DNA of 64,000 bases, taken from positions 94,614,001 to 94,678,000 of the forward strand of contig NW_024704742.1 of the NCBI RefSeq assembly GCF_018977255.1, written 5' to 3'. The DNA comes from Callorhinchus milii. Lineage: Eukaryota. Made by a program: the position numbers and the translations under genes. The notes under the pieces are model-generated. The model made no database searches and was not told where the DNA came from. It saw nothing but the letters and a program-made list of their open reading frames with translations. This document shows positions 1-64,000 of this stretch, in pieces (the stretch's first letter is position 1; each line of letters begins with the position of its first letter).

Positions 1-171
1 TCCAGAAATTAGAACAAAGAGGAGTAATGTGCAAATTGTTCTTTGACCAGTTTTGACTAGTATCAAATAAGTTTGAATTTACCTGATCTGTGTTGTATAT
101 ATGTAGATATAGAACACAGGGCAGGAGGACAGTTGATAGTGTGCCGAAACTGTTTAGTTTTAACAAAATTG

Positions 172-570
172 TGTGTCATTTTGGCTCAGTTGGTAGCAGT
201 CTTGCCTATGAGTCAGAAGGTTGTGCGTTCAAGCTCCACATTGGAGCATTAAACTCAAGTCTCATCAGACACTCCAGTGCAGTGCTTGGGGAGTGCTGCA
301 ATGTTAGAGGTGCTGTCTTTCTGATGAGATGTTAAACCAAGGCCCCATCTCTCTGTTCAGGTGGATGTTCGCGATCCCATGGAACTATTTGAAAAGAGAG
401 TTTCTTTAGTATCCTGGCCAACAGTCCCCAAAATAAAGTTGGTCATTCACACCATGGCTGTTTGTAGGACATTATTCTGCACAACTTGGCTGTTGTGTTC
501 CCCCACAAAATATAGTCACTACACTTTACCGTATATCTGTAAAGAGCCTCCTGACATGAAATTAATGTAA
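172..570 (+). mobile_element. Old tRNA-derived DeuSINE (SacSINE1-like), degenerate
   Basis: A box TGGCTCAGTTGG and B box GTTCAAGC. The body 'gatgagatgttaaacc...gatcccatgg...cctggccaac...gctgtttgt' resembles the recalled Deu-domain. Confidence 0.7.
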
Positions 571-698
571 GGATTTTTAACACTGCTGTAAATTCATAAT
601 TTTCATTTTACTCTTAATGTTACTATTGCTTTAATGGATTTCCAGCAGTCATTAACTTTGCTGTAAATCTTTTGAGTTTCCAGGTTGTGACACCCATT

Positions 699-810
699 TG
701 GAGTCCTGTAGCTCAGTGGTTAGAGCACTCGCCTCGCAAGCGAGAGACTTGGGTTTTATTCCTAGGTAGCAGTAAGTGGAACCTATTATTAGTCGATTGG
801 CAGATTTCAA
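699..810 (+). mobile_element. Fragment of the tRNA-Ala-headed SINE family
   Basis: TGGAGTCCTGTAGCTCAGTGGTTAGAGCACTCGCCTCGCAAGCGAG head, shared with the copies at 14319 and 24657. Confidence 0.8.
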
Positions 811-1648
811 AGTCTATTTGGTTTATCTTTGAATGTCTACCTTTAGAGAACTTTTTAAATTATTTTAGTTGGGAATACTGTATGATTTTTAAAAAATTAT
901 ACTTAAAATGAGACTTTAAGAAAAGAAATTCTAGCAAACCTAGTTTAGAATTGCAGGCCTTAGTGATATTTAAATTATTACCAGGTCTGAGGTGGATGGA
1001 CCAGCTTTTAATAGTACAGTAAACCTCACTTAAGTTGTATCAGTTGGGATCATACATGTAATATGACTTGTACAAATTATGAGTTATGTGAAACTTGCTT
1101 AAGTCGTATCATATATGACTTATGTAAAGTTATGTATAAGTCTGAGTTATTACTAATAGAAGCCTCGATGTCTGACAGGCAATTAGTCAGAACAGCAGGA
1201 GTCAAGGATAGAGAGCGAGTGCCATCCGTGTACATGTGGAAGTGACCCCAATGCCCGTGGGTGATATCACCGTGTGAGTATGTGGTTGGTGAAGAGGAGA
1301 TGCTCAAAGACAGAACCCTGAGGAACACCGCATATGTTCCATCATCTCCTGCTCTTCCCATTTTCCTGCTGAAAGTCCATTTTAAAACAAAGCTACTGGC
1401 TTGTAAGTCTTCATTTTAAATCTAAAATGGGATGTATTATTTGGTGGTCACACTTTTCTAACCATAAACCAGGGTCATTTATGAAACCACTTCCACTCAG
1501 TCCTGCCCGTAATGTAGTGTCTTGTCAGTAGCACATAATACGTTTCTCCCATGCATTTGAAAACCTTTGGTTAAGCCCAGATGATGGACTTGCATCCCAT
1601 CTATTGTATTTTAGTAGCACCTAATGAAACATGATCTCCAATATTAAT

Positions 1649-1852
1649 ATAGAAGTCGCTAGGAACACACAGCAGGTCAGGTAGCATCCATGGAGAAAGG
1701 AAAATTAGTTAACGTTTCAGGTCTATGACCTTTCGTCAAAATGGTAACTCGTTTTCCTTTCTCCATGGATGTTACCTGACCTGCTGCGTGTTCCTAGTGA
1801 CTTCTATGTTTGTACCAGATTTCCATCATTTGCATTACTTTGCCTTTTGTTT
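1649..1852. mobile_element. Palindromic Penelope pseudo-LTR-derived non-autonomous element with a hammerhead-like core
   Basis: ~65-bp inverted arms at 1649-1713 and 1743-1807, with sequence shared with the Penelope end at 44853-44925. Flanked by the 14-bp direct repeat TCTCCAATAT(T/C)AAT at 1635-1648 and 1853-1866. Confidence 0.75.
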
Positions 1853-2039
1853 TCTCCAATATCAATGTTACCCCTGACTTGTGAGACTACTTTAGTAATT
1901 GAAGTGTTTTTCAAAAACCTGGTAAGTAGGGAAAAACTTTTATAATCTTGCAACTGAGAAGCAATTATACTGTTGTATGTCTAAGTGCTTCAGTTCTTTT
2001 TATATAAAGTGCAGTGACTGCATTTGGAGGTGAGTGTAG

Positions 2040-2370
2040 TAGCTAATTTGTGCATAGCCATGTCCTTCAGACATTAATTAATTCCATTCTTTTTTAACTG
2101 GTGGCTTGTTGGGCAGCACACCAGAAGAAACTCCATTTTGTCATATAGTGTCATGAATTCTTTAATGTCCACCTGAACAGGCAGATGGAACCACAGTTTA
2201 AGGTCTCATCCAAAGGATGGCACCGCTGACAGTGCAATGCTCCTCTCAACTGTTGGAGTTCAAAGTTGCAATGTGGGGCTTGAACCCACAACTTCTATAA
2301 TAACTTCTATAATAACAATAATTCCCGACATGAAAGGTGCTATACAAATGTAATTTTGTTGTTGTTGTTC
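2040..2370 (-). mobile_element. DeuSINE-like fragment with an adjacent (TTG)n tail piece
   Basis: Reverse complement of the body and head of the element at 172-570. Confidence 0.6.
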
Positions 2371-4269
2371 TAACTCCAAGGCAAAAGTCCTACCAATTGA
2401 CCCAGCTTGACACCTGATGCCACATAATCCTACATGAAAGAAGCTACATAGGTGCAAGTTATTGAAAGAGCCTTGGCTATGTGAATAATAATGATTGTTG
2501 CATTTGATATAGCGCCTTATCACGTCATTGAGATGTCTCAAAGCCTTTCACAGAATATACTTTACTGATTTGACTGCATATTTTGTGGGCAAAACACGGC
2601 AACTAATTGCGCACAGAAGTGTCCCACAAACAGTTGTGGATGTGTGACCAAAATATTATTTATTTTTGTGGGGGAGGGATTATTATCCCTGGAAAAGCGA
2701 CCCGCTGATCAACTAACAAATGGGTTTCTACTTACTGCTAGGTAAGTATTAATAGATGTGTGGAGTAAATGAACTATTGTGTAGCAACTGGACTGAGATC
2801 AAGAGTATTTTTTTGCAGTTGTAAGGAATGACATTTGATAAAGGTGTCCTAGTTAAGAAATGCACATTGGCCAGAGAGCAAGAGGAGGATCCCTGCTTGA
2901 TATTCCCATTCCTCTCTTAGCTTTGGGATGCTGAGGACAGCTGTAGAATTCTGACTGCCATGCTCGCTGAGAAAGTAAGAAAGGCCCCGCTGGGGTGAAA
3001 GGTTGTTTTCAGACCAGCTTAACGAAGCATGCAGGTCTTCAGTATTGCAAAGGAGACTTGTCATTGTAGACATATCCTCAACTCTTATCAGTTGGGTGTT
3101 CCTGATTGGGGTTGTAGTATGGTAAACAAATACCAGAGTAATAACAATTGAATCTGGGAGCTTTCAGTCTGTGTAGTTCGATTTCATGGACATTGTGGGG
3201 TCGCAAACTGAGCCACCTGGGAACCTGAGCTACAGATCATTACACAGCAGTAATAATAGTCTGAGCGAAATCTAACTCGTACAAATGCTTCATGACCTCT
3301 AGTGTTACACAAGTTATTATGGTCAATGCATTATTCTCTTTGTAGTGCAAAAATAATGGATCACTTTCCTGTCTGCTTTTGTATCCAAACACTATTGTGC
3401 TATAAATGTACACATGATAAACTGTATCCCATTTAGAATGTAATTTCCAATTTTGTGTAGTTGATTTCCAATTGAATTAAATATCTCCCACATAACATGG
3501 GGTGGAGGGGAGAGAGATATTTCGCCTGGGTTTAGATTTACTCTTATTTATTTAGCATTTTAGAGCATCCAGAATTTGGTCAATTCTTAAATGTATCCTT
3601 CATTTTTAAGCCACTTTTTTCTCTACTGTACTCTACTGTACTACTCTACTCTACTGTAAGTTCTGATAAGATCTTCAGAAAACTATCTTGAATATTGAGA
3701 CTAAATTCAACAATTTGCCAAGTTCTGGACATTTTAAAATGCTGCAAACATAAAATAAATCCAAGTGGAATTTCTTTCTAGTAGTTTTCTGCTGATTTTA
3801 ATATTGCAGCTATAAATGCTTTTTGAGGGCTGTCAAACTATTTCAAGTTGTTGAAATAAGCAAAATGAACAAAAAAGTTTTTTTATGACACGTAATCCTA
3901 TACATAAACCTATACTTATACTGTATTTAACTTAAACAAGTTTTAACAAATACATTGACAGTTTTGTGTTCCGGGGCTGCTCTGTCACACTGTGAAAGCG
4001 CAGTGTGTGTTGGTTTAGATCCTCCTGGCCTTGGCAACCCCTAGTGGCCCTGGAGGGGTCATAGTCACCCTGCATATAAAGTCACTGAGATCTTTTCCGT
4101 TGGAGTGATGATGTATCAGGAGTTTACTATAGTTCCAGGATATTTTTAACATTTACCTGAACAGGGACCTTGATTTAGGATCTCATCAGAAGACATTGCA
4201 GTTCTGCTCTAGTCCCCAGAGCTGCTTCATTGCCCGGGATACTCACCCGCACAAAACTGTATCCCCATC

Positions 4270-4662
4270 ACACCAGTCTTTGTCAGGCTCCACTGGTTCC
4301 CAATCACCAAACGGATCGATTTCAAGATCCTCTCACTTGTTTTCAAATCCTTTCATTCCCTCGCACTTCTCTACCTATCTGACCTGTTTACCCCCCACCT
4401 GTTTGTCCCTCTTATCCTCCGTTACACCATTAGCGGCCGTGCCTTCAGCCACTATGCCCCGAAATTCTGGAACTTTCTCAATCTCTCTGCCTTTCCCCCT
4501 TCCTCCCCACCTTCAAATCCCGCCTAAAGACTTTCCTTTTTGATCGTGTTTACAGTCACCTCTTCCTCCCTCTCCCCCTAGCTCGGGGTCAAACTCCAAC
4601 ACTATGAAGCGCTGCGGGATGCTACCCCTCGTGAAGGGTGCTATATAAATGCAAGTTGTTGT
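4270..4662 (+). mobile_element. L2 3' fragment, degenerate
   Basis: 'ctccactggttccc...ttcaagatcctc', ending in gctatataaatgcaagttgttgt. Confidence 0.75.
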
Positions 4663-4921
4663 ACTGCAGTTCAGTATCAGCCTAGATTGACTTGACTGTA
4701 GATTTCAAAACTGGCCATCTTCAAAACTGTGTCTGTTTTTATATTAAAAAAAGGGCAGAATTATTAAAGAGGTAGAATCCTCAAAGATTTTAACAACGTA
4801 CAAAAAAAATCAATTGGTACCATATGCATTTTGCACTATAAACTTGAATGGAATTTGAGATAAACATTTGGCAGCTTGTAACAGTGCATCAACAACCTGC
4901 AGCTGCAGTAAAATGAGCAGA

Positions 4922-4942
4922 CTGCAGTGCCCTCTGGTGTCA
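4922..4942 (-). promoter_or_regulatory. CTCF-like motif
   Basis: The minus strand reads TGACACCAGAGGGCACTGCAG, close to the CTCF core CCACCAG(A/G)GGGC(A/G)C. Confidence 0.45.
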
Positions 4943-4945
4943 TGA

Positions 4946-4959
4946 ATGTCAGTGCCAAG
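4946..4959 (+). CDS. AGTPBP1: Candidate first coding exon of AGTPBP1 (MSVP-R, phase 2)
   Basis: ATG TCA GTG CCA AG|GTAAGT is a consensus donor. Its phase 2 fits the exon at 11731, giving [13 protein letters not shown]. An upstream in-frame ATG at 4913 (MSRLQ, similar to the recalled vertebrate MSKLK) is closed by a TGA at 4943-4945. Confidence 0.5.
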
Positions 4960-5279
4960 GTAAGTACGTACATACAATAACAGCAGCCGCAGCAGCAACT
5001 TGGATTTATATAGCACCCAGCACGCCGGATGGCGTCTCAGAGCGCTTTACTTCTGTCGTGTTGATGTGAAATGGTTTGTTTGAACAATTCTGATTTGTGA
5101 ACTATAATCTGTCCTTCCCTAGATCAACAAATTGGGCCTTTTTTATTATTGAACAAAAAAAGTCTTCCATTTTCTGGAAACACTGGTTGTTTGCTACAGA
5201 ATATTGAACAACTAAAACTAGATACACTAGTCATGTAGAATTCCAAGGAAAAAATCCTTTAGATAATTTGATTTGAGCC

Positions 5280-6040
5280 TCTCAGCTTGAATACTCAGTC
5301 GGTAGCGCTCGCCTCCGAGTCAGAAGGTTGTTGGTTCAAGTTCAACCCCATGCTTTGAACTCACAGTCCAGGATGACACTCTGTGCAGTGCTGCTTGCAC
5401 TGTATCGTCATCAATGCCGTCTTTCAGATGAGACGTTTTTTCAAAAAAAAACTAAGATGGGCGTTATAGATGGCAAAAGAAGGGAGTTAATATTGGTGTC
5501 CTGGATTTCTACCCTTCCCTAGAATAGAAGTATGTGTCAGCCTGGCTTAGTGGCAGCACTCTCGCCTCTTGAGTCACAAGCTTGTGGGTTCAAGCCCCAC
5601 GTTGGAATACATAGTGTAAGTTGACACTCCAATGCCGTGCTGAGGGGGTGCTGTGTTGTTGGCGCTGCTGCCCTTCGGATAAAATATTAAATCTAGGTTC
5701 CGTCTGCCTGTTTGGATGAATGTTAACGATCCCATAGTACAATTCAAAAAGAGAAGGGAGTTTCTTCCAGGTCCTGGCCAACAATACCCCACATAAAATT
5801 CAACATTTTAGCCAAACTGAGAGCGAGTTTCATTGCCGAGAGACTATTTAATAATATAAAATAATAATAATTTGGTTACTTCGATCCACGACTGCTTGTG
5901 GGACACTGCTGAATGCAATCGACCGCTGGGCTCTGACCACAAAATATGCAGTCAATCCACTTTACAGTATGATTTGAAGCTCTTTGAGATGTCTCTACAA
6001 CATAAGGTACTACATTAAATGCAAGTATTATTATCATTAT
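5280..6040 (+). mobile_element. Two tandem DeuSINE-like copies (~5280-5520 partial; ~5535-6040 near complete)
   Basis: Each has a tRNA-like head (gagtca[g/c]aag..tgt.ggttcaag) and a Deu-like body. The second ends in aaatgcaagtattatt. Confidence 0.7.
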
Positions 6041-6877
6041 AATTTTAAATCTGACCTTGATTCACTAGCCAGTAGAAATTCTATTTTTCCATTTATCCTG
6101 TCGTAATTTCAAACCCTTGTTTAACCCCTCTTAACCTGTGTTTGAATTAATACAGCCAGGGTTCTCCTGGTGGCCTGGCCAACAATCCTCCAAATTAATT
6201 GTACTGGGTAGAATCTTCTCCCTTTCAAGCAAGATATTCCTTCAATGTATATGTTGAGGTGGGGGTGGGGTGGAGAAATATGTGCTGTGTGTGAGAGAGA
6301 GTGTATGTATACGTACTATGGATATGTATAAAGGTTCTTGAAGCAAAATATTTTATTTGGTTAAGGCAGAATGCCAAAGAACATCCATACTAGACCATAG
6401 AGCAAACTGAGACCTGCAGTTGATTTATATGGGCCTTTCAGTGAGCAGTTCTTGTTTTACTGCAGATTGGCTTTCTTCCTGGTTCTGAATACCAATCGAT
6501 CCTGGAGCTCAAGGACAATTTAAAATTTGAGGACTGCCATGTGCAACAAGGTCTGGAATGTCCCACTTGGAAACTAAAAAATAATAATAATCTTTGATTT
6601 TGATATAGTGCCTTTTGCATCAGGCGGGTGACTCTAAAATGCTTCACAGCACCTACTACAGTCACTGACATTTTGTAGCCAAACGCAGCAGTCAATTTGT
6701 GGACACAATGTCATACAAAATATAGTACATTTGTGCCTTTGTCCTTCCATTTGCCTCTAAGCTTTCTCAATTAGTTGCTTCATCTATTCTCCTGTGCAGC
6801 TTTTGCCTGCCTCACTGATTAGTTGCTTGTCTGCACTGATGGAATATTTGATTTTTCTCTCTGTTGCTTACATTTAT

Positions 6878-7555
6878 AGGAACATAGGATTAGAAGGAGG
6901 CCATTCAGCCCTTCAGGTCTGTTCCGCCATTTAATTAGATTATGGCTGATCTGTACCTCAACTAATCTTTTAAATTCCAATTTCCCGCTTTCTGCCCATA
7001 TTCTTTAATACCCTGATCTACCAAAAATCTATCCACCTCACTCTTGAAGGTGTGGATGGATCCAGCATCCACAGCCTTTTTGGGGAGAGAATTCCAGATT
7101 TCTACCACCCTTTGAGTGAAAAAATGCTTCCTAATTTCACTCTTAAACGGCCTGGTTCTAATTTTAAGACTATTCCCACTTGTATTGGATTCCCCCACCA
7201 GAGGAAATAGCTTCTCTGTATCTACCCTATCAAATCCCTTTATCATCTTAAACACCTCAATCAAATCACCCCTCAACCTTCTAAACCCAATGGTTTACGC
7301 AGCCTTTCCTCATAACGTAACCCTTTAAGGCTGGTAACATTCTGGTGAAGCTACACTGCAACCCCTCCAGAGCCAATATATCTTTCCTGAGGTGTGGTGC
7401 CCCAAACTGAACGGACTACTCCAGATGGGGTCTGACTAACGCTCTATACAGCTGAAGCATCATTTCTTCCCCTTTGTATTCCTGGTCCCTTGAGATAAAG
7501 ACCAACATTCCATTCACCTTTTTGATTACTTTTTCCACCTGAAAACTAGTTTTTA
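6878..7555 (-). mobile_element. CR1 LINE 3' part (continues at 10551-10750 after an L2 insertion)
   Basis: ORF 6962..7276 (RGDLIEVFKMIKGFDRVD...FFTQRVVEIWNSLP) is a typical CR1 ORF2 C-terminus, followed by a CR1-type 3' UTR. Confidence 0.92.
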
Positions 7556-10550
7556 CAACAACAAGATTCCATTTATAGAGTCCCTTTCACGTCAGGAGGA
7601 TGTTCCAAAGCGCTGGACAGTTGGGTCAGGACCCGAGCAGGGGGGAAATGGTCAGGGTGAGGGGAGGGAAGGGAGGGAGCAAGGAGGGGGGAGAGAGTCG
7701 AGAAGGGAGCTGAAGGCACGGTCAAAGAGAAAGGTCTTGAGACCGGCCTTGAAGGAGGAAAGGGAGGAGGCGCGAAGGCACTGGGGGATGGAATTCCAGA
7801 GCCTCGGGGCTGAGAGGCTGAAGGTCCGGCCACCGATGGTAGGGCGGTTGGGGCGGGCGATGTGGAGCAGACCGGAGCCAGAGGTAGGGGGATAGTAGGT
7901 CGGAGAGGTAGGAGGGAGCGAGGCTGTGAATGGCTTTGTGGGCGAGGATGAGGATCTTGAATTCGATCCTCTGGGGGATGGGAAGCCAGTGGAGGCGAGC
8001 GAGGGTGGGAGTGATGTGGTCGCGAAGCTTGATGCGGGACAGTACACGAGCTGCAGAGTTCTGAATGACCTAAACTTACGACCTAAACCACTCAAGGACA
8101 GGGCCTTGAAGGTTGAGGTGGGAGGACAAGCGGTGGAGGAGGATAGCATGGTCGACCGTATCGAATGCTGCCGATAGGTCGAGGAGGCAGAGGGAGCCCT
8201 GGTCTCAGATGGTCAAGATGTCATTGGTGACCTTGACCAGGGCGGTTTTTGTGCTATGGGCAGCACGGAAACCCAACTGAAGGGATTCGAATAATGAATG
8301 GGTGGAGAGGAAAGAGCGCAGCTGGGAGGCGATAACTCTTTCAAGGTCCTTGGACAGGAAGGGGAGTTTGGAGATGGGCCGGTAGCTTGATAGCTGCGAC
8401 GCATCAAGGGAGGGTTTTTTCAAAGTGGGAGTGATGATGGCAGTTTTTAGTGGAATGGGAACAGAGCCAGAGGAGAGGGACAGGTTGATGATTTCTGTGA
8501 TATGTGAGGCAAGGAGGTGGAGCTGAGAGATGAGGAGTGGGGATGGGGTCAAGGGAGCAGGTGGTGGGTTTCAGGGACAGGATGAGTTTGGTGACAGAGG
8601 GTGGGGAAACGGGTATGAAGGTGTGCAGGGGAGGATGGGTAGGAGTCGAAGTGTGGGAGGGAGGGGGTGGGGGGTTGGGTGGAAGTTGGAGGGGGAGTGA
8701 CCGCGGAGCTGATTCCCTTGATTTTGGATTCAAGGAAATCCAGCATCTCCTCGCAGTGAAAGTTGGAGGAGATGACCTGCGCGGGGTGGCGGGGGGACGG
8801 AGGAGTCGGGATGTGGTAGAAAACAGAAGCCTGGGATTGTTATTCGCCTCCAGGATTATCCTGGAGTAGAAGGACGACTTGGCCGAGGCTAGAGTGGAGC
8901 GGTAGATTTTGAGGAGGTCCAGCCAGATTTGTCGGTGGACCATTAGGCCAGATTTTAGGCAGGTGCGTTCAGCGGCCCGCACCTGGCTCTTCAGTGAGCG
9001 GAGGTGGGTGGTGAACCAGGGGGAGGAGCGAGAGTAGGAGACAGTATGGGATGTGATGGGGGCAAGTGTGTCGAATGTGGAGGAGAGGGTGTTGTGGAGG
9101 AGGGTGAGAGGAGAAGAGGGGTCAGTGAGGGTTGAAGGCCAGAGGGAGAGGAGTTCAGAGGACTCCAAGGCAGCGGTTAGGGATTGTGGGGGTAACTTCT
9201 TCCAGGGGCGGTAGAAGATGGTGGTGGGTCTGGTGGAGGTGGGGAGGGGGTTGGAGGTGGTGAAAGAGATGAAGTGGTGATCGGAGACGGCTTTGTCGGT
9301 AATGGTGACATCCGAGACACTGAGGCCCCGGGTGATCACCAAATCGAGTGGGTGGCCGTGACTGAGTGGCGGTGTTGATGTGGAGGGAGAGGTTGAGCGA
9401 GGAGAACAGGGAAGAGAAGTTCGAGGAGATGGAGCAGGAGGGGGTGAAGTGCAGGTTGAAGTCGCCCAGGATGATGAGGCGATCAGAGCAGAGGCAGAGA
9501 GATGTAAGTAGTGTAGAAATATCGGAGATGAAGGTGGGAGAGGTTTTAGGGGGCCGGTAGAGGAGGAGGATTTTGAGTGAGAGGAAGGAGGGGTGGGAGA
9601 GGGTGAGGTGCTCGAAAGAGGGGAAAGAGCCAGAGGAGTAGGGGGATAGGGCAAGTGGTGTCCTTGAGATAAGGGCTACACCACCGCCACGGCGGTTGGG
9701 GCGAGGGATGTGGTGGGAGGTGTAGCCGGGTGGTGTGGCCTCCGTGAGGGGGAAGGTGTCGCCTGGGGTGAGCCAGGTTTCTGTTAAGGCCATGATATCA
9801 ACGCTCTCATCAAGGATGAGATCGTTGATGACCAACCAGGGCCTTGTTACAGAGGGAGCGGACGTTTTGTAGTCCGATGTGGAGGGAGCGTGTGGGGAGG
9901 GAGGGGGGTCCAGGGTGTGAGGCAGGGTTGGGGGGGATGGGGATGAGGGAGGAGAGGTTGACTCCCCGGGTCTGTGTCTGGGGTGGCTGGCGAGTGTGGT
10001 GGGGAATGGGGCAGTCGGTGTGGCTGCTGCTGGACAGCCAACGCCGAGTGCCACGGTGAGCCCGGCGGAGGATTCCCAGGCTGGAGCAGAGGGAGGTTGT
10101 GGGAGGGTCAAATGGGGATAGAAGGCGAGAGGGACGGAGAGAGAGGAGGACAGAGCAGGAGAGATGCAGAAGGGGGAGGGTTTGGGGGGAGAGAGGAGGA
10201 GGGAGGGGGTGAGGGGGCTCGGGTCAGAGCGGCAGCCATAGTGCGCATGCGGGGACCGGGAGCGAGCGGTCAGGTGGATGGCATTAGCCCATAGGCTGGG
10301 GCTGGGGCAGCCAACCCAACAGGACCATGGTGGGCCCTGATGCGAGCCCCGGGGGGCGCAGAGGTTTGTGTGTTTTTTTTTGTTGCGCGCGCGCACACTC
10401 CTGAAACTAAACTATGACGTCAGCGGTTCCCCCGCTGCGCCCCCACACCGCCCCCTTCCCCCCCTAGCTGAACTCCCTGCCGCCTCGTGCTTTATTACCT
10501 GAGAAGGTAGGCCCAGGCTCCTCCCCGCGCTGTCCTGCCGCCGCTCCCCG
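7556..10550 (-). mobile_element. L2-clade LINE with a long 5' extension; APE and RT frameshifted; internal deletion near 8075
   Basis: APE motifs ALTETWL, RRGGGVAL, LGDFNLH and SDH; RT segment [20 protein letters not shown]; 3' end ataaatggaatcttgttgttgt. Confidence 0.9.
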
Positions 10551-10750
10551 TTTTAGTGATTTGTGGATATGGACACCCAAATCCCTTTGCTCCTCCACAG
10601 TTCTTAATTTCTCCCCATTAAGAAAATATTCTGCTTTATCTTTTTTCGGTCCTTCGTGGATGACCTCATACTTTCTTACATTGAACTCCATCTGCCACAG
10701 CTTTGTCCACTCACTTATAAGACCCTTTGTAACTTCCTACTCCCATCTAT
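10551..10750 (-). mobile_element. CR1 LINE continuation
   Basis: ORF 10464..10691 (MEFNVRKYEVIH...EQRDLGVHIHKSLK) rejoins the CR1 sequence at 7555. Confidence 0.88.
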
Positions 10751-10844
10751 AGTTTTAATGGGTTGGAGAAACAGACACGAAAGTATTCTGCTTCTAATTT
10801 GTGATGTGTTGGATGTATAATCCGTCTTTCACCAATAGATTTTT

Positions 10845-11182
10845 CCTCCTCGGGCGGGCGGCGGGCTCCTCGGGCGGGTGGGCTCCTCGGGCGGGTGGGC
10901 GGGCTCCTCGGGCTCCTCAGGCGGGCGGGCGGGCTCCTCGGGCTCCTCGGGCGGGTGGGCTCCTCGGGCGGGTGGGCGGGCTCCTCGGGCTCCTCAGGCG
11001 GGCGGGCTCCTCGGGCGGGCGGGCGGGCTCCTCGGGCGGGCGGGCGGGCTCCTCGGGCGGGCTCCTCGGGTGGGCTCCTCGGGCTCCTCAGGCGGGCGGG
11101 CGGGCTCCTCGGGCTCCTCGGGCGGGCGGGCGGGCTCCTCGGGCGGGCGGGCTCCTCGGGTGGGCTCCTCGGGCGGGCGGGC
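10845..11182. repeat. GC-rich compound tandem repeat of GGGCTCCTC and GGGC/GGGT units
   Basis: Directly visible; ~340 bp of interleaved units. Confidence 0.95.
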
Positions 11183-11730
11183 CTTGCTCTGTTGACCTGT
11201 CACTCACTCCGTCGACCTCTCGCTGTAACTGAACATCAGTTGAAGCTGCTTTGTGATGCAGTGATCACATTGTGATGTCACACCGGTGGAAATCGAGCTT
11301 TATTCTCCCGGTATTTTCTTTCATCCCAAAGATGGGAGTTGGAACATCCAAATCGAGTTGCGTGCTACGCATCCTTTTTAAAAAGCCATCGACCTCTGTA
11401 TAACACTGTCGATAGGGCAGCAGAACTGCTACGGATGGAGGGCTACAGCGTGGGAAACACTGAGATGTACGGTAAACCTCAGACATAGGCATGTTTGTTT
11501 TTAAAATTTAGTGACGGTGTTGAACAGAAGGGGTTCATGCTTCAGAGATTGTTGACGCTTAGTGTTGTATGTGAATTCTGTTGCTGAACGCTGGTACTGA
11601 TAGCTACCAGTAACCATATCTAAAGGCAGCAGCTGAATATTACTGTTGTCAAATATGATTATTCATACATCAGTTATGATATTCATGTATCTGTGTTTTC
11701 CATTGAGCATTTGTTTTGTGTTGTTTTCAG

Positions 11731-11852
11731 AAACTCTCGGATCTTTGGTCTGCTATCCCAGCTGGAGAAGACAAACTCTGATTCGGCATTGCTAGATGTC
11801 GATAATGCCCGTCATATTACCTCCAAGATTCTTCATTTGGCTCAGACTCAAG
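11731..11852 (+). CDS. AGTPBP1: AGTPBP1 exon ([40 protein letters not shown])
   Basis: ttttcag acceptor and G|GTAATA donor. The translation matches the recalled CCP1 N-terminus NSRIVGLLAQLEK...[11 protein letters not shown]. Confidence 0.93.
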
Positions 11853-12379
11853 GTAATACAGTTACAGAATGTTGCTTCTCTTTTTCTCTTAATTTTGTGT
11901 TCAAAGGTTAGAGGAACAATAGAAAAGGAAGAGGCCATTCTGACATTTTATAAATCCGCGGAATTCTTTATCTTTCTAATCATGTTTTCCCTTTTCTCTC
12001 TGTCCCTTAATACCCTTGCTTCCCTGATATTTATCCCCTTAACTCCCTCAGTTGATGCTGCATCTATGGACTATAAGGGGGCCGGTGCATTCTTCTGACA
12101 CTTTTCTGAACAAATATTTTCCGGATTTACTTTTAACCCTTTTAACTCTTACTACAATTATAATCCCCTTTTCTGGTCTCCTCTACAAGAGGGAAAGGTT
12201 GTTGCCTCTCTACTTTTGTTTATTTTCTTTTAATCCAACATCCTCAGCTCACAAGAGCTTCAGATAAAGAAGACTCTTCATCTCATTTGATATAATTCTT
12301 CCAGAATACCCACCTTAACTTCTCATGGCAGCATCAAACTGTTTCTTAAATTAGTCTAGTGAATGTTATTTGTAACCCA

Positions 12380-12930
12380 TTCCAGGTTTTTTTTGGTCAG
12401 CTGGGTGTCTGATACATGCGGAAACCTATCACCATGCTTAAGTATCCAAACCAAATTGAGAATTCCATGCGTCCCACCCACACATGGAAATTCCAGAGGT
12501 AGATTGTTGGAATGCAATGCACAGTCTCTCCATAGAGGGATGCATCCTGCTTACCTAATTCCAGAGTGTACGTTAGGGTCTAACCAGCTAAAACAGCATA
12601 ACTTTGCTGTTGATATTGCTGCCTAGAGAGCTTTCCTGCAGCTTGTCCAGCTTGGACCACCCAATCTATTAAGGTTTTGGCTTGCAGGGCTAACAGGTGA
12701 GTAGGATGATTCCCTGCCCTGAGTGACAGGGCTGCCCTTTAAGTCCTGCCAGGCTGGCTGTGCAGTCATCAGCAGTGCCCTAGACCTGTGGACCTACCTG
12801 GACTACCGAGACCGCCACAGAGGACTGGCTCGATTTCAACATTCCGTTGCCAAGCATGTCTCCTGAGGCAGTTCAGCTCCAAGATGACCCCACTTACCTT
12901 CCCACCCCTGCTCCCAGGAGGATTAAAAAC
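12380..12930. repeat. Unclassified ~550-600-bp interspersed repeat, copy 1
   Basis: 'tttttggtcagctgggtgtctga.acatgcggaaacc...atccaaacca...catggaaat.ccagag..agattgttggaatgca' recurs at 33872, at 59286 (partial) and in reverse at 51660-52880. Confidence 0.8.
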
Positions 12931-13859
12931 CTCATAGCTTGCCATTGATATCACTGTCTGGCAAGCTTTGCCAAACAACATTCCAGTTGTTAATTACATT
13001 TTGTATAAAGACATGCTTCCTGGTGTTTGTTTCCAAATTGACCTTCACAGCCCTTTCGCATTGCTGCCTAGGCAAGTGAATGTATCCCAAATTTTGTGGC
13101 CTTTCTCAACATAGGTCCATTCCAGGTATCATCCTATTGAATTGCTACTGGACTTAATTCATAACTGGTATATCTTTTCTAAAAACTGAACATTGTGTTC
13201 CAGATAAACTCTGGATAACTGCAGTTTTCGATATCAATTTCTTTATCTCTAGTGACAAATTCTGGCATTCCTTTAGCCTTTTTGATCAATTTGGGCAACA
13301 GTGAAATAGCTTTTAATGCTGTGAGTTTAGTCTTGTTGGGGAAAGGTATGTTATTTTATACTGTGCTATGTTGAATTTCATACGCCGCTGGGTAACTGTC
13401 TGTCCTCTTGCAATTTTGCGCTCCATTCATAAGAGCTTGCTTATAATCCAGTTCAAATTTCTCCTGCTTCTAGTCCACTACAAATGTGGATATATTCGCC
13501 TCTGTTATACGTAGAATTGAAAACTGCCTCAGCACTGATTTTTGGGGATACCATTTGTTCCTATTCTCAATCAGAGAATATTTATCCTGTTTGTCTCCTA
13601 CAACAACTTGCATTTATATAGCGCCCTTCACAATTCTGATAATTTCACAATTATGTAAAATTTTGAAAGGATAGATAATAAGAGATTATTCCTTGCACAA
13701 GGTAAGTTGGCCTGAAGGGACATAGGATGGAGGTTTTCCACTGGAAGAGTTGAGAGGGAGAAGTAAGAGCCTTATCACTGAAGAGTTATTAGAACATGGA
13801 ATGTGGCTGTTGAATATGAAACCATAACAATATGAAAAAGCGAATTAGACAAACATTTG

Positions 13860-14220
13860 AATATAAATAACCTTTGCTTTTAAAATAGCTCCGTTCACCA
13901 CAGGATGATGCCTCAAAATGCTTTGTAGGATTTATTGTCAAATGTTGTGACTGTGTTTTGTAAGTCAACATGACAGTCTATTTGCACACAGCACTGGTTC
14001 ACAAACGACCAAGAAATAAATGTCCAGTTTTATCTGGAGGATTGTTGGTCAGGACATGGAGAGAAACTCCCATTTTTTTCTCAAATAATCCCAGGAAATC
14101 TTTAACGTCCACCTGAGCAGGTAGATAGGACTTCAGTTTACCACCTCATGCGAATGATGGCAATTCCAATAATGCAGCTCACCTTAGCACTATATTTGAG
14201 TGTCAGCCTAGATTATCAGA
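13860..14220 (-). mobile_element. DeuSINE-like copy, degenerate
   Basis: 'tttaacgtccacctga...agtgtcagcctagattat' is the reverse complement of the DeuSINE body. Confidence 0.6.
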
Positions 14221-14318
14221 GGGGGAAAATATAAAATGGTGCACGATAGAACAAAATAGAGTGAACGTTTGCTCCAGTGGATGAGAAAGCACCAGCTTCG
14301 GCTTAATCAGTCAGATGG

Positions 14319-14640
14319 TGGAGTCCTGTAGCTCAGTGGTTAGAGCACTTGCTTTGCAAGCGAGAGACCTGAGTTCAATTCCAGGCAGCGCGAAACCTTG
14401 GGCAAGTTTCCTTACTCCACACAGAGCCTAATAATAATCCCTCCAAAACCCAAAACAATAATAAATTGGTCATTTTCAATCTACGACTGTTTGTGGGACA
14501 TTGCTGTGCGCAATTGGCTGCCGCGTTGGCCCACAAATATACAGTCAATTCACTTTACAGTGTGTTCTGTGAAGCGCTTTGGGACGTCCTCCCGATGTGA
14601 AAAGCGCTATATCAAATGCAAGGATTATTATTATTATTAT
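14319..14640 (+). mobile_element. Young tRNA-Ala(TGC)-headed SINE, short variant, full length
   Basis: A and B boxes, anticodon arm CTTGC-TTTGCAA-GCGAG, L2-like tail and (ATT)n. Nearly identical to the copy at 24657-24962. Confidence 0.9.
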
Positions 14641-15773
14641 AGCCTCTTTCTGTGATTCAGTGAAGTACAATAAAATCGTTGAGCAGCTTCTGTTTACAAT
14701 TAGGCTGCTATGTATGTGTTAAGACATTTTTAGAAAGCCAAAGGTTAATGGAAATTCCAGAAATGTTTTTTTTTCCCCACAAACAAACTTCATGTATATC
14801 AGTTCTCAGCTCATTGAACACTCACTGTATTAGTTTAACTGCAAAGGATGAATGTTTTTTTTAGTGTTTAAAATCAATAGAGCAAAAAGAGCTGACTGCT
14901 GACAATGAATCACCTCTCTGTGCAGGTTACTTCTGTGTATTATGGCAAGAATGTAATGGAACAATTTTATATTGAGATGTATCTGTGAAACTCGATCACT
15001 TGATAGGTATTTCAAGTGGATCTTATTTTACTCCTCTGCTTAATTTGATACTGGAAACTTTTGACCTATCAAATAACCCCTTAATCTCATATCCTTGCTA
15101 TATTCTTGGCTAGACCAGTGTGTTCTTTTTTCCTGGCCAGTGCCTTCAACTTTTTCACCTTTTTTTTTCAATTCATTAACTGGAAAGAATCTTTCACAGA
15201 TTCAATTACAGCACTTGCTGGTTGATAGCCTTTTTAATTTACTATTTATCTGTCCACTTTTCTCTCTTTCCCTCCCTCCTCCAAAGACATGATACTCTGC
15301 TTTCACTACATTCCCTTCTAATGGTAAGGTTCTACTGATATAGGTGTGTTTTTCTTCCCATCCCCTCCTTGGCTCCCACCCCTCCCGAATTAAACCCCAG
15401 CTCGGATGCAAACCCTCGACTGTCCAGTTCCTTGGGATGTTCTCCTGAAGTTAAAGGTGCTAAACAAAAATGCAATTTGTTATTGTGGTTTTGTTGTCCC
15501 TCCAATATGTGACCTATGAAACTTAAGAATGAGGCTGCTGGAGACATCACAGGCAGGTGGATGGCATATTGCTTCTATTGTTGCAAATGTACGGTAGTAG
15601 GTGCTGGGAATAAAATATCAAATCAGATAGATCATGAAAGTTTCATTAAAAGAATGTCCACAGGAAATTGATGTGGGCGTACCAGCTGTCGAGAGGTAGA
15701 ATGAATAATATTGCTAACAATTGTCATGTGTGTTTATAGAAATCCAAAGTATAATACATTTCTTATTTCTTTG

Positions 15774-16085
15774 TGGAATCCTGTAGCTCAGTGGTTAGAG
15801 CACTTTCCTCGCAAACGAGAGATCTGAGTTTGATTCCTGGCAGGTCAAAACCTTGGGCAAATTTCCTTAATCCACACGCCTGATAAAAATCCCTCAAGAA
15901 GAGAAACAATAATAAATTGATCGCTTCAATCCACGACTGTTTGTGGGACACTACTGTGCGCAATTGGCTGCAGCATTTCGCCTACAAATATACAGTCAAT
16001 TCACTTTACAGTATATTCTGTGAAGCGCTTCTTGAGACGCCTAGAAGACGTGAAAAGCACTATATCAAATGCAAGGCTTATTATT
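15774..16085 (+). mobile_element. tRNA-Ala-headed SINE, short variant, more diverged
   Basis: Same head, body and tail as the copy at 14319. Confidence 0.85.
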
Positions 16086-16449
16086 AATAAATTTTATTGT
16101 AACATCTTTTCATGTTAATGTCTCAAAAAGTGTTTTACCGGAATTTATTATAAAATGTAGTGATCGTATATGTAGGCGAACCCAAGCAGCCAATTTGCAC
16201 ATGTCCCACAAACAGCCATGGTGTGCGCAATCATATTTTATCTAGGGGATTGTTGTCCAGGACATGAAATGTCAGGAACTCCCTTCACTTTTCATATAGT
16301 ACTATGGGATCTTCAAGATTCACCTAAACAACCAGGCAGGACTTTGGTTCAGCATCTCCTCTGAATTACAGCGCCTCTGATCACAGCTCTCCTTTGGGAT
16401 TCCATTGGAGTTTCAGCTTAGAAGTCTAGATGTGGAACTTAATTCCACA

Positions 16450-17835
16450 ACAACAACTTGCATTTATATAGCGTCCCTCATGAAGGATAGCATCCCAGAG
16501 AGCTTGACTGTGGCAGAGCACGACTCCGAGCTGGGGGCAGGGAAGGTGACCGTAAGCATGGTTGAATAAGATGGTCTTCAGGCGTGACCTGAAAATGAGA
16601 TAGGAAGGAGCAAGGAGAAGGGATAGACGAAGAGTGTTCCAGAGTTTCGGGGCGTAGTGGCTGAAAGTGCGGCGACCAATGGTGGAATAGAGGGCACGGG
16701 GGACATGCAGAAGCCTGTAGCCAGTCGAGCGGAGGCAGTGGGTTGGGGCTAAACAGGTTGGAGAGATAGGGAAGTGCTAGGGCATAAAGGGATTTGAAAA
16801 TGAGTGTGAAGATCTTAAAATCGACCCGTTTAGTGATGGGGAACCAGTGGAGTTTGGCTAGAACTGCTTCGATGGGGGTATGGAGTTTCTATGGGTGAGT
16901 ATGTGGGCGGCGGAGTTTTGGATCAATTGGTTCCTATGTATGGTGGAGCTGGTGAGACCGGCAAAGAGGGCATTTGAGAAGTCCAGTGGGGAGGTGACGA
17001 ATGCATGGACGAGGGTCTGGGTCTGGGGTAAGGTATGGTCAGAGGCGGGCAACATGGCGGAGGTGGAGGAAGGCACTCCTGGTCAGGGACTGGATGTGGG
17101 GAAGGAAGGACAGCTGTGGGTTGAACCTGACACCCAGGTTGCACACTGGTTTGGTAAGTCTGAGGGATAGGCTGGGGAGGTTGAAACAGTCAGAGCCGCA
17201 GGATAGAAGATGTTGACAGGAGGCAATGTGTATGGCCTGTCAACATCGAGTTGTAGGAAGTTTTCGCTCGTCCAGGCCCTGATAACAAGCGGAGAGAATA
17301 TCGGCGGACCTGGAGTTACAGCTGGAGGAGTTGATTTGTGTGTCATCTGCATACATGTGGAAGTTTACCCCATGTCTGCCAAGAGGAAACATATAGGTGA
17401 GGAAGAGGATGGGGCTAAGGATGGAGCCCGGGGATAGCTCACGAGCGAGAGCGGGAGGAGAAACCATTTGAGGAGAAGGCGGTTTGTTAGGTAGGATTCG
17501 AACCAGGATAGTGCGGTCCCACTGAGATGGATGAGGGAGAAGAGGTGGTGGATGAGGATGGCGTGGTTGACTCCAGGAGGACGAGGAGATGGAGGGAGCC
17601 CTGGTCACAGAGAGAGAGAGAATGTCGTTTGTCAACTTGACAAGCTTTGGGCAGGGCGGAAACCAGACTGGAGGGATCGAGGAGGGAGTGGAGGGAGAGA
17701 TGAAAGCAAAGCTGGTTAGCGACCACCTGGTCCAGAGCTTTGGCAACGAAGGGCAGGTTGTAAATAGTATGGTAAACTTGTGAGGTTGGAGGGTGAAGGG
17801 TGGGTTTTGAGGAGGGGAATGATGTCAGCGGTTTT
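16450..17835 (-). mobile_element. L2 fragment (RT and 3' end) inserted into the head of a minus-strand DeuSINE (16090-16449; resumes at ~17836)
   Basis: Translations [21 protein letters not shown] and IQNSAA; caacaacttgcatttatatagcg tail. Confidence 0.85.
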
Positions 17836-18685
17836 ACAGCCTTCTGACTAGGACGGGACAGTGTTACCTACTTGTCGAAAGTAGTACTGGCTCTGAAGGA
17901 ATCTGTGTGAGACCACAATTGAATTGTTGCATGCCATTCTGATTCTTGTACTTCTTAAAGTAGACCATTGAAAAGGATTTAATAAAAAAAAGCAGAATCT
18001 TCAATCAATGAGCATTGGACTGAAATTAATCATAGAATTTTATTGTACCTGTGCCAGCAAGATAGCTGAATCTGTTTTAATAAAAAACAAGTTGGGGTGG
18101 GGGAAATTTTTGGAAATATAGGTAGATGATGCATTTTGTTTTAAATCATTAGCTTGGATAGCACAGTTCATAAGATGTGTTGAAAATAGGAGAGGAGATG
18201 ATAAATGGATAGAACTTGAAAATATAGTGCAATGTATCAAGTACAAACAGTTTGCCATTTGCTCTGTCATTGACCTGACTCAATGTAAGAGATTTATTGT
18301 CCTGGGGGAGCATTCCGGAAATTTTCTTCCTGACCCTTAGGTGTGAAGAGTGGAGTGATCCATTTTTTCTCCTTTATTGTTCCTTCCTGCTCAGCTGATT
18401 TCCATATATAACATTTCTATTACTCCTCCAGTACAAGTACCATTGTGTTCTGTAGAATCTTTGGTGTGTTGAAGAGGTGCTTTATTATTCATTTAGAACA
18501 GAAGCAATGATGAAATTAATTACCTGTTGCCACTTTTCTCTCTAGACAGGCTAAGCACTCTGTTCTTCTTTACAAGTTATGCAGTTGTTTTTTAAAAATG
18601 CATCACTCCTAAAGATTCCTGTAACTGATAGTCAGAAATGAAAGTCACATATGTGATTTCAAGGAACTGCGCGTGCATACATTTA

Positions 18686-19017
18686 TGGAGTCCTGTAGCG
18701 TAGTGGTTAGAGAACTCGCCTCACAAGTGAGAGGACCTGGATTCGATTCCCGCAGGGCGAAACGTCAGACAAGTTTCCTTACTCCACGTGTCTCTGTTTA
18801 ACTAGCAGTAAGTAGGAACCTGATTGACAGATTGCTTTTCCAGGGGTAATAATTCTTCAAAGTAAAGTTTTAAAATAATTTGGTCACTCAATTCATGACT
18901 GTTTGTGGGACACTGCTGTGCGCAATTGGCTGCCACATTTCGGCCACAAAATATACAGTCAATTCACTTTACAATATATTCTGTGAAGCACTTTGAGACA
19001 TCTCAAAGACCTGATAA
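18686..19017 (+). mobile_element. tRNA-headed SINE, long variant; its tail resumes at 21214-21250 after an L2 insertion
   Basis: Family head plus an extra internal block 'tctctgtttaactagcagtaagtaggaacc'. The tail is split, with TGATAA duplicated on both sides of the L2. Confidence 0.85.
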
Positions 19018-21207
19018 CAACAACAAAATTACATTTGTATAGCCGAGCTGAGGGTGGGAGTGGGGGAAGGTGGGGGGGAAGCAGGGAGGCTCTTGAGGTG
19101 GGTCTTGAAGGTGGCGAGGGAGGGGTGAGATGGAGAGACTGCGGGATGGAGTTTCAGAGGGTGGCTGCAGTGTAGCGGATGGCCCACCTGCTGCTAGTGG
19201 GGCGATCAAGGGAGGGGACGTGAAGCAGACCAGAGCCCGCTGAGTGAACAGGGAGGTAGTGGGTTAGGAGGTCAGAGAGTTAGTGGGGGACAAGACAGTG
19301 GAGGGCTTTGAAGGTGAGGACCAGGATCTTGAACTGTTTTCTCTGTGTGATGGGAAGCCAGTGGAGTTGGGCGAGGATGGGGTGATAGGGTCACGGAGTC
19401 TGGTGCGGGAGAGGACATGCGCTGCACAATTCTGGATGATCTGCAGCCTATGGAGGGAGGAGTTGGGGAGGGCGACAAGCAGTGAGTTTGCATAGTTGAT
19501 CTTCAAAGTAATGAAGGCGTGTATAAGAGTTTCGGTGGCCTGTGATGTGAGACACTGTCGGAGCTGGACGATGTTGCAGACATGGAGGAAGGCAGAGCAG
19601 GTCATGGTGGAGATGTCAGATAGAAAGGATAATTGAGGGTCAAACAAGACCCCAAGGTTCCGGACTGACTTAGTAAGATGGAGTGTGCAACCATGGATGG
19701 TGATGCTGTGAGCGCCTGAGGTGTGGAGGCGCTGACAGGAGCCAATCAGGAGAGCCTTGGTCTTGTTGACATTCAACTGAAGAAAGTTAGCTCTCATCCA
19801 GGACTTGGATGTCTGACAGACATTCTATCAGGACATCAGTGGTCCTGGAGTCAAGGATGGAGGCAGAGAGGTAGAGTTGGGTGTCATCCGCATTGACCCC
19901 ATGTCTGTGGATGATGTCACCAAGAGGGAGCATATAGATGTTGAAGAGAAGGGGACCAAGGACAGAGCCCTGAGGAACGCCGCACAAGACGGTCCAGGGG
20001 ATAGAAGAGGAAGCCATTTGAGGAGATGAAGTGCAGGAAGTGTGAGAGGTATGATCTGAACCAATCAAGGACAGCGCTGTTGAGGTGAGAGGAGAGGCAT
20101 TGGATGAGGATAGAGTGGTCAATGGTGTCGAAATCAGCAGAGAGGGCAAGGAGGATGAGGAGGCAGAGGGAGCCCTGGTCGCAGATGGACAGAATGTCAT
20201 TTGTCACTTTGACCAGGGCTGTTTCTGTGCTGTGAGTGGCACAGAAACCCGATTGGAGGTGGGAGAGAAAGGGGCGAAGCTGAGACGCAACAACTTGTTC
20301 CAGGACCTTGGAGAAGAAGGGAAGGTTGGAGGTGGGGCGGTAGTTAGGGAGTAGAGGAGGGTCCAGGGAGAGTTTTTTAAGGATAGGAGTAATGACAGTA
20401 TTTTTTAAAGGGGTGGGAACAGTACCAGAAGTCAGGGAGAGGTTAGTGAGTAGAGGGGCAAGGAGGTGGAACTGGGAAGTAAGGAGGGGAGTAGGGATAG
20501 GGTCAAGGGAGCAGGTGGTTGTGGATTTCATACGAGTGTTGGTGGTGATGAAAGAGGAGGAGGAGAAGGGTTCAAAGGTGTGAAGGGAGGGGTGGGATGG
20601 GAAGAGGTGATGGAGAGGGGGTAACAGTGGCAGAGGCAACTGAGGGGATTCCCTCGACTTTGGATCCGAGGAAGTCCAGCATCACCTTGCAGTTGGCATT
20701 TGAGATGAGGATGGGTGAGGCATGAGAGGGTGGGCAGAGGAGTCGGTTCATGATGGAGAAGAGGAGCCTGGGGTTGTCCTTAGCCTCTAAGATTGTCTTG
20801 GAGTGGAACAATGATTTAGCGGAGGCGAGGGCGGAATGGTAGGATTTGACATGGTCCAGCCAAATCTGCCGGTGGACATTTAGGTTTGATTTAAGCCAGG
20901 TGTGCTCAGCGGAACGCGCTTGGGCTTTAAGGGAGCGGAGGTAGCTGGTGTACCAAGGTGATTTGGTGAGTAGGAGACAGTTCGGAAGAGAGAGGAGCGA
21001 GGGAATCAAGAGTGGAGGAGAGGGAGCTGTGGAGAAGGGTGACCGAGGAGGATAGGTCATTGTGGGAGGTCGCCCAGAGGAGAAGGAGTTCAGGTGACTC
21101 TAAGGCAGCCGAGAGAGTGGGGGGGGGAGATTTTTTTCCAGGGGCGTATGAGATGGAGGTGGGTTGGGTGGTGGTGGGGAGAGGGATTGAGGAGTTGATC
21201 ACCAGGT
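19018..21207 (-). mobile_element. 5'-truncated, frameshifted L2 ORF2 with 6-bp TSD TGATAA
   Basis: Translations [20 protein letters not shown] and NFLQLN. TGATAA occurs at 19012-19017 and 21208-21213. Confidence 0.9.
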
Positions 21208-23479
21208 TGATAAGGTGCTTTACTAAATGCAAGGATTATTATTACTATTATTTGGATATTGATACTGTGGAATCTGGCAGTGTAAAGAGAGTAGATTCTA
21301 CAATTCAGACAGTGACAAAATTGTAGTTACAGGTACTTCCTGTCAAAGTGGCTCTCCAATGTAAGACTGTATTAAAGTCCTGTATTAAAGAAGACAGACA
21401 AAACTGTAGTATAATGACTAGTTTATTGGAAATGTGAGTTCACAGTATTGGCTGTGGGTCTCGGACTTATGTTGGCCATATCAGAGTAAATACAGCTCTG
21501 GTCTGACATTGATGCTGAAGTTTACTCTACATGTCTCCATGTGACATAGTTAAGGCAGTAATTTAAAATTGGAAATTCAACTATGCTGATATGTAGCAGA
21601 GTCTAAAGACGACAGCAGTTGTAAGTTATTATTTATTTGAGCATATATTCTTGAATTAACCTTATTTGTGTAAATGTGATGCATATTTAAAAAAAAATTA
21701 CTTTTCAGAAGTCTATTCAATCTATTCATTTTACCTACAGCTACAGACAGACTAATATTCTTCCCTCAACCAAACAAGATTAAATTGTCATTCATCTCAT
21801 TGTGGTTTATATGACTGTTGATGGTGATTGGCTGCCTAAATACGTATGATTGCTTTACTTCAAAGTAACTTTTGTGATGTGCTTTGAAATATTTTGATGT
21901 GATAAAGCATTATATTAAATGTCAGTACAAGAATCTCTCACCCCCCCTCCCTGCCCCCACCCACCCCATGTAGTGCTTCATTAATAATGGTGATTGGATG
22001 CACACTAACCAAAAGTGCACAGGACAGTACCTCCATCAAAGCATTGCACTGGAGGGTCAGCCTAGACCGAGTGCAAGGTCCTGATGTGGAGCTTGAACCC
22101 AAAACATTCTGACTTGGAAGCCAATTTGCACACAGCAATGTCCCATAGACAGCCATGACGCGAATGACCAATGGCCAGCTTCCTGCACAAAAATATGGTT
22201 TGATGGTTGTCAGAACGCTGTTGATGTCACTTCTTGTGCACTGAACATTACGTGTAGGAAGTGCCTCTGATATCGCTTTGCGAAGGAAGTATGCAGAGCT
22301 TCTTGCACATCAATGTCAGTGAGACTTGATGATGCCGGAGTTGGTCATTATTGTTAGATTTAACCCAGACATCTGTGCTGTCATGAGTTTGTCCTTTATC
22401 ATCCAGTTACCGTTGTGGTGAAGGTGTGCAACCCTTTTTCCTCAATGTCGGGGCAAATTGCTTGCATTCCTGTAGTTGGGCAAACTTTACTGTCACCTGC
22501 TTTATGGGAACTGGCCAGATGTCTTTCCGTGAAGCTGTTAGTTAATAAAGTATTCTATGCAGCAATGGAGAGGAAGGGGAGAGAGAAGAGAGAATACTTT
22601 TTTTTACATCGTTTATCTTATGTTAAATGTTATGCTATTATCTTATGTTATTATTTTAGTTCTTAAAAGAACTAAAGGGGAGCAACTGTGGTGTACCCTG
22701 CTGAAGGAACTAGGAAGTACACAATAAAAAGCTGGAAAGAAACTATTATTGCCAGCTTTTAATAGCAACCCATTCTAATGGAAGGTGATTCTTAACACTA
22801 TCATATGGATCTCCTAAAACGTTCTGTAGGCTTGAAAACCTATAATAAATTGGCATTTGTTTCTTTTTGCTATTAATATTTTTTTACATTACAAGAGTAG
22901 GGCTTCCTCATCTTTTGAACTCCAGATACACTTTTGCCTCTCTCCAGTACGCCTTCACTACTCTGACAGTGTGTATTCCAGTCCTGACACTGGACTCCTA
23001 TCTCTGTGGGTTGTCTGTGGTATGTTCAGTTCTACTTAGCTACTTGGGCACCAGGATAGCTTTATTGCTGTAATATTACTCCTAACTAATACTCCTAACC
23101 AACAGCTAAAAAGACTAAGCACAACAGTTACCCCCTGCTGCTCTTTAAAATGTATCTGCGCTGCTACCAGTATTTTACATATTTTAGTTCCTGTACATAA
23201 TATGGAATCCTGTTGCATACATTAGAGGATTGAGGATTTTTTTTAAAAAAACTTATCTTGGGGTATGAAGCTGGTTGGGCCACCATTTGTAACCCATTCC
23301 AGGTTGTTCTGCAGGCCTTTTGGCAATGGTGCTTTCCATGATGCTGTTGGATAGGGAGCTGCAGGATTTTGACCTAGTGATGAAGGAATAGAGTTATGTG
23401 TCCACATCAGACTGAGGAGTGATTTGGAAGGGAACTTGGAGATTGTCCTATGATACCGCTGTTCTTGTTATGTGCCAAG

Positions 23480-23860
23480 TTAGAAATAGGTTCAGTTGAT
23501 AGCACTCTTGTCTCTGAGTTGGAACGGTGTCAGTTCAACCCTGGGACTTTGAATGCATAGCTTAGGCTGATACTCCAATGCAGTGCAGGGTGTGCTCTGT
23601 GTTGTTGGAGGTGCCATGATTTGAATGAGCTGTTAAAATTCTGGTTACCTTCTTAAAGATTTTATTACTATAAGGTATTATTCGCAAGAGAAGAGAATTT
23701 TTCCTGATGTCCTGACCAACAATCCTGCAAATAAAATTGGTTGTTTACTTCATGGCTTTTTGTGGGATATTGTTGTGTGCTAATTTGCTGCTGTGTTCAC
23801 CTGCAAAATACAGTCTTGTGAAGTGCTTTGAGATGGTATCCCATTGTGAAAGGTGTTGTA
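23480..23860 (+). mobile_element. DeuSINE-like copy, degenerate
   Basis: Head 'gttcagttgatagcactcttg.ctctgag' followed by a Deu-like body. Confidence 0.6.
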
Positions 23861-24656
23861 ACCCTAATCCTAAAGGAGTATAAATACACTGGAACTTGCC
23901 TGGATAGTGGGTACCCATTACATGACAGTGTTTCAGTATTTCACTGATTTTAGAATTTGTAACAAGTGTGAAGGTTCCCATCGCAGTCTCTGAATCTCAA
24001 GATTTTTTTTGTAAAGGTGACACGTTTTAGGAAATTGCAATTATAAGACCTGTATATTTTAGTGTCTTTGCAACGTGAAAATATTTTAAACTGCACTCAT
24101 ATGCAGTCAGATTAATCTAAAAGCTAGTTACAAAATGTTTGAAGCCATGTGTATAAACGTTTCCAAACTGTTTACAAATCTGCAGGAGATTCGTAATGAA
24201 ATAAGTGGTTTGTACTCTAATGGATTTGTGGTACCATATGAAATAGGATTTCCAGAGTGATTGTTGAAATTAGATGAATTTGTAATACCACGAGATTAAG
24301 AGGTGAGTTTTTTTTCCATTCAGAAGGCATACTTTTACAGTTGGTTCCTATCTTTTGAGTCCATAACCACAGCTCTGATGTAAAGTAATGAGAATCTCTG
24401 AAACTAAATCAATAATAACGCTTGCATTTGATAGTTCCGTATTGACTCAAAACATGCAAAGCATTTCAGAGTTTTTTTTGTGAAGCGACTGTATATTTGT
24501 AGACAAGTGCAGCAGTAAATTTGCACACAATATTCCACAAATCATCCTTGAAGTGAATAACCAATTATTTATTTAAAAGATTGTTGCCAGGACACCAGGA
24601 GAAACTCCTTTTTCTTTTTGAATAATGCAATGGGATCTTTAACCTCTACCTGGTTG

Positions 24657-24962
24657 TGGAGTCCTGTAGCTCAGTGGTTAGAGCACTCGCTTTGCAAGCG
24701 AGAGACCTGAGTTCAATTCCAGGCAGCGCGAAACCTTGGGCAAGTTTCCTTACTCCACACGCCTAATAATAATCCCTCCAAAACCAATAATAAATTGGTC
24801 ATTTTCAATCTACAACTGTTTGTGGGACATTGCTGTGTGCAATTGGCTGCCGCGTTCGCCCACAAATATACAGTCAATTCACTTTACAGTGTGTTCTGTG
24901 AAGTGCTTTGGAACGTCCTCCCGACGTGAAAAGCGCTATATCAAATGCAAGGATTATTATTA
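24657..24962 (+). mobile_element. Young tRNA-Ala(TGC)-headed SINE inserted into a minus-strand DeuSINE (24410-24995)
   Basis: Perfect anticodon arm CTCGC-TTTGCAA-GCGAG. The host sequence resumes after the (ATT)n tail with 'gtttaatgtctcatctgaagg'. Confidence 0.9.
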
Positions 24963-27900
24963 CTTAAACAGTTTAATGTCTCATCTGAAGGATGCGTCAA
25001 ATGCATGATTGACATACCAAACTGAGAGCTGCTCATTGCTATGCCAGATATCATATGTGTGAGCTATAGAAGGCATCAGAGAAGCCACTGCATTCTTTTT
25101 TAAGTTTACTTAGCACTTTGGCTCACAACACTATCAAATTTCAGTTTCGTTCACGATTATGTTTGATGATGAGTTTAGTTCACCAACTTAGGTTTGGTGG
25201 GGGGAAAAAAAGGCTCTACCATTCTCTCCCCAATGCCTACTGTGCTATTGACGTCACATGTTGACAACTTATAAAAGGTAATGGTGAAGTTCGCAGCTCA
25301 CAAAGTTCCTGCTGCTGTGCATCTGTTAACTTAAGCTGATACTATCCAGTAAACATGGACTACTCTTACAACAGAAAATACAGTACTGGTTCCGGATATC
25401 TTACCAATGACTACACTTCACTGAATCGTAAGCTCTAAGTTATATTGGGATAGTGCAGTGCATGTATTTGAAATAAGATAAAGCATGTTTTGGAAAGTAG
25501 AATAAAGTGGTTAGGAATGTTTTTGAAATTCCCAATGCTTGTTTGAAGCTCATGGAATAAAATTACTTTTAAATCTGGTACAGAAAATACAACAGTGAAT
25601 GGTTAGTTAGTTATGTTAATATCTTTGTCGATACTGCACTTAAAACCTCAAACCTATGAAGCATTTAATTGTGGTTTAAACTGGTTATCCTTTGTACAAT
25701 ATTGATTCATACTGTATAAAATGCATGGAAAATAGACTGAGCAATATTACCTTGTGCTTTAAAAGGAAAAGCTGCTTGCCTCAGAGAAAGTTTTCTCCTT
25801 TTATTAATCAGCTTGAGTTGCTTTTCCCCATGTTCATTGTCTCATAGCTACTGGTTATTCTTTAGTTGTGTTTGACACAGCTGCATTTGTTGGTTGCATT
25901 TGTGTTTCTCTATTTGGAATTTGTGCCTGCATCGTCTAATGATTGGATTTCAAGTATTGCAATGCGTGCTCAAAACAAAACTCCCTGTAGTGTATCTGCA
26001 CTTGAAGTTATTCAAGTTTATCCACAAATGAAATTGCAACATCAACAAATTACATTTGCATAGCACCTTTCACATCAGGAGGACGTCCCTTTATTTTGCA
26101 CTCCATTTCCCTAATTTTCCATCCAGATTTGGCCATCCAGATAATCACTCACTCTATGACTTTGTGGGACATTGCTGTGCGCACAGTGGTTGCTGCATTT
26201 TTGCCCACAAAATACAGTTAATCCACTTTACAGTATCTCCTGTGACGTGCTTTGAGACAGGTCAATGGTCTGATAAAGCGCTTTTTCAAATGCAAGGGAT
26301 ATTTTTATTGTGGATTGATTTGAAAAATCTGCAGCACTAAGAATTGACCTTGGCTCTCCTGCAGGTATTCTGTTACAGGGAGGGTGCCCAGAAATTACAG
26401 TTCTTTGCAAATAATTAGAGGCCGTGTGTTGCTTGAAGAACTTTAATCCTACAGAAAAAGCAGCTGCTTAAAGTTGTGGAATGATTGCTTATTTTCTATT
26501 GTAATTTTGTACAGGGACTCTCACAAATGGAAACAATTTTCACAAAAAATAGTCTCGATAACACTAGAATGTTCTAGTTCGTCAAACTACGAAACCCCAC
26601 CTGGGCTGCAGCAGCACAATTAAGTGAACATTGAAAATCATGTGCAGGAGAAAGGACCGTCTTGAATAAATAGAGTTCTTCGTGCGTTTGGGGAGAGGGG
26701 CATCATTGTCCTGCAAAATCCTATGCTGCTGGCGTTTGAAACTGTTAGCTTTCCCATGCAGTGGTTAGATTTTTTTTTCCTCTTCATTGTTCTTTATGCT
26801 TTCTCTCATGGGAGTAGTCCCTTATACTGGTGTTCGGTTACTTGACTATTGACACAGTTTCAGCATCAAGTCCAACTAGCCATTTTTACCGGTATAAACC
26901 AGAGTGAACCTCTTTGTATGTTTATTTTTAACAGGGCTTTGATCTATGATTTTTAATTTTTTAAAGAAATACACAGTTTGAAAGATTTTTAAGGTACTGA
27001 GCTGGTTTTGCTGGTTGAGTGTAAATGCAGCAAAAGCTTGATGCACTTAAGGCGTTACCTTAAGGCATTGAGACGTCAGGCTATTTAAAAAAAAACAAAT
27101 GTACAGTTGCTTCAGTTCCCCATCTGAGGAGGTAAATGAAGCAATCCCTTTGCCATACTTTGTTTTGAACCTGTATTATCATTGCCACATTAGCAGATGA
27201 CTTGGTGGTTGGAAGCATGGGGCACACAATATGGTACATCAGTGGCAAATCCAAGGGTTAAAGTAATTTGTGGCACAGACGCTGGGGTTGTGTTGGTCCT
27301 TGAGCTGATGCAGTTACTATAATTCAGATGGCCCACATATAGCCTCCTCATGCAGAATTGTTTATTTGAATTGTGGGTAGAAGAATGCTTTTGAAGACAA
27401 CTGGACTCCAGCCATTATAGAGATCCCTATCTGTATAATCATCTGGCATTAACATTGTGGCTTGGCAATATTAACTTCTGATAAAAGTTCCAGTCGTGTT
27501 AAGTCCTTTTACAAACCCTGCAGCAGGCTTCACATGTCAAGTCACGCAGCAGGGCAAGGCAGTGGACAAGCATCATGAGAACCTGTCAGGGGAATGATCA
27601 TTATATCCACATCTGCTGCACTGCAGATGTTAATTCACAGTAACTTTGATTTGTGGATGTAGGCAGCAAGTGTTCCACGAGCAGAAGGTAATGACTGTTT
27701 TAATCTGCTTCTGTTATAATACTGCATTACCTTAAGGAACATCTGCTTTCTGTTGTGCAGTGTCAAATAAGATTCTATTTTGTAATTTTATTTAAGACGT
27801 TAGGCTATTTTAAGTACCACCTGGATATTGCCACAATTTTGCGTTGTTCACTGGAATGTTGTATCTATTTTAAGTCCGAGGAGGATTAACATGGTGAAAT

Positions 27901-29285
27901 GTTGTACATGCTATGCTGTTTGAGATTAGTGCAACAGCTGAAAGGTGTCAAAGAAATAGGAATTTAAATGACAGGACAGATCAAAGGAAAAACGTGGTTT
28001 TGCCATCGCTACAGCTCTAATATATTGGTATGGAATTTGATCTTATTCTTTTAGGTCTTGTACTCCCTTGTTTTTCAAGTGACCCGGAAGCTAGGAAGAT
28101 TTAGAAATAACTGCACATCTTTTAATTCTGGTAATTTTTAACTCTGTGGAATTCCAGAGCGACTTAATGCTTAATATAATTCAATGAGTGCATGGTACTT
28201 ACATTTACAGATATACCAAGCTAGGGGGGAAACTGGAATCCGAGATGCAGCCAGGTAATTGCAAAGAGAACTTGACAGGATATCAAACTGGGTTGATCAT
28301 TGAAGATCAATACAGATAAATGCAAGTTACCTTCTCCAAGCTGCTTTGTAAATGACTCCAGTGTTCTCAACTCAAATCACTTTCCCGGTAGAAGGTTCTA
28401 ACCATTGATTTCCCTCTATACAAGTTCAAGCTATAAAGTTGCATCGAAAATACTGCATGCAGTTCTGTTTGCTGCAACATAACTGTTGCTCTAAAGGCAA
28501 CACAGAGGAGAGCAACGGGGATGAGCCTAGGTGTTAAGAGGAATGAGCTAGCCTAGGCTTTGAGCAATGATTAGACAAGCTAGGGCTCTTCAGTCTTGAA
28601 AGGAGATCTTAGAAGTTATGTAACATTTTAAGTGGATTGAGAAATTAAACCCAGAACAAATGCAATGAGATGGTAGAAAAAAAGTTGCATTTTCAGAACA
28701 TATTACCAGGAAGTAATTTATTTTTGGACTATCGTCTGTAAAAGTTTTCCAGGAAGGGTGGTGTTGAGCTCAGTACACTGGACTGATTTAAACAATAGCT
28801 TGACGCTGTGTTGGAAAGATGGGGTACGGTGGGTATTCTGAAAACATGAGATCAAATGGGTTGAACTTGAGCAAAACGTCCTGCTATCCTAAAATTGCTC
28901 TCCACAATTCTCAACTCATTGCGCTCTTGTTCTATTACCTACCTCAGAGTGTATGAAAACAATGTTTAGTCTTTACATTCTCTCAATTAGCACATTGTAT
29001 ATTTTATAAGGTTCCTTCAGAAGAGTTCTTGATTCCAGTCATTCCTCAAAGTTCATCCCTCTAACGCTGGGGGAATCAGACTAGTTTTACATTGCCAAAC
29101 CAGCCCTCTTGTGTCATGGCAACCGGACTATAAACAGTTCTCCTGGTCCGGCCTGACCAGTGTCCTGTAAGCTCATACTTTGAATATGGGATCCGGCGCA
29201 GCTGTTCTTTTCAAATTGGCTTTGCAGTGTCCAGAAAGATTTTTAAAAAAAGACAATATAGTTTTGAACACGTAGTCATCTAAGC

Positions 29286-29303
29286 AGCTCCACCTGGTGG
29301 TCA
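29286..29303 (-). promoter_or_regulatory. CTCF-like motif
   Basis: The minus strand reads TGACCACCAGGTGGAGCT. Confidence 0.4.
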
Positions 29304-29948
29304 GAATTGGATACCACACTAATAAGATTGAATGTAATTGATACAATGTCATATTGTGATCACAAATGGATACCACAGTATCGTGAAGTAAATTAGAACG
29401 GTTCAGACCAGCAAACAAATATAGTGTGTCCTATACATCTAACAGCCTTAGATGCTTCTGAAATGTCAGCAGAATACTGGTTCAGATGGAGATAAAACAA
29501 CAACAATTTGCATTTATATAGAGCCCTTCACACAGGGTAGTGCTCCGGATCTCACGGCACAATTCGAAAAGAAGGGAATTTCTCCCTTGTGACCTGGGCA
29601 ACATTTCTCCAAATTAAAATTGGTTATTAATTTCATGGCTGTTTGTAAGATATTGTTATGCCCAAATTGGCTGCCACATTTGCCGAGAAAATACAGTCAC
29701 TACGCTTTGAGATGTCCTCCAGATGTGAAAGATGCTACATTAAATGCAATTTTTATAGATTCTGTAGATTCTCTGAAAATGAAAACTAGCAACAAGAATT
29801 TGTGTAGGCTCAACATATTAGACCTAAATATCACTTTAGATTTAACTGTTTTTGCCCGAAACAAACTTTAACTTTCAAGTAATTCCTCTTGTGTCATGCC
29901 AACAAATTCTGCATTTGGAAGAAACATCTGTTTCTCAATGGTGGGTAC

Positions 29949-31757
29949 ATTAAAAACTGCCATCATCACGCCCACCCTGAAAAAACCCTCCCTTGATGCG
30001 TCGCAGCTATCAAGCTACCGGCCCATCTCCAACCTCCCCTTTCTCTCCAAGGTCTTGGAAAGAGTTGTCGCCTCCCAACTGCGCTCTTTCCTCTCCACCC
30101 ATTCTCTTTTTGAACCCCTTCAGTCAGGTTTCCGTGCTGCTCATAGCACAGAAACTGCCCTGGTCAAGGTCACCAATGATATCCTGACTATCTGTGACCA
30201 GGGCTCCCTCTGTCTCCTCGTCCTCCTCGACCTATCGGCAGCATTCGATACGGTCGACCACGCTATCCTACTCCACCGCTTGTCCTCCCACCTCAACCTT
30301 CAAGGCACTGTCCTTGAATGGTTTAGCTCTTACCTTTCCCACCGTCTTCACTTCGTCTCAACGAATGGCTTCTCCTCCACCCCCCGTACTGTCTCATGTG
30401 GTGTCCCTCAGGGCTCTGTCCTCGGTCCCCTCCTCTTCAACAACAACAACAACAAGATTCCATTTATAGAGCGCCTTTCACGTCAGGAGGACGTCCAGCG
30501 CTGCACAGTTGGTCATGACCGAGCAGGGAAATGGTCAGGGGGAGGAAGGGAGGGAGCGAGGGGGGGAAATGGTCAGGGTGAGGGAGGGAGGAGGGAGGGG
30601 GGGAATGGTCAGGGGAGGGGAGGGAAGGGAGGGAGAGAGGAGGAGGAAGAGAGTCTTCACCCTCTATATGCTCCCCCTCGGTGACATCATCCGCAAACAT
30701 GGGGTTAACTTCCACATGTATGCGGATGACACCCAACTCTACCTTTCCTCCTCTACTCTCAACTCCACGACCACCGATGTCCTGACAGCTGCCTGTCCGA
30801 CATCGAGTCCTGGACGAGAGACAACTTTCTTCAGCTCAACGTGCGAAAAACCGAGGCCCTCCTGATTGGCTCACGTCAGCGCCTCCGCACCTCAGGCGCT
30901 GACACCATCAGCATCCAAGGCTGCACTCTCCACCTCTCAAAGCCAGTCAGGAACCTCGGCGTTTTGTTCGACCCTGAGCTGTCCTTTCTCCCTCACATCC
31001 GCACCACAACTGGCACCGCCTTCCATCACCTCCGGAATATCGCCAGATTACGGCACTACCTCACCCCTCACGCTGCTGAAACCCTGGTTCACGCCTTTGT
31101 CACCTCAAGGCTGGACTATGGGAACTCTCTCCTCGCCGGCCTTCCCGCCACCTCCCTCCACAAGCTGCAGGTCATTCAGAACTCTGCAGCTCGTGTACTG
31201 TCCCGCACCAGGACCACATCACTCCCACCCTCGCTCGCCTCCACTGGCTCCCCATCCCCCAGAGGATTGATTTCAAGATCCTCATCCTCACCTACAAGGC
31301 CATTCACGGCCTTGCTCCCTCCTACCTCTCCAACCTACTATCCCCCTACCTACCTGCCCGTACCCTCCGTTCCTCTGGCTCCGGTCTGCTCCACGTCCCC
31401 CGCCCCAACCGCCCTACTATCGGTGGTCGGGCCTTCAGCCTCTCAGCCCCCAGGCTCTGGAACTCCATCCCCCAGTGCCTTCGCCGCCTCCTCCCTTTCC
31501 TCCTTCAAGGCCGGTCTCAAAACCTTTCTCTTTGACCGTGCCTTCAGCTTCCCTCTCGACTCTCTACCCCCTCCTCGCTCCCTCCCTTCCCTCCCCTCAC
31601 CCTGACCATTTCCCCCCTCCTCTCTCCCTCCCTTCCCTCCCCTCACCCTGACCATTTCCCCCCTGCTCGGGTCATGACCCAACTGTGCAGCGCCTTGGGA
31701 CGTCCTCCTGACGTGAAAGGCGCTCTATAAATGGAATCTTGTTGTTGTTGTTGTTGT
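29949..31757 (+). mobile_element. Young 5'-truncated L2 (RT to 3' end) with a (TTG)n tail
   Basis: ORFs 29896..30684, 30509..30865 ([11 protein letters not shown]) and 30841..31605. Highly similar to the copy at 7556-10550. Confidence 0.93.
30440..30653 (-). mobile_element. L2 3'-end fragment inserted antisense into the L2 RT, with TSD TCTTCA
   Basis: (CAA)n followed by gattccatttatagagcgcc, the reverse complement of the 31560-31757 end. TCTTCA occurs at 30434-30439 and 30654-30659. Confidence 0.9.
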
Positions 31758-32284
31758 ACTCGTATTCATTAGACATAAATAAAATATCTTATCAACTAAG
31801 GCTGGTCCCATGGCTGCATTTTTTTTCTATATCCATCCTCTTTTAATCCTAGAAATTTGAGTTGCTCAGGTAATATCTGAGTAGCTCAATTGATTCAGTA
31901 CCAGATATGGGACCTAGAGGGTCTAGGTTTGCATTCTCTTAAGGTTGATACAACCTTTTTTTTGATTTAAGTGATTAGGTTCACAAGTGATTCTTATAAT
32001 TGTTTTGATCAGAAGCATTTCATGTCAGAATTTTTAGTTCTCATTTTGTTAGGCATGAACATGCAAGAAGATATCATCAGGCCAATGTCACTAGGAATAC
32101 AACAACAACTTGCATTTATATTCACCTTTCACACGGGATAGTTTCCCGGAAAGTCTGATCCAGTAATCTGGCTTGATTAATTTGGCTCAGCGTTAATTTT
32201 TATTGCTGAACCTAATTGTCTTGCTGTATGTGCATAGTTTCATATTTTATCTTGATTGTAACTATTGAATTCTTGAATTCATAG

Positions 32285-32352
32285 AAAGAACGAAGAAAGA
32301 TATCACCGCCAAAGGTTCAACAGGAATGGAAGTAATTCTCTCAACACTTGAG
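32285..32352 (+). CDS. AGTPBP1: AGTPBP1 exon (ERTKKDITAKGSTGMEVILSTLE)
   Basis: atag acceptor and GAG|GTAAAA donor; 68 nt; phase consistent with neighbouring exons. Confidence 0.93.
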
Positions 32353-33002
32353 GTAAAAGTTTATTTTCATCCTCAAACCATCATGGTGTTGTACTCACGG
32401 GGTAGTTTTGAATTGTAACCTTGCCTTGGCATAACTCATGTTGTGCCCCAAGTGCAGAAGTAATGTAGCCTCAAAGTAACACCAAAAAGAGTGTGGAGAA
32501 TGAGACTGCTCCTTTCATTGAGTATCTTTTTGAATATAGTCAATGTACGGTACTAAAAATTTTTTTTGTTGTGCTGTAAAATCTTTCTGTTTCATTTGGG
32601 CTTGGAACCCGTTGTCACGCATCCAAACTACTGCTTTAAGGAAAATGAAGAGTAGCTCAGATAAAAGTTTGAAAATAATTTTACAAAGTTTGCTACAAAA
32701 CAAAAGGAACATACTCATAATTGTAATAACGAACTCCCAGATCTATCTTGCATTGTCATGACTCTGCCTCTGGACAAAGTGGTTGCTCATGTGGAAAAAT
32801 TTACAAACATCTTTGATTTTTCTGTTGATTTGTTTGCAATGGCCTTAATGCCTGAAATATATACTTTGGTTTCTGAACACTTTGATTTTAATGATCAGAG
32901 AGGAAATGGGGCAAGCCGGAACAAGTACGAGTGGGATTTGTACAATTGTACACGATCAGCCTGATTTTTAAATGGTCTTAAGATTTAACTAATTGAACAA
33001 AA

Positions 33003-33018
33003 GGCCACTAGGTGGTGA
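33003..33018 (+). promoter_or_regulatory. CTCF-like motif
   Basis: GGCCACTAGGTGGTGA. Confidence 0.35.
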
Positions 33019-33255
33019 TCTGTTCTCTTATCTGTATTGAGATTCTCTGAAAGTTGAACTATAGGCAAGGCATTTTATTTCTTTAAAGTACCATTATTGC
33101 TTCTCTGAGGGTAATATTGAAATAAAACCAAGCTGTGTGTTGACCATAATGAATGCATAGCCCCGTTTAGGATTTTTCAGTAATTGATTTAATAAAGACT
33201 AAAGTCCTTCACGCAAACTTTGGCTAGAGAAGGAACATTTGTTTTCTTCTTTCAG

Positions 33256-33319
33256 AATACCCGGGACCTTCAGACCACACTGAATATCCTCAGCATTCTA
33301 GCTGAACTGGTCTCTGTGG
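33256..33319 (+). CDS. AGTPBP1: AGTPBP1 exon (NTRDLQTTLNILSILAELVSV)
   Basis: tttcag acceptor and G|GTGAGT donor; 64 nt. Confidence 0.95.
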
Positions 33320-33394
33320 GTGAGTTTGTTTGCAAATTTATTTTTGTATTTTTTTAAAATATTTTGTTCTGGTCTTGCTTTTTAAAAAAAGAAA

Positions 33395-33565
33395 AACTAT
33401 GGTCACTCAATCCATGACTGTTTGTGGGACACCACTGTGCGCAATTGACTGCTATATTTCACCCTCAGATTTTGAAATACACAGTCAATTCACTCTACAG
33501 TATATTCTGTGAAGTGTTTTGAGACGTCTCAACGTGATAAGGCTATATCAAATGCAAGGATTGTT
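33395..33565 (+). mobile_element. 5'-truncated SINE (Deu-like 3' body and tail)
   Basis: gactgtttgtgggacac...aaatgcaaggatt. Confidence 0.8.
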
Positions 33566-33871
33566 ATATGTTATGGGGTTTGTTTTGTTTAATAGTAAAA
33601 CTTCCAGAAGTTGTTCACCAATTTTAAAACACTGTAGATATTGAATCAGGAAAAAGAAACCAAACAAATTGTAGTAATGGCAATTTGTTGCAGAGACCAG
33701 GCTGCAAATGGTTCTTGTGTACAGGATTTGGGGAACTTGGAATGATTTTCAATCCATAACACTGGTGTATTAAGTAAATCTTTTATTTTCAGCTCCCAAT
33801 ACTCCAATACTCACAACCATAAACTCACACTAGTTGTTCTCCCAGAATCCCCTCTTTTACTTTCTGGTCTC

Positions 33872-34395
33872 TTTTTTGGTCAGCTGGGTGTCTGACACAT
33901 GCGGAAACCGATCGCCGTGCCAAGCTGGTGTCCAAACCAAGCTGGGATTTCCATACATCTCACCTACACATGGAAATCCCAGAGATAGATTGTTGGAATG
34001 CATTGCGCACTCTCTCCCTGGAGAGACGCATCCTGATTATCTAATTCTGGAAAGTATTAGGCGCAGGTTGGCAAGTGCCAAGGCTTCGGGACCCCAGGGT
34101 GTGTGTTGGGGTATTGCTGGAGACCAACCAGCAAAAACCACATAGCTTGTCATTACTATTGCCATCTAACAAACTTTCCTGCTGCTTGTCCTGCTAGGAC
34201 CACCCTACCTGGCAGGGCTTTGGCTTGCAGGGTTAACAGGAGCTGAGTGGGATGACTCCTTGCCCCCAGGGACTGGTTTGCCCTTCCAGGTTCTGTCAAT
34301 GAGCCAGGCTGGCTGTGCTGTCGTCAGCAGTGCCCTGGAATACTGCAGACCCGCCTGGCTAAGGAACCAGACTACTGAGTTCTGGTCTTGTTTCA
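33872..34395. repeat. Unclassified interspersed repeat, copy 2
   Basis: Collinear similarity with 12380-12850. Confidence 0.8.
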
Positions 34396-34859
34396 TTGGT
34401 TCCCAGTTAATTGTCTATGTATTCACAAAATATAGTCACTCCACTTTACAGTATATTCTGTGAAGCACTTTGAGATGTCGCAATGAATGGTAAGGCGCAA
34501 TATCAAATGCAAGAACTATTATTATTACTCTTAAAGTGTTATCCAACAGATCCCATCAAAGTGAGATATGAAGAATGTATATTAACAAACCGATCATTGA
34601 TGCTTCTTATTTGGCAAAGAATGAGAGAGCTTGATTTGTTGTAGCTTTTGGCAGCAAAAGCTGAGTGTTTATGTTAGAATAAATTGAGCAATCTAGGGAA
34701 TATATCACATTCAAATGTATAGCAAATATTTCACATTTTGAAGCGACTTCTTGGGTATGATTTTCATCATTGTACTAAGCGCAATGATTTTGATATGCTC
34801 TAGTTATTTCAGTTTTCTGAAAACTGCTAAGTCTGACTTAGCAGGGAATAGAATCTCTC

Positions 34860-35300
34860 AACCTCGGTGGTTGGCACTTACAAAAGGATAATTTGTTGAA
34901 CAGTCACGTAGGATTCAGGAAGTGACAGGCTATGCTTAGCCAATATGCTGGTAATTTTCAAAAACTGACTAAAGTAAAGACTTGGAATAGGGGAAAGAAT
35001 GGGCAGGAGAGGGGCAAGAGACATGATTAACCTAAAATGGAAACGCTTCATATGGGTAGATTACAAACGGCTACCTCGGGTTTTGGGCTCGATCTAGCTA
35101 TTTTTAATATGTTATTTACTTGGTCAAGAGGTGCAAAAAGAGTCTCCAAGTTTGCAGATGATCTGAAAATAGGAGACAATACAATTAATGAAGAAGAATA
35201 CAACCAGATGCAGAAAGATTTTGATCTGGGCAATTAGGTCAGTAGCTTGCAAATGTAGTTCAATGTAGATAAATAATGTATATGGGAACAAGGAACCGAA
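34860..35300 (+). mobile_element. Old CR1 RT fragments
   Basis: Translation VSKFADDLKIG...QMQKD; 'cagtcacgtaggattcaggaag...tgctta.ccaat' resembles the QHGF..SCLTN segment. Confidence 0.6.
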
Positions 35301-36063
35301 ATAATTGAAGGAAATTGTACAGAGTGTGCCTGCTTATCAGGAAAATCACCATTTCTCAACATCATTTTAAGAAGTAATCCTTCAGGTATTTCTTTTTCAC
35401 AATATGTGCTGCATCACATTTATTGACCCCTATCCACTCACTCTGCTGATAATCGCTCTGTTTCCAGCAGGTTTCCTCAGTTAGCCGCACGTACAAATTT
35501 GGAATTTCTCCCCCAATGTTGATTCCCCAAATCATTAGTATAGATGGAAATCATTAAAGGTTCCAGCACAGATGCCAAGAAGCATTAATTTCACCCCTAT
35601 TATCTTTCAAACGTCTGTACCCATGCCACCAATTGACCTTTAACATGTGCCTCAATTTTCTCAATGAGTTTATCTGGCATCTTTTTAATATATCTTGTAA
35701 AAATCCACATATTTATTCCATTTAGCTACACACTCAGATTTCCGCAAGAAATTCAAATAAATGAGTCAAACCTGACCATTATAAAAGGCAAAATCTTTAC
35801 AAATCCTTGTTCACAAATTCCATCTATCGTTTGGTCCAGACATTTGCCCAAAATGGAGGTAAGGCTAATTAAACTAAATCAAAATTTCTGTCCATCCACT
35901 ATCTCCTCACTGACCTGTCGTTATTGTGGGAATTGCTATCTGGGCTTAGTGTTTGTTCTACTTTGTTCTTTCTATTAATGTTTTTATTACTTGTACCTGA
36001 AACATTAACATATTGTATATCTTTAGCGTATTTTATTTAATTGAAATGTGTTTTTCATTTCAG

Positions 36064-36210
36064 GAGGAGGCCGCAGAATTGGTGTGTTGGTTTCCAAAGG
36101 AGGGAGTCAGGTTCTGCTTCAGTTGCTATTTAGTGCCAGCAAAGATTCTCCGACAAATGAAGAGCTTATGGTGCAACTTCATTCTTTACTCGCAAAGATT
36201 GGACCGAAAG
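36064..36210 (+). CDS. AGTPBP1: AGTPBP1 exon ([22 protein letters not shown]...LAKIGPK)
   Basis: tttcag acceptor and G|GTGTAA donor; 147 nt; lies within ORF 36048..36230. Confidence 0.95.
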
Positions 36211-38109
36211 GTGTAAAGTTATTTTATTAATTAAATCTGAAGATGTATCAGTGACTGAAAAATGTCTATTAATGACATCAACTATTTCTCTACTTTTATT
36301 TGCAAGTGTTTCTGCTTGCTGCATTAAGTTCATCCTCACCTTTGCTTTTCACATAGCCTACATAGCATAAGCAGAGGTCAGGAATTTTATATCCGGGAGA
36401 ATTAGCACCTTTGACTTTCTGTTGGGTAGTAAAAAGAAACTGGACACATCAGAGGATATAAAGAACTAATCATTGTGTGAGAGAGTATGTACGACAGGCA
36501 GTTTTGACAGGTTACTTCCTGTGTGTAGTCTCGTGCTGAGTTAATTTTGCAGTTGGGAAAGTAATGTTAATGTTGTAGAAAAGGAAACTAAAAACAAATA
36601 CTTACCGGCTAGAGAAACTGGCAAAGGATTATTTCTTGGTATGTTTTCTGCTTTAAAAGTGCATGAATTATCCTCTTAAATCAAAATAATTGCTTACCAA
36701 TAATCAGCAATGCTGCTTCCGTCCTACTGCCTTCTTGATTAACATCTCCTTTGATGAATAGAAATAATTAATTTTCATTTGGTAGCTTTCCTTGTATTTT
36801 CTAAGCACGAGACAAATAACATGATATAGTTATGATCCAGAAGGGGAAATATTGAAATGCAAACATGAACAAGTGATTGTACCATTTCCGCTTCGCATAG
36901 CATAAATATGAAGTTGATTCTACGGTTATGGTTGGCAATGTAAATCTGGCTTTCATTCCATGCAAAGGACCATGATTTCCTACTAATTTCATTGTTACTG
37001 GGGAAGGCGTCCCATCTATTTCACGGACAATTGAGGTTCCACTGTAATTAATGCAAATTATCAAAATTGAGTGTGTTTTTGAGCTTGTGTGCTTCGCATT
37101 GTTGTAAAATATTGCATTTGTCACATTGAAATAAGGAATCTATTTGGATGCATTATACTTTCTCGTTCTGGAAGAAGCTATATGTTTTCAAATGAGGATT
37201 TTTTAACTTTAAAAATATAATCAAATGTGGAGGAATGTGCACAGAACACGTAGCAACAGGCGCAGAACAACAGGTAAACTGGGCGTCCAATTAGCACTAG
37301 GCAGAGGACTAAGCATCAATGTGTAATCTCATGCACACATTAAAGCGTTACCAATTTGGGCCAGTTACTTTATACTTTATACAGAGAGTGGTGAATATGC
37401 AGAATAGACAACCAAGAGAGGTGATTGCACGAGAAAGTTAAAGAAGAAATGGGGAAGCTAATTACTTGATTTAGGTGCATGAGACACAGTAGTGCATGTT
37501 TTTTGTATTACTTGCTTGACATTCAACCCTCACCTGTGGATTTCACTAAGCTGCCCGCTGTATACTCTTGCACAGGTGATGCAGTTAAAGCAGTGTAGTA
37601 AATGCTGGTTTTGTGATGAAGCAAATAAACCCCTGTCATGTTCTGACACTTTCAAACATCACCTGCAGTCTGACTCACCAATTGGCTCAACACATTAAAA
37701 GAAGCTTCTGACAATCATTTCCCAGACCCTTTCCTTGCTCTGTCTATCCTCCACATCTGTTCTCCAGTTTGCTGTAACTTTGCTCCATTTTCTGATTTTT
37801 AGTATTATTGCATCTGCCAGACTCTGTGGAACTCCACTTAAATCAATTGGGCTTCTGATGGCTTCACTTATGTATCACAAGCCCCTGAAAGAAAAGTATC
37901 ATAAAGCTTTGTGAATGCTGCATCACCTCACGTCCACACAATTGAGTCTTCTCAGAACAACCAATAAAATGACATGTAATCAAAATTCAAAGTGTACCTT
38001 AAAGCATGTAATTAACTCTGATGTATCGATAGATTTGTTTGCGTTAAGCACTTTAATGCAGCCTTTATTTCACTCTGTGGCTGACCGGTTTAACTTTATT
38101 GCTCATGAG

Positions 38110-38310
38110 ATAATAATAATAATCCTTGCATTTGATATAGCGCCTTATCTTCTAGACGTCTCCAAGTGCTTCACAGAATATACTGTAAAGTGAATTGACT
38201 GTATACTGTGTGGGCGAAACGTGGCAGCCAATTGTGCACAGCAGTGTCCCACAAACAGTCGTGGATTGAAGTGACCAATTTTATTGGGTTTTTTTCTTGA
38301 GGGATATTAG
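38110..38310 (-). mobile_element. 5'-truncated SINE copy
   Basis: (AAT)n-cccttgcatttgatatagcgc... is the reverse complement of the family tail. Confidence 0.85.
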
Positions 38311-39382
38311 TGGGTCAAATACACGTGGTGTAAAAGAAAATCTCTTTATGTACAGCAGATGGAGCTTACACACAAAAAGTCATTGAGTTGCAGACTTGTT
38401 GCCTATTCTATCAGATTCTTAGGAAATTGTGAGCACAGTGTGTTCCTAACAAGTCTTGTCAATTGTGTAAAAGCTACTTCCAAACTATGAAAGTACCAAC
38501 AATCTATATATTTTTCAGTTCTCGTAAGATCTGTGGCATAGCTTAATATTTAGTGTTATGTCAGTGATGGAAAATTGAACATTGATTTGTAGTTTGGGGT
38601 CATGTTAACTTAGCAATGCTTAGTTATTTACAGCATCTTTACAGATTACGTGAACAGACAACATTTTAGCCTGAAAATCAATATGTTAAACCACAGGAAT
38701 GCAAATGCCAACTCTTTCAGGATTAAAGGAGATTAACAAATGGTCTATCATAATTCAATTGCAATAACTCACTGTAAATGAATGATTTGTCATAATTCAA
38801 TGGTACAAATTTTCATTGCTAGATGAAAATCGCACATTAAAATGTGTGGCTTTGTGCATAAATTGTGGTGTCTAAAACACAGGGAAGTGTTTTGTTTTAT
38901 TTGGGGCAGCAGTTTCAATGACTAGGTGTTGATATTTTATTTAGAACAAATATGTAATATACTTTTCGTTCAAACCAAATTATAGTCTCTTCAGACTTGC
39001 CATTGTATGGAAATCTTGACAGCAGCAATGTAAAAGTAAGCTATCCAATTATTTGTAAAACTTACTACACCTTCTAGTAGGATTCACCTTTCCATATGGG
39101 TGAGAATGCACCATTTAGTCTTTACCTTAAGAGGGCACCACCAATAAGTCAACTCTGATAACAATACCCTTGAATTTATAAAAGTCTTAATTTTGGAAAA
39201 AAATCTTACATTTATATTCACAAAATATATTTTGTGTGTGAATGTATATTAGTTACAGATTAATAAAATGTAAATTACAAGACGTCATCATTTTAAAGAA
39301 GTAAAGAATTTGTTGCAAGGAACGAATTTTGGGGGAAAAAAATGACCATATCTGTAGTATATTAACATCTTTTTGTTAACAG

Positions 39383-39514
39383 ATAAAAAGTTTGGAGTCA
39401 AAGCCAGGATTAATGGAGCCTTAAGCATAACTCTAGGTTTGGTGAAGCAGAATTTACAGAACCTGAAGCTGATTCTTCCTTGTCTGCAGGTCCTACGAGC
39501 ATATTCTAGTAATT
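39383..39514 (+). CDS. AGTPBP1: AGTPBP1 exon ([44 protein letters not shown])
   Basis: aacag acceptor and T|GTAAGT donor; 132 nt. Confidence 0.95.
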
Positions 39515-40400
39515 GTAAGTGTTGAACATAAAAAGTGCCATCAGTGATTGTATCTTAACTAGAAGACACTGTCATTTTGCCTGACTCAGTGGTGCTCACA
39601 TATAGGAATTATTTATGGCTGTCCATAGTGGTTTAGATTGTACCAAGAAATTAACATCTTGGGTAACTTAGATGGTGGAATATCGGACTTGGGACCAGAG
39701 GGTTTTGGGTCCTAATCCCAGTCGGCCCACTCTGCCCCTTTACAGGTTGCTAAAATTAATACTCTGTTTAAAAAAAAAAAAATTTTCCTTGAGAATGGGG
39801 TGGAAGGTAAAGTATGTTTCCTCAGGTTTAAATGCTTGCAGGATGGTTGATGATGAACTGTACAGTTTGCTTGAGTTTGTGAAGCCTTGTAAGAAGTTTC
39901 ACGTTTGTACGAGTCAGAATTTGATAACCTAATTATTTTCATGTACAACTAGAGTGGACCACAGTAGCCTAGTTAAAGCAATCAATAATGAAACTGTAAT
40001 TACATAAATTCATAAATGTCGATGTACATTGAGTATTTTATTTTTGTATTACTGTTCTCAAACTTTCATTCACTTTTTGTTGTATTTTTGTTCAGTGACT
40101 GAAAGCTGAACCACAGTTTTCTGAACCATTAACTTTGTATTGTTTAAAATACACTGCAACCCAGGCCATATATCTATCTGAATAATATTCTACTTGATGG
40201 AAACATAATGAGAAAATCTTGTATCTATAGCTTTTTAAAACCATTCTTTTGGTTTAAATTGTCACAGATATAACGAATGCAATATATATTAAGTTACAGT
40301 ATTTAGATTTGAATTTGAAAATAATGTACGTGTATACTGGACAATAATAAATGCTCATGCGACGGACGCTGTGTAATTTGTAACTACTAATTTTTTTCAG

Positions 40401-40494
40401 CTGTTAATGCAGTGTCCTTGGGTAAAAATGGTGTCGTGGAGCTTATGTTTAAGATTATTGCTCCTTTTAGCAAGAAGAACACTGGTCTTACAAA
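40401..40494 (+). CDS. AGTPBP1: AGTPBP1 exon ([32 protein letters not shown])
   Basis: tttttcag acceptor and AA|GTAAGT donor; 94 nt. Confidence 0.95.
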
Positions 40495-40769
40495 GTAAGT
40501 AATATTTCAATACATGTATGTGAAGTAACTCAATGATTTTTAAAAAAATAATTTTCACAAGTTAATTGGGAATTGTTTGATCTTTAAAATGGATTTTGAA
40601 AATTGTTTAATTATTAAAACTCCCTCCAAGTATGGTAAAAGCAAATACAGTCATGCAGTTATCATGATGAATATATGGATAGATATTTGTTAGGTCAGGG
40701 TATTAAGGGATATGGGACAAGGCTGGATAATTGGACTTGAATTACAGATCAGCCAGGATCTGATAGAGA

Positions 40770-41004
40770 TACTCCACACGCCTAATAATAATCCCTCCAA
40801 AAAAACAAAAACAATAATTAAATTGGTCATTTTCAATCTACGACTGTTTGTGGGACATTGCTGTGCGCAATTGGCTGCCGCGTTCGCCCACAAATATACA
40901 GTCAATTCACTTTACAGTGTGTTCTGTGAAGCGCTTTGGGACGTCCTCCTGACGTGAAAAGCGCTATATCAAATGCAAGGATTATTATTATTATTATTAT
41001 TATT
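40770..41004 (+). mobile_element. Young 5'-truncated SINE inserted into a CR1 3' UTR (40650-41060)
   Basis: Nearly identical to the 14415-14640 segment. The CR1 tail 'gatcagcca...aatggtggaacaggctcgagggctgaatg' is split around it. Confidence 0.9.
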
Positions 41005-43589
41005 AATGGTGGAACAGGCTCGAGGGCTGAATGACCAACTCCTGTTTCTACGTTTCTAATAAAACAAAGAATGACTAACATAACCCGAAGTTTAAAAGGT
41101 TAATAATTTAATAACTTACCATACATATACTTGCTTTCCCTTACAGGTGCCAGTTGTAATTCTGTAATAGGGCAGGTGTTTATTTTCTATTTCAGCGGTT
41201 GAGATTTGGTTTGTGGATCCACATCATATAACCCATGGGTTGACCTGTGGCTTTGCAAATATAATCATGGATTCTTGTCAAACCACCACAGCATAGGAAG
41301 GGGCTGGCTTAAAAAAGATGAGCAGTTTTCAGCTTTCAGAACTTGGAAATTTAAATAAAAATAATATAAATTACAACAACATACATTTATATAGCACCGT
41401 TCACATTAGTAGGGTCTTGGAATATTTACTTGAATGTAATTAGATGTAATGAAATCTAATGTAATCAGATGTAATTAAATCTATTGGGTTTTGCTCAATG
41501 TCTGGTGGTGATCTATTATAGCTGTACCATTTATTGGCATATATCTGGTTAGCTTTGTGAGTGGTAGAGACACCAGTGATACAAATATGGGGTAAAACAT
41601 TTTAATGGGGTTACATATGCCATTTGCACTACACATGAGTTTATTTATTGAATCAATGTTATTAATTGCTTTGAGGTTATTTTGAAGGCAAGGGTATGAA
41701 TATGGGAGGCATAGATTGCAACTAAGTCTTCCAAGTCTGACTTGAATGTCTGGAAAGGCGAAAGAAATAGTTTTTCTGCTTTGGGTGTACAAATATTGGA
41801 AAGTCATTGAAACCTGATGCCTATTTTTATAATCCTTAATATCTTAAATATTATATTCAAATTGCTACTTTTGCTGAGTGCTGAGACTCTCCCTGTCTTT
41901 TGGTTATTTTTAAAACTATATATTGAGTTGTTGCAGTTCTGTTGACCAGCTGAGCACCCTGATCGTCCTGCTCACGTGACTCTTTCCATTCATTGATGAG
42001 ACTGCCCCAGTTCATTTAAGTTACTTGGGAATTTATTTTTTTCACAAATTGTATACACAGAAGAGTAGTGGCTCCAGCTTTCAATAGGGAAAAGCTTACA
42101 ACAATTCCTGTCTAATATTGCAAGCCTTTATAGGCTGGGCTCCAAATTCCTCTGTGGTGGCCAATACAAACAGAGTAAAACAGAAATTATGTAGTGTACA
42201 GGAATCCCAACTCTTTTTGAGGCAAGCCTCTATGGCAGGCTTTGTTTGTGTGTGTGTGTCTCTCTCTCTTTCTCTCTATAACATTCTTTCTCTTGACTCT
42301 ATGGTTCGTTTGACTTCTTGTGACTAACCCCACACTATTGTTTATAATATAATAATATATACAATATATAATAATATAAAAATCTCAACACTTACTTTTT
42401 CACTGGGGTGGGGGGATTCACTGCAATAGTTAATAGAAACATAGTGAGGGAAGCTTAGCCTTTCTAGCATTCAATGTTGGGTTGTCACTGCAGCAGAATA
42501 ATGACTCAATACAGCTCAACCAAACTGGCAAAGTTGTGTTGCTAAACTGCAACCAGACTGAAAGGCTGAATAAACATAAAATGAGGGTTTGCAGAGAACA
42601 CGACCGGCTTCAGCCCAAACCATTATGTTAAAATTTGGGTGGTTAAAATATGGTGGGGGGGGGGGGAAGGATGTCATTCCAAAGAATTTGTTAATAACCA
42701 CAATTCATTTCTGAATTACACTTGTTGACAGTGTGATAATGGGTAAGCATTCATAGTTGGTGATATTTAGCACATCACTTGTGACATTTTTCACCCCTCT
42801 ACCTTAAACTAGAAATGAAAAGTCATGGCAGAAATGTCTTCTTGTCAATGTTCTTGATCCATAATTGGTTGGAGCATAGCTGAATTATAGTAATGTGTCT
42901 TGATTACATTCTCTGCCTGAAGTAGAAATATGTTTAATGTACAACACAGGGTCTGTCAGGGTCTTGTATTTCAGAAAGTGTAACTATTAATGTAGGGAAT
43001 TGATGATTCATGGATTTACCAAACCTCTTGAGTTATAACTTGTTAACATCTGTTCCTCTTTATCCTCTTCAGAAAGACGAGTGATTACTGTATATTCAAA
43101 TGAAATGTCCTCAACTCTAGTTTGAAAATCAGATTTATGATATCCATTAACTAAAATAGATTACTGGATAAAATTGTTGCAGAGTACCACTGAATCTCCT
43201 TTTCAAAGTTAAAAAGAATTTGCAATGGCCACTGTACTTTTAAATTGTTATTTAATGAACTAAGTGGCATCTAGGATGACATTGCAAAGCACTAATTCTT
43301 TTAACTTCTTTCCAATTTTAATGCTGCAAATTAGAATGATAGTTCACAAGGCGTTTTAAGTGTGTGTCTTGAGAGTTAATGCAGTGAAATCTTCCTAATG
43401 ATGGTATCTTTCAGTCCATTTCCAGTACTTTAACGGGAATCAGCCTCAAAATGCCTTTCTCCATATTTCTCACAAATGGAACTCTTGCACTGAGTTTGTG
43501 AATCCAGGTCAATGTATACAAGGAACAGAAGGGACCCCACAATAGATACAGTACTTTTCTATGTGATCCAGCAATACAATATTTATAAA

Positions 43590-43880
43590 AGAATTTTTAA
43601 ATTTGATATAGCACCTTTCTTATCAGGAAGATGGCTTAAAAGTGCTTCATAGGATTACAAAGAAAAGTTTAGTGAATATAATTTATAAGCGTATGTGACA
43701 GCAGATTTAGACACGCCAATATCCCACAAATGGCCACAACGTGAAAGAACAATTTCACTTCTGGGATTATTAACCAGGACACCTGGAGAAACTCCCTTTT
43801 CTTTTCAAATAGCTCTGTGGGATCTTTGTCGTCTACCTGAACAGGCAGACAGTTTTAACTTCTCATCTAAAGAAGTAACA
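43590..43880 (-). mobile_element. DeuSINE-like copy, degenerate
   Basis: ccaggacacctggagaaactccc...gggatcttt..cgtctacctgaacaggcagac. Confidence 0.6.
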
Positions 43881-44175
43881 CTATAAAATGTTACTTTTGT
43901 AAACAGTACTCTTTTGTAAACATTCAATAGTTGTGTAGTGCAATAAATATTAGATATAAATAGACTTAATGAACTTTTACCAAAATTATGAAGATTTAAG
44001 TTTAAAACTAAACCATACTTTTCATAATCTGGTTTTATATTGAAGAAATCTTTTTTGTTTTCTGTTTTGATTTTGTCAGTCTTGGAGGAGAGTATTGTAT
44101 TTATTCCTGTCACCATTTGTAGAATTTATTGTATTTATGTTATGGTTGCATCCTATGGAATGTGTTGTTTTACAG

Positions 44176-44213
44176 GGTCTCTTTAGACACATTGGCGGCA
44201 TTGCTGAAGTCGA
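44176..44213 (+). CDS. AGTPBP1: AGTPBP1 small exon (VSLDTLAALLKS)
   Basis: tttacag acceptor and A|GTAAGT donor; 38 nt; matches the recalled VALDTLAALLKS. Confidence 0.93.
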
Positions 44214-44849
44214 GTAAGTGCTTTATCTGGTTATATACAGTATATAAGTTAACTATTAAAGATGGGCATCATTTTTCACAATTCTTCTTGTTAACTTCCT
44301 CCCTCCACTCTTGAAGACATTGCCTCTTGCTGGTGTATATTTTCATAGACACCTCTTTAGAGTAATCAGTGTTTGTGTGTGTGTTGTGAGAACCCAACAG
44401 TGTTGTCATTGTTATTCATTAACCTGTGGGGAGCAATAAAGCCTAGCCCGATCCTTGTACTGATAGCATTCACACACATGCATTTGTTGACTTGAATCAC
44501 TGTTCAGCTAGCAGGAGCTCTGATTATTTTCCTTTCCATAGTCCAATATTACTGAGTTCCATTTCTATCGGGACACTTTTTTTAAAACAGTGTATTGTAG
44601 AAGAAACTGCTGCTTTCCATTTCATTTCAGTTGCTTTTTGGACCATTTAAGTTGGTGAAATTTACTTTACCTTTGGTTGTGAAAGAGTAACCGTGAAGCC
44701 TAACTTTTTCAGTCTCCTCTTGTTTAGTTTTATATGTATAAATAGCCCAGATTGATGCATCCCGCTGGGTAAATTTGAAAAAGGGTTCTCAGTGTTCAGC
44801 AGACTGTTCTCAGTGAGTGCAAATGGTAATATGAAAGTAGAAATTACAC

Positions 44850-45760
44850 ATTCAGCAGGTCAGGCAGCATCTATGGAGAAAGGAAAGTGAGTCAACGTTT
44901 CGGGTCCAAGACCTTTTGTCAGAGCTGGGGCATGTTGGGAGGGAGAGGCTTTTAAGGGTTAACAAAGCGTGGGGATGCAGGGCAAGGAAAACAAAGGGGA
45001 AAATGGGGTAGAGGACAGGAGATGATGGGTTAAAGAGGTGTTAATAATGCAAAACAGTGTGGGGGATTGCAACAAAACAGGCAGACCAGAGAGAGAAAAG
45101 GTGTGTCTGGGACCCAGATGGTAATGGTCACCAAAGAAGGGGAGGGTGAAGTTGAGCTGTTATGGTCTGTAATTGTTGAAATCAATATTGAGGCCAGAGG
45201 GCAGATAAATGAGGTGCTATTCCTTGAGCTTGCGCTGTGGCTCATTGGAACAGCGTAGGAGACAGTGGATGGAGAGGTCAGTGTGTGAGTGGGAGGGAGA
45301 GTTGAAGTGGCAAGAAGCTGGAAGCTCAGGGTTGTGTTTGTGGACAGAACGGAGGTGTTCGGCAAATTGGTCACCCAATTTACGTTTTGTCTCCCCAATG
45401 TAGAGGAGACCACATCGTGAGCAGCAAATGCAGTAAACTACATTGGTGGTATTACACGTAAATTGCTGACTCACTTGAAATTTGTGTTTGGGGCCCTGGA
45501 CAGTGGAATGGGAGGAAGTGAAAAGGCAGGTATTGCATTTCCTGCGCTGGCATGGGAAGGTGCCAGGGAGAGGAGAGCAATTGTTGGTGGTGAAGGAGGA
45601 ATGAACCAAGCAGTCACAGAGGGAACGGTCCCTTCGGAATGGTGGGAGGGGAGGGAAAGATATGCTTAGTGGTTGGATCACGCTGGAGGTGCTGGAAATG
45701 GCAGAGAGTTATTTGTTGGATGTTGTGTCTGGTGGGGTAGGAGGTGAGGACTAAGGGTAT
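44850..45760 (-). mobile_element. Penelope-like retroelement 3' fragment: GIY-YIG endonuclease and pseudo-LTR
   Basis: ORF 45217..45681 contains PC..RKCNTC...FTC.TTNVVYCI.C.RCGLLYIGETKR.L..F.EH...HFN. ORF 45614..45898 contains IPLVLTSYP. Confidence 0.9.
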
Positions 45761-45890
45761 AGAGAGCAGGGGGTAGAGAGTCGAGAGGGGAGCTGAAGGC
45801 ACGGTCAAAGAGAAAGGTCTTGAGACCAGCCTTGAAGGAGGAAAGGGAGGAGGCAAGGCGAAGGCACTGGGGGATAGAGTTCCAGAGCCA
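45761..45890 (-). mobile_element. Tail-less L2 3' fragment abutting the Penelope fragment
   Basis: Nearly identical to 7690-7805. Confidence 0.85.
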
Positions 45891-46134
45891 GTCGTCAATA
45901 TATCTGAGGAACAGGTCAGGGAATGGACCTGAGTAAGATGACTGAGGCCCCTTTAAGATGATTGTTTTTACATCAATCCTCCATCCCGCTTGTCACTGCA
46001 AGAAATCTTTGCAAACAAGGAAATGTGCGAGTTACATGAGATGCTTTATACAGAAGTGATTGCATAGTGCGATTAATAAATAACATATGTTTATTTCTAT
46101 TTAGAAATGTTTTAAAATTTTTATTTCATAATAG

Positions 46135-46343
46135 ACACCAATGCAAGACGGGCAGTGGAAAGAGGATACCTTCCGCTTCTTCTCACGATTTATCTTGATT
46201 GGCACCGGCACGACACTAGGCACAGACACATGTTGATTCGTAAGGGAGTTTTAACCTGCATCAAAAATATCACCAATATCAAGCTTGGCAGAAAAGCTTT
46301 TATTGATGCTGATGGGATGAAGGTCTTGTATAATACTTCTCAA
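46135..46343 (+). CDS. AGTPBP1: AGTPBP1 exon ([26 protein letters not shown]...MKVLYNTSQ)
   Basis: atag acceptor and CAA|GTACGT donor; 209 nt; overlaps ORF 46155..46418. Confidence 0.95.
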
Positions 46344-47733
46344 GTACGTGTCTGCATTTCTATTGAAATAGTGTGCAATTATGTTGACATAATAACCTGT
46401 GTTGAAAGCTGGACATGATACCCATTAAGATTTGACTTTGAATATGAGCATTTGTCTTCATTTAAAATGAATATAGATGGCTATTTGGAAGCTATTAAAG
46501 TCACGTGTGCCGGCTTTTGTAACCACCGACTGCTAAGTGATAAAATCGACGTAATCTTTGCTTATGTTTCTGACAAAAAGGTTTTGATATGGTGATAATA
46601 AACCAAAGAAACAATATGTTATTGGAGCAATGCTTGTTAAAAGAACAAATACCAAGACAATGCTAAAACAGATGATAATTTGGTACTACTGTAGATGCTG
46701 CAAAGAAAAACTTTTGGGTCAAGGATAATTTTATTGAGGAAATATCTGGCAAATTGTTGGTGTCTGTTGCCAGGATTGGATTCAGAGGATTAGAAACAAA
46801 CTACAGGTGTACTAGGTGTAGGGGAAGGCATAGTAAGTAATATGAGCAGCAGATTGCAAGTAGCTCTAGTTGGGGCTTGTATTTGAAGCTGATGCTAACT
46901 ATCAAAGCTGGTCTATGAATAATAGCCTTTTAGGTGATTTACCAGAGAGCAATCGGTGGCTATTGGAACTGTTAGTAAAAGAAAAGCTAAATCAGGTGCC
47001 TTCAGGTGATATAAAATTATCCTTGCATTTGATATAGTACCTTATGTTATCAAAATGTCTAAATGTTTCTAGGGCTTTACTGAAAAATTTGATAATTGTA
47101 TTGATAGGCAAACTTGAAGGCAGCCAATTAGTTTTCCACTAAACGCCAATGCTCATGTTGCAGCATTGTTCCCCAAATTCTGCTACTGCTTTAGTACACC
47201 AACAAATGAGCAATTCTTGATTTGTGAGTCTAGACAATAAGTCTCAGTCTATTCAACCATGGTGGGTGTGACGGGTGGAGAGCAAACGGCATGGCTGTCG
47301 AGGGCTGTCCTTGTCCTGATTCATTGTCATATATATTCTTTCATTTTGGGCTATTAGATACTAATCAGAAAACTAATACCCGAGCAAGCTTAGTTTCTAG
47401 GCTTAGTTTCTGGAGAAACTAGGCTATTCAGGATAGACTAGGGATCCAATTTCTATGTTATACTGTACATTGACTGAGAGTGTCCGTTTGTCTGATTTAC
47501 TCATCAGTTTAGACATTTTTGGGGCACTTAACTAGTGTTGGAACATTCATGCCAAACTATTGTATTTAGATGTATATATCCTGTGTGTGTATATGAGCGA
47601 TGTATACAGAAACACGCAGCATGCAAATGCATATATATTTTTTAAAAAGTTTCAAAACAATAATACAATAAGTTACTAATGCAACTGTGAAGTATTTCTT
47701 CCTTCTATTTAATTGTTCTGTTTTATTTTAAAG

Positions 47734-47911
47734 GAATGCCTTTCAGTGAGAACACTGGATCCTCTGGTCAATATATCCAGCCTAATAATGAGAAAATGCT
47801 TCCCTAAAAACCGTCTTCCAATTCCAACCATTAAAAGCGTCTACCAATTCCAGTTAAAAGTGATACCAGCAAGTGGTCCTGTAGCACAGCTTTATAGCTT
47901 ACCTCCTGATG
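47734..47911 (+). CDS. AGTPBP1: AGTPBP1 exon ([29 protein letters not shown]...QLYSLPPD)
   Basis: ttttaaag acceptor and G|GTAGGT donor; 178 nt; lies within ORF 47713..47958. Confidence 0.95.
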
Positions 47912-48194
47912 GTAGGTATTTGAATGTGCAAACCATACCATTAAATAAGTGCACATGAGGAAACCAAAGTGAGTGTGTTACATTGGGGACCGGTTACAGT
48001 TGCAAAAATAAGAGAAGGAAAGGTGCAAAAGCTGCCTGCTTTCCCCGAATTCTCTGAACTCAGCACAAATAGTTCATTCATTGATGCCTTTTCACCTAAA
48101 GAAACAAGATTAGCTTTTTGTTTAATTCCACAGAAAAGTAGTTATCAATGCAATTGGGTTAGTTTGTCCTGAGAATTGCACTAATTTTGCTAAT

Positions 48195-49150
48195 GGGTTC
48201 TCCCGACACGCACCATCACCCGTGGTGTTTCTCAGGGCTCTGTCCTTGGACCTCTCTTTTTATTTACATGCTTCCCCTCAATGATGTCATCTGCAGACAC
48301 AGGGTTAACTTCGAATGGCACCCAACTCTATCCCTCTGCCTGTATCTTTAATTCCAGGACCATTGCTGTTCTGACTGATTGCCTGTCAGACGTTAACCAC
48401 TGGATGACAGCTAGCTTTTTCCAGTCGAATGTTGACAAGATGGAGGATCTCCTGCTTGGCTCCCATTAGTGCTTCCTCACCTTTGGCAGTAACAGCATTA
48501 TCCTACGTGGTTGAACCCTCATAGAGCCAGTGTGGAACTTCAGTGTCATATTCAACTCTCAGCTGTCGTTTAAACCTCACAATTGTGCCTTGACCCATTC
48601 AGCTTTCTGCCATCTCTGCAATATTGACCCTCTCCATTACAACCTCTCCCACCGAGACCCTTATCCATGCTTTAATCACATCCAGGTTTGATTTCGCCAA
48701 TTCTCTGCTCACTGGACATTCTAGCTCTTAACCTCTGGAAACCATCTGGAACTCTGGAGCTTGTGTTCTGTCCCGCACTGGGCTCTGCAATAGCCCTCAT
48801 CCTTGCCCAGTTCCACCAGCTCCCCATCCCCCAGAGGATTGAGTTCAAGATTCTTGTCTTCACTTTTAAATTGCACCATAGTTTTGCTTCACCCTACCTC
48901 TGACCTTCTAAAACACTATCAACCTGCCCACTCCCTGCGCTCGATAGGCGCTGGCTTGCTTCACACCGTACCCTGCTCATCCCACCATCGGTGGTCGGGT
49001 CTTCAGCCTCTCTGACCCCACTCTGCCTCACCCGTTCCCTCACTTTCTTCAAGGTCCGTCTCAAGACCTTCCTCTTTGATTATGCCATCGGTCATCTTCC
49101 CACTCCCACCCCCACTAGCCCACTCCCACCCCTCCTGAATCCAATCCCCA
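48195..49150 (+). mobile_element. Degenerate L2 RT/3' fragment
   Basis: ggtgtttctcagggctctgtccttgg (GVxQGSVLG); translation LPIPQRIEFKIL. Confidence 0.85.
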
Positions 49151-49867
49151 GCTTGAGTGTAAACCCTCAACTGCGCAGGTGGAGGAAGGGGATGGTCAAG
49201 GGCCAGTTGAAAACTTAAAGTAATGCTACGAGTCAAACAAATCACCAAGGTTGTGGCCTAGCTCTGAGAGTTGGAGCCAGCAGCTGAGAAAGAGGTGAGG
49301 AGACACTGGTGGGTGGGAACTGAGCAATATTTAGCAAAGGAGTACAAACTGAATGAATTTGTTCAGCAATTTGTTACAGCTGTAATGGAGGGTTAGAGAT
49401 AGAGAAAGGCAGGGGGAGAGGAATATATATATTTAAAAAGAATCCCGGCACATGAATGGTACCTTACATATGTTTTAAACTTCTATGCTGCCATTAGCAG
49501 GTGTGCAGAAAGTTAGGGTACAAGTAGGGATATTAATTATGCTACGCTTAATATTTCAACAGAAATCATATTAACTTGTTAACTAAATGAGTCAAACATT
49601 TGTTTTACAAAGCCATAGGGCTCAATGATCTCAAGTTATGTGAATTGGAAGCTCAATTCCAGAATTTAATTCAATCTTGATTTGGAAGCTTAGCTTGTTT
49701 TACAATCTGCGGGGAGGCTGGCTAAATGCAGTGATGCTGTGATAGAGACCTAGATACAGGTATCCGTTTGTCTCTCACCAAATCATGTTTGAATGGCCTT
49801 CTGTACTGTAAGGTTCTATGATTACTGGTTGATTACTTCACGTTAAAATGGTCTTTCCTTGTTTTAG

Positions 49868-49962
49868 TGGATGACGTTGTAGATGAAAGTGATGACAATG
49901 ATGACATTGAGACTGAAATAGACAATGAAAATGAAGATGAAGATAAAGATGAAAACCTGAAG
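49868..49962 (+). CDS. AGTPBP1: AGTPBP1 acidic exon (VDDVVDESDDNDDIETEIDNENEDEDKDENLK)
   Basis: ttttag acceptor and AAG|GTGGTG donor; 95 nt. Confidence 0.92.
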
Positions 49963-50812
49963 GTGGTGATATTAGACACCATTTATTTGCAAGTTACACA
50001 ATGTTCAAAAGCGCAATATTCCTAAATCAGGAGGCTTGAAAGAGAAAGAAGGAGGCTAATCAGCCTATCATGCTGGCTCTCTATTTAGCTATGCATTTAG
50101 TCCCATTCTCTTGCCCTTCCTTTCTCCCTTTCAGATCTTTAATTACTTTTAAAAGTTAATATGGATTCTGCCTTGAGCGCCATTCTAGTTAGGGACATAT
50201 AATGTTCCAACAGGTCTCTGGGGAAAAACAATTCTCCAAATCTCTTCCTTTGTTCTTTTGGTAATTGCCTTAATTCTGTGCTCACTGACTCACTGACTGT
50301 GTCACTGACTCACTGACCAATGGAAAATAATGTTCATGTTTGTTACCAAAATGCTTCGTAATTTTAAAAACCTCTCAGGTCTCCTTCCTACTCTCTGTTA
50401 TTTAAGGATTATTGGTAACGATTGTTGAGAGATTCTTTTCAACTTCTGAATAATTGTAGTGTCCAAACCTGGCCAGAAAGTTCTCAACAGCACTATCCTG
50501 TGTTCCCACTTTAGCAAGTATCATTTTCAAGAGCCGAAAACAACTTTTCCAAGCTTATTGAGAGGCTGGATATTGGCCTATGTTATAACTGTGAATAGGC
50601 CTTGAGAGTTATGTTATCCTTTAGAGGCCATTTTCTGTCCTTGCAAACAACAGTAGAAGCCTTAACAAAATCTCAGTCACAATTGTTTCATTCTTTGGCT
50701 GTCAAAGAAAATGAATAACATCTTAGAAGCAAATATGGGAGAAATGGAGTTAGGTATGAAATATGTTAACTTAATTGTCTAATATAATAAAGAGCACTCT
50801 ATTTCCTTCCAG

Positions 50813-50929
50813 AATGATGATATTGAAACCGATATTAACAAGTTAAAGCCGGTGCAAGACTTGAGGCGTCCAGTAGAAGAATTGGAAGAATATGTACGTT
50901 TTTTCCCAGAGCTCACTGAAGACTTTCAG
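50813..50929 (+). CDS. AGTPBP1: AGTPBP1 exon ([13 protein letters not shown]...[10 protein letters not shown])
   Basis: ttccag acceptor and CAG|GTAAAA donor; 117 nt. Confidence 0.95.
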
Positions 50930-51967
50930 GTAAAAAACAATGTTTCTGGTGTTTACACTTCTTTTGGGATCCATCCAGACGCTGGTCAATAAAACTAGTA
51001 TATTTTCTCTTAAGTATCATGACATTAGCAAAAAGCCATCAGGGCAAATAGAGCTTTAACCAATTTAATACTGAAAATAGTTTGCAATTTAAACTTCTCA
51101 CTCCAGATGTAAAAATATGCTGTACAAATCTTTTATGTACTTGTAATTCATATCGTTTTCTGCTATACATTAGATTAAAGGCATCAAATGAGCAGAATGA
51201 AAGAGTACGGCATCAAATTGTCTCTCCTCCTGCACCACCTCCATTGTTCTGTCCATTCCTGGTTTCAGTCTTACCTGTCTCAGTGACTTCATTTTGTCTC
51301 TTCCAACGGCTTCTCCTCCAGCTCCTGCACAGTCACATAAGGTTTTTCTCTGCAGTGAGATATTGAATCCACCCATCTTCAATGAATTCTGTAGTATTGT
51401 GTTTTTTTAATTAATAATTTATGGCATAAACATTTATGTTCTAATAATTTATAGTATAGAAAACAAATTGCAAATCACAAATGCAAATAGTGGGAGGTGC
51501 TTTGTCTACGCTTTTGATCACAGTTCAAGTTGATCGTGACAGTTCAGATTGTATGTGACTAGTTCAAGGTTGCTGTATTTTGTGCTATTGATTGATTGGT
51601 TTCAGTATTTTTTTTGTTGCCTGCTTTTCTCCTTCTACCCCCCTCATGCCAAAATGTAACTTTCCTCCTGGGAGGGGAAGAATTAAGGTAAGCAGGGTGT
51701 CCTTGGAGCTGAGCTTGGGTCCAAGGCAACATGCTTGGCAGTGGAATGTTATAATCCTGTCAAGCCTCTCTGGTGGTTTTGGTAATTCGATTCCTAAGCC
51801 AGGCAGGTTTGCAGTTCTTCAGGGCACTGCTAATAACAGATACGTTAGACTGGCTCATTGGCAAAACTTGGAGGAGCAGACCAGTCTGGGAATTGATATT
51901 CTTTGCTCTTGGCTTCTTTTAAACCTGCAAGTGAAAAGGGTTACCGACCACTGGCAAGTGGGTTGGT

Positions 51968-52264
51968 AACCCGAGGACACTGGTTTAAAATAGTTGTTAA
52001 AAGAAATAGGGGAGGTGAGGAGAAATCTTTTCACACAGTGAGTTGTTTGGATCTGGAATGCATTGCCTGAAAGGGTGGTAGAAGCCAATTCGATAACAAC
52101 TTTTAAGAGAGAAGTAGATAATTATTTGGAAGGACAAGTTTGCAGGGCTATGGGGAGAGAGCGGGGGAGTAAGATTGAATTGGATAGCTCTTTTCAAAGA
52201 GTTGGCACAGACACGATCGGCTGAATGGCCTCCTCTTGTGCTGTATAATTCTATGATTCTATGA
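51968..52264 (+). mobile_element. CR1 3' fragment
   Basis: ttcacacag.gagttgtt...tggaatgcattgcctgaaagggtggtagaagc; tail ttctatgattctatga. Confidence 0.88.
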
Positions 52265-52453
52265 AGTCAAAGCCCTAATGGGCTTTGCTGTTGCCAACCT
52301 GTGCCTAATACTCTCTGGAATAAGGTAAACGGGACGTAGCCCTCCAGTTCCAATTTAATTCCAGGGATAGAGAAATTTCCATGTGTAGGTGTCATATAAA
52401 TGGATTTGGATTTTCTTGTGGATACTTTTAAGGATGTGATAGGTTTCCGCATG

Positions 52454-52841
52454 TGGAGTCCTGTAGTGTAGTGGTTAGAGCATTCGACTCGCAAGCGATA
52501 GGACCTGGGTTTGATTCCTGGGCGGGCCAAAACTTTGGATAAGTTTCCTTACTCCACACGCCTCTGTTCGCTTAGCAGTAAGTATAAACCTGGTTGTCAG
52601 TCGATTGGTAGATCGCTTTTCCGGGGGTAATAATCTCTTCAAAAAATGAAGAAATAAATAATCTGGTTACGCAATCCACGACTGTTGGTGGGACACTGCT
52701 TTGCACAATTGGCTGCCGCATTTCACCCACAAACCATGCAGTCAATTCACTCTACCGTATATTCTGTGAAGCGCTTTGAGACATCTCGAAGACGTGATAA
52801 AGTGCTATACCAAATGCAAGGATTATTATTATTATTTTATT
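52454..52841 (+). mobile_element. tRNA-headed SINE, long variant, full length
   Basis: Head, extra block 'cctctgttcgcttagcagtaagtataaacc', Deu-like body and (ATT)n tail. Candidate TSD ATGT(G). Confidence 0.88.
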
Positions 52842-54508
52842 ATGTGTCACTTGACACCTAGCTGACCAAAAATAAATCCACCTGGCACGACATTAATGGT
52901 GAAACAGTCTATTAAAGAATAAATACAATGTTAAGAGCATAGAACAGCAACGTTAACTACCCAACCGTTCTATTGTAAAATAAATCTGATTTTTTTTTCC
53001 TTTGAAGTATGCAGTTTCAATGCTTTTTTGTTTGGCCCACTTAATTAGTGAGAGTGAAATAAGAGTGGCAGTATAATAGCAATTAAAGTCCTTTATGAGA
53101 TAGTATTCTCAGTTTGAAACCTCTTCAGTGCAACTGGATCCCTGCCTCAAACTGCATTTAGCCACTCTACTTGGTTTCCTTTGCCTCATATTCTGCTTAA
53201 AACCTTTTTCATTTAATTATTACAAAGGTAACTCTTGGCAGTGTAGACCAAAGTAGATTTTGATTATTCAAAGAAGGTTCGGAATAAGTTGCTGCATATC
53301 ATACCATTCGTTGATTAAAAAAACTTGGATTGTTCTGCTTACTTTATCAGTTTATTCTATTTGGCAATGTTTTGCATTGTTATTGAAGTTGACAGGTTGA
53401 AAAATACAAATGCTCAGTAATTGTACTACACATGCAGAGTAAGGTTCCTCGCTGGCTGTCAGTGGGCTTGCAAACTGACGCAATGATTGAATAACTGTGC
53501 TGCAGGTCACTTGAGTGACATCTACAGGGCATGTTTCCATAGGTTGGTAAATCTGTGCATCTCACCAGACAAGAGCATTTTATTAGCTCGCATACGTGTG
53601 CATATTCTATATGTAAAAGATATTTTGACAGCAGCGGCTGTTTTGGGAAAGTATTTCATTCTCACTGATTAAAATTGGTCAAACAAACGGTCATTTAAAC
53701 TTATAAATCAGTTTCTTGTTTTTTACTGTTTAATTGCAGTGATTTGTACAATTACATTTCTTTTTGGCTTTATCATTGACTTTCTGAGCTGTGTTATTAC
53801 AGCGGGTGTTTATGAAAATGTTTATGAAATAGTATAAGTGTGCTCAGAGCCCATATATGTTGGGACTCCACTGAGTTGCTGTAGATGTATATTTTATATA
53901 TGTACATATAGAATTATACAGCACAGAAAGAGGCCATTCGGCCCGTCTTGTCTGTGCCGGCTTTTTGAAAAGAGCTATCGAAATCAGTCCCACTCCCCAT
54001 TCTCTTCCCATAGCCTTGCAAACTTGTCCTTCCCAAATAATTATCTAATTCATAATTATATAATTAACTAATAATTATATATTCATACCTATAATTTCAG
54101 TGAATTCCTGATTGCAATTGTCCTGAGAGACAGAGACCAGATGGTTTCCAAACTTATTGTAAACCTGAAAGTAAAGTCAGAATCTGGTCATGGAGTGGTA
54201 TAGGGAGTAGGTTAACCGCCCACTCCCTTGCCCAGGAGTGCTATGCCTTGTTGTGAGGGAAGTCCAAAGAGTCAACACAGAAGAAAATACCAAGTATGTT
54301 ACCTAAAATATTATGTTTTGTGATTTCGTTCATAAGAACATAAGAAATGCTTAACGAAAAATAGACTAAGCTCCATCTAGTTTGCCTTCCACCTTCCTGG
54401 CGGTCGCATGCACGTATGTCCCGATGCCTATGTACTGTATCCCATAATGTTATTTCCTAAAAGAAAACTATCTTATCTGTGTTTGAAGGAATCAACACTT
54501 CCTGCTTC

Positions 54509-54741
54509 AATAATAATAATAATAATCCTAGCATTTGATATAGCACTTTTCACGTCGGGAGGACGTCCCAAAGCGCTTCACAGAACACACTGTAAAGTGA
54601 ATTGACTGTATATTTGTGGGCGAATGCGGCAGCCAATTGCGCACAGCAATGTCCCACAAACAGTCGTAGATTGAAAATGACCAATTTAATTATTGTTTTT
54701 TTTTTGGAGGGATTATTATTAGGCATGTGGAGTAAGGAAAC
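54509..54741 (-). mobile_element. Young 5'-truncated SINE inserted into a minus-strand CR1 3' fragment (54330-54780)
   Basis: Nearly identical to the reverse complement of 40770-41004. Confidence 0.9.
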
Positions 54742-54889
54742 CGTCTCCCTAGGGAGCCTGTTCCACGGGTTCACTATTTGTATTCAGAGCATGAATGATT
54801 TTTAATCTACTGATGGTTAATAGGATTGATTGGGCTATGCATATCATATTAAATAATGAACAGCATAACATTATTAGTATAATAATAAT

Positions 54890-55290
54890 TACGATGATTG
54901 TTGCATTTGACATAGCACTTCATCCCATCACCAGAATTACTTTACAGTAAATTATGTGAAGTGTATTGTCAGGCGAAAGTGACAGGCAATTTGCACATAG
55001 CAATGGCCCACAAACAGAAATGAAGTGGATGACCAATTTAATCTGAGAATTTGTTGGCCAGGACACTGGGTGAAATAGTTGTCACAAGATCTTTAACGAT
55101 CACCAAAACAGTCAGATGAGGCCTCGGTTTAATGTCTCATCTGAAGGATAACATTTCCAACAATGCAATACCCCCCCAACACTGCGTTGGAGTCTGAGTC
55201 TAGACTATGAGCTCAAAAGTTACAACATGAGATGTGGGGCTTGAACCCACAAGCCTGATACAGATAACAGTGCTACCAATTGAGCCAGGC
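54890..55290 (-). mobile_element. DeuSINE-like copy
   Basis: Near-complete reverse-complement copy, including the B box (cttgaacccac) and A box (ctaccaattgagcca). Confidence 0.7.
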
Positions 55291-56275
55291 TGATACCTTA
55301 CAATGCAGTGATGGAGGCTGAGAGCTTGAACAGTATGTTGCTTTTCAGATTTATAATAATAATAATCTTTGCACACTGGCTGTACTGTCAGCATTCAGCT
55401 GTTGCGACCTTTAAGTTTAGGTTTGCAGTTTACAACTTACACTGGCATTCGTACAGCTGGAGTCATGATGATGATGATGATGATGGTAATAATAATCCTT
55501 GCATTTGATATAGCACCTTATCATGTCTTCGAGATGTCTCTAAGTGCTTCACAGAATACACTTGGAGATCAGCAGCGCATTTAATAAAACTCTCTCTATA
55601 CTCCACAGTGAATAGTACTTAAGTCCACATTTGTCTTGTACCATCATATCTTGTTTTTATTAAAAGTTAGAGCTGATTTTCCATCTTTAATGTTGTATTC
55701 TGGTCTTTTTTTTAACTTCTGTTTAAATTCACTTAAATTCGTTAAACTGCTGCTTCTCAAATACTAATGTGGGATTCTCATTTTCAAAGTTTGCTAAAAA
55801 TACTTCACTACAGGCCCTTGCTTAGAATCTTCAGCAAGCATTTAAAGTCTGGTTTCTACGTGCTATGAGGACCTGCTTGCTTTGTGCTAATATTTGACGT
55901 CTGTCAAAGGAGAAGAATGCATCCTGCATCCTGAAAATGCACATGCTTTTTCCTGTTGTAGCTGAATCATTCTCAGTTTGGAAAGATAAGTAGTTGCTCT
56001 ACTTGTGTGCCAGTGCAGATGTTGATAGGAAGAAGGAAATGGCTACTCTCCTACAGGAAAAGAAGTTAGCGTGCATCCAGAATAAAGGTCAGGAGGTAAG
56101 AGGTCAGTGCAGAACCGTTTAAAGGTGGAGTGGCAGATTTGGTAAAATAACGAAAAACTTTAAACAACCATGAGCCCAGAGATAATTTGGAAATTATTGT
56201 TAGTTTTGCACTTTGAAATGTAATATCACTCTTGTTTGGCTATGACCATTCAATAAGCATAATCTATCAACGTGC

Positions 56276-56830
56276 TGCTTAACACACAATTTTCAACACA
56301 ATAAATCATTATTAAAGGGTGTTCTACATGTTATATAGCAGGTCAGAATATTCATTTTGCATTTTCAACGCCATAAGTGGCCAGATATATTTTCATTTTT
56401 ATAATTGGTAGAATGTTGCACATTTTAGCACAGCTCAAAGAATTTGTACCTTGGTTTTATACTTTGCCAATCTGTAGTGTTAGTCAAATTAATGCAATGG
56501 GTAAACTTTTGGCAGCACAGGTTCACACTCTCTCTTTCCATCTTGTTAGTGTGATCACCACCTGACTGCTTCTCCCCCATAGAAACGGGAGTAGGCTATT
56601 CAGCCTCTCGAGCCTGTTCCGCCATTTTATAAGATCAAGGCTGCTCCGTACCTCAAGTCCAGTTACCCGCCCTTGCCCCATATCCCTTATAATACCCTGA
56701 CCTAACAAATGCCTATCTAAATAGATGCCACTTATAGCATTGAAAGTGGCAAAATGCATAATACCTGCTCTATAACATGTACAACACTCTTTAATAATGA
56801 TTTATTGTGTTAAAAATTTTGTGTTAAACA
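56276..56830. repeat. ~105-bp inverted repeat (56276-56381 / 56727-56830) enclosing a CR1 3' fragment (56578-56722, minus strand)
   Basis: aacacaataaatcattattaaagggtgttctacatgttatatagcagg pairs with cctgctctataacatgtacaacactctttaataatgatttattgtgtt. Confidence 0.88.
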
Positions 56831-57047
56831 GGTAGTGCTTATTGACTGAACCTTTCCTGTTTGCCCAATTATTTCCCAAACATCTGTTCTCCATTGATTC
56901 ACTTTACACATGTATTTTGTCAGCTCTCATCTTGAAAGATGCAGTGCTTGAAATAATTTAAATGAAAATGGAGACGTCTTCTGAGGCCTTGTGTAGTGGG
57001 TCATGGCACATGCAGATCAGAGTTAGCTGATCTCAGCTGTGATACAA

Positions 57048-58224
57048 CAACAACAAAATTACATTTGTATAGCACCTTTCACTTCGGGAGGACGTCCCAA
57101 GGCGCTGGACAGTCAGTGTTTCGGACCCGAGTTGGTCATCGGGATTGGGGAGGGTGGAGGGCAGGGGGGGAAGGAGGGTGATCGAAGGCATGGTCGAAGA
57201 AGAGTCTTGAGATGGGTCTTAAAGGAGGCAAGGGAGGGGCCGAGGCAGAGGGTCTGCGAGATGGAGTTCCAGTGGGTGGGGGCAGAGTGGATGAAGGCTC
57301 GCCCGTCAATAGTGGGGCGGATGAAGCGGGAGACATGAAGCAGGCCGGAGCCCACTGAGTGGAGGGAGAGGGCAGGTTTGTAGGGGGTTAGGAGGTCGCA
57401 AAGGTAGGGTGGAGCAAGGCAATGTAGGGCTTTGAGATGAGGACCAGGATCTTGAACTGTATCATCTGTGTGATGGGAAGCCAGTGGAGTCAGGTAAGGA
57501 TGGGGGTGATAGGGTCACAGAGCCTGGTGCGGGAGAGGACACAGGCTAAAGAGATCTGGACGATCTGCAGGCTATAGAGGGAGTCTTTGGGGAGGCTGAC
57601 AAGCAGGGAGTTTGCATAGTCGAGACTGGATGTTATGAATGCGTGTATGAGGGTTTTGGCAGTCTGCGGTGAGACAGTGACGGAGCCGAGTGATGTTGCG
57701 GAGGTGGGGGAAGTCAGAGCGGGTCATGACACAGATGTGGGGTAGAAAGGATAGTTAGGGTCAAACAAGATGCCAAGGTTTTGGACTGGCTTAGCAAGGT
57801 GGAGTGTGTATCCTTGAATGGTGATGCTGTCAGTGCCTGAAGTGTGGAGGCACTGACGGGAGCCAATCAGGAGAGCCTCGGTCTTGTTGACTTTCAACTG
57901 AAGAAAGTTAGCTCTCATCCAGGACTTGATGTCTGACAGTCATTCTGTCAGCACAGCAGTGGTTCTGGAGTCAGAGTTGGAGGCAGTGTTGGGTGTCATC
58001 TGCATATATGTGGAAGTTGCCCCAGCCTCGGGTGATGTCACCAAGAGGGAGCATATAGATATTGAGCTGTTTCTGTGCTGTGGGCGGCACGGAAACCCGA
58101 TTGGAGGGGTTTGTGAAGGGTGTGGTGGGAGAGGAAGGAGTGAAGCTGGGAAGCAACGACTCGTTACAGGACCTTGGAAAGGAAAGGGAGGCTGGAGATG
58201 GGGCGGTAGTTTGAGAGCAGGGTG
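57048..58224 (-). mobile_element. Degenerate L2 with an internal deletion; candidate TSD TACAA
   Basis: Translations YADDTQ and MRANFLQL; (CAA)n tail. TACAA occurs at 57043-57047 and 58225-58229. Confidence 0.87.
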
Positions 58225-60886
58225 TACAATTGGCCTTAGCTTTCTCCTTGTTGAAAGGCATCAATCAGCCTGGGTTTAAATCGACGTTCTCTGCTGAAAG
58301 GTGGGAGTGCGTGTGGGAGTCCAGTGAGAAGCCTGCAGTTGAGTAGTCTGGCGTTGCTCACTATCCAGGCATGAATACAAATGGCTCATTGGATGAGATT
58401 CATGTGGTCAAATGGAATTGTATTTTAGCAGCAGAAAACGAGAGTCATGTTCCTTCAGGAAGAGGAAGGGAGAGAACATATGGCAGAATAAGAGTCACAG
58501 TGAAAATCTTGATTCTCCTATTTTGGACGTAACCTGGCATTTCAAACTCTTTGCATCATATAACTAATTGCTCTTTTACATTGTACACTGTCTTTCATTA
58601 GATGACATCCGTACAGAGCACTATGTGTTGACAGTACCATTGTCAAACCTTAGGGCCATTCTCCGTTCATTCATCTTTGTTCACCAAATAGAAACATTGG
58701 TGATTGATAGAAAGGAAAACTTCCTGTGTTGGTGGTCAGGGGTATGATTTTATTTTACAGTGCAAGTGATGTGGTACTTGTGATAGCTGATACTGCTGAA
58801 AAGTCACTGATTGGAAGAAGTAGAGGGGACACCATATATCTCTTTTGTTAAACTGACTTGTTGTTTGATCCAAGTCTATGCTCCCAGCCCAGTTTCTAGA
58901 TCCTTGTTTGTTTAATATATTGTGCTTAACTTTTTTTATTATCATTGTGGATTGGAGAGTTGTAATTTTCAGGCCTATCCTATTTGTTTGAAATTCTATT
59001 TGTTTGAATTTCATTCTCTCTCGTGTCCAATCTTTTTTTGAGATGCATCTCAGGTATAATTGGTTCAGTAAAATAATAGACCTCATTAAGCCTGTTTTGT
59101 AGTGAGTTCAGGATAGGTTGATTTTTTAAAAAGAAGTATTGTTGTTAATTACAATGGAGTTTTTACAATTCTCGCACATTACAAATTATAGCTTAAGACA
59201 CTTTATTCTCTCAAGAAAGCTTATCAACGATTCAATCTGCAGGTGTCATTGCCCCATCAAGGGAAACTGTTGCTACTGCACAGACTTTTTTTTGGCACAC
59301 GCGGAAACCCAGCACCATTCTTAAAAGTATCCAAACCAAACTGAGAATCCATGCATCCCAAATGCACATGGAAATTACAGAGAGAGATTGTTGGAATGGA
59401 ATGCACACTCAGAGTTTAATTTCAGACCCTTGTCAGCAGAGGGCCATGTGCTCGATGTCCATATTCTTTGCCCTTATGCTGAATTTAACCCCTGATTAAA
59501 CTTGGCAGAATGAAGTTAAGAGATTGTTTGGCAAAGGAGAGTCACATTATGACTGTATATGCCGTATGATAATAGAGCCCCATTTTAACTTGGCAGTTGG
59601 GGGTTCATAAAATCCCATCCTGCGCTAAAACCGGGCATGAATATCAGACATCGAATCTTTAACTGTACATCTGCGCAAAAAGAGGTCTGGCTTCATCAGC
59701 AGCTCACAGGAAGTGCTCTCAGTGGCAACCTGCTGACACAGAAATCGTCCATTGTGTAGTCAATGGGAAGCCAAAATAGCCAACATGTGGAGCATCTGGT
59801 TGGCGTTCTATGTGCCAATCAACGTTTTGAAGAGTTATTGGAGTCAGGCGGGTGGATTTATTTGCTAAGTATATTGTCAGTGTGTTCATTCCAATCGTGG
59901 TATAAGTGAACCAGGGTGATAGTGAGCTTGTTATAACAGGGTTCCGTTGTACTTCTTGGGAAAGATTTGAAAGCTCCTCAAAATCCCTTTACATTTAGGT
60001 TGAGCCTGACTTATTTATACCAATTGCTTACTATGATGTATCTTAATTTTTAAAAAAAAGCAAATAGGTAGTTAATCATTCATTAGGATTGAAAGATTGC
60101 TTGAGCAGGAAAACTGCACTATAAAAGGCACCAACGCCAGGAAAAGTGTCTGGGTCTCCTTAGGGACTCCATTTACTTGGCACTGAATGTAGAGAATTCT
60201 GCTTCATGACAATCTTGTGTTGGAGCCGGGTATTTAATTCCAGTCTGAGAGCTTCAAACCCATCATGTTGCTCTGAAATGCATTATTTTATGGAGAAATG
60301 CGGCTTTCCACAAGTGCTTATTTTCATGATTGCTCTGTACTTTGTGTTTTGAAGTGGTAATAACTTTAGATGTTTAACAGAAATTCTGCCTTTTGAAGGA
60401 TCTCTGGGTAGGAGGAAGGGTTAGTAATCAGTGCCAGAAAATCAGGTGGGATGGAGACTTTGCATCTCTTGGGATGCAAGAAAAGTGTTTAAGAACTGAT
60501 CTCTTGTTGCGCAGAGGTGGAATAGAAGTTTTTGTGCCTCGTGTCAGAGAGCTTCTGAGAGGTATTGAGTTGTTTTATGGTAAAGGTGTACTCTACTGTT
60601 TTAAGGGAATTTCTTTTGAGGGGGGAGTAGCAGGTCTAGGGTGAATGTAAGAGATGAATATTGTCTACGTTTGCACAATGACCTTTGGGGGTAATGATTG
60701 TTTATGCTGATTCCCATAAGAGATAAAATGGGTCCGTAATGTCCATGAAAGGGCAGACTTGACATGGCCTGTGAAAGTAGAAGGCATTTTGTCCTTTTCA
60801 AGTTCCAAGCCGTTATCTTCTTGTGCAAGGACCTCTTTATAATTCAATAACTTTTTTGTTTTTATTTCCCATTTTACTTGTTGTAG

Positions 60887-61671
60887 CCTTATGATCTTCC
60901 TGAAAAGATGAGCCCGAACGTTTCAGGAACTGACGTGAAGCTGACCGGGCCTATTGTCGTACCTACGGCAGGAGAGGAACTGTCTGCAGATAGTGTGATG
61001 AGAGCTCCTGCTGAAGATAAGGACAGGCTGGCTGGACAGCTGTTTGTATCCAATGCTTGCCAAGCACCTGTGCAGGGCAATGAATTGGAAACACCTATAA
61101 ACCAGCAAAGCAAAGAGAGTATCAATGCTGCTAACTTGCACTGCTCTAAGCAAAATGGAGATACATTGACATCTTCACAATACCAGGACAATGAGATCAC
61201 AAAAAAATTGAACAGTATGTCCTTGCACTATAATAGTGCATTTGGAAATGCAAAGTATTATAACAATGGTTGTGTGAGTGCAAAGGAGAGTAAACCCAGC
61301 TTTTTGACATTGGGGCAAGCCTGCAGCCAAACGTGTCAGCACCTTTCAGGTTGTGGAAAGTCTTTATTCACCTCCTCGTTTGGTGACCCGCAATCTTGGC
61401 GGCAGGTTGGTACCCAGCTGGGCCAGTTGTGTTGCACTGGCATAGACACTGAGGATGAGTCCTCTTCAAATTCTTCGGGGGAACATGGATATTTAGAGGT
61501 CACAGACTCGGGGAACTTGCAACCACTGAATGATCCTGATCTTTACATTGAAATTGTTAAAAAGACTAAATCTGTTCCTGAATACACTGACGTGGCGTAT
61601 CCCGATTATTTTGGCCATGTTCCACCACCATTCAAGGAGCCTCTCATAGAAAGACCTTATGGTGTACAAAG
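60887..61671 (+). CDS. AGTPBP1: AGTPBP1 large exon (GPIVVPTAGEE...LGQLCCTG...DPDLYIEIVK...PDYFGHVPPPFKEPLIERPYGVQR)
   Basis: ttgtag acceptor and AG|GTGAGC donor; 785 nt; corresponds to ORF 60908..61675. Confidence 0.96.
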
Positions 61672-62529
61672 GTGAGCATTGCATTAAGCTGGTGATGTGA
61701 TATTTACTGTTCTTCTTTGCTGTCAGAGTTGGCATCCATAACAATAATCCTTGCATTTGACATAGCGCCTTATCAAGTCATTGAGATTTCTCAAAGCGCT
61801 TCACAGTATATACTGTGTATTTTGTGGGTGAGATGCGGCAGGAAGTTGCGCACAGCAATGTCCAAAAATAGCCATGGAGTGAATGAACAATTTTTTTTTA
61901 TTTATGGGGATTGTTGGCCAGATTACTGGGAGAAACTACCTTCACTTTTTGAGCCAGTTGTTTGTAGCAAGCCTGTCTCAAGTGTATTTCAGTATTGAAA
62001 TATAAGTACACAATATATTGCAATTGAACTGAATAGTTTTGATTGAACCACCTTCAAAGATTCAACAAGTCCATTTATGGGACATTGTTACAGTTAGAAA
62101 CCCATTTCTTCTTGTATGAAGGAACAAAAACTTTTGTTGAATTTTTGAATTTCATTCAAGCTACAATCCCCCCCACACTATTTTTCAGACTTTATTTCAA
62201 TAAGTACATTAATACATAAAATACAAATAAATGTCTCTGCAAGGTTGTTGTCAATCATTAACTAAGTGAAGGACTTGAGCATGGATGTTGATTTCAGTGG
62301 AGATGGTCAGAATTTGCAATGAATCTTTTCGTACCCTGTCACTGGTTCCTTTCAGTACAGCATTTTAATGTGAGCAACATTCTTAGTTAAACCTGAAGAA
62401 AATATTCACTTAACAATTAAGTATTTGTTAAAAATTTAAATCCATCCATTCGTTCTGTGAATTTGTTCATGGAAGATAAGGTAATATTTGATGGATTCCT
62501 TCCTTAGAACTACCTATTAATAATACTTG

Positions 62530-62870
62530 TATTTGATTTAGTGGCTTATCGTGTTGTTGAGACGTCTCAAAGCCTTCATAGAATATATTGTAAAGTGAAT
62601 TGACTGTATATTTTCTGGTGAAATGCGGCAGCCAATTGCACACAGCAGTGTCTCACAAATAGTCGTGGATTGAGTGATCACTTTTTTTTATAACTACATT
62701 TTATTTTGAATTCTACTTTGTCCTGTTCTGTTACAAGTCCCGCCTGAAAACCTTCCTGATTCTCCCCCCACACTTCCCCCTCCGGTTCGGAGTCAGGCTC
62801 CGCCACTGTTAAGCGCTCTGAGATGCTACCTTGCGTGGAGGGCGCTATATAAGTGCAAGTTGTTGTTAAT
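62530..62870. mobile_element. SINE 3' fragment (minus, ~62530-62680) and short L2 3' end (plus, ~62735-62870)
   Basis: SINE family body in reverse; L2 tail gcgctatataagtgcaagttgttgtt. Confidence 0.75.
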
Positions 62871-62910
62871 TATCGGTAAGAACTGAATAAATAAATGTTC
62901 TCTGCTACAG

Positions 62911-62994
62911 GACCAAAATATTTCAAGATATCGAGAGACTGATTCATGCAAATGATGTCATAGATAAGATTGTATATGATCTTGATTTAATAAG
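62911..62994 (+). CDS. AGTPBP1: AGTPBP1 exon ([27 protein letters not shown])
   Basis: ctacag acceptor and AG|GTGAGT donor; 84 nt. Confidence 0.95.
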
Positions 62995-62999
62995 GTGAG

Positions 63000-63262
63000 T
63001 TTAATGCCAGCCTCCTACTTGTTCCTTGCACACTCTGCTCCACCATTGGAGGTCGCGCTTTAGTCATTTCGCCCTGCAACTGTGGAACACTCCCTCTCAA
63101 TCCCTCCCCCTTGCCCATTCTCTCCCCTTTTTCAAGTCCTGCTAGAAAACCTTCCTTTTCGGTCCTGCTTATGGTCACCCCCCTCAGTGTCAGGCTCTAC
63201 CACTGCTAAGTGCTCTGAGATGCGTAACTTGTATGGAGGGCGCTATATAAGTGCATGTTGTT
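63000..63262 (+). mobile_element. Short L2 3' fragment filling most of a 373-bp intron
   Basis: ccaccattggaggtcgcgcttt...gcgctatataagtgcatgttgtt. Confidence 0.75.
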
Positions 63263-63367
63263 TAATAAAATCTGGCTCATCGTTGCTGATTTTTCCACTT
63301 CAAAAGTTAAAGTTTATCTCTGATGTTGAAATTATATACTTGATGTCTTCCCCCCTCTCTCACTCAG

Positions 63368-63454
63368 CTATCCGTTAACTGAAGATGGAGACACTCTGAG
63401 GTTCAATTCACGATTTGAATCTGGAAATCTACGAAAAGCAATTCAAATCCGAAA
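63368..63454 (+). CDS. AGTPBP1: AGTPBP1 exon carrying the CCP-family FESGNL motif ([28 protein letters not shown]); the gene continues past the window end
   Basis: ctcag acceptor and AA|GTAAGT donor; 87 nt. FESGNL is the hallmark N-domain motif of M14D cytosolic carboxypeptidases. Confidence 0.96.
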
Positions 63455-63736
63455 GTAAGTTTGAAGAGTTTCTTTTTTAAACAAACAAATGATTTTTTAT
63501 AAGCAGAATAAGATTAAACTGTTTAATGTGCTGCAACAATTGCTGTGCCCTCTACTTCAAACAAATCAACTGCACAGAAATGCGCAGATGGTCATCTCAT
63601 ATATGCCATCAAGGCTAGTACTCATCAGCCTATTGTTCTTGAATGGGGTTGGAAGGGCTCTTTCTGAACAGTGTTTCTTTCAACCCTTCTCAACATGAAA
63701 TCTTTCTTTCAACCCTTCTCAGCATGCACCCTATAC

Positions 63737-64000
63737 AATAACAACAACTTGGATTTATATAGTGCCCTCCACACCTGACGACATCTCAGAGCACTTCACA
63801 GTAACGTATCCTGGGGCTGAGCCAGGGGGAGAGGGAGGAAGGTGACCAAAAGTGCGGTCGAAAAGAAAGGTCTTCAGCAGGGACCTGAAAATAGGAAGAG
63901 AGGGGGCGATTCAAAGGGTGTGAGGAAGGGAGTTCCAGAGCCTCGGGACATAGTGCCTGAAGGCACGGCCGCCGAGGGTGGAGTGGAAGACTCGGGGGAC
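63737..64000 (-). mobile_element. L2 3' end, running off the window
   Basis: caacaacttggatttatatagtgccc tail followed by L2 3' UTR sequence. Confidence 0.8.

Follow-up and report, generated by a model that had tools for sequence, protein, structure and literature searches.

The unit at positions 1635 to 1866 of the window (the whole stretch of 64,000 nucleotides of DNA from Callorhinchus milii, the elephant shark, a chimaera) most likely is what remains of a Penelope-like retrotransposon with an endonuclease: a dead insertion with extreme 5' truncation, in the form of a copy, an inverted copy, and a one-sided tail. The unit is ordinary in kind, as its insertion pattern has already been published for Penelope-like elements (PLEs), and its hairpin is a by-product of insertion rather than a replicating RNA. 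A single unit of this type matters little, being the dead stub of an abundant retroelement with a known layout. It also is a compact record of one insertion, with both cDNA starts and both stop points within 204 bp, and such stubs, examined genome-wide, could address two questions about Penelope: how the inverted pLTR arises and whether, in vivo, the template is cleaved by the hammerhead. The features of the unit and of its relative in the window are collected in Table 1.

Table 1. Features of the Penelope-like unit, its hammerhead, and the related fragment (positions in the window)
Feature	Position	Strand	Evidence or remark
Probable target-site duplication, left copy, 14 bp, A+T-rich	1635..1648		13/14 identical to 1853-1866
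97-bp 5'-truncated Penelope-like pLTR end, hammerhead-bearing, without tail	1649..1745	-	Matches 44846-44921 at 85.5% across 76 nt
Head-to-head junction of the two pieces	1742..1746		0-3 nt assignable to either side (register comparison)
Inverted second piece, 62 bp	1746..1807	+	Departs from the left piece at 5 positions out of 63
One-sided pLTR "tail," 45 bp	1808..1852	+	Contigs of other copies resemble the tail by eye
Probable target-site duplication, right copy	1853..1866		13/14 match to the left copy
Decayed minimal type I hammerhead	1707..1743	-	Numbered after the min-HHR described in PMC4209133, by analogy
Stem I	5' strand 1743-1740, one base short; 3' strand 1710-1707	-	Part of the hammerhead
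Core positions 3-9	1739-1733	-	Part of the hammerhead; U at position 3 (1739), G8 kept
Stem II, 5 bp	1731-1727/1723-1719	-	Part of the hammerhead
GAAA	1718-1715	-	Part of the hammerhead
Palindromic helix III, ACGT	1715-1712	-	Part of the hammerhead
Predicted cleavage site	between 1711 and 1710	-	Part of the hammerhead
Longer, also broken Penelope-like fragment: ORF end with GIY-YIG, 3' UTR, pLTR end with hammerhead	44846..45760	-	Profile, protein, and nucleotide matches

The original prediction described 65-bp arms with about 6 mismatches inside 14-bp direct repeats, and both were recovered. When the arm at 1649-1713 is aligned with the reverse-complemented 1743-1807, 6 mismatches appear over 65 positions, and an inverted-repeat search extended the pair to 1646-1717/1739-1810 (72 nt, 89%). 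The direct repeats, identical at 13 of 14 positions, lie 204 bp apart. Pairs of this quality (at least 14 nt with at most one mismatch, abutting a segment of equal size) turned up at 105 of 200,000 random window positions and, with 5 nt of slack allowed at each end, at 36 of 20,000. A repeat pair that brackets the unit beyond chance supports the earlier proposal that the unit was inserted in a single event that left its own target-site duplication (TSD).

The unit is asymmetric, with no counterpart of 1808-1852 on the left. Its left piece ends 1 to 3 nt past the 5' strand of stem I, with an inner boundary that is uncertain within 1742-1745, and contigs from other copies cover 1651-1738 of this piece. 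At its first unambiguous base (1746), the second piece begins with the counterpart of the base that directly follows the predicted cut, and several of the differences between the two pieces fall at CpG sites. The computed fold of the unit (-116.1 kcal/mol, z of -15.8) merely restates the inverted repeat. Two other identities were considered and rejected. A MITE or another DNA transposon does not fit a unit whose inverted repeats are nonterminal (45 bp separate the right arm from the direct repeat) and whose sequence is that of a retroelement end. For a microRNA precursor, all Rfam matches were below the gathering score and reflected the hairpin only. The similarity of one arm to the tRNA-derived SINE copies of the window (24.7 bits, E of 0.49) was taken as chance.

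The origin from Penelope, for which a GIY-YIG-bearing relative at 44850-45760 had been cited, held up. The nucleotide match of the unit to 44846-44921 has an E of 1.7e-19 and is the only significant one elsewhere in the window. In the longer fragment, the GIY-YIG domain itself is weak (PF01541, E of 0.0099, below the curated cutoff). The fragment (tblastn span, 45166-45760) is 48 to 57% identical to four proteins out of 245 candidates, three of them named from ray and shark, and all four contain GIY-YIG. A weak RVT_1 match (E of 0.0077, below the cutoff) lies N-terminal to GIY-YIG in one of these four relatives, and a reverse transcriptase domain is absent from both window copies, the unit and the 44.8-kb fragment. 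On these matches, the unit is pLTR sequence from an element whose C-terminal domain is a GIY-YIG endonuclease, as in an EN+ PLE. Neither a TSD nor an inverted arm was found for the 44.8-kb fragment, and its hammerhead has kept C3 and carries A at position 8. The fragment lies in a later intron than the unit. Directly next to it is a 129-bp segment (45761-45889) with 94% identity to 31453-31579, where another repeat ends, and a weak protein match continues at 45873-45941.

The layout of the unit agrees with published insertions. As described in two reports, Penelope inserts lie next to an inverted pLTR that is the shorter one, a tail of 31 bp is present on one inverted pLTR, and the TSDs measure 8 to 10 bp (Arkhipova et al. 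2013, PMC3846280), and truncated Penelope-like insertions have the same layout with a tail of 30 to 40 bp at one end (Craig et al. 2021, PMC8557442). Like these EN+ insertions, the unit contains an inverted, 5'-truncated copy that is adjacent at the 5' end, head to head, and shorter than its partner; it has a tail on a single arm (45 bp at 1808-1852, absent on the left, which we counted as equivalent to the one-sided tail of about 30 to 40 bp), a probable TSD around the whole unit, an A+T-rich target, and strong 5' truncation. In contrast to the examples given there, this copy is devoid of any coding sequence (97 plus 107 bp), and its TSD of 14 bp and tail of 45 bp somewhat exceed the 8 to 10 bp and 30 to 40 bp, respectively, of those examples. 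The inverted arm that begins at the predicted cleavage site is a feature of this copy and lies outside the descriptions cited from PMC3846280 and PMC8557442.

A protein with the required activities has been described for the anole Anolis carolinensis, in a Poseidon element named PAc (Frangieh et al. 2024, PMC11167929). According to the part of that report used here, in which inverted junctions are not a subject, the PAc protein cleaves and extends both target strands, favors A+T-rich DNA, and uses two adjacent RNA start sites whose spacing equals the tail, while the PAc hammerhead is dispensable in vitro and no RNA-seq reads start at its cleavage site. Together, these ingredients (two-strand cutting and extension, two reverse transcription starts, and an A+T-rich target) would yield a unit like the present one. 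PAc is a Poseidon, whereas the chimaera element is placed as an EN+ PLE, with Poseidon and Neptune as its candidate clades.

We therefore slightly favor a two-ended priming route to the unit. By this route, a GIY-YIG/RT protein would have cleaved the two strands of an A+T-rich target at points separated by 14 nt, as the length of the TSD suggests, and each free 3' end would have primed reverse transcription on pLTR RNA, a step suggested by the geometry of the unit and by the in vitro behavior of the anole Poseidon protein. On the same grounds, synthesis on the top strand would have used the inner start site, giving an end at 1649 with no tail, and synthesis on the bottom strand would have used the outer start site, giving an end at 1852 with the tail. 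Both cDNAs would have halted early, and the places where they end can be read from the sequence: one lies just past the 5' edge of the hammerhead and the other at the cleavage site or helix III. The two cDNA ends would then have been joined with an overlap of 0 to 3 nt and repaired. The copy has decayed since then: its arms now are 8% apart, C3 has become T, and stem I is shorter. L1 insertions can arise by twin priming, which the two-ended route resembles except that here both arms copy the same sequence; this would need two RNAs or the two pLTRs of one tandem RNA.

A different route, which we consider unlikely, is that a single nascent strand folded back and primed its own extension, with the fold-back point set by stem I complementarity or by palindromic helix III. 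Palindromes at inverted junctions are read as self-priming, with an antisense template for the head-to-head form, in the accessible part of PMC3846280, and the second arm of our unit begins where the 3' strand of stem I begins, as stem I pairing predicts without cleavage. However, a pure stem I fold-back leaves one copy of the 4-nt pairing sequence, whereas the junction keeps both copies, 2 to 3 nt apart. Additionally, the first arm has no tail, so the tail of the second arm cannot have been templated by it.

The loop between the arms was expected to contain a hammerhead core on the minus strand, and a hammerhead-like motif with T at position 3 of its core was located at 1743..1707. It was the sole match to a relaxed pattern of core plus stem II on both strands of the 64 kb, and the presence of stem II and a palindromic helix III supports its earlier assignment to the minimal hammerheads of the dimer type. 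Rfam hammerhead families gave no match at the gathering score across the window and no match at an E of 10 or less in 1550-1950 or 1698-1745. The core of CUGANGA, GAAA, and NUH is incomplete in this copy through the T at 1739. In the predicted folds, stem II paired with a probability of 0.95 to 1.0, while the pairing probability of stem I did not exceed 0.001, whether or not the second arm was included; when the entire element was folded, the 3' strand of stem I instead found its partner in the inverted arm (0.63 to 0.99). Since the inverted arm occupies this strand, the hairpin form would work against cleavage, and the predicted competition between fold-back and ribozyme fold counts against a hairpin RNA that replicates via self-cleavage.

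The hammerhead in this copy is very probably inactive, as U3 stands opposite G8 and stem I is predicted not to form. The original prediction had derived inactivity from the T in place of C3; this is supported, and the lesion in stem I is a further defect. In the hammerhead of the anole element, mutation of C3 and mutation of G8 each lead to a loss of activity (PMC11167929), and the natural variant recorded in the part of PMC4209133 available to us combines U3 with A8. As far as that part of PMC4209133 goes, our hammerhead resembles the min-HHRs of PLEs in its extra base between positions 9 and 10.1, its short stem I, its palindromic helix III without a stable stem, its location in a pLTR, and its occurrence in a family of the kind found as thousands of solo copies per genome. 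It differs from them in combining U3 with G8 rather than with A8 as in the described variant, in having A-U instead of G-C at 10.1-11.1, and in its 5-bp stem II and broken stem I. The same source reports that pairs of min-HHRs on opposite strands occur in PLEs, although most are single motifs from truncated PLEs.

Other copies of the family were examined in contigs of 4 public runs (X1, X5, X7, and X8, out of 24 runs) that aligned to 1380-1765 at 80% likeness. In these data, contigs are not equivalent to copies and depth is not equivalent to copy number, and all figures for loose ends and pieces refer to those listed, beyond which there are 261 further loose ends and 4,129 further pieces. Alignments were obtained for 2,028 contigs in X1, 631 in X5, 1,363 in X7, and 84 in X8, and the pLTR family is abundant. 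None of the runs is on record as RNA; X5 is RNA only by guess, and no evidence of transcription was drawn from its contig on 1380-1531. X8 was excluded from the letter counts, as its changes (G>A and C>T) are of the type expected after conversion of a library. An X8 contig on 1380-1499 has 17 differing letters, of which those listed are all G>A, as in a bisulfite-type library, and such conversion also explains the zero word share of X8. Exact-pattern scans of metagenome, genome, and viral contig sets gave 0 matches, which is expected for a fish repeat and therefore uninformative.

The contigs showed that the family core differs from that of this copy. Loose ends at 1738 share the first six consensus letters in three runs (209 contigs in X1, 44 in X5, and 53 in X7, among the ends listed), and this consensus gives C3 and the full 5' strand of stem I, with an agreement over all 30 letters of only 0.42 to 0.46. 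Thus, the T of this copy is a local C-to-T change accompanied by the loss of one base, and the possibility that the consensus lacks CUGANGA, which would have spoken against the original prediction, was decided in its favor, as the family consensus has C3 in all three runs. Past the six common letters (1738-1744), the X7 consensus continues, by eye, like the body of the 44.8-kb fragment. In X1 and X5 the consensus becomes rich in A+T at that point, with little agreement among the contigs, and many X1 and X5 copies may end just upstream of the hammerhead. On the other side, loose ends before 1651 (118 in X1, 37 in X5, and 79 in X7 among those listed, with an agreement of about 0.54) resemble 1808-1852 by eye, which identifies this segment as the tail of the family.

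The same contigs bear on the proposal that the unit belongs to a dedicated, nonautonomous family of palindromic mini-elements, transcribed, processed by the hammerhead, and moved as a unit by Penelope proteins. Among the X1 contigs listed, 6 have opposite-strand joints and 2 more run over the right end, whereas 254 (22, 209, and 23 with loose ends at 1734, 1738, and 1742, respectively) are not folded back and continue into sequence that aligns nowhere in the stretch. The summed depth was 21 to 43 at 1744-1765 versus 11,195 at 1731-1743. These observations lean toward fold-backs being a minority of the copies that reach the hammerhead. Assemblers break at young palindromes, so fold-backs are probably undercounted in contigs. 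The X1 joints listed fall at 4 places (1686/1758, 1688/1738 three times, 1700/1738, and 1704/1751), and those of X7 are at 1694/1737 and 1696/1733. Five contigs with joints at 1737-1738 (4 in X1 and 1 in X7) could share the junction of this copy. A similar junction occurs in up to 4 X1 contigs, one of which possibly represents this very locus. Additionally, one diverged X5 contig (record 16; 313 nt, 15 differing letters, and 2 gaps) spans 1656-1765 and hence the junction, which indicates a similar junction at a second locus. On the question of variable ends, the result leans against the original prediction in that the fold-back joints listed lie at several places, yet this X5 contig has a junction like ours, as the members of a small palindromic subfamily would.

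We regard such a mobile palindrome as very unlikely. It could draw on the probable TSD at both ends, on the C3 of the family core, and on the similar junctions in X5 and X1. Furthermore, the accessible parts of two reports state that a pLTR alone sufficed for mobilization in trans in a rotifer (PMC3846280) and that nonautonomous PLE derivatives are on record (PMC8557442). Against this, fold-backs make up at most 8 contigs compared with 254 others among those listed for X1, their joints lie at several places, the single hammerhead has no tandem partner, and stem I is predicted to lose its 3' strand to the inverted arm, so that the hairpin opposes cleavage. The claim of a dedicated family was not supported: most copies that reach the hammerhead, among the contigs listed, are not folded back, and the layout is that of published truncated Penelope insertions.

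The description of the unit as retrozyme-like fared no better. Animal retrozymes, as presented in the accessible text of Cervera and De la Pena 2020 (PMC7229834) and Li et al. (bioRxiv 10.64898/2026.07.22.740005), are head-to-tail tandem direct repeats with a complete hammerhead in each of at least two units, and an origin of retrozymes from pLTRs has already been proposed in the literature. The unit shares with the non-LTR retrozymes outlined there a noncoding sequence a few hundred bp long, a low G+C content, a type I hammerhead, and derivation from PLE pLTRs. However, those retrozymes form tandem direct repeats and circular RNAs, whereas here there is one head-to-head unit with one dead hammerhead. 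Identity with a non-LTR retrozyme was rejected, since there is no tandem, the arrangement is head to head, and the one hammerhead is decayed, with a stem I that is not formed in the predicted folds.

An assembly of the unit from two independent events (a solo pLTR stub followed by a second insertion or a local inverted duplication, with the 14-bp repeat left by one of them or present by chance) appears highly improbable. The two arms share letters that few family members have (5% of X1 depth at 1682, 16% at 1689, and 31% at 1704), a pattern that a single event drawing on one subfamily would produce, and a single repeat pair encloses the whole unit. The divergence of the arms (5/63) and of the repeats (1/14) also is similar in size. 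In favor of separate events, PLEs tend to insert beside existing copies (PMC6765202), and the chance of an accidental repeat is low yet not nil (the 36 of 20,000 positions found with slack). Moreover, the left TSD copy partly resembles family sequence, as two contigs from other loci (X1 record 1 and X5 record 10) align from exactly 1635 (1635-1723, with 16 to 17 differences); these alignments may reflect either a target preference in common or a likeness between the repeat and the family tail. No empty site was found among the 4 runs, of which X1 has no cover of the left flank, where a hole proves nothing.

Returning to the truncated insertion, its inverted arm starts 0 to 3 nt from the predicted cleavage site. 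It is conceivable, although quite unlikely in our judgment, that the inner end of this arm marks the 5' end of a template RNA that had been cut by the ribozyme. If so, the inverted-arm starts of the family's fold-back stubs would pile up at the hammerhead cleavage site, and the genome would hold a record of the minimal hammerhead cutting Penelope RNA in vivo during transposition, which was not seen in the in vitro work on the anole element as far as the accessible part of PMC11167929 reports it. The similar junction in one other contig (X5 record 16) bears on this reading. However, 3 nt at the boundary can be assigned to either side, an arm start at this very position would also be expected from stem I pairing or from a reverse transcriptase that stops at the structure, and the loose ends listed show no pile at 1710-1713. 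A search of the literature, mostly outside subscription journals and without Repbase or Dfam, gave nothing specific on inverted arms that start at a cleavage site or on palindromic nonautonomous PLEs. The one lead worth counting genome-wide is whether inverted arms start at the cleavage site beyond what stem I pairing or chance would give.

The unit most likely sits in an early intron of the gene for cytosolic carboxypeptidase 1 (presumably AGTPBP1), where its hammerhead would be in antisense orientation relative to that gene. The exon at 60887-61672 matches the Callorhinchus milii protein with 100% identity, and coding exons for residues 12 to 751 run along the plus strand from 11732 to 63455. 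The early-intron location follows from the first of these exons, which begins with residue 12 at 11732, and from residues 1 to 11, which were not found in the plus frames of the window. Intron RNA from the gene strand is predicted to form a long hairpin (-117.5 kcal/mol) that might serve as an editing substrate. About 450 bp upstream of the first coding exon of the window, a G+C-rich, tandem-like stretch (10747-11275) has low-complexity reading frames on both strands. Rfam tRNA matches at 709-765, 14322-14393, 18689-18760, and 24660-24731 head copies of a repeat of 300 to 350 bp that is frequent in the window and that we take to be a tRNA-derived SINE. Four mutually similar segments (7555-10411, 19091-21198, 29948-31748, and 57044-58220) have endonuclease- and reverse transcriptase-like reading frames and presumably are fragments of an L2/CR1-type LINE.
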